From positions 1 through 29,067 of the IMG/VR virus record IMGVR_UViG_3300010935_000101: a DNA stretch of 29,067 nt; one strand, 5' to 3'. Shown here piece by piece: positions 1-29,067 of this stretch. Source of the stretch: a virus. Numbering within the stretch: the stretch's first letter is position 1; every line of letters starts with the position of its first letter. The translations under genes and the position numbers were made by a program. A model generated the notes under the pieces. The model was not told where the DNA came from and did not search any database. It saw only the letters and a list, made by a program, of their open reading frames with translations.

Positions 1-156
1 CTAAATATATAATATATTTATCTTACAATAAACTAACAACTAAAATCAAAATAGCAGACATAATTCACAACTTGGCGTGTAATCCCTCAGACCATGCTAA
101 GCAAAAGTATCTCAAAGCAATACCAATTTTATTGAAATCAATTTAAAGGAAAAAAC

Positions 157-588
157 ATGAACAAAACAGCAGTAATTTCTGGTCTTCATATAAGACTAGA
201 TGTACCAACAAAATGTCAACTTGTAGAACAAGTTTTAAACAAATCTTTCAAAACTAAGAAAGAACAAAATGGGTTTATTAATACTTTAGCTCAACAGAGT
301 TTCGTTAACCCAATAACAATTAAACTGTGGTGTGGTAAATACCAGAATACTTGGAAGCTTGGTAAAACATTACCAACAGGAACTATGTCATTTGCTTTTG
401 CAACAATCCCTGATGATAAGATACCATATGTCACTAGAGAATTGGAGAGTATGAGAAATACTTTAGCAAAATTCAAAACAAATGCTGAAACAGCGTATTA
501 TAAAAATCTCAAAGCAGGAGATACTCAATCAACAAAAACTCCAGGCACAATTCTGGATGATTTAGTACTTAACAAAAAGGCAAAGTAA
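157..588 (+). CDS. hypothetical phage protein
   Basis: 143-aa ORF with AAGGA SD upstream; no recognisable family. Confidence 0.75.
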   Translation: MNKTAVISGLHIRLDVPTKCQLVEQVLNKSFKTKKEQNGFINTLAQQSFVNPITIKLWCGKYQNTWKLGKTLPTGTMSFAFATIPDDKIPYVTRELESMRNTLAKFKTNAETAYYKNLKAGDTQSTKTPGTILDDLVLNKKAK

Positions 589-881
589 TGAAAAAAGAAA
601 TTACAGGATGGTGGTTTTTCTATCTAGTATTAGCAATTATTACAATTGGTGCATTATCAATACTAGGATATATGGGAAAATTTACTGGAGTAGTAGTGGA
701 ACGTAAAGTGTTTGAACAATCATACCAAAAACAAGCAGGTGACAGCAAACGTATAGCTGCTTATCGTGCACAATTGGCTACAATAAATAGTTTATTACCA
801 GGTGAAAAAGACCCAGCAATAAGAAGAGATTTAGCAGCTCAAAAATCAATGTTAGAAGTACAAATAAGGAGTACAAAATGA
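588..881 (+). CDS. membrane-anchored protein (N-terminal TM helix, coiled-coil-like C-terminus)
   Basis: hydrophobic stretch WWFFYLVLAIITIGALSILGYM; TAATG coupling to the previous gene. Confidence 0.8.
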   Translation: MKKEITGWWFFYLVLAIITIGALSILGYMGKFTGVVVERKVFEQSYQKQAGDSKRIAAYRAQLATINSLLPGEKDPAIRRDLAAQKSMLEVQIRSTK

Positions 882-1423
882 AAAAAGTTTTATCAATTTT
901 AATATTAGTTGCAATGACTATGTTTTTAATAGGATGTGGAAAAGCAAGTCAAGAAAAGAAAGATCAACAAGCAGCACAAAGTCAGCAATCTCAGTATGCT
1001 AAAGCACAACCAGTACCAACATATGACTGGTCATTAGAAAGAGATTTGCTAATCAAGTTATATGATTTAAGAAATGACAAAGTATCTACTCATTCAGTAT
1101 GGCGTAGTGATTATGGAATGATTGAAGGGGATTGCACATCTATTGGATATGGATTACCTTATGACACAAGTTTAACAAATCCTTTACAAGGAATGTATGT
1201 AAGCACATCTGGTGGAGCAGTAGCAGTAGGTCAAGCAGAACCTAATGGGGTATTTGCTTCAACTAACACAGCAGCAACTTGGGTTATGTGTTTAGGCACA
1301 TCTGGAAATATAGAGCCTCACTATGTTGAATCTAAAGTAACAGTTTATCCATACCCTGTAAAAGTTAACTATGATTTAAACAGAGTCAAAAAGTCTGGTC
1401 CAGCTACGGCCGTAATTAAGTAA
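878..1423 (+). CDS. lipoprotein
   Basis: signal peptide MKKVLSILILVAMTMF with lipobox LIG-C; AGGAG SD; ATGA overlap. Confidence 0.8.
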   Translation: MKKVLSILILVAMTMFLIGCGKASQEKKDQQAAQSQQSQYAKAQPVPTYDWSLERDLLIKLYDLRNDKVSTHSVWRSDYGMIEGDCTSIGYGLPYDTSLTNPLQGMYVSTSGGAVAVGQAEPNGVFASTNTAATWVMCLGTSGNIEPHYVESKVTVYPYPVKVNYDLNRVKKSGPATAVIK

Positions 1424-1440
1424 TCTCATAAGGATAAACA

Positions 1441-3471
1441 ATGGACGATTTCAAAGTATTTGCAGATGCAATTAACAAAAAGTTCCTGGAACTTTCAGCT
1501 AATGGTACTCTATTAAGAGTTAATGTTCCTAAAGAACAATTATGGGCAACTTATCAAGCAGCATATTCTGCTAAGGATAACCCAATCTTCAGAGAACGCA
1601 AAGTTCATGAATGCAATACGTGCTATTCTTTTATAAAAAGACTTGGCGCATTAGTTGGTATCAACAAGGCAGGCAATTTGGACACAATTTGGAATGTATC
1701 TGGTTTACCAGCACCTTACCAAGGCGTAGCAAATACAATGCATGAACTTGTTTATGCTGCAAACATCACATCAATATTTTTAACTGACGAAGCATTAGTC
1801 GGTAAAGAATACAACATTGAAGAGAACGAAGCTGGTAACATCAAGTGGGAGCATTTCTACGCAGATGTAGACAAAGCATTTATCTCACAGGATGTAGCAG
1901 CAACTGTGGGTTCAGTTGAGTCTACTGTATCTGTATTCAAACGTGCTCTTGATGAATTCTCAGTAGAGACTCTTGAGTCAGTTATTGATTTGTGTGATAC
2001 AATATACAAAGGAATTGAATTCCAACCAACTGTTACTAAGTTCTTAGCAGCAAAGCAAGCTTATGAAGCAGGTGACAAGAACCTATTTATCTGGACTGAG
2101 TACAAGAACTATCCAGCTAAGATACGTAACTCTGCTATTGGTTCATTAATTATCAATATTCAGGAAGGGATGGAACTTGAATTAGCAGTTACTAAGTATG
2201 AACAAGTAGTTGCACCAAGCAATTACAAACGTACTTCTGCTATAGTTACTGAAGGAATGAAAAAACAAGCAGTTGCAACTATTGATGAATTAGGATTGCG
2301 TGACTCTTTACCAAGAAGACATGCTGAATTAGTTGATGTATCAGTTAACAATGTATTATTTGCAGATGCAAGTGCACAAGCAGTTATGCAGGACTCAATT
2401 GATGACCTTTTTGACTCAACTGTAAGTAAGTCTACTGAAGCACCTAAAAAAGCAGTTGAACTTACTATTGAACAATTTCTAGAAAAAGTACTACCTAATT
2501 CTAAATCTATTGAACTTTTACTCGAGAACAAGCATACACCAAACTTAGTATCTTTAGTAGCTCCTGTTAACCCTGAAGCACCAAACATGCTTAAGTGGAA
2601 CAACAACTTCTCATGGTCTTATGCTGGAGAAATGACTGATTCAGACTTAACTCAAAGAGTACAACAAGCTGGAGGCAGAGTTGATGGAGTATTTAGATTT
2701 ACTCATTCTTGGAATGAATTAGAACCAAACAAATCATTAATGGACTTACACGTGTTTATGCCTGGTTGTACTGTACCTTCTAGTGGAGGAGGTCCAAATG
2801 TAACTGGAAGAAGAGTTGGCTGGAATCAAAGAACTGATAGTGCTTCTGGTGGAACTCAAGATGTAGATTATATTGATGCTGCTCCTACAAATTATATTCC
2901 TGTAGAAAACATAACTTTTCCTGACATTAACAGAATGCCAAAAGGAACTTATACTTGTAAAATTCATAACTGGAGTTTTAGAGGTTCTGGAGGAAAAGGT
3001 AGAGCTGAAATTGCATTTGCAGGTCAAAAATTTGAATATGTGTACCCAGCTACTAAAGACCATGAATGGATTACAATAGCAGAAGTAACACTAAAAAATG
3101 GTGAATTTACTATTAACCACAAACTCCCTTGTTCAACTCCACAAAAGACTGAATGGAATCTGAATACTAAACAATACCATAGGGTATCAACTATTATGTT
3201 GTCACCAAACCATTGGGATGGACAAACAATTGGTAACAAGCATTACTTCTTTATGCTGGACGGCTGTAGCAATCCAGATCCAGTTAGAGGATTCTATAAT
3301 GAATTCTTATCTGAGGATCTAAGACCTCACCGTAAAGTGTTTGAAGTACTTTCATCTAAGATGAAGTGTACACCAGCTAAGGAGCAACTTAGTGGGTTGG
3401 GCTTCTCAAGCACACAACGCAATGAGTTATTTCTTAAGGTGGATAACAGACCTTACAAAATCACATTTTAA
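1441..3471 (+). CDS. large conserved phage protein of unknown function
   Basis: 676-aa ORF with AAGGA SD; HECxxC motif near the N-terminus and DLHV...DVD...PVENI motif; resembles a widespread phage hypothetical family (recollection). Confidence 0.8.
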   Translation: MDDFKVFADAINKKFLELSANGTLLRVNVPKEQLWATYQAAYSAKDNPIFRERKVHECNTCYSFIKRLGALVGINKAGNLDTIWNVSGLPAPYQGVANTMHELVYAANITSIFLTDEALVGKEYNIEENEAGNIKWEHFYADVDKAFISQDVAATVGSVESTVSVFKRALDEFSVETLESVIDLCDTIYKGIEFQPTVTKFLAAKQAYEAGDKNLFIWTEYKNYPAKIRNSAIGSLIINIQEGMELELAVTKYEQVVAPSNYKRTSAIVTEGMKKQAVATIDELGLRDSLPRRHAELVDVSVNNVLFADASAQAVMQDSIDDLFDSTVSKSTEAPKKAVELTIEQFLEKVLPNSKSIELLLENKHTPNLVSLVAPVNPEAPNMLKWNNNFSWSYAGEMTDSDLTQRVQQAGGRVDGVFRFTHSWNELEPNKSLMDLHVFMPGCTVPSSGGGPNVTGRRVGWNQRTDSASGGTQDVDYIDAAPTNYIPVENITFPDINRMPKGTYTCKIHNWSFRGSGGKGRAEIAFAGQKFEYVYPATKDHEWITIAEVTLKNGEFTINHKLPCSTPQKTEWNLNTKQYHRVSTIMLSPNHWDGQTIGNKHYFFMLDGCSNPDPVRGFYNEFLSEDLRPHRKVFEVLSSKMKCTPAKEQLSGLGFSSTQRNELFLKVDNRPYKITF

Positions 3472-3484
3472 TAAAGGAATAAGT

Positions 3485-3886
3485 ATGAACAACATATTTG
3501 AAAAAGCTGCAAGAACTAAGTTACGTTTTCAAACTGCTAGAGGTTCTCTATCAGTTGAACAGTTGTGGGATTTACCACTTGAATCAGGAGAGGTTAATCT
3601 CTACAAATTAGCAGAAGAACTTCTTGGCGAAGTATCTACTAAACCTGCAAAAAAACTTTCATTCTTTAAAAAGTCTGTATCAGCAGATGAAACAGCAGAA
3701 CTTAGGTTTGAAATTGTTAAGTACATTGTTGTAACAAGAGTTGCAGAGATTGAAGAGAAAACTAACAAAGCTGTTGTGGACTCTGAAAAAAGAGAACTTG
3801 ACCAACTGATTGCTGCAAAAGAGCAAGAAGCTAAAGGCAACTTATCTTTGGAAGAACTAAAAGCTGCAAGAGCCAAACTTAGTTAA
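3485..3886 (+). CDS. conserved phage coiled-coil protein (partner of the 676-aa gene)
   Basis: ATG at 3485 after AAGGA; motif FEKAARxKLRF...GxLSVEQLWDLPL. Confidence 0.8.
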   Translation: MNNIFEKAARTKLRFQTARGSLSVEQLWDLPLESGEVNLYKLAEELLGEVSTKPAKKLSFFKKSVSADETAELRFEIVKYIVVTRVAEIEEKTNKAVVDSEKRELDQLIAAKEQEAKGNLSLEELKAARAKLS

Positions 3887-3890
3887 TAGT

Positions 3891-3915
3891 TAGAGCACCA
3901 ATTTTTGGTGTTCTA
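3891..3915 (+). terminator. stem-loop (terminator or processing hairpin)
   Basis: TAGAGCACCA/TGGTGTTCTA just after the stop codon; no clear U-tract. Confidence 0.5.
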
Positions 3916-3938
3916 TAGTATTTAATAAAGGACCAACA

Positions 3939-4307
3939 ATGAAGAATGATTTTAAGGTGGGCGATTGGGTAAGGAATATACCTCTTAATAAATTATATAA
4001 AGTAACAGAGTTAACAGAATATTCGATAACTATAACTAAGTGGCAATTTAATCTAACTGACACCGCTTCTCTGAATAGCTTTGAACTTTGGAAACCTAAA
4101 CCATTAGAGTGGTGTTGGTTTAGTAATGGTAATGAGCCTTACTTAAGGCAATACTCACACGGAATTGACAACGGGTTTTATTTTGATATAAACAATGTAC
4201 CATTCAGATTTTGTGAACCTTATATAGGAGAATTGCCCACGTTTATAAAGGAACAACATGACACAAATGATAATCCCAGTAGGACAACAAGTCAACGTAG
4301 AAAATAA
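3939..4307 (+). CDS. hypothetical protein, FKVGDWV...WKPKxxEWCWF paralog family
   Basis: ORF with SD; clear similarity to the C-terminal half of 21285..21872. Confidence 0.75.
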   Translation: MKNDFKVGDWVRNIPLNKLYKVTELTEYSITITKWQFNLTDTASLNSFELWKPKPLEWCWFSNGNEPYLRQYSHGIDNGFYFDINNVPFRFCEPYIGELPTFIKEQHDTNDNPSRTTSQRRK

Positions 4308-4365
4308 ATATGCTTACAATAGGCTGGAGATTAGCAGATTAACAAATTTCTCATACTCACCTTGA
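4258..4365 (+). CDS. possible 35-aa ORF
   Basis: AAAGGAACAAC-ATG context identical to that of the 26828 gene; MTQMIIPVGQQVNVENKYAYNRLEISRLTNFSYSP. Confidence 0.35.
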   Translation: MTQMIIPVGQQVNVENKYAYNRLEISRLTNFSYSP

Positions 4366-4367
4366 GT

Positions 4368-4910
4368 ATAACTGGCGTTCTAGTAATCACATCGTACGAT
4401 AACGAATCCTAAGCGTGGCTTGAGAACTACACAGCCTAACACTAGTAGATAACCCTGTGGATTTAAACTTGCAAAGGGAGAAGCTCGGAGAAAACCCAAG
4501 CACACATGGTTCAGCTTACAGGACCAACACAATATGTAAGTAGCTTGTTTATGGGCTTAAGCCACAATGTCAAATGGCAATTGCGTGGTATGTAAACTAG
4601 GGAACTACCTGAGCCAAAACTACGGGATAGTATCGGGTTTGGCCACTCGTTAGCCGAAGGGCAAATAAATACACAAAATCAGTATAGTTAACTGACGTAT
4701 ACCTATGTGTGAATTGTAGGCAGGTCTGGTATAAGCTACCCATCCTATAAAATGAACAAGCTAGCAGAGACTAACTACCTCTGTACAGTAAACTGCCGTA
4801 AGAAGTTTGCCAGCGATAGTATCAACGGATTTAAACCCGGCACCACACCTCCATGAAGTCAAGACATAAGTATCTTAGTATACTATAGCCAGTTATCTGA
4901 AAGAGGTGTG
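4368..4910 (+). ncRNA. candidate large structured ncRNA (~530-540 nt)
   Basis: terminal helix ATAACTGGC(4368-76)/GCCAGTTAT(4888-96) continued by TAGTA/TACTA; many internal helices; no long ORF; strand inferred from G-U pairs and the flanking genes. Confidence 0.6.
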
Positions 4911-4919
4911 ACTTTATAT

Positions 4920-4995
4920 GTCAAGGATGCATGTGTACACATGGTAGTAATAGGAACAGTCCCCTATGCGGTTCGAATCCGCTCCTTGACCACCA
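4920..4995 (+). ncRNA. tRNA-like element (non-canonical, no assignable anticodon)
   Basis: GTCAAGGA/TCCTTGAC acceptor, GCGG-TTCGAAT-CCGC T arm, ends in ACCA. Confidence 0.7.
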
Positions 4996-4998
4996 TTT

Positions 4999-5126
4999 TA
5001 AGTCTTCGATGAGCACACATTGAAGACAGAGTTAAAACCACTCTGCAGGACTGAGGTTCTTAAAAGAAGTCCTTAATCCAGTTTTACTAGGAAGTGTAAC
5101 CGGACATGTGTGTTCTTCGAAGCTTA
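4999..5126 (+). ncRNA. multibranch structured RNA with a ~20-bp closing stem
   Basis: 4999-5020 pairs with 5106-5126; internal hairpins CAGAGT/ACTCTG and AGGACT/AGTCCT. Confidence 0.55.
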
Positions 5127-5322
5127 TCACTTCAAATGGTTAGCCTAACCGCTAGCCTGCTCTGGTATTATGTAAGCAATACTCGTACCCCGATCCACGA
5201 GAGAGATCGGTACCTTGGTGGTACAAAGGCAATCAAACCACACCCTATGAAACCGATGGTCGAGACAGTTACAGGGTTACGAAACTGTGAACCAGCCCAG
5301 CGATGATAAGCTGGGATACTTA

Positions 5323-5381
5323 TGTTGTAGTGTGGGCACATCTGGAGACCCCAGACGCCAGTTCGATTCTGGAATATGACA
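5323..5381 (+). ncRNA. miniature tRNA-like element
   Basis: TGTTGTA/TATGACA acceptor-like stem, TCTGG/CCAGA arm, CCAG-TTCGATT-CTGG T arm. Confidence 0.55.
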
Positions 5382-5422
5382 CTAGGGTAGCTCCCTTGGA
5401 ACGGCTCTTTAGCGGGAGCCTT

Positions 5423-5508
5423 ATGAACTACCTATCTAGGTCGATAGAGCATCTCCTAACTGAACATTTGGAGTTAGCCTTCAGGTTCGAATCCTGAGTA
5501 GTTCATCA
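5423..5508 (+). ncRNA. tRNA-like element, possibly a diverged tRNA-Phe(GAA)
   Basis: ATGAACTAC/GTAGTTCAT acceptor, CTATC/GATAG D-like arm, CT-GAA-CA loop, TCAGG-TTCGAAT-CCTGA T arm. Confidence 0.6.
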
Positions 5509-5793
5509 TATATAGTTGATACCTAGCGAAGTAGGTATGAAGCAATCTGGCCAGATGGAGCAGACAATAACAATTTTACCGTCTGCTCTAGTGTGGCTAG
5601 TATGTTAGGTTTTGATGCCCACAGAACCATACTATATGCAAGGTGTAAGCTATTACCTATATCAAGTTTAGCAGTGCCTGGTGAGGTAACGTATAATAAT
5701 ACAGAAATGTACATATGGAGCCAGTATAACAAGCCACAGAGATGATAGTTGATATTGACTCTAGTATGTATATATTAATCAAAAGGAAACATT

Positions 5794-6012
5794 ATGAGTA
5801 AAACAACAATATCACAAGCACTTATGGAATTTGATAAGAAATACATAACTCCAGACACAGAGTTTATCCTCACTATACGAGATATAGCAAGAATGTATAA
5901 AACTGTACAGAGGAGAGAAAATGAGAACCTTGCTCTTAGAGCCAAGATTGCTATATTGGAACTAGAAGTTGAACATAATAAAACTAGACCTGAAAGGCTT
6001 ATTTATGGATAA
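5794..6012 (+). CDS. hypothetical protein
   Basis: 72-aa ORF with AAGGA SD. Confidence 0.7.
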   Translation: MSKTTISQALMEFDKKYITPDTEFILTIRDIARMYKTVQRRENENLALRAKIAILELEVEHNKTRPERLIYG

Positions 6013-6202
6013 TTATATGAAGCCAAAAGAAATAGCATACTACTATGAACTAGGCACACTAGGTTCATTTAGTATGACACTAATGGATTTATTTGGAAAA
6101 GCAGATACTGGCAATCAATTTAGACTAGCATCAGCATTTCCAGAATACTATGAAGCGTATCTATTATGGTACAAAAAACCTAAAGGTTGGAAGGACTTTT
6201 AA
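6005..6202 (+). CDS. hypothetical phage protein
   Basis: ATG at 6005 (or 6017) overlapping the upstream gene; GSF...AD..N..RL..AFPE motif. Confidence 0.7.
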   Translation: MDNYMKPKEIAYYYELGTLGSFSMTLMDLFGKADTGNQFRLASAFPEYYEAYLLWYKKPKGWKDF

Positions 6203-6481
6203 ATGATTACAGCTAATGGGTATGTATATGGACGCAACTGGGAATTTGGATACAATATATACCCAGCAACTACTTTAATTGCTGATACATATACTGAACT
6301 AAAACAACAGATACTAGATGAAACTGATCTAGGTGTTTTTGACTCTGGAATGGGCTATGAAACAGTTATGGGTGTACACTATACAGACATTATAGAAAGT
6401 ATAAAAGAAAAGGGCTGGACAAAAACTCGTAATTTAAAATCTATTAAAGTCGGGAAACTTAAAGGTAAAAAGGATTTTTAA
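6203..6481 (+). CDS. hypothetical protein
   Basis: 92-aa ORF with SD; flanked by 31-nt imperfect direct repeats. Confidence 0.7.
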   Translation: MITANGYVYGRNWEFGYNIYPATTLIADTYTELKQQILDETDLGVFDSGMGYETVMGVHYTDIIESIKEKGWTKTRNLKSIKVGKLKGKKDF

Positions 6482-6673
6482 ATGAACATAAAATTAATCA
6501 TATATACTATATTGGGGTTTATGTCTCCAGCATTTCTAATTGGATATGTGAACTGGGATATAACTATAATTACAACTATTGGTCAATGGTCTTCAGATGC
6601 AAGATTTGCATTTGCTATGGCATCAATAGCTGGTGGATTATTTGGTTCACTGCTTGGAGACATAAGGTCATGA
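6482..6673 (+). CDS. small membrane protein (2 TM)
   Basis: two hydrophobic segments; SD present. Confidence 0.7.
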   Translation: MNIKLIIYTILGFMSPAFLIGYVNWDITIITTIGQWSSDARFAFAMASIAGGLFGSLLGDIRS

Positions 6674-6789
6674 AAATAGTAATAATTATTGGTTCATTCT
6701 TAGCAATTCTATTTGTTATGGGACTTATGTCACAATTTGACCCAGAGGTAGAGCCGATTAGTTATCATCAAATGATAAATAGTAAATAA
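6670..6789 (+). CDS. small single-TM protein
   Basis: ATGA overlap, TAAGG SD, MKIVIIIGSFLAILFVMGLM. Confidence 0.55.
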   Translation: MKIVIIIGSFLAILFVMGLMSQFDPEVEPISYHQMINSK

Positions 6790-6866
6790 AATAGAAAAGA
6801 GTATTTAAGTATTTAGAGGATTTTTACTTAATTGTAATTTAATAAAAATTAATTAAAGGAAATATT

Positions 6867-7196
6867 ATGAACCAAACTAAAAAACGAAACAGAGCAAAGA
6901 AACTTAGAATCAACGCAGCAAAACACGGATTTAATGGAAAACCCGGAATAACTAAAAATGACATAGTAATTATGGCAATGAATAAAACACCAAAAACACA
7001 GAGAGTTGCTAATTACTATACACAAACTAAAAACTTTGTGCAGGGAGAAATTGAAGGAGTTGGTAACGTTTATTATAAAACTGAATCTATTAACAAGATT
7101 ATATCTAGAAAACACCCGAAACCAATTGGTATATTTGACGTTATGGAAATGATTAAGAAACTGTTTAGTTTTGGTAACAAAACAGCAGCAGTATAG
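6867..7196 (+). CDS. basic hypothetical protein
   Basis: 109-aa ORF with AAGGA SD; K/R-rich N-terminus. Confidence 0.7.
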   Translation: MNQTKKRNRAKKLRINAAKHGFNGKPGITKNDIVIMAMNKTPKTQRVANYYTQTKNFVQGEIEGVGNVYYKTESINKIISRKHPKPIGIFDVMEMIKKLFSFGNKTAAV

Positions 7197-7205
7197 GGAG
7201 CCCGT

Positions 7206-8384
7206 ATGACGTCAAATGAAAAACTAATCATACAACGAAACATTGAAGCACAAATCGATAAAGCACTCGTTGCTCCTATTTGTATTAGTGGACATCCTGG
7301 AACTGCAAAGTCAACCACAGTTGCATTACTCGCAAAAGAACTTAGTATGAATTTAGTAAGTTGTTCAGGCCCAACACTTTCGCATGAAGCTCTTTCGGGA
7401 CTACCAGATACAATTAATGCACATCAATTCAAAGCAAATTCAATTGATGGTAGTACTCCACAAGCAACTCAATGGTCAATACCAGAAATTATGGCCCAAG
7501 CAATAAGAGCTGCTGAAGATAAACCAACAGTACTATTAATTGATGACTTTCATATGGTGTCCCCACATCTACAGGCTTACTTTTATGGTCTTTTACTTGA
7601 GCGTAAACTTGGAAATTTCCGACTATCGGATAATACTGCAATTGTATTAACTATGAACGACTCTGACGCAGCAGGATTTACTGGAATAAACTCAGCTGTT
7701 CGTAACAGACTAGCAATTTTACAAGTCAAATTTGACTTTGACTATTGGTTGGAATCTTATGGTAATAGATTACACTATATGGTATCTTCATTTTTGAAAA
7801 CCAAGTCCCAGTATTGTATGGAAGAAGAAACTACTGGAATTGTTGGATATGCGACTGCCAGAGCCTGGACAGCAATCGCAGCTGAACTTGAGTACCATTC
7901 TGATGATTTTATTTTATCCCAAGCATCTACTATTGCTGGTATGCAAGTATCTTCAGAAGCGGCTAGAGCATTTCAAACACATGTTAATTACATCTCAGCA
8001 ATTGACTTTAGTAAAATAGTGAACAATCGAGAATTAATTAATCTGGCATCTAAAGACCCTCTTGATTCAATTATTTATTCGTATATAACTAATTTTATCA
8101 ACACAGTGGATCAAGGCAGGTATTTATTTGACTTAATGAACATCAACATCAAACAGGATTCATTTATTGGATTTGTACTTGGTGAATTGTACGTTAAGTA
8201 TACTAATCAAGATAGTAAACCTCTAACAGAGGGACTTCTGTTTGTTATTGATAGATTACTATCTAGTTCTATGGACATTACCAAGTACCCAAATACTTCC
8301 AAAGAAAAATTAACTAAAGCATTTGCTGAACCAATTAAGAACCTTGAACCTTTTATGCAACTTGCTTCGGAGTATTTGATTTAA
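7206..8384 (+). CDS. MoxR-like AAA+ ATPase
   Basis: Walker A GHPGTAKS, Walker B-like VLLIDDF, arginine-finger region AVRNR, sensor-2-like TARAW. Confidence 0.85.
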   Translation: MTSNEKLIIQRNIEAQIDKALVAPICISGHPGTAKSTTVALLAKELSMNLVSCSGPTLSHEALSGLPDTINAHQFKANSIDGSTPQATQWSIPEIMAQAIRAAEDKPTVLLIDDFHMVSPHLQAYFYGLLLERKLGNFRLSDNTAIVLTMNDSDAAGFTGINSAVRNRLAILQVKFDFDYWLESYGNRLHYMVSSFLKTKSQYCMEEETTGIVGYATARAWTAIAAELEYHSDDFILSQASTIAGMQVSSEAARAFQTHVNYISAIDFSKIVNNRELINLASKDPLDSIIYSYITNFINTVDQGRYLFDLMNINIKQDSFIGFVLGELYVKYTNQDSKPLTEGLLFVIDRLLSSSMDITKYPNTSKEKLTKAFAEPIKNLEPFMQLASEYLI

Positions 8385-8393
8385 GGATTCCTT

Positions 8394-8876
8394 ATGCCCA
8401 ATTATAATCTTGAACAAGTCTTACCCCTTGGAGTCTTAACCGGCTCCCAAGCATTTAATTGTGCTGGACCTGAATCTGATTGGGATATTGTAATACTTGA
8501 AAAGGATTTACCTGATTGCAAGAATGCTGGTAAATACAAATGTACAGATTTTCAGAATGATACCTTAGAAGATGGTATTACTGGAGGTAAGCCCGGATTT
8601 AATACATCTGAGTTTCCAGCACTTAATCAGGATTTTATTGAGTACGATCAAGTAACTATTTGGGGACCACTTACACAAATAATAAAATACTGGGATGACA
8701 ATGATATTTGTATCAATTTATTTGTTTATGAGGACCATTATGGTATAATATTGGATAAGTTTGTACAACTTAACAACTTAATGAATTTTATTCATAACAT
8801 AAAACTAAAAGACAAGAATTATAGAATTCAAGCATTCACTGAAATAATTGCTAAAGTTGGCATAACTGATGCCTAA
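8394..8876 (+). CDS. minimal nucleotidyltransferase (Pol-beta superfamily)
   Basis: hhTGSxA...SDWDIVI motif. Confidence 0.7.
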   Translation: MPNYNLEQVLPLGVLTGSQAFNCAGPESDWDIVILEKDLPDCKNAGKYKCTDFQNDTLEDGITGGKPGFNTSEFPALNQDFIEYDQVTIWGPLTQIIKYWDDNDICINLFVYEDHYGIILDKFVQLNNLMNFIHNIKLKDKNYRIQAFTEIIAKVGITDA

Positions 8877-8895
8877 TCTAATACAAAGGAAGTAA

Positions 8896-9102
8896 ATGGA
8901 AACCTTAAATAATGACTTTATTAGAGAAATATACTATAAAAGTTTAATTTTAATACACATTCCCATAAAATATGCACAAATTAACTTTACTCTTAAAATT
9001 ATGAGCAAAAATGGAGATGAAAATGGAAGTGGATATGGATACGGAAATGGAAGTGGAGATAGAGATGGAAGTGGAGGTGGAAGTGGAAATGGAAATACAT
9101 AA
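8896..9102 (+). CDS. small protein with a Gly-rich GxGxG repeat tail
   Basis: GSGYGYGNGSGDRDGSGGGSGNGN; SD present. Confidence 0.6.
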   Translation: METLNNDFIREIYYKSLILIHIPIKYAQINFTLKIMSKNGDENGSGYGYGNGSGDRDGSGGGSGNGNT

Positions 9103-9120
9103 ACAATTAAAAGGGTAAAT

Positions 9121-9429
9121 ATGCAAATAAACACTTATGGAACTGGAAAGTATGCTATTATAAGAACTTACTCAGCAGGAGTTTGGTTTGGTAAGGTTGA
9201 AAAAAAATCTGAAACTGAAATAATTTTATCAGACGCCAGAAGAATGTACTCATGGAAATGTCTAGACGACGGAATAACTCTTTCACATGTAGCTTTACAT
9301 GGAATTAATAAGAGCAGTAAGATACAGGCAGCTGTACCAAGTGTTTTATTACAATGGATAGAAATTATACCTGTTTCAGAAAATGCTAAGTTAACATTTG
9401 ATGCTCAACCCTATGCGAAATCAAATTAA
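9121..9429 (+). CDS. DUF6948-like phage protein
   Basis: IIRTYSAGVWFG...LSDARR..SW motif; family name is from memory. Confidence 0.65.
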   Translation: MQINTYGTGKYAIIRTYSAGVWFGKVEKKSETEIILSDARRMYSWKCLDDGITLSHVALHGINKSSKIQAAVPSVLLQWIEIIPVSENAKLTFDAQPYAKSN

Positions 9430-9439
9430 AGGATATATT

Positions 9440-10852
9440 ATGAACAAAAAAGAATTTATACATGACAGTAGCCACTTTATATTTAAAGAGGTTGCTAAGT
9501 CTGTAAATATGTTATGTGGATTAAGTAAAACATCATCTATGATTGCTAACTTATTCACTAACTTACCAGTAAAAGTTGAAGCGAGATTTATTGAATCTCA
9601 ACCTAACCCATCAAAGAAACTTAATGCATTGAATGAATTTGTGCATGCTTACATTAAGCACGACGATTCATCTACTGTATACATAGCTTTCTTTTACAAT
9701 TCTGACAATCAATTGAACAGAATTAGCAAAGCAATTCATAAACACCCAGAATTCTTCACTTACTTGTATATGCGTGAAGCACTGAAGCTTGTACGTCTTA
9801 TGAACACAAAGACTCACTATATAATGATGTCAGGAATTATCAAACACAATAACCCCGGAATTCCAGTTGAGTCTTATTATAGACTCAGTCAATCAGCATG
9901 TAATTACACAGTGAATAATACAATTCACGAATTGTTCGCCGGTTCTAAAATGGCAAACAAGCTTGACAAAATCCTGGAAGGACAACAGTACAAGTCAGCT
10001 TACAAAGATAAGTCGGAAATGGACGTATTGAAGGATTTACTTGTAATTAACCATAATGCAACTCCTACAATTACCAAACTGGACGAACAATTCAGCTATG
10101 ATGAATGGACTAATCTAGTATTCGATACTACTGATGGAGCAATTGAAAACAATGAATCAATCCAAACCGATTTAGGTGAATCTATAGCAACTCAACTTGC
10201 ATCTATGGCTCGTGGGTCCGGTTCAGCCTCAATTTTTGCTGAATTCTTTAAAGCAAAGAAAGTCAAAACGGGTTGGTTTAAAAAGTTAGCTGCAAAGTTT
10301 AGTTGTGAAGTATTCCATATGACAAACACATTCACTTCGGAATGGTCATCATTAAACATTACTTATCGTAAGAAGTTCAAAGCTCCTAATACAAAATATG
10401 AGGATAACAAATTATCAGTTGTGCTATCTGTAGATCATTCTGGCTCAGTCTCAACAGATGGATTGCAGAAGCTACTGTATCTATTTGAGAAGCACTCAAA
10501 GAAGATCACTCAATTGTTTGTACTAGTGCATGACACTGAAGTAGTTAAACAGTTTCAACTTGAGTCTAACTATGACATCAAATCGAACCCACAATTTGTG
10601 GAAGCACTTTCACATAGATTTGCAGTTGGTGGAACATCACACTTTGATGTATTCTCTAAGATTGATGCTATGCTCAAAGACAAAACAATAGATCCTAAAA
10701 AGACTATTTATATCTCTTTCTCGGACAACTATTCGGATATTCCCAATAGTTGGAAAGCTTTCCCAAGACTTAAGAAGTTATCAACAACTTTCTTGAGTCC
10801 AGTTAACAACCCAGTTAACTTACCAAATACTACAAATATCACAATGCAGTAG
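9440..10852 (+). CDS. vWA-domain protein (DUF2201-like), MoxR partner
   Basis: MIDAS motif VDHSGS, GGTS, FSD; ATG at 9440 after AAGGA. Confidence 0.8.
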   Translation: MNKKEFIHDSSHFIFKEVAKSVNMLCGLSKTSSMIANLFTNLPVKVEARFIESQPNPSKKLNALNEFVHAYIKHDDSSTVYIAFFYNSDNQLNRISKAIHKHPEFFTYLYMREALKLVRLMNTKTHYIMMSGIIKHNNPGIPVESYYRLSQSACNYTVNNTIHELFAGSKMANKLDKILEGQQYKSAYKDKSEMDVLKDLLVINHNATPTITKLDEQFSYDEWTNLVFDTTDGAIENNESIQTDLGESIATQLASMARGSGSASIFAEFFKAKKVKTGWFKKLAAKFSCEVFHMTNTFTSEWSSLNITYRKKFKAPNTKYEDNKLSVVLSVDHSGSVSTDGLQKLLYLFEKHSKKITQLFVLVHDTEVVKQFQLESNYDIKSNPQFVEALSHRFAVGGTSHFDVFSKIDAMLKDKTIDPKKTIYISFSDNYSDIPNSWKAFPRLKKLSTTFLSPVNNPVNLPNTTNITMQ

Positions 10853-10861
10853 TCTAAACTT

Positions 10862-10884
10862 AGCCCACTTTGGTGGGTTTTGTT
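10862..10884 (+). terminator. probable intrinsic terminator
   Basis: AGCCCAC-TTTG-GTGGGTT followed by a T-rich tail, directly after the vWA gene stop. Confidence 0.55.
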
Positions 10885-10914
10885 AAGATTAACTAAACAA
10901 TTTAAGGAACACCC

Positions 10915-11916
10915 ATGTATACAGTAAAACAAGTAGCAGCAGAAATTGACAAACTTAAACCCAACTTTAAAGAATTTATTGAACTTCTTAAAGATAACGA
11001 CAATAATCTAGAGTCTCATATTTTTAATACTTCAAATATATTCGAACGCTTATTCAAAGCTCAATTAGTGGCAATTACACATACAACACATAATCACTAC
11101 TATGGCAGAGGTGATTTATCAGATAAATTAAATCAATTCCTGATGGAAAATATAATAGATTCTCAAATTAGTAAACACCAATATGGATACAACACTCATA
11201 AACATATAATCACAAATTCATTTTTAGATAATCACATTGCAAAGTATGTAATTAATGTTAAACAATATCTAACACCGTATTTACGGAACAAGGTACGATC
11301 TAAAACAACCACTTTAGCAGAAAAGCAACTGCAACCTAACTTGATGTCTTTGAAGGCATTTGAAGCTTACCTAAAAACTCTTAAAAAAGACATTCCATCA
11401 ACAGTTGCAATTGGGTATTTCAAGCAATTAGAAGAAGCTTCTTTTAATGAATTAAGAGAACAATTTATAGATGCAATTTTTACTAAATGTACGCCTTCTA
11501 TATATCTTCAGAAGAAATTGTCTATATACTTTAATGATATCGTAACATTAACAACTCAAGAAGACAGTAAACTACACAAGTATATGACATTGAATAAATG
11601 CAGTATCAGATTCCTAGCGTATCGACTTAAAATACCTATATCAGAATCTGTACATAATGACAGAGATTCTGAATATAAACCCTTTATAACTAATATATCT
11701 CGCAAAGTTGACACAGATATGAAACAAGTTTCATATCTATTTGGAGCTTTGCTTGTATTAAAGACTTCTAGTGCAATTAAACCTAATCTAGTCTATGACT
11801 TTTTTGTAGAACAATTAACTGAACACTTGAGTCTACCAGAATACAAAACTGTATTGAATGAACTTAAGACTCATTACACAGCAGTGAGTAATGCATTTAA
11901 TACACTAACTATTTAG
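10915..11916 (+). CDS. hypothetical protein (helical)
   Basis: 333-aa ORF with SD. Confidence 0.75.
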   Translation: MYTVKQVAAEIDKLKPNFKEFIELLKDNDNNLESHIFNTSNIFERLFKAQLVAITHTTHNHYYGRGDLSDKLNQFLMENIIDSQISKHQYGYNTHKHIITNSFLDNHIAKYVINVKQYLTPYLRNKVRSKTTTLAEKQLQPNLMSLKAFEAYLKTLKKDIPSTVAIGYFKQLEEASFNELREQFIDAIFTKCTPSIYLQKKLSIYFNDIVTLTTQEDSKLHKYMTLNKCSIRFLAYRLKIPISESVHNDRDSEYKPFITNISRKVDTDMKQVSYLFGALLVLKTSSAIKPNLVYDFFVEQLTEHLSLPEYKTVLNELKTHYTAVSNAFNTLTI

Positions 11917-11924
11917 GAGCAATC

Positions 11925-12635
11925 ATGGATTTATTTAAATACACAGCCTTAGTCAAAGAACTTGAACTGTGTAAAACTGTTACCAGACTTGAGCAATTAG
12001 TGAGACAGTACGAGGATAGATCTCAATCCACAATTTTAGGAAGTTACAGTTCATATAAGTCAAGGTATACTACTGAACAAGAAATACTTATTTACAAACT
12101 TTACACTTTAGCTATTAAATTATTTACTAAGAAGTCAAAACGAATTTTACCTGACTTTATATATTGCAATCAACGTAGGACACAATCTAATTTTTTAAAC
12201 TGTATTCTAAAATGTACAACTACTAGTGTACTCGAAAAGAACAGTCCATTCAAACATGTCCCAACTTATGCACAATTAATGAAGTGGTTTGAGTTTGATA
12301 CTATTTTAAAACTACCCTATTCTGAAGTATACGTGGAACGGCTAAATTCAATTATTGGAGACAACCCAATTCATTTTGAAGTAGATTTCAACAATCAGTT
12401 AGCTCATTTCGATAGATGCTCAACAGTCTTTAAATCAGTAAAACAGGAACTCATCTATGCTATTAGACATAAGCAAGTTAACTTTCCGAATAAACCACAA
12501 ACTATTTGGGATTTGTATATGAAAAATATATTGGAACGACTTGGTGCACCAACTAACGAATCTAATGATGCCCAAATACTCAAACTTGAACAGCAAATAG
12601 AGGCAATTAAGGCAATAGGAAAATACCATGTCTAA
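11925..12635 (+). CDS. hypothetical protein
   Basis: 236-aa ORF with AGGAG SD; N-terminus similar to 16541..17152. Confidence 0.75.
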   Translation: MDLFKYTALVKELELCKTVTRLEQLVRQYEDRSQSTILGSYSSYKSRYTTEQEILIYKLYTLAIKLFTKKSKRILPDFIYCNQRRTQSNFLNCILKCTTTSVLEKNSPFKHVPTYAQLMKWFEFDTILKLPYSEVYVERLNSIIGDNPIHFEVDFNNQLAHFDRCSTVFKSVKQELIYAIRHKQVNFPNKPQTIWDLYMKNILERLGAPTNESNDAQILKLEQQIEAIKAIGKYHV

Positions 12636-13077
12636 CAGCGAATCACTACTACAAATTACAACAGTTGCTATGATTCGTGAGCTTTACCCGGACTTGGTGA
12701 TGAATCTATCCCTTAATGGGATTTCCCTTAATGGTTTATCAATTGCTCAACGAGCACAACTTATTGCTCAAGCAAAGAAGGAAGGCATGGAGACCGGAGT
12801 TCAAGATTTATCTATTTACTTACCTAATTCCCAAGTACTTAACCTGGAATTCAAACGTCCTAAAGGTGGTTCACAATCACCTGACCAAGTTATTATTGAA
12901 GACAAACTCAAAGCAATGGGACATAACTACCACTTAATTAGGGACTCTTACCAAGTATTTTTCCTAATTGCACAACTAACACCCACTTATTATCGCTTAG
13001 CAGCGTTCAGCCAATTGGATAAAGCAATAATTACCAAATTTGGTAATGATTTATTATTCAAACTTTACAATTTATAA
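12628..13077 (+). CDS. VRR-NUC family nuclease (possible Holliday junction resolvase)
   Basis: G...GVxDL...LEFK..KG.QS..Q......L...G motif. Confidence 0.8.
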   Translation: MSNSESLLQITTVAMIRELYPDLVMNLSLNGISLNGLSIAQRAQLIAQAKKEGMETGVQDLSIYLPNSQVLNLEFKRPKGGSQSPDQVIIEDKLKAMGHNYHLIRDSYQVFFLIAQLTPTYYRLAAFSQLDKAIITKFGNDLLFKLYNL

Positions 13078-13086
13078 GGAATTATT

Positions 13087-13266
13087 ATGTTAATAGGATT
13101 GTACCTTGGAATTGGATTTATTTTAAGTTTAACTTTATTGGATTTAAAAGACACCAACAACGCCCAAAAGTTGGGTGCTTTAGCAACTATTGTATGGATA
13201 ACATTATGTTGGCTTCCATTGGTATTACTTTTAGGCTACTTGGAACTTAGAAAAACATTTTTATAA
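13087..13266 (+). CDS. small 2-TM membrane protein (59 aa, not in the ORF track)
   Basis: AAGGA SD; MLIGLYLGIGFILSLTLL...LATIVWITLCWLPLVLLLGYL. Confidence 0.65.
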   Translation: MLIGLYLGIGFILSLTLLDLKDTNNAQKLGALATIVWITLCWLPLVLLLGYLELRKTFL

Positions 13267-13271
13267 ACAAA

Positions 13272-13496
13272 TCGTGCCCCTTGATTTGGGGCTAGTATGG
13301 TTGTTACACTCATATGAAGAAGCGGTTAATCACCGTACTAGAACACGAAACGAAGTATCGTCGGCAACTAGATGCCGTTAATTTCATACCATGAGGTGCG
13401 CCTTTGAACGGACTTGGATTATCTAGCGGAACTACCTATTACAAGCAATCAATTGATGGTAGGTATATACCAAATGTGCCTACTAGTGAATTGATT
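13272..13496 (+). ncRNA. structured intergenic RNA or regulatory leader
   Basis: three-way junction at 13272-13348 plus hairpins at 13362-77 and 13447-96. Confidence 0.45.
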
Positions 13497-13510
13497 AACA
13501 AAGGAACTTT

Positions 13511-13642
13511 ATGCATACTTATTTAATTACATTTCCACACATATTTGCACATGCCCGATTCAAAGAGAATCTAGGGAAGTATTTTTTAAATGAGTTCAGC
13601 ACTAATATAATCACATACAACATTATAGAGGAAACAATATGA
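13511..13642 (+). CDS. small hypothetical protein (43 aa)
   Basis: AAGGA SD; ATGA overlap with the next gene. Confidence 0.5.
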   Translation: MHTYLITFPHIFAHARFKENLGKYFLNEFSTNIITYNIIEETI

Positions 13643-14127
13643 AAAAATTTGCTAATAATGGACAAGTAATTAAAGCTTACATAGATCAATCATATGAATT
13701 TGTAAGTAATTATAGAAACTCTTTATGGTTCAAGGGAACTGAGCTGTACTCATATGATTCTTTATTAGCAATTATTGATGTACCAAACAGTGTGCTATTA
13801 ATTGACAGTGCTATTAAAAATTACTCAAATACCACAGCTAAACAGACTTATGCATTATTAGAACAGTCAGGTAGTTTCACCCTGTATATAATACCATTAA
13901 AAACTAAACCTAACAAAGTACTAGAATATTATTGGAATCGCATTGAAATGACCATTGCCAAATTTAACCGAGCTTATAAACATAAGGATTATTACAAAAC
14001 TTGCATTAAGCAATTACTTGACGAAATAGAATCTTATGCATCTTATGTTGGAATTGATAAACGAAGTAAAGCTTATCAATTTAAACACCAAATTATTCAA
14101 AAATTATTTAAACACCAAATATTATAA
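13639..14127 (+). CDS. hypothetical phage protein
   Basis: GAGG SD; LYSY...YSxTTxK motif seen in phage hypotheticals. Confidence 0.75.
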   Translation: MKKFANNGQVIKAYIDQSYEFVSNYRNSLWFKGTELYSYDSLLAIIDVPNSVLLIDSAIKNYSNTTAKQTYALLEQSGSFTLYIIPLKTKPNKVLEYYWNRIEMTIAKFNRAYKHKDYYKTCIKQLLDEIESYASYVGIDKRSKAYQFKHQIIQKLFKHQIL

Positions 14128-14137
14128 AGGAGCCACT

Positions 14138-14320
14138 ATGGGTACATTTACATGTGAAGTTTGTCAGCAAGAGTTAGCTCTTGAAGAACAAGCATTCATA
14201 TTGGAGGGAGCTTGTCACCAATGCGAACTTGAGGAACTAGGATTTCAATGTTACCCTTGTGGTAGTCAATTCAATGCAGATAAACAAGGCAGTTGTAATG
14301 ACATCTGTGAAGAAAACTAA
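14138..14320 (+). CDS. small Cys-rich (zinc-binding) protein
   Basis: AAGGAG SD; CEVC, CHQC, CYPC, CNDIC. Confidence 0.65.
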   Translation: MGTFTCEVCQQELALEEQAFILEGACHQCELEELGFQCYPCGSQFNADKQGSCNDICEEN

Positions 14321-14322
14321 TT

Positions 14323-14610
14323 ATGGTAGAACCACTTAATGATTTAAGTAAGTTAATCGGACTTAAACGTAGAATTGAATTTTTACGCCATTCAATTTCT
14401 GAAGCAGAACTAATTCATGATATTGAACAGAAACTAACTGCATTTTGTGGATTTCAATGTACATTTAGTTTTTATTATAAGACTTGGAAGTACTCTATTA
14501 GAGTTTCAATACCAGATACCAACTCTTCAGATTCAAGAGAACCTCTTAGCAATAATAGACTTACAGCCCTTTATACATCTATAGAGACATTGATTAAAGG
14601 AATTTATTAG
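14323..14610 (+). CDS. hypothetical protein
   Basis: 95-aa ORF in operon context. Confidence 0.65.
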   Translation: MVEPLNDLSKLIGLKRRIEFLRHSISEAELIHDIEQKLTAFCGFQCTFSFYYKTWKYSIRVSIPDTNSSDSREPLSNNRLTALYTSIETLIKGIY

Positions 14611-14713
14611 AATAACTGAAAAACAACAAATACCAGGACAATTGTGTATTGACCAAATCAAAACATATTGAATTTATTTACGAAGTATTTGAACGACTTA
14701 ATGAGGATCACAC

Positions 14714-16537
14714 ATGCAACAAAGAGGATACCAAACCACAGCAATCAATGATATCAAGGTTAATAAAACTAATCTTTTAATATTGCCAATGCGTTCAGGA
14801 AAGAGCGCAATCATGAAGTTTGCTATTGATAAATATCAGTTTAACAGAGTGCTAATTATTGTTGGGTATCGAAAGATTGTTAAGCAACTTTCATCTTACT
14901 ACCCAACTGAGTTCACTTACATATTAGCTGGGGAGCCCTTTGATCACACTAAGCAAATTCATATTGCAACTCACCAGACATTTAATAATCGTGATATTGA
15001 CATAAACGAGTATGATTGCATAATTATTGATGAATTTCATTCTCGTATGTCAGCAGCAGTCTATGCATTACTGGACAACCACGCTACTCATTTGTTATTT
15101 ACTGGAACACCATTAACTAATAAGAATAAACTAATTACTAAGGGCATTGACCATTCAATCCAACCAGTTACTATTAAGGAACTCTTGGAATTGAGCTATT
15201 TAGCACCTACTCAATTTTTGTCCAACTCAGATATTATTGGGGAACATGCAAGTGAACTTATAACATCCAAGCAGGATTTTGACCAGTCAATTGTACGCCA
15301 ACTTATTAAGACTGAGGACTTACTTGGGAATATTAGGAAGCTTATTATTGATCAGCAATTAGACACCAAGCATAACACAGTGATTTATGTGAACTATATA
15401 GAAACTGCTGAGCAATTAGCTGCTTTATTAGCTGACCTGAATAACGTACAACTTGTGCATTCTAAGCTAACTGACAAACAGCAGGCTCAAGCACTTATTA
15501 ATTACGAATCCGGACCAGGCATTCTAATTAATGTTCGCGCACTTTCACTCGGCTGGGATTCGCCACGAACTGATTGCTTGATTTATGGGTTCTTTACGAA
15601 GATCCATTCATTAGCGCTACAAATCCTTTGGCGAGCATCAACTATTAACCCAACTAATCCTAACAAAGTAGCATATGTTTATGATATGACTGGACAGCTT
15701 CGTTTTGTGAATCCTTACACTGACTTTTCATCATACTCCAAGAAGCAATCCTGTAAAGACCAATGTCTAGCGCAGTATGGGCATGACCCATTACAGCTCT
15801 ACTTTTGTATGGAAGCCTGTAAAGGTGAGCCAATTGTAGTAACTTGTGATGGTAAACAACCATTTCACCATTTGGAGAATCCATTTGTATCTAATTACCG
15901 AGTTGTGGAAGGCACTCCTTGTAAGGAAGCTCACCCATCTTGGGAATTTAAATACAAGTCTGTTGACGCTGGACTTGGATTAGTTACCAAGTACCAGAAG
16001 TGCCCTTGTGGATGCGTTACTGGTTATGATGTGAAGACATTACACCAACCATCTGATATGATTCCAGTGTACAATGAAAATGCAATACTTAATACAGTAA
16101 CTGTGCTATTCTCTAAGGAACGTATGAAGGCTTTAGCATTGTTTGACGATGTATCCAAGCCAAAGTACAAGATTGTTCAATTTGACTCTTCTGAGCTCTT
16201 ATATACGGAAGCCTGTAAGTTTTTTGGATCTAAACCATTTCAAATTCTTAGTAGTGCTAAATTACCAAAATTGCCCAATGTTAGTGTGAATAACCAGCTT
16301 AATGCTGTTTTACCACTTATCAACTGGGATACCCCAAATTCTGGGTTTATTAAGAAACTTATCAAACACAAACTTGAACACATTTGCAATTGGCTAGGGA
16401 TTAAACCCGGAATGGTGTATTACCTCGGTAAACACATTATGCCACATAATGAAAAACAAATTTTACAAGACATTAGCAGAAACTCATTTGATAGACACGA
16501 ATTTATCAAGTACTGCAAAAAACTACAAGAGGATTAA
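14714..16537 (+). CDS. superfamily 2 (DExH) helicase with a Cys-rich C-terminal region
   Basis: Q motif RGYQ, LPMRSGKS, DEFH, TGT, LSLGWD. Confidence 0.88.
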   Translation: MQQRGYQTTAINDIKVNKTNLLILPMRSGKSAIMKFAIDKYQFNRVLIIVGYRKIVKQLSSYYPTEFTYILAGEPFDHTKQIHIATHQTFNNRDIDINEYDCIIIDEFHSRMSAAVYALLDNHATHLLFTGTPLTNKNKLITKGIDHSIQPVTIKELLELSYLAPTQFLSNSDIIGEHASELITSKQDFDQSIVRQLIKTEDLLGNIRKLIIDQQLDTKHNTVIYVNYIETAEQLAALLADLNNVQLVHSKLTDKQQAQALINYESGPGILINVRALSLGWDSPRTDCLIYGFFTKIHSLALQILWRASTINPTNPNKVAYVYDMTGQLRFVNPYTDFSSYSKKQSCKDQCLAQYGHDPLQLYFCMEACKGEPIVVTCDGKQPFHHLENPFVSNYRVVEGTPCKEAHPSWEFKYKSVDAGLGLVTKYQKCPCGCVTGYDVKTLHQPSDMIPVYNENAILNTVTVLFSKERMKALALFDDVSKPKYKIVQFDSSELLYTEACKFFGSKPFQILSSAKLPKLPNVSVNNQLNAVLPLINWDTPNSGFIKKLIKHKLEHICNWLGIKPGMVYYLGKHIMPHNEKQILQDISRNSFDRHEFIKYCKKLQED

Positions 16538-16540
16538 TTA

Positions 16541-17152
16541 ATGAACGAAACAATCGACTTTTTCAAGTACAAAGGATTATTAGCTGAACTTGAATCAATT
16601 AAGGGCAAGAAGAAACCTGTACATGATTTTATCAAGAAATTATATAAGTTATTTGACGAATTTTATTTAAGTCCCAGCTGTAACCAAGAAACGGAACAAA
16701 CTGCACGATACATTTTTATGTTAGTTACCAAGGCCATAACTTATGACGGTTCTATTAATACAGTTAATAGTAAAATAATATGGAATTTAAAAAACTTAGC
16801 CAATCAGTTAACTAATTGTTCAATTTTAACTGCTGAGAATGTTTTAGAAACTTATGAACATTACCCTGACTGTATTGATTTTAGATCATTCAGTATTGAA
16901 GATTTATTAAAACACGATAAATTAATTGACAAATTAGGAACTAAAAGAACATATATGTCTTACTATAGTATAAAAGAGACTAAGTCTATATCCAAGGAGA
17001 AAGAAATTATCAAATTAGTCCTTTTAAGAAACAACCCTAAAAGTTTACTAGGAAATTCAATACTGAGTAATAGGACTCATGTAGAAGAGGCTTTGAAAGA
17101 AGTTCAAGACATAGTAAACGTACTACAACCAATTTTAAAGGAAACAAAATGA
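16541..17152 (+). CDS. hypothetical protein
   Basis: 203-aa ORF with GAGG SD. Confidence 0.75.
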   Translation: MNETIDFFKYKGLLAELESIKGKKKPVHDFIKKLYKLFDEFYLSPSCNQETEQTARYIFMLVTKAITYDGSINTVNSKIIWNLKNLANQLTNCSILTAENVLETYEHYPDCIDFRSFSIEDLLKHDKLIDKLGTKRTYMSYYSIKETKSISKEKEIIKLVLLRNNPKSLLGNSILSNRTHVEEALKEVQDIVNVLQPILKETK

Positions 17153-17436
17153 CACACATATACAGTAGGAAAGCATACAACTTGGATACAGAATTCGCAG
17201 ATGTAGTGGAATCAACAAGCAGAGAAGCAAATAACCTTGAGCACCACATGGAACTTATACAGGACTTCTATCCTGAACTTGAAGTAATTCAACTATGGAC
17301 TTATGACCATTCAGGAATGTCAATTGATCAATTCAAAAGGTGTCAGTGGGACTCAAGTGCAGATGCATTTGCAGTAACAGACAATCATACAGAACTAGAA
17401 GAAGTTCTATCAAATATTAATGAGGAATTACTATGA
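17149..17436 (+). CDS. acidic hypothetical phage protein
   Basis: YDHSG...WDS motif; SD; ATGA overlap. Confidence 0.7.
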   Translation: MTHIYSRKAYNLDTEFADVVESTSREANNLEHHMELIQDFYPELEVIQLWTYDHSGMSIDQFKRCQWDSSADAFAVTDNHTELEEVLSNINEELL

Positions 17437-18413
17437 GCACAATAGCAACAGCAGCAACTAACACTAAGGATATTACAATTAATGGGAAAACATTTACCAA
17501 TAATTCTAATTTATCTAAAGAACATGCAATTTTTGGAGCTTATCACAGTACATTATACAGTGGACATCCGCCAAGGGAAGGCAAACTTTCAACAACAACT
17601 ATTATTGGTCCTCTTAGAAAGGCAATTTTAGCAATTAAATTTCCAATTGTTGGATCTGAGGATGTAGCAAACCTTATGGCATCTGCCAAGGGAACCGTTA
17701 TGCATGAGGGTCTAACTAGAGCACTTCAAGCATATAATTCTGGGTACACTTGCGAAGATCGAGTTGAACGTGAAGTTAATGAATGGAAAATTTCTGGTGA
17801 ATTTGATGTATTAACACCTGATAAACAAATCAAGGATTTCAAACACGTATCAAATTACAACATTAAAATGTTAATTGAAGACAAGGAAAAACTACAACCT
17901 GAGTGGACTTTGGAACAGATGTACATTAATGTGCCAACTTATTTCAAGTTTGTTGCACAATTATCAATCTACAAATTTTTACTGAATGACCCAGAAGTCA
18001 AACCTTATGGCTCAATTCTATTCAGTCTTAGCAACGGTTCGGATATGGGCAAATATACAATTGACCAGGAAGTTACATTTTCTCTTAGACCAACTGAGGA
18101 AATTGAAGAATTCCTATTTAACCAAGTACAAGCAATTAAAGACCATTTAACAAATGGCACTATCCCATTATGTTCTAATGAGGAACGTGGATATCGTGAA
18201 GGTGAATGGAAACTCCAACGCATGGGAAGTACTGGGAAGATGGCAACTGTTCGTGGATCCAAGTGTACCTCAGCAGGTGATTTAGCAGCCTTCATTATGA
18301 GCAAGGGTAAACCCGGCGATGTAGAGATAATTGTACCACCTAAGTACATGCTTTGTGAGTATTGTAAATTCAAGACTGTTTGTGACCAATACATCCCACC
18401 AGTGGAGGACTGA
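17433..18413 (+). CDS. PD-(D/E)XK (Cas4/RecB-like) exonuclease
   Basis: GTxMH, SGEFD...DFK, QLSIY, C-terminal CEYCxxxxxC. Confidence 0.8.
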   Translation: MSTIATAATNTKDITINGKTFTNNSNLSKEHAIFGAYHSTLYSGHPPREGKLSTTTIIGPLRKAILAIKFPIVGSEDVANLMASAKGTVMHEGLTRALQAYNSGYTCEDRVEREVNEWKISGEFDVLTPDKQIKDFKHVSNYNIKMLIEDKEKLQPEWTLEQMYINVPTYFKFVAQLSIYKFLLNDPEVKPYGSILFSLSNGSDMGKYTIDQEVTFSLRPTEEIEEFLFNQVQAIKDHLTNGTIPLCSNEERGYREGEWKLQRMGSTGKMATVRGSKCTSAGDLAAFIMSKGKPGDVEIIVPPKYMLCEYCKFKTVCDQYIPPVED

Positions 18414-18415
18414 TT

Positions 18416-18664
18416 ATGTACGCAATTGCTGGGATAGAACCAGGGTTTATTGAGTATAAACTTGAAGAATCAGATGGTCCGGAAATTGCAACACAGATTA
18501 TAGGGTATATGGAGGATTCTTTGGAATTGCCTCCTAATCCATTCACTGTGACATTAATAGAACCAATTTTTGAACTGGAAGTTGACCTTGATATTAATCC
18601 ATTTAAACATATAACTAAACGACACTGTAAAAAGTGTCTAAACCAATTAAGGAAATTGACATGA
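18416..18664 (+). CDS. hypothetical protein
   Basis: GGAGG SD; C-terminal CxxC. Confidence 0.65.
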   Translation: MYAIAGIEPGFIEYKLEESDGPEIATQIIGYMEDSLELPPNPFTVTLIEPIFELEVDLDINPFKHITKRHCKKCLNQLRKLT

Positions 18665-19164
18665 CTAAGAAAGAAGCAATACAAGCTATGCTCGATGGCA
18701 AGAAAGTAAGGCATGAGGATTTTAATGAAGACCAGTACTTTATGTTTAGTAAGGACTTTTGTAATTTAATAGATGAGCAAGGTGAAAAATATATCTTAAA
18801 AGATATGGAACAAGATAACTGGTTCATATATCAAGAACCACCTAAGTTTAAAGTAGGGGATAGGATAACACGATATGACACAACTGTTACTTACCTAATT
18901 ACAGATATTATTAAAGATTACTATAAAACATTAGTAGGAGCAATACCTATAGAACAAACACATTTATATTATAAAGTTAAAACAGAGTCATGGGCTAAAT
19001 TTAGATGTTGTAATTCAAGTAGAGATAAGAAATTTAAAACCTATTGGATAGAATCTCAAGCGTTATATAAAACACTAGAAGAATTTACAAAAGGATGGAA
19101 GGGGTACTCTCACCACCATGAAGTTGAAGGTTCAAGGGTTGATTTACCAGTAGTGGAGGATTAA
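18661..19164 (+). CDS. hypothetical modular protein
   Basis: AAGGA SD; EAIQAMLDGKKV N-terminal module followed by an FKVGD module. Confidence 0.7.
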   Translation: MTKKEAIQAMLDGKKVRHEDFNEDQYFMFSKDFCNLIDEQGEKYILKDMEQDNWFIYQEPPKFKVGDRITRYDTTVTYLITDIIKDYYKTLVGAIPIEQTHLYYKVKTESWAKFRCCNSSRDKKFKTYWIESQALYKTLEEFTKGWKGYSHHHEVEGSRVDLPVVED

Positions 19165-19167
19165 GTT

Positions 19168-19365
19168 ATGGATACAGAAACAAAATATTTATTATTCACA
19201 ATTGCTCCACTTTTATGGGGGTTAGTGGTGTTAACAACTCTTTTATCATATGATATATATTCAAACATAAAACAAAATGAGTTATATATAGAGAAAGGCT
19301 ACAAGAAACACAAAATATGTGTTGAATATCGTACTGAGTGGATACTACCAGTAGGGGAGGATTGA
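19168..19365 (+). CDS. small membrane protein
   Basis: GGAGG SD; one TM segment. Confidence 0.65.
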   Translation: MDTETKYLLFTIAPLLWGLVVLTTLLSYDIYSNIKQNELYIEKGYKKHKICVEYRTEWILPVGED

Positions 19366-19366
19366 G

Positions 19367-19603
19367 ATGAAGTACATAATACCAATACAAGAGCAAATTT
19401 CTGTATGGCAAAACATAGACATTCAAATTGATACGGATGATAGTATAAAAGAGGTGTACAAGCATATAAAACAAGGGGACCTTGTACCATACTATGGTAT
19501 AGACGAATACTGTGGTACAAGTATAATATATGATACAGAAAAAAATTTGGAATATGATTATAGCAATACTAGTTTGTATGATATAGAAGTAGTGGAGAAT
19601 TGA
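19367..19603 (+). CDS. hypothetical protein
   Basis: GGAGG SD; 78 aa. Confidence 0.65.
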   Translation: MKYIIPIQEQISVWQNIDIQIDTDDSIKEVYKHIKQGDLVPYYGIDEYCGTSIIYDTEKNLEYDYSNTSLYDIEVVEN

Positions 19604-19604
19604 G

Positions 19605-19838
19605 ATGAGTGTTCAATTCCAATTTAGTAGTGATGACATACATAGGCTACCATTTAAAGAAGGTGATGAGCTCATGTATAAAGGTAAAAAAGTAACTATT
19701 ACTAATATAGGTTTAAGAGAATTTAACGAGTCCGTAAATGATATTATAGTTTCTTTTACTAATACAGAAAGGTCTGATTATACCTTTCACGATGACCGGG
19801 AACTGACAAGACTTGATGGAACACACTTTAGGCTATAA
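19605..19838 (+). CDS. hypothetical protein
   Basis: GGAG SD; FKEGD module. Confidence 0.65.
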   Translation: MSVQFQFSSDDIHRLPFKEGDELMYKGKKVTITNIGLREFNESVNDIIVSFTNTERSDYTFHDDRELTRLDGTHFRL

Positions 19839-19854
19839 AAATTAAAGGAGTACT

Positions 19855-20085
19855 ATGAAAGCAAAAGCTAAAACAATTAATGGAGATGTTATAGAAGGGC
19901 ATTATTTTTATGATGTAGTAAACGCAAGTGAATGTATATACTCTACAGAAGATATAACAATAGGAGCAGCTATAAAAATAGACCCTACAACACTAGAATA
20001 CCAAGTTGGTTCCGAATGGTATAGCGAATATAGACTCCTTAACCTAGTTGTTAAAGGATTAAAACTAGAATTTACAGAAGGATAA
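19855..20085 (+). CDS. YopX-like N-terminal domain protein
   Basis: KAKT..G.VIEG.Y...IDPTTL pattern; AAGGAG SD. Confidence 0.5.
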   Translation: MKAKAKTINGDVIEGHYFYDVVNASECIYSTEDITIGAAIKIDPTTLEYQVGSEWYSEYRLLNLVVKGLKLEFTEG

Positions 20086-20089
20086 ACAA

Positions 20090-20158
20090 ATGAAAGAGTT
20101 TAGAAAAGAGTGGAGTAGACACTCACACCATCATGAAGTTGATGGGAAAGGAATATAG
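20090..20158 (+). pseudogene. 22-aa remnant paralogous to the C-terminus of 18661..19164
   Basis: EFRKEWSRHSHHHEVDG versus EFTKGWKGYSHHHEVEG. Confidence 0.55.
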
Positions 20159-20160
20159 TT

Positions 20161-20403
20161 ATGAATGATGAAGCAATAGCAGAACATATTATTTATTTAG
20201 TAAAACAATATGAAGAACACTTAAAAAATCAGGAACATATGTTATATCAGATGAGTATGATGGCTGCACAACTTTCTAGCCAAGATATGGTACACCCTGA
20301 TCTCTTAGACAAGACTCCCTCTAGTAAGTTAGAAGCAACAACTCTTGTTGACCGTGTTAAAGCAACTTTGGAAAATAGGAAGAAATCAAAGGATAAACAA
20401 TGA
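20161..20403 (+). CDS. hypothetical protein
   Basis: 80-aa ORF with SD. Confidence 0.65.
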   Translation: MNDEAIAEHIIYLVKQYEEHLKNQEHMLYQMSMMAAQLSSQDMVHPDLLDKTPSSKLEATTLVDRVKATLENRKKSKDKQ

Positions 20404-20645
20404 CTAGAGAATACATAGAAAGAGAATTAGAGAAGAACATCTACAACATTTGGATAGTTGATGATTTATTTGACGAAGTATTTGAGTATTTTGAAAAGCA
20501 AAAGCTATGTGAAGATTGTAAATATTGGAATAAAATACCTACTGTGGGGCATGGAAAATGTGCTAAACTTATAAGCTATTATTTTTCAGGAACAACTAGA
20601 AAAGACTTTGGTTGTAACAAATGGAAAGAAAAGGATACACAATGA
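20400..20645 (+). CDS. small Cys-rich protein
   Basis: CEDCKYW...C...DFGCNKW. Confidence 0.7.
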   Translation: MTREYIERELEKNIYNIWIVDDLFDEVFEYFEKQKLCEDCKYWNKIPTVGHGKCAKLISYYFSGTTRKDFGCNKWKEKDTQ

Positions 20646-21142
20646 TTAAAAATATAAGCATGAGAGTAAATCCAGACTTGTCAAGAAGAGTACAAGAAAT
20701 TGTATTTAAAAATGGTGGTAAATGGATGGGAGATTACACAGATATAAGGAACCTAAAAGAGAAAATTTTATTAGTAGATGAGTATGGAATGCTTGCTTAT
20801 TATTCTATTTTAGAGCTAGAGATGCTTAAATATGATATAGATGGTGAGGAAATATCAGCGTATGATTTTATAGCAAGTCAAGGAGAGCAGAAGTGGCTAC
20901 CTAAATACAATGAAATATGCGAATTTAGTGATGACAAAAATTTTCGTTATTATAAAGCATTACAATTCAAACGTTACAACCCAGAAGATACATACCCGTT
21001 TGAAGAGGCTGACGGAAATACCTTTAGATATTGCAGACCCCTAAAACAAACTAAAACAATAACGATTGACGGTAAAGATATAGAAGTATCTAGTGAAAGC
21101 TTTGAAGCTTTAAAGGAACAACTATGCAAGAAGCAACAATAA
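20642..21142 (+). CDS. hypothetical modular protein
   Basis: SD and ATGA overlap; WxPKxxExCxF module; TITIDGKDIEVS.ES...LK tail. Confidence 0.7.
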   Translation: MIKNISMRVNPDLSRRVQEIVFKNGGKWMGDYTDIRNLKEKILLVDEYGMLAYYSILELEMLKYDIDGEEISAYDFIASQGEQKWLPKYNEICEFSDDKNFRYYKALQFKRYNPEDTYPFEEADGNTFRYCRPLKQTKTITIDGKDIEVSSESFEALKEQLCKKQQ

Positions 21143-21288
21143 GCTATGAAGAATGGTTAGAAAGTCTTAACAAAGAACAGCTAGAAGAAGCTAAAATGTT
21201 AGGAGGTGGAGATAACGACATCGCTTTAATGAGAGCTTATTATCAAACATATCTTAAAGAAAAATCTAAATTTGAGGAAACAAAATGA
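21124..21288 (+). CDS. small hypothetical protein (54 aa, not in the ORF track)
   Basis: AAGGA SD; MQEATISYEEWLESL...; ATGA overlap with the next gene. Confidence 0.6.
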   Translation: MQEATISYEEWLESLNKEQLEEAKMLGGGDNDIALMRAYYQTYLKEKSKFEETK

Positions 21289-21872
21289 ATAAAGAACTAA
21301 TTAGAAAATATAAAGCAGAATTTAATTGGTGGTTAGATGGTGGTGAAGTTTTAATAAGATTCTATAACCACAGTGAGTGGGAACTAATAAATGATGACAA
21401 CTTAGATGAAGACCACTTTTGGAGTAATGAAATTGGTTCATTTAAGGAATTAAAAGTAGTCATCAAAGATAAATATTATCCTTTCAGGAAAGCATTAGCT
21501 GAAGGGAAGACTATACAAGATGATACTGGGCTATACTGGAGCAAAAGCCTATGTAAATGGGATTTACCACCTGAACGTTATCGCATAAAGCCTGATGAGC
21601 CAACTTTCGAAGTAGGTGATTGGGTAGTACATCCTAGAATAGTGAGTCCATTTAGATGGACAAAGAATGATACTTGTCCAAAAACTGAACTATGGAAACC
21701 AAAAGTTGATGAATGGTGTTGGTTCTTAGATAATCAAAAAGAGCCTAGACTAAAACAATATGAATGTCTTGACCCTATTGGTAATTGCCATGTATCTAAA
21801 CAAGGGTTAATGAGTCATAAAGTAGAACCATTTATAGGTACTCTTCCAAGTTGTATAAAGGGGATAAAATGA
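21285..21872 (+). CDS. hypothetical modular protein
   Basis: GAGG SD; C-terminal half paralogous to 3939..4307. Confidence 0.75.
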   Translation: MNKELIRKYKAEFNWWLDGGEVLIRFYNHSEWELINDDNLDEDHFWSNEIGSFKELKVVIKDKYYPFRKALAEGKTIQDDTGLYWSKSLCKWDLPPERYRIKPDEPTFEVGDWVVHPRIVSPFRWTKNDTCPKTELWKPKVDEWCWFLDNQKEPRLKQYECLDPIGNCHVSKQGLMSHKVEPFIGTLPSCIKGIK

Positions 21873-22060
21873 AAATGTCTATAATAGGTGGAATTGGTGG
21901 AATTGGTGGAATATTTTTCCTATATTTGTTAGGAGCATTTTATAATATATCATTTGATATATCTATGTGGTCTATGGTGAGCAGAGAACTAACAAGTATA
22001 ATGGCATTTATTATATTTATTTATACATCAATCATACTACTTATGTTGCAAGAAAAATAA
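21869..22060 (+). CDS. small 2-TM membrane protein
   Basis: hydrophobic; resembles 6482..6673 (DI..W...R pattern). Confidence 0.65.
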   Translation: MKMSIIGGIGGIGGIFFLYLLGAFYNISFDISMWSMVSRELTSIMAFIIFIYTSIILLMLQEK

Positions 22061-22269
22061 TGAAAACCTATAACTACCTATATGATATAGATAAACCAAT
22101 ATGGACTTTAATGCAATATAATGTAGCCTTAGAGACAAAAGTAGACTTAGGTAAGACATTACTTAGAAAACTAAACAAAGTGTCATATATGGAAGCTGAT
22201 AACGCTAGAATCAACGAAGTGATGAAAGCTATTGAATTTAATAAAGCATTAATTTTGGAAGGAATATAA
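22060..22269 (+). CDS. hypothetical protein
   Basis: TAATG coupling; 69 aa. Confidence 0.6.
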   Translation: MKTYNYLYDIDKPIWTLMQYNVALETKVDLGKTLLRKLNKVSYMEADNARINEVMKAIEFNKALILEGI

Positions 22270-22270
22270 A

Positions 22271-22456
22271 ATGTATGTATGTTTAATGATGAGAGATGAA
22301 ATTAGAGTAGAAGTACTTAACACTACCAATATTATACCATTAAGCTGGACGAACGGGATGATAGGAGCTTTACCAGTATTTAAAACAAGAGAAGATGCTT
22401 TAAGTTATGTAAATGGAGATGCTACTAAAATATTGCCAATAAAGGAAACTAAATGA
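22271..22456 (+). CDS. hypothetical protein
   Basis: AAGGA SD; 61 aa. Confidence 0.6.
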   Translation: MYVCLMMRDEIRVEVLNTTNIIPLSWTNGMIGALPVFKTREDALSYVNGDATKILPIKETK

Positions 22457-22890
22457 AAATTAAACTATTAGACCCTAAGTGTTTACCAAGATATGAACAT
22501 GAAGATGATGCTGCTATGGATTGCAGAGCATCTAAAGACGTTAGTTGGATAAATGAGAATAATATACAAGTAGCATATGTTCCACTTGGATTTAAAGTTG
22601 AAGTACCAAGAGGTTATGTTCTTATGCTGTTCATTAGAAATGAATATGGATTTGACTATAATATATCATTAGCAAATGGAACAGAATTAGTTGATACCAA
22701 TTTCAGAGAAGAGATGATTGTTAAGCTAATAAGAGTTGGTATATCAACTGATAATCCAGATATGATAGAACAATATGATAAAGTGGTTCAATGTATCTTA
22801 ATTGAAAGACCTAAAGTTTATTGGAATATAGTTGATGAATTAAGTGAAATAAAAAGAGGAACTGGATTTAGTTCTAGTGGAATTAAATAA
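22453..22890 (+). CDS. dut: trimeric dUTPase-family protein with degenerate motifs
   Basis: all five motifs recognisable in order: AAMDC, RNEYG, GTELVDTNFREE, DKVVQ, RGTGFSSSG. Confidence 0.8.
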   Translation: MKIKLLDPKCLPRYEHEDDAAMDCRASKDVSWINENNIQVAYVPLGFKVEVPRGYVLMLFIRNEYGFDYNISLANGTELVDTNFREEMIVKLIRVGISTDNPDMIEQYDKVVQCILIERPKVYWNIVDELSEIKRGTGFSSSGIK

Positions 22891-22903
22891 AAAAAGGTAG
22901 ATT

Positions 22904-23143
22904 ATGGGAATAAATATAAGAGAAATAGCTTTGCAGACAGCAATAGATGATTATTTTTCAAAATCACCAAGTGCAGAAGTATGGGACAGAATACAGGAGA
23001 GTACACTTATTAGAAGAATGAAGAGTGGAGAGTATAATATATGGGAACCATTTGAGTATTATGAAGAAAAAGATGTAATAGAATTTGTAGAGTCACTGGC
23101 TCAAAGCGTTGAAGCTGCAATTAAATATGTATCAAAAGGATAG
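22904..23143 (+). CDS. hypothetical protein
   Basis: 79-aa ORF with AAGG SD. Confidence 0.65.
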   Translation: MGINIREIALQTAIDDYFSKSPSAEVWDRIQESTLIRRMKSGEYNIWEPFEYYEEKDVIEFVESLAQSVEAAIKYVSKG

Positions 23144-23146
23144 ATT

Positions 23147-23512
23147 ATGGGAAGATATATAAGTGGAGATATTAAACATATGTTCTGGATTGGAACACAG
23201 AACTCTGATGCAGCAAGTCAATTTGGTGGAGAAGAAGAAAATAACTCTATTCCTTATCATTATGGCTCAATGGAAGATTTTGATGTAGAGCGACTCAATA
23301 AATTAATTAAACAATTAAATAAAAAGTATAATGATATAGTACACTTAGAAACAGAGCCAGGCTATTTATATGGCGAAGAGGATGAAGGATTTGATGAGGG
23401 ATGGTGGGAACTAGTACAAAATGATACATTAGTAGCAGATGTACAGTTGGGACTACGAATATATCAGTGCATAAAGAAAAATGGAAGTTGCTCATTTGAA
23501 GCAGAAATATAA
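23147..23512 (+). CDS. hypothetical phage protein
   Basis: MGRY..GDI...FW...Q.SDAA..FG motif; SD present. Confidence 0.7.
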   Translation: MGRYISGDIKHMFWIGTQNSDAASQFGGEEENNSIPYHYGSMEDFDVERLNKLIKQLNKKYNDIVHLETEPGYLYGEEDEGFDEGWWELVQNDTLVADVQLGLRIYQCIKKNGSCSFEAEI

Positions 23513-23564
23513 TAAAACCGTACTTAAGGGTCAAGTAAAAATAGAAGAATAAAAAAGGTTTAAT

Positions 23565-26228
23565 ATGACAATATTATTAACAGAATTACCAGAAAATTAT
23601 GAAACAGATATTCGAACTCAACTATTAGAACGATTTGGTTTGGATAAAGCCAAATTTAACTTGAAGCTAATTCACCAATTACCATATTCGGATCTCGGAT
23701 ACGAAATCAACCATTTACCAGCACCAATTCTAACAGATTATTGGGGAATCAAGGATTCCTCAGTAATTCGAGTCGACGACTGTGGTGATGTAGCAGTAGT
23801 TGCAGAAGTTATTGCATCTCAATACATTGAACCAGTAGTGCACTTTTGTGATGAATTGGAAGTTGCTAAGCGTTGGCTAGCCCGCTATGATGCAGACTTC
23901 CATACAGTAGCAGTTGACTTTGAATCAAGAGATTTAACTTTACCACAATTCAACAAACTCACAATGCTATCTATTGGTTGGAATTTACTTAAGTCTACTG
24001 TGATTGTATTTGCTAACCAGGAATTACAGGACTATGTGCTGAACTGGCTAGTGACTACTAAAGTCCGACAAATCTGGCATAATGCACTGTTTGACCTGAA
24101 GTTCGTGAAATACTACACTAACAAGTTACCATTGAATATTGAGGATTCCCAACTGTTAGCAGCAGTGTACAACAATAATGTGGACCCTCAAAAGCGTAAG
24201 TCTGGACTTAAGGCATTATCTGGCACACTCTATCAAGATTGGGCTAACGACAAAGGCTCCTTTGATTTATTTGACACTACACTGAATCACAAAGTGACTA
24301 ACTTGCATTATGTAGGAACTGGAGATTCATCTAAGTACAACCTATCTCTTATTAAGTATGCAGGTATTGATACACCAGCAACTAAGCTTGCTTGGGAACG
24401 CTTTGATACTGAACCAGCAAACCCCAACTATTGGGTGCCGGTAACTTCTGAGCCTAGATATAACATTGAACAATTTAACCAACGGTACTATTATGAATTT
24501 ATTCTTAAACCTGCAATACCAGTAATTATTGAGATGATTATGAATGGACAAGCAATTGACTTATCCAAGGTAGATAAACTCAAGTCCGAAGTTGATGCTT
24601 TTAACAAGCTGACTTTGGAAACTATTAGTGCTTTTCCTATGATTAAGCAATTTCAGGATCGAGTTGACCAACTACGGATTGATAAGTTTTTAGCACCTGT
24701 TCGCAAGGCTATGAAGGTCCCTAAGTATGCAGGTTACAAGAACAATATAGCAATGCGGACTTGGATTGTCAACTATTTTGATGGTACAACTTTCGACAAA
24801 ATAAGTGCTATTGATCTAAAGACTATTGAAACACCAATTGCTAAGTTATTATTTAACAAAGAATTTGATGACCCTTTAGTCAAGTCTGGAGCAGATGCTT
24901 ACGAAGTTGCTGAGTTCTTACGACAAAACACCAAAGCCAATCGCATTGATAAACTGGAACATCCAGAAAAGTACATCCAAATAGGGTTTAACCCTTGGAA
25001 TTACCAGCAATTAACACAGATGTGGCTTGAGTTTGGTTTAACTTCTTATAAGATATCCAAAGACACTGGGCAAATGTCATTTGACTCTAAAGTCCTTAAA
25101 GAACTATCTAAGACTACAACTGGTGAACCCCAACAAATAATCAAGCATTACCTGGAAGTAGCACAATCTAAAAATATGATTACACAGTACATTCCTAAAT
25201 ACTACGGATCAACTGTAGAAGGTAGACTACATTACTCACTTCGACTAATGGGAACTTTCACAGGTAGACTGTCTGGTAAAGCAAGCGGTGACAAACTGGA
25301 AGCCCCAATGAAGCACCAACTGGGGGCCAACGGTGTTACGCAGCCTGTTGGGCACAAAGTCTATGGTAAAACTGTTAAGTCTATGTTTATAGCACCACCA
25401 GGTCGTATCTTAATTGCAGTTGATTATAATGGCTTGGAAAACCATATTAACGCTTGTCTTACCAAAGATGCTACCACTATTAAGTTACTTAGCCCTGATC
25501 AAGAAACTGGACTTATGTGGGATATGCACACGTTGCATAGTACCATATTTTTCAAGGAAGACTGGGAAGTGATTACTGGACAACCTTTCGAGGATACTAT
25601 CCAGTATAACAAGATGTGTCATAAACTTACGGACACTAATTCTGATGCAAAAGCACTTAGGACTAAGTCTAAACCAATTACATTCAAGCTTGCTTATGGA
25701 GGGTTTCCAGACTCTCACAAAGGCGGTTCAATTACTCAAGAAATATTTGATCGCTATCATACTGAGTTGTACCCTGGAGTTGCTGCATTCCGTGAGGATT
25801 ATGTGGTACCTACTTCTCAAGACCAAAAATATTTACATCTCAATTGGGGACTACGAGTTTACTCTAGTAATCCAAAGGGGGATTTATTACCTCTGAATAA
25901 TGCAAACTTTCAGGGATATTCTGATATAACATTAATTGCAGCAACGAATTTTCGTAAGCAGTATTTAGCTGAAGGTAACCCGCATGGGATACTAGGACTA
26001 AACATAATTCATGATGCTCTTTATTACGAACTAGAGTGTAAAGCAGAAGCAATCAAGTGGGTTAATGACAATCTTATTGCAACCATGGTACCAGACTTTT
26101 TACAGAACCAAACTGTTCACCTCAGAGCTGAGTGTGACATTGGGTTTAACCAGAAGGATATGGTAACATTACCAAATAATGCTTCAATTGAGCAAATTAA
26201 TGAAGCACTAACTAAGTTGAATACTTAG
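23565..26228 (+). CDS. polA: family A DNA polymerase with a 3'-5' exonuclease domain
   Basis: ExoI VDFES, ExoII HNALFD, ExoIII YAGID; TGRLS; motif A DYNGLE, motif B RTKSKPITFKLAYG, motif C HDA. Confidence 0.93.
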   Translation: MTILLTELPENYETDIRTQLLERFGLDKAKFNLKLIHQLPYSDLGYEINHLPAPILTDYWGIKDSSVIRVDDCGDVAVVAEVIASQYIEPVVHFCDELEVAKRWLARYDADFHTVAVDFESRDLTLPQFNKLTMLSIGWNLLKSTVIVFANQELQDYVLNWLVTTKVRQIWHNALFDLKFVKYYTNKLPLNIEDSQLLAAVYNNNVDPQKRKSGLKALSGTLYQDWANDKGSFDLFDTTLNHKVTNLHYVGTGDSSKYNLSLIKYAGIDTPATKLAWERFDTEPANPNYWVPVTSEPRYNIEQFNQRYYYEFILKPAIPVIIEMIMNGQAIDLSKVDKLKSEVDAFNKLTLETISAFPMIKQFQDRVDQLRIDKFLAPVRKAMKVPKYAGYKNNIAMRTWIVNYFDGTTFDKISAIDLKTIETPIAKLLFNKEFDDPLVKSGADAYEVAEFLRQNTKANRIDKLEHPEKYIQIGFNPWNYQQLTQMWLEFGLTSYKISKDTGQMSFDSKVLKELSKTTTGEPQQIIKHYLEVAQSKNMITQYIPKYYGSTVEGRLHYSLRLMGTFTGRLSGKASGDKLEAPMKHQLGANGVTQPVGHKVYGKTVKSMFIAPPGRILIAVDYNGLENHINACLTKDATTIKLLSPDQETGLMWDMHTLHSTIFFKEDWEVITGQPFEDTIQYNKMCHKLTDTNSDAKALRTKSKPITFKLAYGGFPDSHKGGSITQEIFDRYHTELYPGVAAFREDYVVPTSQDQKYLHLNWGLRVYSSNPKGDLLPLNNANFQGYSDITLIAATNFRKQYLAEGNPHGILGLNIIHDALYYELECKAEAIKWVNDNLIATMVPDFLQNQTVHLRAECDIGFNQKDMVTLPNNASIEQINEALTKLNT

Positions 26229-26369
26229 TAATTTTATAACACCAGATAATTTCTTATACGTGTATAAACTAACTGAACGTAATACAGTATAGAAATAACA
26301 TTAGGTCATCAACAATTGACAAGTTGACGGTAAGTAGCTTCTTAACTGGAGGTTCGCCTATTTTTACAT

Positions 26370-26458
26370 AGTGTGTTGGCTGAGTTGGCTTAAGGCAGCA
26401 GATTGCTAATTTGTCGAGTGTAACAGCTCCGAGGGTTCGAATCCCTCACACACTGCCA
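26370..26458 (+). tRNA. tRNA-Ser(GCT)
   Basis: AGTGTGT/ACACACT acceptor, discriminator G, encoded CCA, anticodon loop TT-GCT-AA, long variable arm, GAGGG-TTCGAAT-CCCTC T arm. Confidence 0.92.
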
Positions 26459-26470
26459 TTTTTATTTAAC

Positions 26471-26544
26471 TAGTGTCTTTACTAGTGGGACCACCTTTCA
26501 AGGTTTGGTATAAATTCGTGTGAGTCCCAGCAGTAAAGACATTA
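26471..26544 (+). promoter_or_regulatory. long interrupted hairpin between the tRNA and the next RBS
   Basis: TAGTGTCTTTACT/AGTAAAGACATTA plus TGGGAC/GTCCCA. Confidence 0.55.
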
Positions 26545-26557
26545 ATAAAGGATTACT

Positions 26558-26818
26558 ATGCAAACATTACGAGTAAGTTATAGAATGCAAACAGAACAAG
26601 CAGTTCGAATGAAATTTGAAGGTACTTTGCGTAGTGATGTACTGTACAACTTATCCAACTTAATTGCTAAAGAATTAATCGCTAGTAGAAAAGTTAATAT
26701 TAGTCATATGGAATTACCAACAGATTATAACAACTGTTTTGAGAGTATCACAGAATTTATAGCCTCTATAAATATATCCCCAATACTCCATACTACTATA
26801 GGTCAACCATTTATTTAA
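26558..26818 (+). CDS. hypothetical protein
   Basis: 86-aa ORF with AAGGA SD. Confidence 0.65.
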   Translation: MQTLRVSYRMQTEQAVRMKFEGTLRSDVLYNLSNLIAKELIASRKVNISHMELPTDYNNCFESITEFIASINISPILHTTIGQPFI

Positions 26819-26827
26819 AGGAACAAC

Positions 26828-29067
26828 ATGAAAATAGAAGAACAAATTTTAAGCGATTTAAAATCATTAATAAATCAATATGAGTCAGAACTAACATTCC
26901 TACATGGACGTAACATGAATCAGTTTGATACCACACAGTTACCAAACATTATTTTAGATATGGTTAAAATAGCAAATGCTAAAACACCATCATTCTCGAA
27001 TATCTCTGCTATTGCAGTATCTAATTTTGTATTATCACATATGTTTGGTCAACTAAGACCTCGCATTAATGATCCAATTTACTCTGATGATGAGATAGGC
27101 ATTAACACCTATTCGATAATTATTAGCCGTTCTGGATCAGGTAAAGACAGTACCTACAAAGCATTAATGAAAGCAGTAGCACCTGCACATGAATTTATTC
27201 ACAAACAACAACTAATTGAACTGGAAGATAAAGCACTAGCAAAGTTTATTCGTGAAGCAAAGAAAACTCAACCTGACTTTGACGAGACAACAGTAACTAG
27301 ACAGCATTATGAACATCTAATCGATAAACCAGAAACACCAATAACTTCATTGGGTTCAACTCGTGGTGGTTTAACTACTTCACTGAACCGCATGGCTAGG
27401 ATGACATTTGGTACCAAGTCATTATTTGCTTCTGAGCTGGGACTTGCTATCCAATCTAACTCAGCTATTGTGGAAGTACTAGAACTATTTTCGATTCTAT
27501 ATGATATGGGTGAATCCGTAGCTCCTGAATTTAAAACTCAGGAATCTAAAGAAGAATCTGTCAATGGCATGTTTCCTAACCTACTGGGAATTAGTTCACC
27601 AGCACCATTCTATACAGAAGGCAACGTCCGTAAACTATTGGTACCAATGCTTACTACATCTTTAGCTCGTAGAGTTTCAGTTGTATTTAGCAATGCATCG
27701 GAAGAATTTGAGAATGAGCATATTCCAAAGTCACCAACTGAACGTAGAGAATTACAAGCAGCAGCTAGAGTTACTCTCACAAAATTAACTGAGTCACTCA
27801 ATACACATTTTGTAAAGTGCGTTAAACACACTATTGCAGATCCTGTAGTAATGTTTGACGAAGAAGCACAAGCAATTTATGATGATTACAAATCGTATAC
27901 TCAGGATCTTGGTAAGTACTTATTATTGAAGAACGGAGATTCTGTTGAGGGAATTGAGATGTCTGGTAGAGCATTCAAGATGGGTCGTATAGCAGCTACT
28001 TGGACTTTAGCACAGAACAAACGAATCGTTGACAAACAAACTTTAATCGCAGCAATTTACTTCTGTGATTACACTGCACAACACTTAATAAGGTTTTCAG
28101 AAACTTTGGAATTAAAAGATTACGAAATATTCATTAATGACTGGCAACAAGGCTTTATTGACGATATTTTACCTGTAGACCAGGCAATTACCAAAGGTTA
28201 TATAAGTACTAAACATCTTAACAAAATGTCTTTGGAGAATTTCCTTAAACCCGTTAACTCCAAATTGGAGGGTATCGCAACGGTATCGTATAACGACAAG
28301 ATTAATGCTTTTGTATTTGTCCCAGTAATCAAAATCGTCGATGGGGATTACTCATATCGAGCTGTTCCTGGGCATATCACAAATAAACCAATAACCAACC
28401 TGGCGAATAACAAACCTATGGAAGCTCTTGGTAAATTACTTACAGTGGATTCTACTGTCAATCCATTTGTTGAGGATACCACTAATTTTGTTGTATTGCA
28501 TGTAGAGAATTCATTCTTGTCTATGGATATGATTAGCAAGTATTTATCTGCGACACATCATTTCATAGCGACTAGCAAGGATCCAACTAATCACCAAGCA
28601 TTTACTTTGATTATCCCAACTAACTCTGCTATTAAACAAGCGGAGTACAAGTATGTGGCTTTATCAATTGCTAATCAACTGATGCTTAAGATAGCACCAG
28701 AACATTGTGAAAATGATATGCTTTACTATGGACATTCTGGAGCAACTATGTTACAAGCAACCGAATCAGCAAACTTATTTGATATTAGTGGGATTATTGG
28801 TAATCTTGCATCTGGAGCTGATGTTCCATTGCTTGCAACTAAGCCGGACAAACGCCCAAATATCAATCTAATCAACAAATATTTACAGGATGACATCATC
28901 CAACACAAACAATTGCTGATCGACATGTTGGACGCATCTTCTAATCCGTTACTTCTAATGGCAGGCATCGTATATGACATGCGGGTCCATTGGGTACCTG
29001 ATGAGCAAGTTATACCATTTCTAGATTCAGTTAACTCATCACTCATTAAGTCAATTGATGAACAAAC
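26828..29067 (+). CDS. large P-loop replication protein (DUF3987-like helicase domain; N4-type primase-like), 3'-partial
   Basis: AAGGA SD; MKIEEQILSDLK...; INTYSIIISRSGSGKDS Walker A, FASELG, NLLG, SLARR; missing from the ORF track, consistent with no stop before the window end. Confidence 0.78.
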   Translation, partial: MKIEEQILSDLKSLINQYESELTFLHGRNMNQFDTTQLPNIILDMVKIANAKTPSFSNISAIAVSNFVLSHMFGQLRPRINDPIYSDDEIGINTYSIIISRSGSGKDSTYKALMKAVAPAHEFIHKQQLIELEDKALAKFIREAKKTQPDFDETTVTRQHYEHLIDKPETPITSLGSTRGGLTTSLNRMARMTFGTKSLFASELGLAIQSNSAIVEVLELFSILYDMGESVAPEFKTQESKEESVNGMFPNLLGISSPAPFYTEGNVRKLLVPMLTTSLARRVSVVFSNASEEFENEHIPKSPTERRELQAAARVTLTKLTESLNTHFVKCVKHTIADPVVMFDEEAQAIYDDYKSYTQDLGKYLLLKNGDSVEGIEMSGRAFKMGRIAATWTLAQNKRIVDKQTLIAAIYFCDYTAQHLIRFSETLELKDYEIFINDWQQGFIDDILPVDQAITKGYISTKHLNKMSLENFLKPVNSKLEGIATVSYNDKINAFVFVPVIKIVDGDYSYRAVPGHITNKPITNLANNKPMEALGKLLTVDSTVNPFVEDTTNFVVLHVENSFLSMDMISKYLSATHHFIATSKDPTNHQAFTLIIPTNSAIKQAEYKYVALSIANQLMLKIAPEHCENDMLYYGHSGATMLQATESANLFDISGIIGNLASGADVPLLATKPDKRPNINLINKYLQDDIIQHKQLLIDMLDASSNPLLLMAGIVYDMRVHWVPDEQVIPFLDSVNSSLIKSIDEQ

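What the first reader, a model, noticed from the sequence alone, without database searches (positions are those of the whole stretch)
4350..5760. 1.4-kb phage ncRNA island: ornate RNAs punctuated by non-decoding tRNA mimics
Seen: a long gap with no credible genes in an otherwise tightly packed genome. It is visibly more GC-rich than its flanks, and hairpins or long-range helices recur along its whole length, many with G-U pairs that favour a + strand RNA. The layout is ornate RNA 4368-4910, tRNA-like 4920-4995, multibranch RNA 4999-5126, hairpin chain 5138-5315, tRNA-like 5323-5381, hairpin 5403-5420, tRNA-like 5423-5508, and a hairpin domain 5516-5738. Known: large ornate RNAs such as GOLLD and ROOL occur in phages next to tRNAs. 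RNase P and RNase Z recognise the acceptor/T-arm stack rather than the anticodon. Inference: one polycistronic transcript in which tRNA mimics act as processing punctuation that releases several structured RNAs, or act as decoys against tRNA-targeting host defences. This is the best candidate for an undescribed system in the window.
Basis: partly seen in the sequence, partly recalled or inferred. Interest (0 to 1): 0.9.

Follow-up and report, generated by a model that had tools for sequence, protein, structure and literature searches.

The report
Phage array of uncatalogued folded RNAs
This gene-free stretch of an N4-like phage is a patchwork of small, separately conserved folded RNAs: three tRNA look-alikes that cannot read codons, plus at least two RNA families missing from Rfam, one of which also turns up beside tRNA genes in other phages; it is probably not one giant RNA.

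Summary
The gap is real: 4366-5793 is the longest ORF-free and most GC-rich stretch of a 96.8-kb N4-like phage, with no Rfam match. It is modular.

Supported by homologues with compensatory changes:
(a) a three-way junction, 4844-4910 (16/16 pairs kept, 6 compensatory, one relative);
(b) a junction RNA, 4999-5126, with 8 distinct copies. Its closing stem is wholly substituted around an invariant core, and it also occurs alone or directly 3' of tRNA-Thr in other phages;
(c) a bulged hairpin (5548-5599, 5709-5772) that usually sits just before a ribosome-binding site.

Three tRNA-shaped bodies keep acceptor and T arm but lack anticodon loops; related phages carry many more, all on one strand.

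Not supported: the 540-nt 'ornate RNA'. It folds no better than shuffles, has no homologue, and its closing helix uses bases of module (a).

Likeliest working (inferred, untested): one transcript cut by host tRNA-processing nucleases, with the tRNA bodies acting as punctuation and possibly decoys. Rival: (b) is a self-cleaving ribozyme.

The parts
3891..3915 (+). Hairpin between two upstream genes, 13 nt before a ribosome-binding site. It has the same helix core as the bulged hairpins at the island's end; possible processing or termination signal.
   Evidence: similar hairpins at the same place in L088, L095 and L372
4366..4843 (+). Unexplained 480-nt non-coding, GC-raised (0.43) segment. It may hold one or more RNAs, but structure is not shown.
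   Evidence: z about -1; 6-14 stops per frame, no homologue by nhmmer or tblastx
4844..4910 (+). Module A: three-way-junction RNA. 8-bp closing stem 4844-4851/4903-4910, long conserved single-stranded linker, 5-bp hairpin, 3-bp hairpin with a UUAU loop. It ends 9 nt before the first tRNA body.
   Evidence: A model built from L375 alone finds it at 59 bits, E 2e-9; 16/16 pairs kept, 6 compensatory; only two distinct sequences
4920..4995 (+). tRNA-shaped RNA 1: 8-bp acceptor plus 4-bp T stem, canonical T loop, encoded CCA preceded by two unpaired bases. D-position hairpin with a 4-nt loop, 8-nt loop at the anticodon position, no variable loop.
   Evidence: in L375 the same slot holds a different, 111-nt tRNA body
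4999..5126 (+). Junction RNA: long closing stem (5004-5020/5106-5122) around a conserved core. The core is AAGA linker, hairpin with an AAACC-type loop, CAG, variable hairpin, then a conserved 3' linker ending ACCGG. It starts 3 nt after the CCA of tRNA body 1.
   Evidence: z -5.2; a model from L219 alone finds it (E 8e-4); 8 distinct copies; 99% of cells paired, 15 pairs with double changes
5138..5249 (+). Hairpin chain, weakly similar to L375 12930-13050; tentative
   Evidence: local alignment z 2.9; collinear
5250..5316 (+). Two-hairpin module: a stem with a purine-rich internal loop, then a CCCAG/CUGGG hairpin with a GAUAA loop
   Evidence: alignment to L375 13052-13110 at z 11.8; 2 compensatory pairs; fold z -2.7
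5323..5381 (+). tRNA-shaped RNA 2 (minimal, 59 nt): 7-bp acceptor with two G-U pairs, 4-bp T stem, 5-nt loop at the anticodon position, no CCA; weakest of the three
   Evidence: a mini tRNA body with the same T-stem flanks occupies the slot in L375 13131-13180
5423..5508 (+). tRNA-shaped RNA 3: 9-bp acceptor plus 5-bp T stem, remnant of a canonical D arm, 13-nt loop at the anticodon position, no CCA
   Evidence: ARAGORN calls it only at 90% threshold
5540..5600 (+). Bulged hairpin, copy 1: GCAAU leader, stem, A/GU internal loop, UGG/CUA helix, variable top
   Evidence: z -5.1; 16 distinct matches in the clade (one probably chance) with heavily varying paired stems
5600..5700 (+). Hairpin domain; motif-level resemblance to L375 13250-13320 by eye only
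   Evidence: not significant by alignment
5709..5772 (+). Bulged hairpin, copy 2, ending about 10 nt before the ribosome-binding site of the ORF at 5794
   Evidence: z -3.3; weak matches to L100 and L086 copies
13445..13500 (+). Third copy of the bulged hairpin, closing a second small non-coding gap (13267-13510), 8 nt before a ribosome-binding site

Best explanation
The island is an accessory array of independent small-RNA genes on the phage's coding strand, put together by shuffling of modules. SHOWN: the modules are conserved as folds (compensatory changes), share one strand, keep their order in one relative, and move as units between sites and phages. The tRNA bodies keep acceptor stem and T arm while the anticodon arm is free to change. 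INFERRED: the array is copied with the flanking genes as one transcript. Host RNase P cuts at the 5' side of each acceptor/T stack and 3'-trimming nucleases at the other side, which frees the tRNA bodies and gives defined ends to module A, the junction RNA and the 5138-5316 unit. The bulged hairpins are double-strand nuclease (RNase III-type) or protein-binding signals that separate the array from the next mRNA. SPECULATED: the freed tRNA-shaped RNAs occupy host proteins that read the tRNA elbow and acceptor, such as tRNA-cutting or tRNA-sensing defences, without offering an anticodon. The junction RNA, whose loops and linkers are more conserved than its stems, has its own binding or catalytic function. 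Odds: real structured RNA genes about 0.9; processing at tRNA bodies about 0.6; decoy role about 0.3.
For: Collinear homologue in L375 (E 7e-12). Module A keeps 16/16 pairs with 6 compensatory. Junction RNA: 8 distinct copies, all 11 closing-stem pairs change on both sides, slid controls fall to 30-40% paired. tRNA descriptor: 33 hits on + and 0 on -; 3 against 0.009 expected. Only 7 of 30 tRNA bodies examined have a strict anticodon hairpin, while many keep a D-arm signature. Modules abut the tRNA bodies with 3-9 nt spacers. The bulged hairpin lies 6-16 nt before a ribosome-binding site in 13 of 16 matches, a feature I did not select for. Precedent: a tRNA-like YrlA is cut by RNase P and gains CCA (PMC4201824); irregular tRNA polycistrons are transcribed and some are charged but not used in translation (PMC5389517).
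Against: No expression or processing data. The junction RNA stands alone in two phages, so it does not need tRNA punctuation. The three tRNA bodies of this window have no close sequence homologue, and their stacks (8+4, 7+4, 9+5) are not the 7+5 that RNase P prefers; two lack CCA. A member of the closest ATPase cluster (L372; cluster representative 79% identical) has no island at this site, so it is dispensable there. Module A and 5250-5316 rest on two sequences each. Alignments were fitted to the models, which inflates pair counts. The T-loop list of my descriptor was widened after seeing the relatives, and the islands were hand-picked.
Confidence: 0.55

Rival explanations
1. The junction RNA (4999-5126) is a self-cleaving ribozyme of an undescribed class that trims the 3' trailer of the tRNA or tRNA body before it, as theta ribozymes do; module A could do the same on the 5' side.
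For: Size 80-125 nt, multi-stem junction, invariant unpaired bases with free stems. Two possible pseudoknots: loop CC(G) with 3' (C)GG in all copies, extended by a G-C pair in one copy and an A-U pair in another; and GGUU in the variable loop occurring with AACC in the 3' linker in 4 of 4 long copies and 0 of 4 short ones. Its closing stem starts within 3 nt of a tRNA 3' end in this window and in L410, L411 and L413, the position of theta ribozymes (PMC10879173).
Against: No Rfam ribozyme model matches. No HDV topology: the first stem closes both ends. The hammerhead core is incomplete: UUGAAGA-like in five copies, UAUAAGA in three, and no GAAA after stem II. Half of the copies are not 3' of a tRNA. 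Ten similar-looking candidate motifs failed to cleave in one study (PMC10085705).
Confidence: 0.13
2. The tRNA bodies are decaying tRNA pseudogenes kept only by drift or as spacers; only the junction RNA, module A and the bulged hairpins are under selection.
For: Body 3 still shows a D-arm remnant. Body 2 folds no better than chance (z -0.8). No two phages share these particular bodies. The clade also holds ordinary tRNAs in the same islands.
Against: Acceptor stems are fully paired, and T loops are intact while anticodon arms are replaced by long, well-formed inserts. Related bodies in L100 and L088 keep their stems through compensatory changes. Random decay would break acceptor stems as often as anticodon arms.
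Confidence: 0.17
3. 4368-4910 is one large ornate RNA of the GOLLD/ROOL kind, closed by 4368-4376/4888-4896.
For: The segment is non-coding, as GC-rich as the proven modules (0.43), lies next to tRNA-like genes as GOLLD and ROOL do, and the 9-bp helix exists. Large pseudoknotted RNAs can have weak folding z-scores (own knowledge).
Against: z -0.2 to -1.3; long-helix counts within about 2 sd of shuffles; no Rfam hit; no homologue. Its last 67 nt are a module that occurs in L375 without the upstream part.
Confidence: 0.1
4. The structures act in cis, or at DNA level (promoter, replication or recombination signals), not as released RNAs.
For: The bulged hairpin sits before ribosome-binding sites, a cis position. 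N4-like phages use DNA hairpins as promoters (own knowledge).
Against: T loops, G-U pairs and hits are strand-specific; tRNA bodies and multi-way junctions are RNA folds. This reading fits the bulged hairpin only.
Confidence: 0.05

Closest known systems
Phage T4 tRNA region with RNAs C and D (rnaC/rnaD)
   Same: Stable non-coding RNAs of unknown function in a phage (PMC9697503); co-transcribed with tRNAs and cut out by host nucleases (own knowledge).
   Different: Here there is no decoding tRNA in the island; there are three mimics and at least three further RNA folds. No BLAST match of the island in 50,697 phage records.
8/4 allo-tRNAs and polycistrons of irregular tRNAs (Mukai et al., PMC5389517)
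   Same: Body 1 has an 8/4, 12-bp acceptor branch and a long D stem with a tetraloop; clustered irregular tRNAs, some charged but not used in translation.
   Different: Allo-tRNAs have a long variable arm and an anticodon loop; body 1 has neither. Different context: N4-like phage, no toxin-antitoxin neighbours seen.
GOLLD (Rfam) and ROOL (Rfam) large ornate RNAs
   Same: Phage-encoded, near tRNA islands, function unknown.
   Different: No model match even at E 10; no single large covarying fold; the island is a mosaic of units of 60-130 nt.
YrlA / bacterial Y RNAs (PMC4201824)
   Same: tRNA mimicry through D/T arms and acceptor, RNase P cleavage in one case; a long stem closing a multi-hairpin domain resembles the junction RNA in outline.
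   Different: No Ro60/TROVE gene in this 90%-complete genome, no Rfam hit, no T loop in the junction RNA, and the bodies here have open 5'/3' acceptor ends.
Theta ribozymes (HDV-like; PMC10879173)
   Same: Small RNA starting at the 3' end of a phage tRNA; also found isolated.
   Different: Different topology (no nested double pseudoknot of HDV type) and no match to HDV-like models; cleavage untested.

Membership tests
GOLLD / ROOL / OLE | Match to the family's covariance model | tested here: not met
   window; L375 islands
GOLLD / ROOL / OLE | One covarying fold of 500-800+ nt | tested here: inconclusive
   No homologue of 4366-4843 found, so covariation could not be measured; z about -1; the 3' end belongs to another module
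GOLLD / ROOL / OLE | Location beside phage tRNA genes | tested here: met
   beside tRNA-like bodies; syntenic islands in relatives hold true tRNAs
Canonical tRNA | 5-bp anticodon stem with 7-nt loop, U33 and purine 37 | tested here: not met
   none of the three bodies; the genome's tRNA-Ser at 26370 passes as control
Canonical tRNA | Paired acceptor stem stacked on a T arm with canonical T loop | tested here: met
   8+4, 7+4 and 9+5 stacks
Canonical tRNA | Rfam RF00005 or ARAGORN call at default threshold | tested here: not met
8/4 allo-tRNA | 8-bp acceptor plus 4-bp T stem | tested here: met
   4920-4990
8/4 allo-tRNA | Long variable arm and an anticodon loop | tested here: not met
   no variable nucleotides, 8-nt loop without U33
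8/4 allo-tRNA | Aminoacylation | not testable with these tools
   needs an in vitro charging assay
YrlA / Y RNA | Ro60 (TROVE) gene adjacent | tested here: not met
   PF05731 absent from G000, control rings in 2 of 14 genomes; genome estimated 90% complete
YrlA / Y RNA | Match to the YrlA model; T and D arms inside a closed stem | tested here: not met
tmRNA | tRNA-like domain plus tag reading frame (ARAGORN, Rfam) | tested here: not met
HDV-like / theta ribozyme | First stem begins within 5 nt of a tRNA 3' end | tested here: met
   this window, L410, L411, L413; not the other four copies
HDV-like / theta ribozyme | Nested double pseudoknot with P1 closing before P4 | tested here: not met
   the first stem closes the whole element; no Rfam hit
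Hammerhead ribozyme (incl. non-circular permutations) | CUGAnGA and GAAA blocks next to stems | tested here: not met
   three copies lack the G of the core; no GAAA after stem II (definition from PMC10085705)
Self-cleaving ribozyme (any class) | Site-specific self-cleavage | not testable with these tools
   needs in vitro transcription
Group I intron | Match to RF00028, P7 guanosine site | tested here: not met
   no hit in the island, while true introns in relatives are found

The most novel reading that the evidence does not exclude
The junction RNA at 4999-5126 is the founding member of a new class of small catalytic RNA (or ligand-binding RNA) that phages of several groups place at tRNA 3' ends, and the island is a self-processing array that releases anticodon-less tRNA decoys against host defences.
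Probability: 0.13. Interest if true: 0.88.

Novelty: new variant of a known kind. Interest (0 to 1): 0.55.

Why it matters
Phage tRNA clusters have long been known to carry stable RNAs without a function (T4 RNAs C/D, GOLLD, ROOL). This island supplies small, testable cases. The junction RNA has a minimal form of about 80 nt, an invariant core, strong covariation and copies in phages whose fetched flanks share no protein similarity with this genome; a one-day cleavage assay would show whether it is a new ribozyme class. The clade-wide pattern of keeping acceptor and T arm while swapping the anticodon arm makes the 'tRNA decoy or punctuation' idea testable with defined RNAs. The kind of locus is not new; the individual RNA families appear to be uncatalogued (absent from Rfam 15; not checked against the large unnamed candidate lists in paper supplements).

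Tried and rejected
Rfam at gathering score and at E up to 10: only chance hits. ARAGORN default: nothing in the island. blastn of the island or its modules against 50,697 phage records: nothing meaningful. Whole-record searches of 12 related viral contigs with the island: the one hit at E 2e-4 lies in coding DNA and was rejected. Pattern scans for module A (25 hits) and for the bulged hairpin (119 hits, 80 inspected) gave only chance matches; the first junction pattern gave one true and one coding hit. Sigma-70 promoter and terminator scans: no excess over shuffles. Sequencing runs: none was listed. Ro60 and RtcB genes: not found in the genome. Group I intron, hammerhead, twister, pistol, hatchet, HDV-like and tmRNA readings were considered from short motif resemblances and dropped for lack of the defining cores; twister, pistol and hatchet were judged from remembered consensus plus the absent Rfam hits. 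A decayed protein gene in 4366-4842 was rejected as unsupported (6-14 stops per frame, no tblastx hit). The host is not established: PhoH's second-nearest Atlas cluster is commonest in Campylobacterota, a weak hint. Two rows of the helix table (Y-P1, H3) were mis-registered by my coordinates and are not used.

Full report
SETTING. The window is the first 29 kb of a 96,760-bp virus record, 36% GC. It encodes a virion RNA polymerase in two pieces (2967 and 1289 aa), terminase, family A DNA polymerase, primase, helicase and an AAA ATPase, so it is an N4-like phage. The host is unknown; a PhoH look-alike cluster hints at Campylobacterota. The only regular tRNA is tRNA-Ser(GCU) at 26370.

OBSERVATION. 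4308-5793 is the largest ORF-free gap in the genome; a 35-codon ORF ends at 4365. GC of 4350-5760 is 0.433, the highest of all equal windows. Rfam has no match at gathering score or at E up to 10. Folding is uneven. From 4300 to 4900, 120-nt windows have z near 0, and 4368-4910 as a whole has z -0.2 to -1.3 with no clear excess of long helices. By contrast 4999-5126 (z -5.2), 5540-5602 (-5.1), 5705-5775 (-3.3), 4920-4995, 5250-5316 and 5423-5508 (each about -2.7) fold better than shuffles; 5323-5385 does not. A descriptor for a T arm stacked on an acceptor stem finds three bodies in the island against 0.009 expected, and only two more in the whole genome, one being the real tRNA.

RELATIVES. 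I collected about 25 related phage loci through the ATPase and the 133-aa gene upstream. Many have non-coding islands at the same site, after a 165-aa gene, or after the polymerase; others, including a member of the closest ATPase cluster (L372), have none at this site. Over 16.7 kb of such islands the descriptor gives 33 hits on the coding strand and none on the other. Of 30 bodies examined, 7 have a strict anticodon hairpin; one more is a near-regular tRNA-Lys. The rest carry odd loops or inserts of up to about 100 nt, and one has a second tRNA nested in the anticodon arm, while acceptor and T stems stay paired. Caveat: islands were hand-picked and the T-loop list was widened after I had seen them; the strand control is unaffected.

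A COLLINEAR HOMOLOGUE. L375 carries a 1.7-kb island that aligns with window 4841-5378 (nhmmer E 7e-12). The order is the same: module A, a tRNA body, the stem termini of the next unit, a hairpin chain, the 5250-5316 module, a mini tRNA body. The two tRNA bodies differ in sequence but fill the same slots. Module A (4844-4910) is a three-way junction: a model made from L375 alone finds the window at 59 bits; all 16 pairs are kept, 6 through changes on both sides, and slid controls fall to 25-58% paired (two sequences only). This module uses 4890-4899 as its own hairpin, and L375 has no upstream partner for it. The remaining 4366-4843 has no homologue in 5.3 Mb and stays unexplained. The 5250-5316 module aligns at z 11.8 with 2 compensatory pairs. 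5138-5249 is weakly similar, and 5600-5700 is not significant.

THE JUNCTION RNA. A stretch in L219 folds independently into the same shape as 4999-5126 with an unrelated closing stem. A model from L219 alone finds the window (E 8e-4) and a short form in another relative (E 2e-7). A pattern of the core scanned over IMG/VR gave 11 hits, 10 of them true copies, for 8 distinct sequences including the window. On seven aligned copies 99% of cells pair, 15 pairs change on both sides (all 11 of the closing stem), no shuffle of 500 reaches this, and slid controls give 30-40% (the alignment was fitted to the model). The unpaired linkers and the loop are nearly invariant. Two tertiary contacts are suggested. 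Loop CC(G) can pair with the 3' (C)GG in every copy. GGUU in the variable loop goes with AACC in the 3' linker in all four long copies and in none of the four short ones (copies are related, so this is not an independent test). Contexts: 3 nt after the CCA of body 1 here; directly after tRNA-Thr(UGU) in tRNA arrays (L410, L411, L413); at the head of, or inside, other tRNA-mimic islands (L406, L407, L219); and alone between genes (L213, L405). The fetched flanks of the new loci have no tblastx similarity to this genome, so they are probably other phage groups, though the loci are short. No Rfam family overlaps it, while freshwater-1 lies 170 nt away in L411.

THE BULGED HAIRPIN. A motif made of a GCAAU leader, a stem, an A/GU internal loop and a UGG/CUA helix occurs at 5548-5599, 5709-5772 and 13450-13495. 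The scan gave 16 distinct matches across the clade, one probably chance. Pairing was a selection criterion, so its covariation is partly circular. The leader and the position 6-16 nt before a ribosome-binding site (13 of 16) were not selected. The geometry resembles RNase III signals in front of T7 genes (own knowledge); this is untested.

MECHANISM. Shown: conserved folds, one strand, modular shuffling, loss of anticodon loops with acceptor and T arms kept. Inferred: co-transcription with the flanking genes, cutting by host tRNA-processing enzymes at the bodies, and release of the units between them; modules lie 3-9 nt from the bodies. [quoted passage not shown] Speculated: decoy action. The genome carries a Tad2-like anti-defence gene, which shows only that the phage meets defences. 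Against obligatory punctuation: stand-alone junction RNAs and non-standard stacks. The main rival is that the junction RNA cuts itself, as theta ribozymes do at tRNA 3' ends (PMC10879173); it lacks the cores of known classes.

COMPARISON AND NOVELTY. It works like the T4 tRNA region with RNAs C and D (function unknown, PMC9697503) and shares context with GOLLD and ROOL, but fails the model tests for GOLLD, ROOL, YrlA, tmRNA, allo-tRNA and known ribozymes. Earlier notes of this scan report comparable islands in other phages (unchecked AI notes, not counted as support); a sequence look-up of the junction RNA found only this window. Verdict: a new variant of a known kind of locus, holding at least two uncatalogued RNA families. 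Interest 0.55.

Noticed in passing
L094:7330-7490: A tRNA-like gene nested inside the anticodon arm of another tRNA body.
   Followed up: no
L093:6219, L094:7200, L096:11147, L099:8821, L104:16421, L106:5830, L375:13627: A family of bodies derived from class II tRNAs (Leu-like D arm) with long inserts and altered T loops, 120-170 nt, acceptor stems varying but paired.
   Followed up: partly
L100:10840-10941 and L088:3541-3640: Orthologous tRNA bodies with two middle arms and compensatory changes in the acceptor stem.
   Followed up: partly
L094:2140-3223: A 259-aa reverse transcriptase gene (Pfam RVT_1) followed by a 300-nt gap with a T-arm-like hairpin, in an N4-like phage; retron-like or mobile element.
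   Followed up: no
L095:16804-17084, L104:4310-4603, L096:13950-14250 and 3640-3830: Group I introns in relatives, at least some in the ATPase gene and followed by endonuclease genes; the window's ATPase is intact.
   Followed up: partly
L100:10241-10530, L086:14535-15054, L088:15664, L092:8740, L094:13863: Another recurring RNA family in the gap after the 165-aa gene; no Rfam hit. By eye, part of it recalls the T4 RNA C probe sequence printed in PMC9697503.
   Followed up: no
L100:11120-11215, L086:14838-14930, L088:3648, L375:13405: A shared 45-nt module (E 1e-4) plus a second shared hairpin unit downstream, both uncatalogued.
   Followed up: no
L088:3435, L095:12155, L374:2785: A small H-type pseudoknot with a compensatory change at the head of tRNA islands.
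   Followed up: no
L081:830-920 and L106:6210-6310: Long-stem RNAs whose closing stem resembles that of 4999-5126 but with a different interior, each right after a CCA-ended unit.
   Followed up: partly
window 26229-26557: A second small island with tRNA-Ser(GCU); its 60-nt hairpin at about 26300-26360 is 85% identical to the start of the 740-nt island in L219.
   Followed up: partly
window 13267-13510: Small structured gap ending in the bulged hairpin; the upstream part has no match among relatives.
   Followed up: partly
window 4258-4365: Unlisted 35-codon ORF with a good ribosome-binding site, overlapping the end of the 122-aa ORF.
   Followed up: no
G000 30640-31137 (L249:1640-2134): Thoeris anti-defence 2-like (Tad2) gene, Pfam E 2e-24.
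   Followed up: no
L095:12460-12535: tRNA with a regular anticodon hairpin reading UUA, a possible ochre suppressor.
   Followed up: no
L375:10025-10865 and 13330-14140: Further tRNA bodies and unknown RNAs flanking a 530-aa ORF with no Pfam family.
   Followed up: no

Follow-up and report, generated by a model that had tools for sequence, protein, structure and literature searches.

A conserved RNA core of about 70 nt before a tRNA mimic in a distant N4-like phage, with a possible larger RNA upstream

Background

The tRNA clusters of phages encode stable small RNAs such as RNAC and RNAD of T4, the function of which is unknown (PMC9697503). Phage tRNA islands are also a setting of the ROOL and GOLLD RNAs; ROOL has an average length of 581 nt (PMC5737381), and GOLLD combines a conserved 3' part with a variable 5' part (PMC12286853). 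Theta ribozymes, in turn, act on tRNA 3' trailers (PMC10879173).

The locus described here lies in the 29,067-nt stretch of DNA analysed as a whole (the window), which is the left end of a virus record of 96,760 nt (~97 kb). An earlier note had read positions 4368-4910 as a single ornate RNA of about 530 nt in the ROOL size range, possibly of a new class. Like RNAC and RNAD, the small structured RNA of this locus belongs to the tRNA-type island of a phage and is presumably released from a polycistronic transcript by processing; it differs from them in showing no sequence or model match, in having a non-decoding tRNA mimic as its neighbour, and in a core of about 70 nt that appears to be pseudoknotted. 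ROOL and GOLLD form homo-oligomeric RNA cages. The locus shares with them the phage tRNA-island setting (directly before a tRNA mimic) and, if the whole stretch were one RNA, the size, as well as the conserved 3' and variable 5' layout of GOLLD, but it gives no covariance-model match at E 10, six multistem junctions are not evident, and its body is without a folding signal. Theta and HDV-like ribozymes are similarly small, tRNA-adjacent and phage-borne, and the possible nested double pseudoknot recalls them; here, however, the core lies 5' and not 3' of the tRNA-like gene, has no P3/L3/P1.1 core and has no Rfam match.

Results

The genome codes for a family A DNA polymerase, a primase, an N4-type portal, a terminase and a split virion RNA polymerase, and the top polymerase matches were to Alteromonas phages AD45 (29%); it is therefore a distant N4-like phage. 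The genome's largest non-coding gap contains the proposed RNA in its first 600 nt, in the following setting:

3939-4307, + strand: orphan ORF of 122 aa upstream of the island, probably co-transcribed with it
4308-5793, + strand: gene-free RNA island of 1486 nt (~1.49 kb), recognized by the gap map, by GC (0.42, against 0.35 in the window) and, downstream, by hairpin z-scores
4920-4995, + strand: tRNA mimic with an 8-bp acceptor, a 4-bp T stem, a canonical T loop and an encoded CCA (z -2.6), starting 9 nt past the core helix Pa

The island holds several degenerate tRNA-like elements. Relatives, which we reached via the flanking proteins, have comparable islands of varying content with the same flanking genes on either side, and the closest ones in an AAA ATPase tree have no island at this place, or carry other cassettes. 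Island modules (5209-5317 and others) are common piecemeal to the relatives L178, L244 and L239. The second module, 5209-5317, which is uncatalogued, matches L178:13012-13111 (72% over 76 nt), and 5125-5245 additionally matches L244. More degenerate tRNA-like elements with T-loop motifs were seen at 5340-5395 and 5424-5507, the latter reported by ARAGORN at a relaxed threshold only. The mimic at 4920-4995, which ARAGORN and Rfam both miss, has an 8-nt loop in the anticodon position; it is anticodon-less and non-decoding.

Some further observations concern the relatives. In one of them the AAA ATPase gene is interrupted by a group I intron (L176:14743-15127, 86 bits), and in many members of the cluster this gene is split into pieces of 66-70 aa and 298-332 aa, which suggests a common intron site. 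L129:4790-4900 and L178:10770-10835 are copies of a module at the end of the island. It is a long stem, interrupted by an asymmetric internal loop, that immediately precedes the ribosome-binding site of the next gene, and it was not seen in the window. L132:1645-1700 and L178:13403-13450 have in common a module of about 45 nt located 3' of tRNA-like genes, which shows a weak resemblance to window 4796-4813 (E about 4). Finally, the N4-like relative L177 carries at 5347-6126 a stand-alone reverse transcriptase of 259 aa beside AAA and VWA genes, followed by a 300-nt gap.

A single lineage matched the proposed RNA. It comprises L178-L180, Logan contigs of one phage that we counted as one, and the match was limited to 4841-4917, with nothing before 4841. 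This part of the sequence presents the following elements:

4844-4914, + strand: structured core of about 70 nt, a new motif, with its homologue at L178:12585-12653 (BLAST E 6.6e-7, covariance model, covariation)
4844-51/4903-10, + strand: core helix Pa, 8 bp, with four two-sided changes and one wobble change
4869-73/4880-84, + strand: core hairpin Pb, with two two-sided changes
4856-60/4910-14, + strand: candidate pseudoknot Pc, 5 bp, kept in both copies, with a single G-C to G-U change that lends it weak support

A covariance model built from the window sequence alone recovered the L178 copy at 62 bits. In the two-sequence alignment, Pa and Pb carry six compensatory (two-sided) changes in 13 pairs and no broken pair, and slid controls were 25-58% paired; since there are two independent copies only, this covariation amounts to one event per column. 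Helix 4844-51/4903-10, which the earlier note had drawn across its terminal helix, is thus above chance and covaries with L178. The copy in L178 adopts the same fold, with a z of -3.6, and Pa has a pairing probability of 0.89 in the whole fold of 4310-5000. Pc would tuck in the 3' tail of the core. The single strands hold two invariant blocks, of 15 and 14 nt (27 nt by another count). Simply blocking an end would call for less conservation, and the blocks may therefore hint at a site for a ligand or a protein, or at a catalytic site. The distance from the end of the core to the tRNA-like gene is 9 nt in the window and 7 nt in L178, where the neighbour is a tRNA-like gene with a long insert. 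Moreover, the core of L178 begins about 125 nt past a stop codon and is not preceded by the 470-nt body, and it is therefore independent of the upstream 470 nt.

DNA and RNA-model searches of 65 viral records and of ~3.6 Mb of fetched loci, many of the records being fragments, turned up neither a third copy of the core nor a homologue of the body, and scanning viral, metagenome and genome contigs for patterns produced chance matches only, or none. Judging from the sequence comparison, 4844-4914 is a real, uncatalogued structured RNA motif of about 70 nt, absent from Rfam 15 and known in two copies. In L178 the RNA island is in two halves, separated by the gene of a 530-aa orphan protein (10866-12458) that belongs to no Pfam or PHROG family; an insertion of this ORF into a split copy of the RNA was rejected, as the gap before the ORF gives only matches of E about 2.

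It could be argued that what is conserved is DNA, namely a promoter for the island, and that the upstream 470 nt are a decayed spacer without functional structure. The L178 copy indeed includes an extended -10 at 12620 that is perfect, preceded at a distance of 16 nt by a -35 hexamer matching at 4/6, and the body is unstructured by all statistics (see below). However, in the window copy the aligned -10 has lost its last T, which is essential, and no + strand promoter was found there by the scan, while six compensatory changes over helices of 8 and 5 bp are not expected of a duplex promoter. We regard this explanation as quite unlikely.

Every strand listed in the earlier note is present in the sequence at its stated position, and the pairings that involve sequence upstream of the core include these:

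4368-76/4888-96, + strand: terminal helix Pd, 9 bp, perfect Watson-Crick, crossing Pa, with a possible L178 equivalent at 12573-81/12623-31
4415-24/4556-65, + strand: putative long-range helix of 10 bp with one G-U, at chance level as a class, with a pairing probability of 0.9 or 0.02 depending on the segment folded
4541-52/4752-63, + strand: putative long-range helix of 12 bp with one G-U, pairing probability 0.06-0.92 depending on the segment folded; 14 of 100 shuffles have one
4507-4541, + strand: H-type pseudoknot with stem 1 of 6 bp (4507-12/4521-26), L1 of 1 nt, stem 2 of 7 bp and an A/C-rich L3 of 8 nt

The alternative helix 4540-48/4731-39 (9 bp) also includes one G-U. The strands of the crossing long-range helices of the earlier note can pair as described, but as a set these helices are at chance level in stem counts, stacking energy and greedy folding. 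Long stems were as numerous as in dinucleotide shuffles (p 0.14-0.43), the stacking energies of the stems gave p 0.18-0.76, a greedy fold allowing pseudoknots gave z -0.5, and a perfect 9-bp stem appears somewhere in 45% of the shuffles. Crossing helices of 8-12 bp such as those listed are thus expected by chance in 550 nt. The predicted long-range pairs also flip with the segment folded, the terminal helix having a probability of 0.95 in 4368-4896 versus 0.02 in 4310-5000. Two minor claims fared likewise. The TAGTA/TACTA continuation of the closing helix exists as 5 bp at 4381-85/4881-85, beyond a 4x2 internal loop, but it is probably not real because it competes with the covarying hairpin 4869-73/4880-84; and the 10-mer repeated at 4459 and 4827 is present, but a repeated 10-mer arises in 17% of shuffles.

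The H-type pseudoknot did better. Its geometry was found and is above chance, 1.75% of shuffles having a match (p about 0.02, with a descriptor fitted afterwards and hence post hoc); the descriptor has three sites on the + strand of the 97 kb. It is the sole single-sequence feature above chance, and a search for a homologue of it found none.

The body as a whole gave no folding signal. The MFE z-score was -1.2 for 4368-4896 and -0.25 for 4360-4843, that is, with the 3' core left out, and none of the + strand 120-nt windows in 4360-4900 fell below -1.2, whereas windows further down the island reach -3 to -5.7. As a control, the genuine group I intron of a relative scored -5.4; this control is imperfect, as one coding stretch scored -3.1 as well. 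Large pseudoknotted RNAs can give poor MFE z-scores. Lack of conservation of the long-range pairs was among the findings that the earlier note named as counting against its proposal; the upstream ~470 nt have neither a folding signal nor a detectable homologue in the ~3.6 Mb of fetched loci (roughly 2 Mb of them from related phages). A decayed protein gene was rejected, since there is no + strand frame above 47 codons within 4368-4900. An RNA on the minus strand is unlikely: its z is slightly lower (-1.7), yet the neighbours and the G-U patterns of the core fit the + strand.

Three other observations were made in this part of the island. Perfect palindromic 10-mers occur three times (4391-4400, 4554-4563 and 4876-4885) and would be possible dimer contacts; at least two occur in 12% of shuffles. 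Directly 5' of the terminal helix, 4353-4369 forms a perfect 7-bp hairpin with a 3-nt loop which resembles the N4 vRNAP promoter hairpin in size, although its loop and closing pair depart from the N4 rule. In addition, 4669-4695 has a 27-nt same-sense match (89%) at 80573-80598 of the genome (minus strand), the 3' coding end of a 257-aa gene preceding terL. Both copies can form a small hairpin, and this level of match was reached in 2 of 100 shuffles; it may be an operator decoy or chance.

Of the long-range helices, Pd deserves separate consideration. Its 3' strand lies inside the conserved core, does not overlap Pa and displaces only an invariant 3-bp hairpin. L178 differs at two bases of this strand (4888-89), and both find their complement there in a strand that lies 7 nt 5' of Pa and forms a counterpart helix of 9 bp with two G-U pairs. 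The crossing of Pd and Pa may tentatively be seen as a conserved pseudoknot, the window RNA having a 467-nt insert in a linker that is 7 nt long in L178. From this follows a reading in which about 4368-4919 is one RNA of ~550 nt, with a double-pseudoknot core, in which Pd crosses Pa and to which Pb and Pc also belong, and an ornate insert between Pd and Pa, that is, a new class of large non-coding RNA with a conserved 3' and a variable 5' part as in GOLLD. That core strand 4888-92 is partnered upstream in both copies, with its two variable bases compensated, argues for it, although the shuffle probabilities of 0.075 (window) and 0.013 (L178) are uncorrected for the about 40 windows examined. 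Pd and its counterpart have only five pairs in common and extend in opposite directions, the 5' strand of Pd has local competitors, and a 10-bp upstream helix of L178, stronger than this counterpart, conflicts with the covarying hairpin, which means that matches of such size arise by chance. The near absence of overlap among the three helices tiling 4535-4565, the good geometry of the H-type pseudoknot, the GC of the body (0.42), raised as much as in the rest of the island, and the precedent of GOLLD, conserved 3', variable 5' and near tRNA islands (PMC12286853), are consistent with one RNA; a body without folding signal and without homologue in the ~3.6 Mb is not. On balance we find this reading doubtful.

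The proposed ornate RNA of ~530 nt is thus supported by comparison in its 3' ~70 nt only, where there is real uncatalogued structure, whereas the rest folds no better than shuffled sequence. The whole of 4368-4910 may still belong to a single giant RNA, because Pd may have a compensated short-range counterpart in L178; in that case the RNA would extend to about 4919, beyond the proposed 4896.

Comparison with known RNA families gave no match. Rfam searches of the window, the region and the L178 homologue yielded nothing relevant, with no family at E up to 10 for the region or either copy of the core. A BLAST search with the region had no hit among phage (50,697 records) or plasmid records. The covariance-model check suggested in the earlier note sets the element apart from ROOL, GOLLD, OLE and group I introns: the models of ROOL (RF03087; 574 positions, cut-off 99 bits; E up to 10), of the conserved 3' region of GOLLD (RF02032) and of OLE (RF01071) had no match in the region or in the genome, the genome searches for ROOL and OLE being without a positive control. 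The group I model (RF00028), which scores 86 bits on the intron of the relative, had no match here either. A group I intron or remnant was rejected, as P-, Q-, R- and S-like words (4594-4618, 4764-4773, 4861-4868) came without a consistent P6 or P7, and the region interrupts no gene, with a complete ORF on one side and the intact tRNA mimic on the other. For tmRNA (RF00023) and phage tmRNA mimics there was no tRNA-like tmRNA domain or model match. A tmRNA tag frame 11-13 nt past pk1 and ending Ala-Ala-stop was looked for; the frames after the pseudoknot have 5-18 codons and do not end as a tag would, and the candidate resume codon lies immediately next to the pseudoknot, so a tmRNA or mimic was rejected. 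Twister, hammerhead, pistol and hairpin ribozymes and preQ1-I, compared at the level of their consensus only, were discarded for short word matches, wrong topology and no Rfam match. A conserved structured cassette inside a tRNA-type island, as in the small RNAs of phage tRNA islands, is what was found.

In HDV, about 13-14 nt lie between the two crossing strands. Here there are 36 nt, with no GG for P1.1, and the HDV core is absent, which weakens the case for a new small self-cleaving ribozyme that would cut the island transcript upstream of the tRNA-like gene, theta-like but on the opposite side of the tRNA. Such a ribozyme would account for the long invariant junctions within otherwise covarying helices, might have the nested double pseudoknot and would adjoin a tRNA-like gene, as the phage tRNA-linked HDV-like ribozymes do (PMC10879173). 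Nevertheless, neither copy matches an Rfam ribozyme at E up to 10, and theta ribozymes process 3' trailers, whereas RNase P would already provide a 5' end here. We consider it very improbable.

Discussion

The conservation of the core, its covariation and its position are read directly from the sequences. In the best explanation, the stretch is the head of a polycistronic island of small RNAs and tRNA mimics, the demonstrable unit of which is a pseudoknotted cassette of ~70 nt placed directly before a tRNA-shaped element. The 470 nt upstream would be cargo specific to this lineage, in which one local pseudoknot is credible and the other helices are putative. We hold this explanation as a whole with about even confidence.

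Such an island could work in the following way. There is a terminator-like site at 3891-3915 and the promoter scan of 4308-4900 found no + strand promoter, so the island is probably transcribed by read-through from the upstream genes; between the 122-aa ORF and the core there was likewise no + strand sigma-70 promoter or terminator. Host RNase P would cut at 4920, where the tRNA mimic begins, as expected from its established behaviour on acceptor/T-arm stacks. The cassette would thereby become the 3' end of the upstream transcript, and Pa and Pc may bury this end and block 3'-to-5' decay. This would either produce a stable RNA comparable to RNAC and RNAD of T4 or make the upstream message more stable. 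In MALAT1/mascRNA, cleavage by RNase P at a tRNA-like element leaves the upstream RNA with a 3' end that is protected by a compact fold. The arrangement presumed here would be alike in both respects, as an analogy only, for MALAT1 is eukaryotic, has a triple helix and is unrelated in sequence. In its working, the element would come closest to the stable small RNAs that phage tRNA clusters encode, e.g. T4 RNAC and RNAD.

A bolder model, which we think improbable, is a new, expandable class of phage RNA in which a nested-pseudoknot core of ~85 nt, possibly catalytic, would take up the 467-nt ornate insert in one linker to give an RNA of ~550 nt, the 3' end of which would be made by RNase P cleavage at a tRNA mimic dedicated to it. 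If Pd holds, it would show a large ornate RNA growing by insertion into a small core, which would bear on the origin and role of ROOL and GOLLD. If, as we propose, the core guards an RNase P-made 3' end at the tRNA mimic, this would give a purpose to the non-decoding tRNA look-alikes of phage islands.

Follow-up and report, generated by a model that had tools for sequence, protein, structure and literature searches.

The window analysed here is a stretch of 29,067 nucleotides at the start of a 96.8-kb record of an uncultured phage (IMG/VR record IMGVR_UViG_3300010935_000101). The phage carries genes for a family A polymerase, a helicase, a primase, an AAA ATPase and very large virion proteins. 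Its closest cultured phages are the Alteromonas AD45 phages, with a polymerase identity of about 29%; an assignment to the crAss-like phages was not supported. Gene density is high across the window except between positions 4308 and 5793 of the plus strand, where 1.5 kb of higher G+C content hold no credible open reading frames. This RNA island contains, all on the plus strand, a conserved RNA termed motif A (4844-4910), a leader (4911-4919), a second conserved RNA termed motif B (5113-5317) and three tRNA-like elements (4920-4995, 5324-5381 and 5425-5505). The genome has four plus-strand T arms, of which three are located in the island (T loops at 4972, 5362 and 5486) and the fourth belongs to a tRNA-Ser at 26370. 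ARAGORN and Rfam called only the tRNA-Ser and none of the island elements, which are three non-decoding folds without a working tRNA among them. A scan for promoters and terminators gave matches at chance level only, and no consensus promoter scored above chance.

The element at 4920-4995 consists of a body (4920-4990) and a 3' tail (4991-4995). Its acceptor is formed by eight Watson-Crick pairs (4920-4927/4983-4990) with pair probabilities of 0.87 to 1.0, the eighth pair, A4927-U4983, having a probability of 0.87. The T arm (4968-4982) has a stem of 4 bp (4968-4971/4979-4982) and a canonical 7-nt loop (4972-4978). The 8-bp acceptor, 4-bp T stem and perfect T loop reported in the first-pass annotation of this DNA could thus be read and folded at these positions, and the 14-nt palindrome reported for the D-arm position was found at 4930-4943 as a hairpin of 5 bp with a 4-nt loop lacking G18G19. 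An alternative reading of acceptor and T stem is a 7/5 division with a U-U pair. The minimum free energy of the element is -24.7 kcal/mol (z -2.4), and the fold persists in a context of 300 nt. The island has two T loops on a Watson-Crick stack of 12 bp, compared to none in 5000 dinucleotide shuffles; 0.01 are expected per shuffled genome. Modelling indicates that the tRNA-shaped fold is real and unable to read a codon. The other two folds of the island, at 5324-5381 and at 5425-5505 (7/5 stack), have no CCA.

The 12-bp acceptor/T stack and the T loop are those of a canonical tRNA. Absent at 4920-4995 are a 5-bp anticodon stem with a 7-nt loop and U33, an N73-CCA adjoining the acceptor and a D loop with G18G19. 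The second arm (4950-4967), a new helix of 5 bp (4950-4954/4963-4967), had been described as an arm in the anticodon position. Its 8-nt loop without U33 was confirmed; however, the distance from the D-position hairpin to the arm is 6 nt instead of 1, and the arm borders on the T stem, which rules it out as a true anticodon arm. As it directly abuts the T stem, there is no variable region, in agreement with the earlier description. The 3' tail consists of C73, an A and then CCA (4993-4995). CCA is therefore encoded, as had been noted, but it is shifted by one base relative to the 12-bp stack, because the stack ends at 4990, C4991 takes position 73 and U4919 cannot pair with C4991.

No usable anticodon is present, although a vestigial UAG that the first-pass annotation had missed is found at 4951-4953 in the register of a tRNA-Leu, buried in the 5' strand of the second arm, which pairs with 4963-4967. 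When the interior of the element was compared with 448 tRNAs, leaving out acceptor and T arm, the two best matches were both tRNA-Leu(UAG), with scores of 30 and 28, and the next score was 24; a score of 30 was reached by 6 of 300 shuffles (p ~0.02). The acceptor stem is common to two phage Leu(UAG) genes, and the palindrome at 4930-4943 aligns to the D loop and the 3' strand of the D stem of tRNA-Leu(UAG). These similarities suggest that the ancestor was probably a phage tRNA-Leu(UAG). The 8/4 division looks like a one-base repartition of the 7/5 Leu stack: after U4967 entered the new helix, an extra A4927 would have paired with U4983, restoring exactly 12 bp.

That the element still works as an unusual tRNA-Leu(UAG) of the allo-tRNA type is hardly credible. 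ARAGORN, for which the first-pass annotation had expected a pseudo or undetermined result, made no call at 4920-4995 and returned Leu(tag) at a lowered threshold, and tRNAs with an 8/4 division can translate (PMC5389517). The Leu(tag) reading, however, requires a 2-bp anticodon stem plus mismatches and places A at both positions 32 and 33; this Leu-type stem has a pair probability of 0.0 and costs 12 kcal/mol relative to the minimum free energy fold, and there is no long V arm. In allo-tRNAs the V arm is long, the anticodon stem, which carries an anticodon, is long as well, and the discriminator is G73 or U73, a SerRS identity element (Mukai et al., PMC5389517). Some of them and of the 8/4 tRNA-Ser and tRNA-His occur in phages, and some are not used in translation (PMC5389517). 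The 12-bp acceptor branch split 8/4, one of the two divisions (8/4 or 9/3) that mark this class, is common to both, but the earlier analogy failed in all other respects, since the element has neither long V arm nor anticodon arm and carries C73 (C4991) instead of G73 or U73.

An orthologue of the element was found neither by exact pattern, blastn and nhmmer nor in 16 related virus records. Related phages were gathered by means of the ATPase and a gene of 133 amino acids, and contained 29 non-decoding tRNA-like folds and 17 ordinary tRNAs; these lists are hand-curated, and some entries are orthologous and not phylogenetically independent. Most of the non-decoding elements have a 7/5 stack, so that the 8/4 stack is untypical. 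As a class they keep the acceptor/T stack and have lost the anticodon arm. Because the class had originally been found through its top halves, relics were ascertained again by the D arm alone. The top half was intact and the anticodon arm lost in 13 cases (0.6 expected by chance; about 10 cases without one duplicate and doubtful matches), while the reverse was seen in 10 cases (11.8 expected). On this count, the decay of tRNAs in the clade is one-sided. The proposal that the top half, and not decoding, is under selection thus gained support from the 12-bp stack beyond chance as well as from the lopsided decay. For the element at 4920-4995 itself we infer selection from its class and from the restored 12-bp stack, as no orthologue was found.

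The same data bear on a neutrally decaying tRNA-Leu(UAG) pseudogene without present function. The relics of tRNA-Leu(UAG), the missing orthologue and the fast turnover of phage tRNA genes in the clade would fit such a history. On the other hand, the inner half has been heavily rebuilt, yet all 12 pairs of the stack are Watson-Crick pairs and the inserted A4927 restores the twelfth of them, and decay in the clade is one-sided; a pseudogene is accordingly very improbable. The first-pass annotation had named ordinary tRNA homologues with merely random decay as the finding that would count against it. The ancestor was indeed probably an ordinary tRNA-Leu(UAG), but the decay in the clade is not random.

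The bases preceding the elements were also characteristic. U-1 was present in 25 of the 29 non-decoding elements, A-2/U-1 in 21 of 29 (background 0.11) and G+1 in 27 of 29. The element at 4920-4995 carries A4918, U4919 and G4920, and its leader (4911-4919) is U-rich and single-stranded and ends with A(-2) and U(-1) before G(+1), which gives a predicted RNase P site at 4919/4920. U-1, A-2 and G+1 are preferences of bacterial RNase P, and acceptor/T-stem hairpins are tolerated as substrates by this enzyme (PMC4919922; PMC6582537). In the same region (4902-4947) an AUG at 4918, preceded at 9 nt by a purine run that resembles a ribosome-binding site and is part of the closing helix of motif A, opens a frame of 9 codons; this frame has 5 codons in the related phage L343 and is not conserved.

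In contrast to the leader bases, an in-register CCA was retained in only 5 of the 29 non-decoding elements, compared to 16 of the 17 ordinary tRNAs (13 of 17 as scored automatically, Fisher p 1e-4, and 16 after three one-base register corrections). This bears on the possibility of a trans-acting decoy, in which the excised RNA would mislead a protein that binds tRNAs, such as a synthetase, EF-Tu, or a toxin or defence nuclease directed against tRNAs, and the position in the island would serve only the release of the RNA. In accordance with this, stack and T loop are intact and CCA is encoded at 4920-4995, non-decoding elements are more numerous in the clade than real tRNAs (29 versus 17), and such elements are common in unrelated viral contigs, where they are sometimes solitary. 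In addition, the pair of elements in L083 and L146 keeps an arm with a 4-nt loop, the stems of which have changed in a compensatory manner and still pair. A decoy nevertheless appears unlikely. The acceptor sequences are not conserved, and the acceptor stem shared with mimics of other phages was not special in comparison with control stems. Bait for an anticodon nuclease would need a loop, and at 4920-4995 this loop is buried. The aminoacylation or EF-Tu decoy considered in the first-pass annotation is weakened by the loss of in-register CCA in the clade and by the shifted CCA of the element itself.

Motif A is about 65 to 67 nt long and ends 9 nt before the element at 4920-4995. Two copies only are available; the second, in L343 (12585-12650, E 8e-5), shares two invariant blocks, and its helices have changed but still pair. 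Seven nucleotides after this copy lies a tRNA-like fold of 111 nt that is unrelated in sequence (922 of 1000 shuffles scored as well). Both elements behind motif A have a perfect 14-nt palindrome with a self-complementary loop (4930-4943 and, in L343, approximately 12716-12729) and a pyrimidine at position 73, which may be chance. Motif B, about 200 nt long, has no Rfam match and ends in a conserved hairpin. It was found in four phages (5113-5317 in the window, L343 12906-13112, L157 1615-1819 and L102 17054-17266), and the tRNA-like top half behind it differs from copy to copy. A conserved RNA of about 105 nt, motif D, is absent from the window and present in L083 (3431-3537), L166 (10153-10258) and L348 (13917-14022); it is followed by an unrelated mimic in L083, by a tRNA-Ala with broken anticodon in L166 and, where the contig of L348 ends, by the start of what resembles an ordinary tRNA-Ala. 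Motif F is represented by its terminal hairpin in five phages, with three kinds of follower.

Taken over motifs A, B, D and F, all 14 copies have a tRNA or tRNA-like fold 4 to 9 nt behind them (21 nt in one case), with mostly U-rich spacers. The chance of such a follower is about 0.065 per copy, and about 2e-5 for the whole when one event per family is counted. No tRNA-like fold follows Gm, a further conserved RNA motif of the clade. Most copies of motif E (about 55 nt; L083 3646-3700, L081 14836-14890, L343 13404-13460, L116 11439, L123 16807 and G002 11133) start directly 3' of a tRNA-like fold. Since the slot is conserved while its occupant changes, the arrangement fits the prediction of a cleavage mark and not that of a sequence-specific decoy.

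The tight and constant spacing to the upstream motif would also be expected if the fold were left in place, forming the 3' domain within a longer RNA, with motif A carrying a tRNA-like cap that shields it from exonucleases. Protection is a role proposed for the tRNA module of YrlA RNA (PMC4201824), and a D loop without GG together with a shifted CCA could mean a poor substrate for RNase P. But the same slot is filled in L348 by an apparently ordinary tRNA, which would be cut, and the leader has retained the bases that RNase P reads, which makes an attached domain quite unlikely.

We therefore favour, with a probability of about 0.6, the reading of the element at 4920-4995 as a predicted RNase P/RNase Z punctuation signal in a long phage RNA. 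A processing signal was among the options listed in the first-pass annotation, and it is supported by the followers of all 14 conserved RNA copies and by the RNase P leader bases, cleavage itself being a prediction. According to this reading, a phage tRNA gene, most likely for tRNA-Leu(UAG), would have lost its anticodon arm and been retained to mark a site of processing within a long non-coding transcript. The whole island would be transcribed as one precursor, in which the RNase P of the host would measure the 12-bp acceptor/T stack and cut at 4919/4920, possibly one base further upstream because of the shifted 3' RCCA. This cut would set the 3' end of the motif A RNA. RNase Z or another 3' nuclease would cut after about position 4991 and free the downstream RNA, and the excised RNA of 72 to 76 nt would not decode. 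The missing GG in the D loop and the off-register RCCA may weaken or shift cleavage by RNase P.

The closest parallels to such a punctuation signal are found in organelles and eukaryotes. The t-elements of plant mitochondria (Forner et al. 2007, PMC1920247), which RNase P and RNase Z cleave, are likewise non-decoding tRNA-like folds with a canonical T arm, and their ends are the ends of the neighbouring RNAs. Similarly, mascRNA and menRNA are small tRNA-like folds behind the conserved non-coding RNAs MALAT1 and MEN-beta, the 3' ends of which they set through RNase P (PMC4919922). The phage element shares with both the non-decoding fold with T arm and acceptor stack; its position at the end of a functional RNA is indicated by conservation only, in the 14 of 14 copies. 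It differs from t-elements in that it belongs to a phage with a bacterial host, lies between non-coding RNAs, is swapped for other folds among relatives and has a predicted cleavage. The mascRNA and menRNA system is eukaryotic with one conserved element per long non-coding RNA, whereas many unrelated tRNA relics form a tandem array in these phages.

Among bacterial RNAs, YrlA Y RNAs (PMC4201824, Rfam RF02553) are also non-decoding tRNA mimics with a T arm and can be RNase P substrates, but they are permuted, have an Rsr-binding stem and lie beside rsr, while the fold at 4920-4995 is colinear. An Rfam search with the element gave no match up to E 1. An identity as Ro60/Y RNA was rejected, as the fold is colinear and no TROVE gene was matched in the genome, although the positive control was. 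A tmRNA tRNA-like domain was likewise rejected, the element having C3-G70 instead of the G3-U70 that, together with a tag reading frame, marks such a domain, and no tmRNA was called. RNAC and RNAD of phage T4 sit among tRNA genes. Like these two, GOLLD RNA, which is located among phage tRNA genes (PMC6582537), is a stable phage RNA the function of which is not known (PMC9697503, PMC6582537); the neighbours of all three are working tRNAs, whereas the island holds relics only. In a limited literature search, no direct description of anticodon-less tRNA-like RNAs or of this slot layout in phages was found.

On its own the element at 4920-4995 is modest, and the notable part is the pattern of an interchangeable slot together with the uncatalogued RNAs that it delimits. 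It is possible, though on the doubtful side, that a rule of tRNA punctuation governs operons of undescribed small RNAs in the clade, with any relic able to occupy the slot. The relics would then be interchangeable, unannotated parts, the positions of which mark the boundaries of several new RNA families. In its boldest form, this reading would have the released anticodon-less RNAs act as decoys against tRNA-targeting defences as well. If the rule holds, the principle of tRNA punctuation known from mitochondria and MALAT1 would extend to operons of non-coding RNAs in phages, and the many tRNAs of pseudo or undetermined type that phage genomes retain would be explained by the use of their ends and not of their anticodons. 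As a practical rule, an uncatalogued RNA should be sought 4 to 9 bases upstream of a tRNA relic, as illustrated by the four families described here.

Several further observations were made in the island and in other contigs. No CCA-adding enzyme was found in the phage. A gene for 530 amino acids lies within the RNA island of L343 (10866-12458) and had no match in Pfam, PHROGs or the ESM Atlas. In the window, the strands of a 10-bp long-range helix (5014-5023/5105-5114) are complementary over 6 to 7 bases to the halves of the palindrome at 4930-4943; alternative pairing between them, seen post hoc, is possible. The acceptor-stem pattern of 4920-4995 was detected in 6 anticodon-less lineages of unrelated viral contigs, but a family defined by its seven-pair acceptor stem was rejected, as two control stems gave comparable numbers (1-2 and 4-5 lineages). 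Anticodon-less tRNA-like genes, often solitary, were present in the unrelated contigs L231, L203, L213, L194, L201, L216, L249, L253 and L258. The 1 to 6 lineages per acceptor stem tested suggest a large unannotated class in viral contigs. Two tRNA-like RNAs of the related phages (L083 3895-4015 and L116 11084-11178) have two T arms in one fold, and group I introns were identified by Rfam in two others (L102 1916-2148 and L157 6269-6607).
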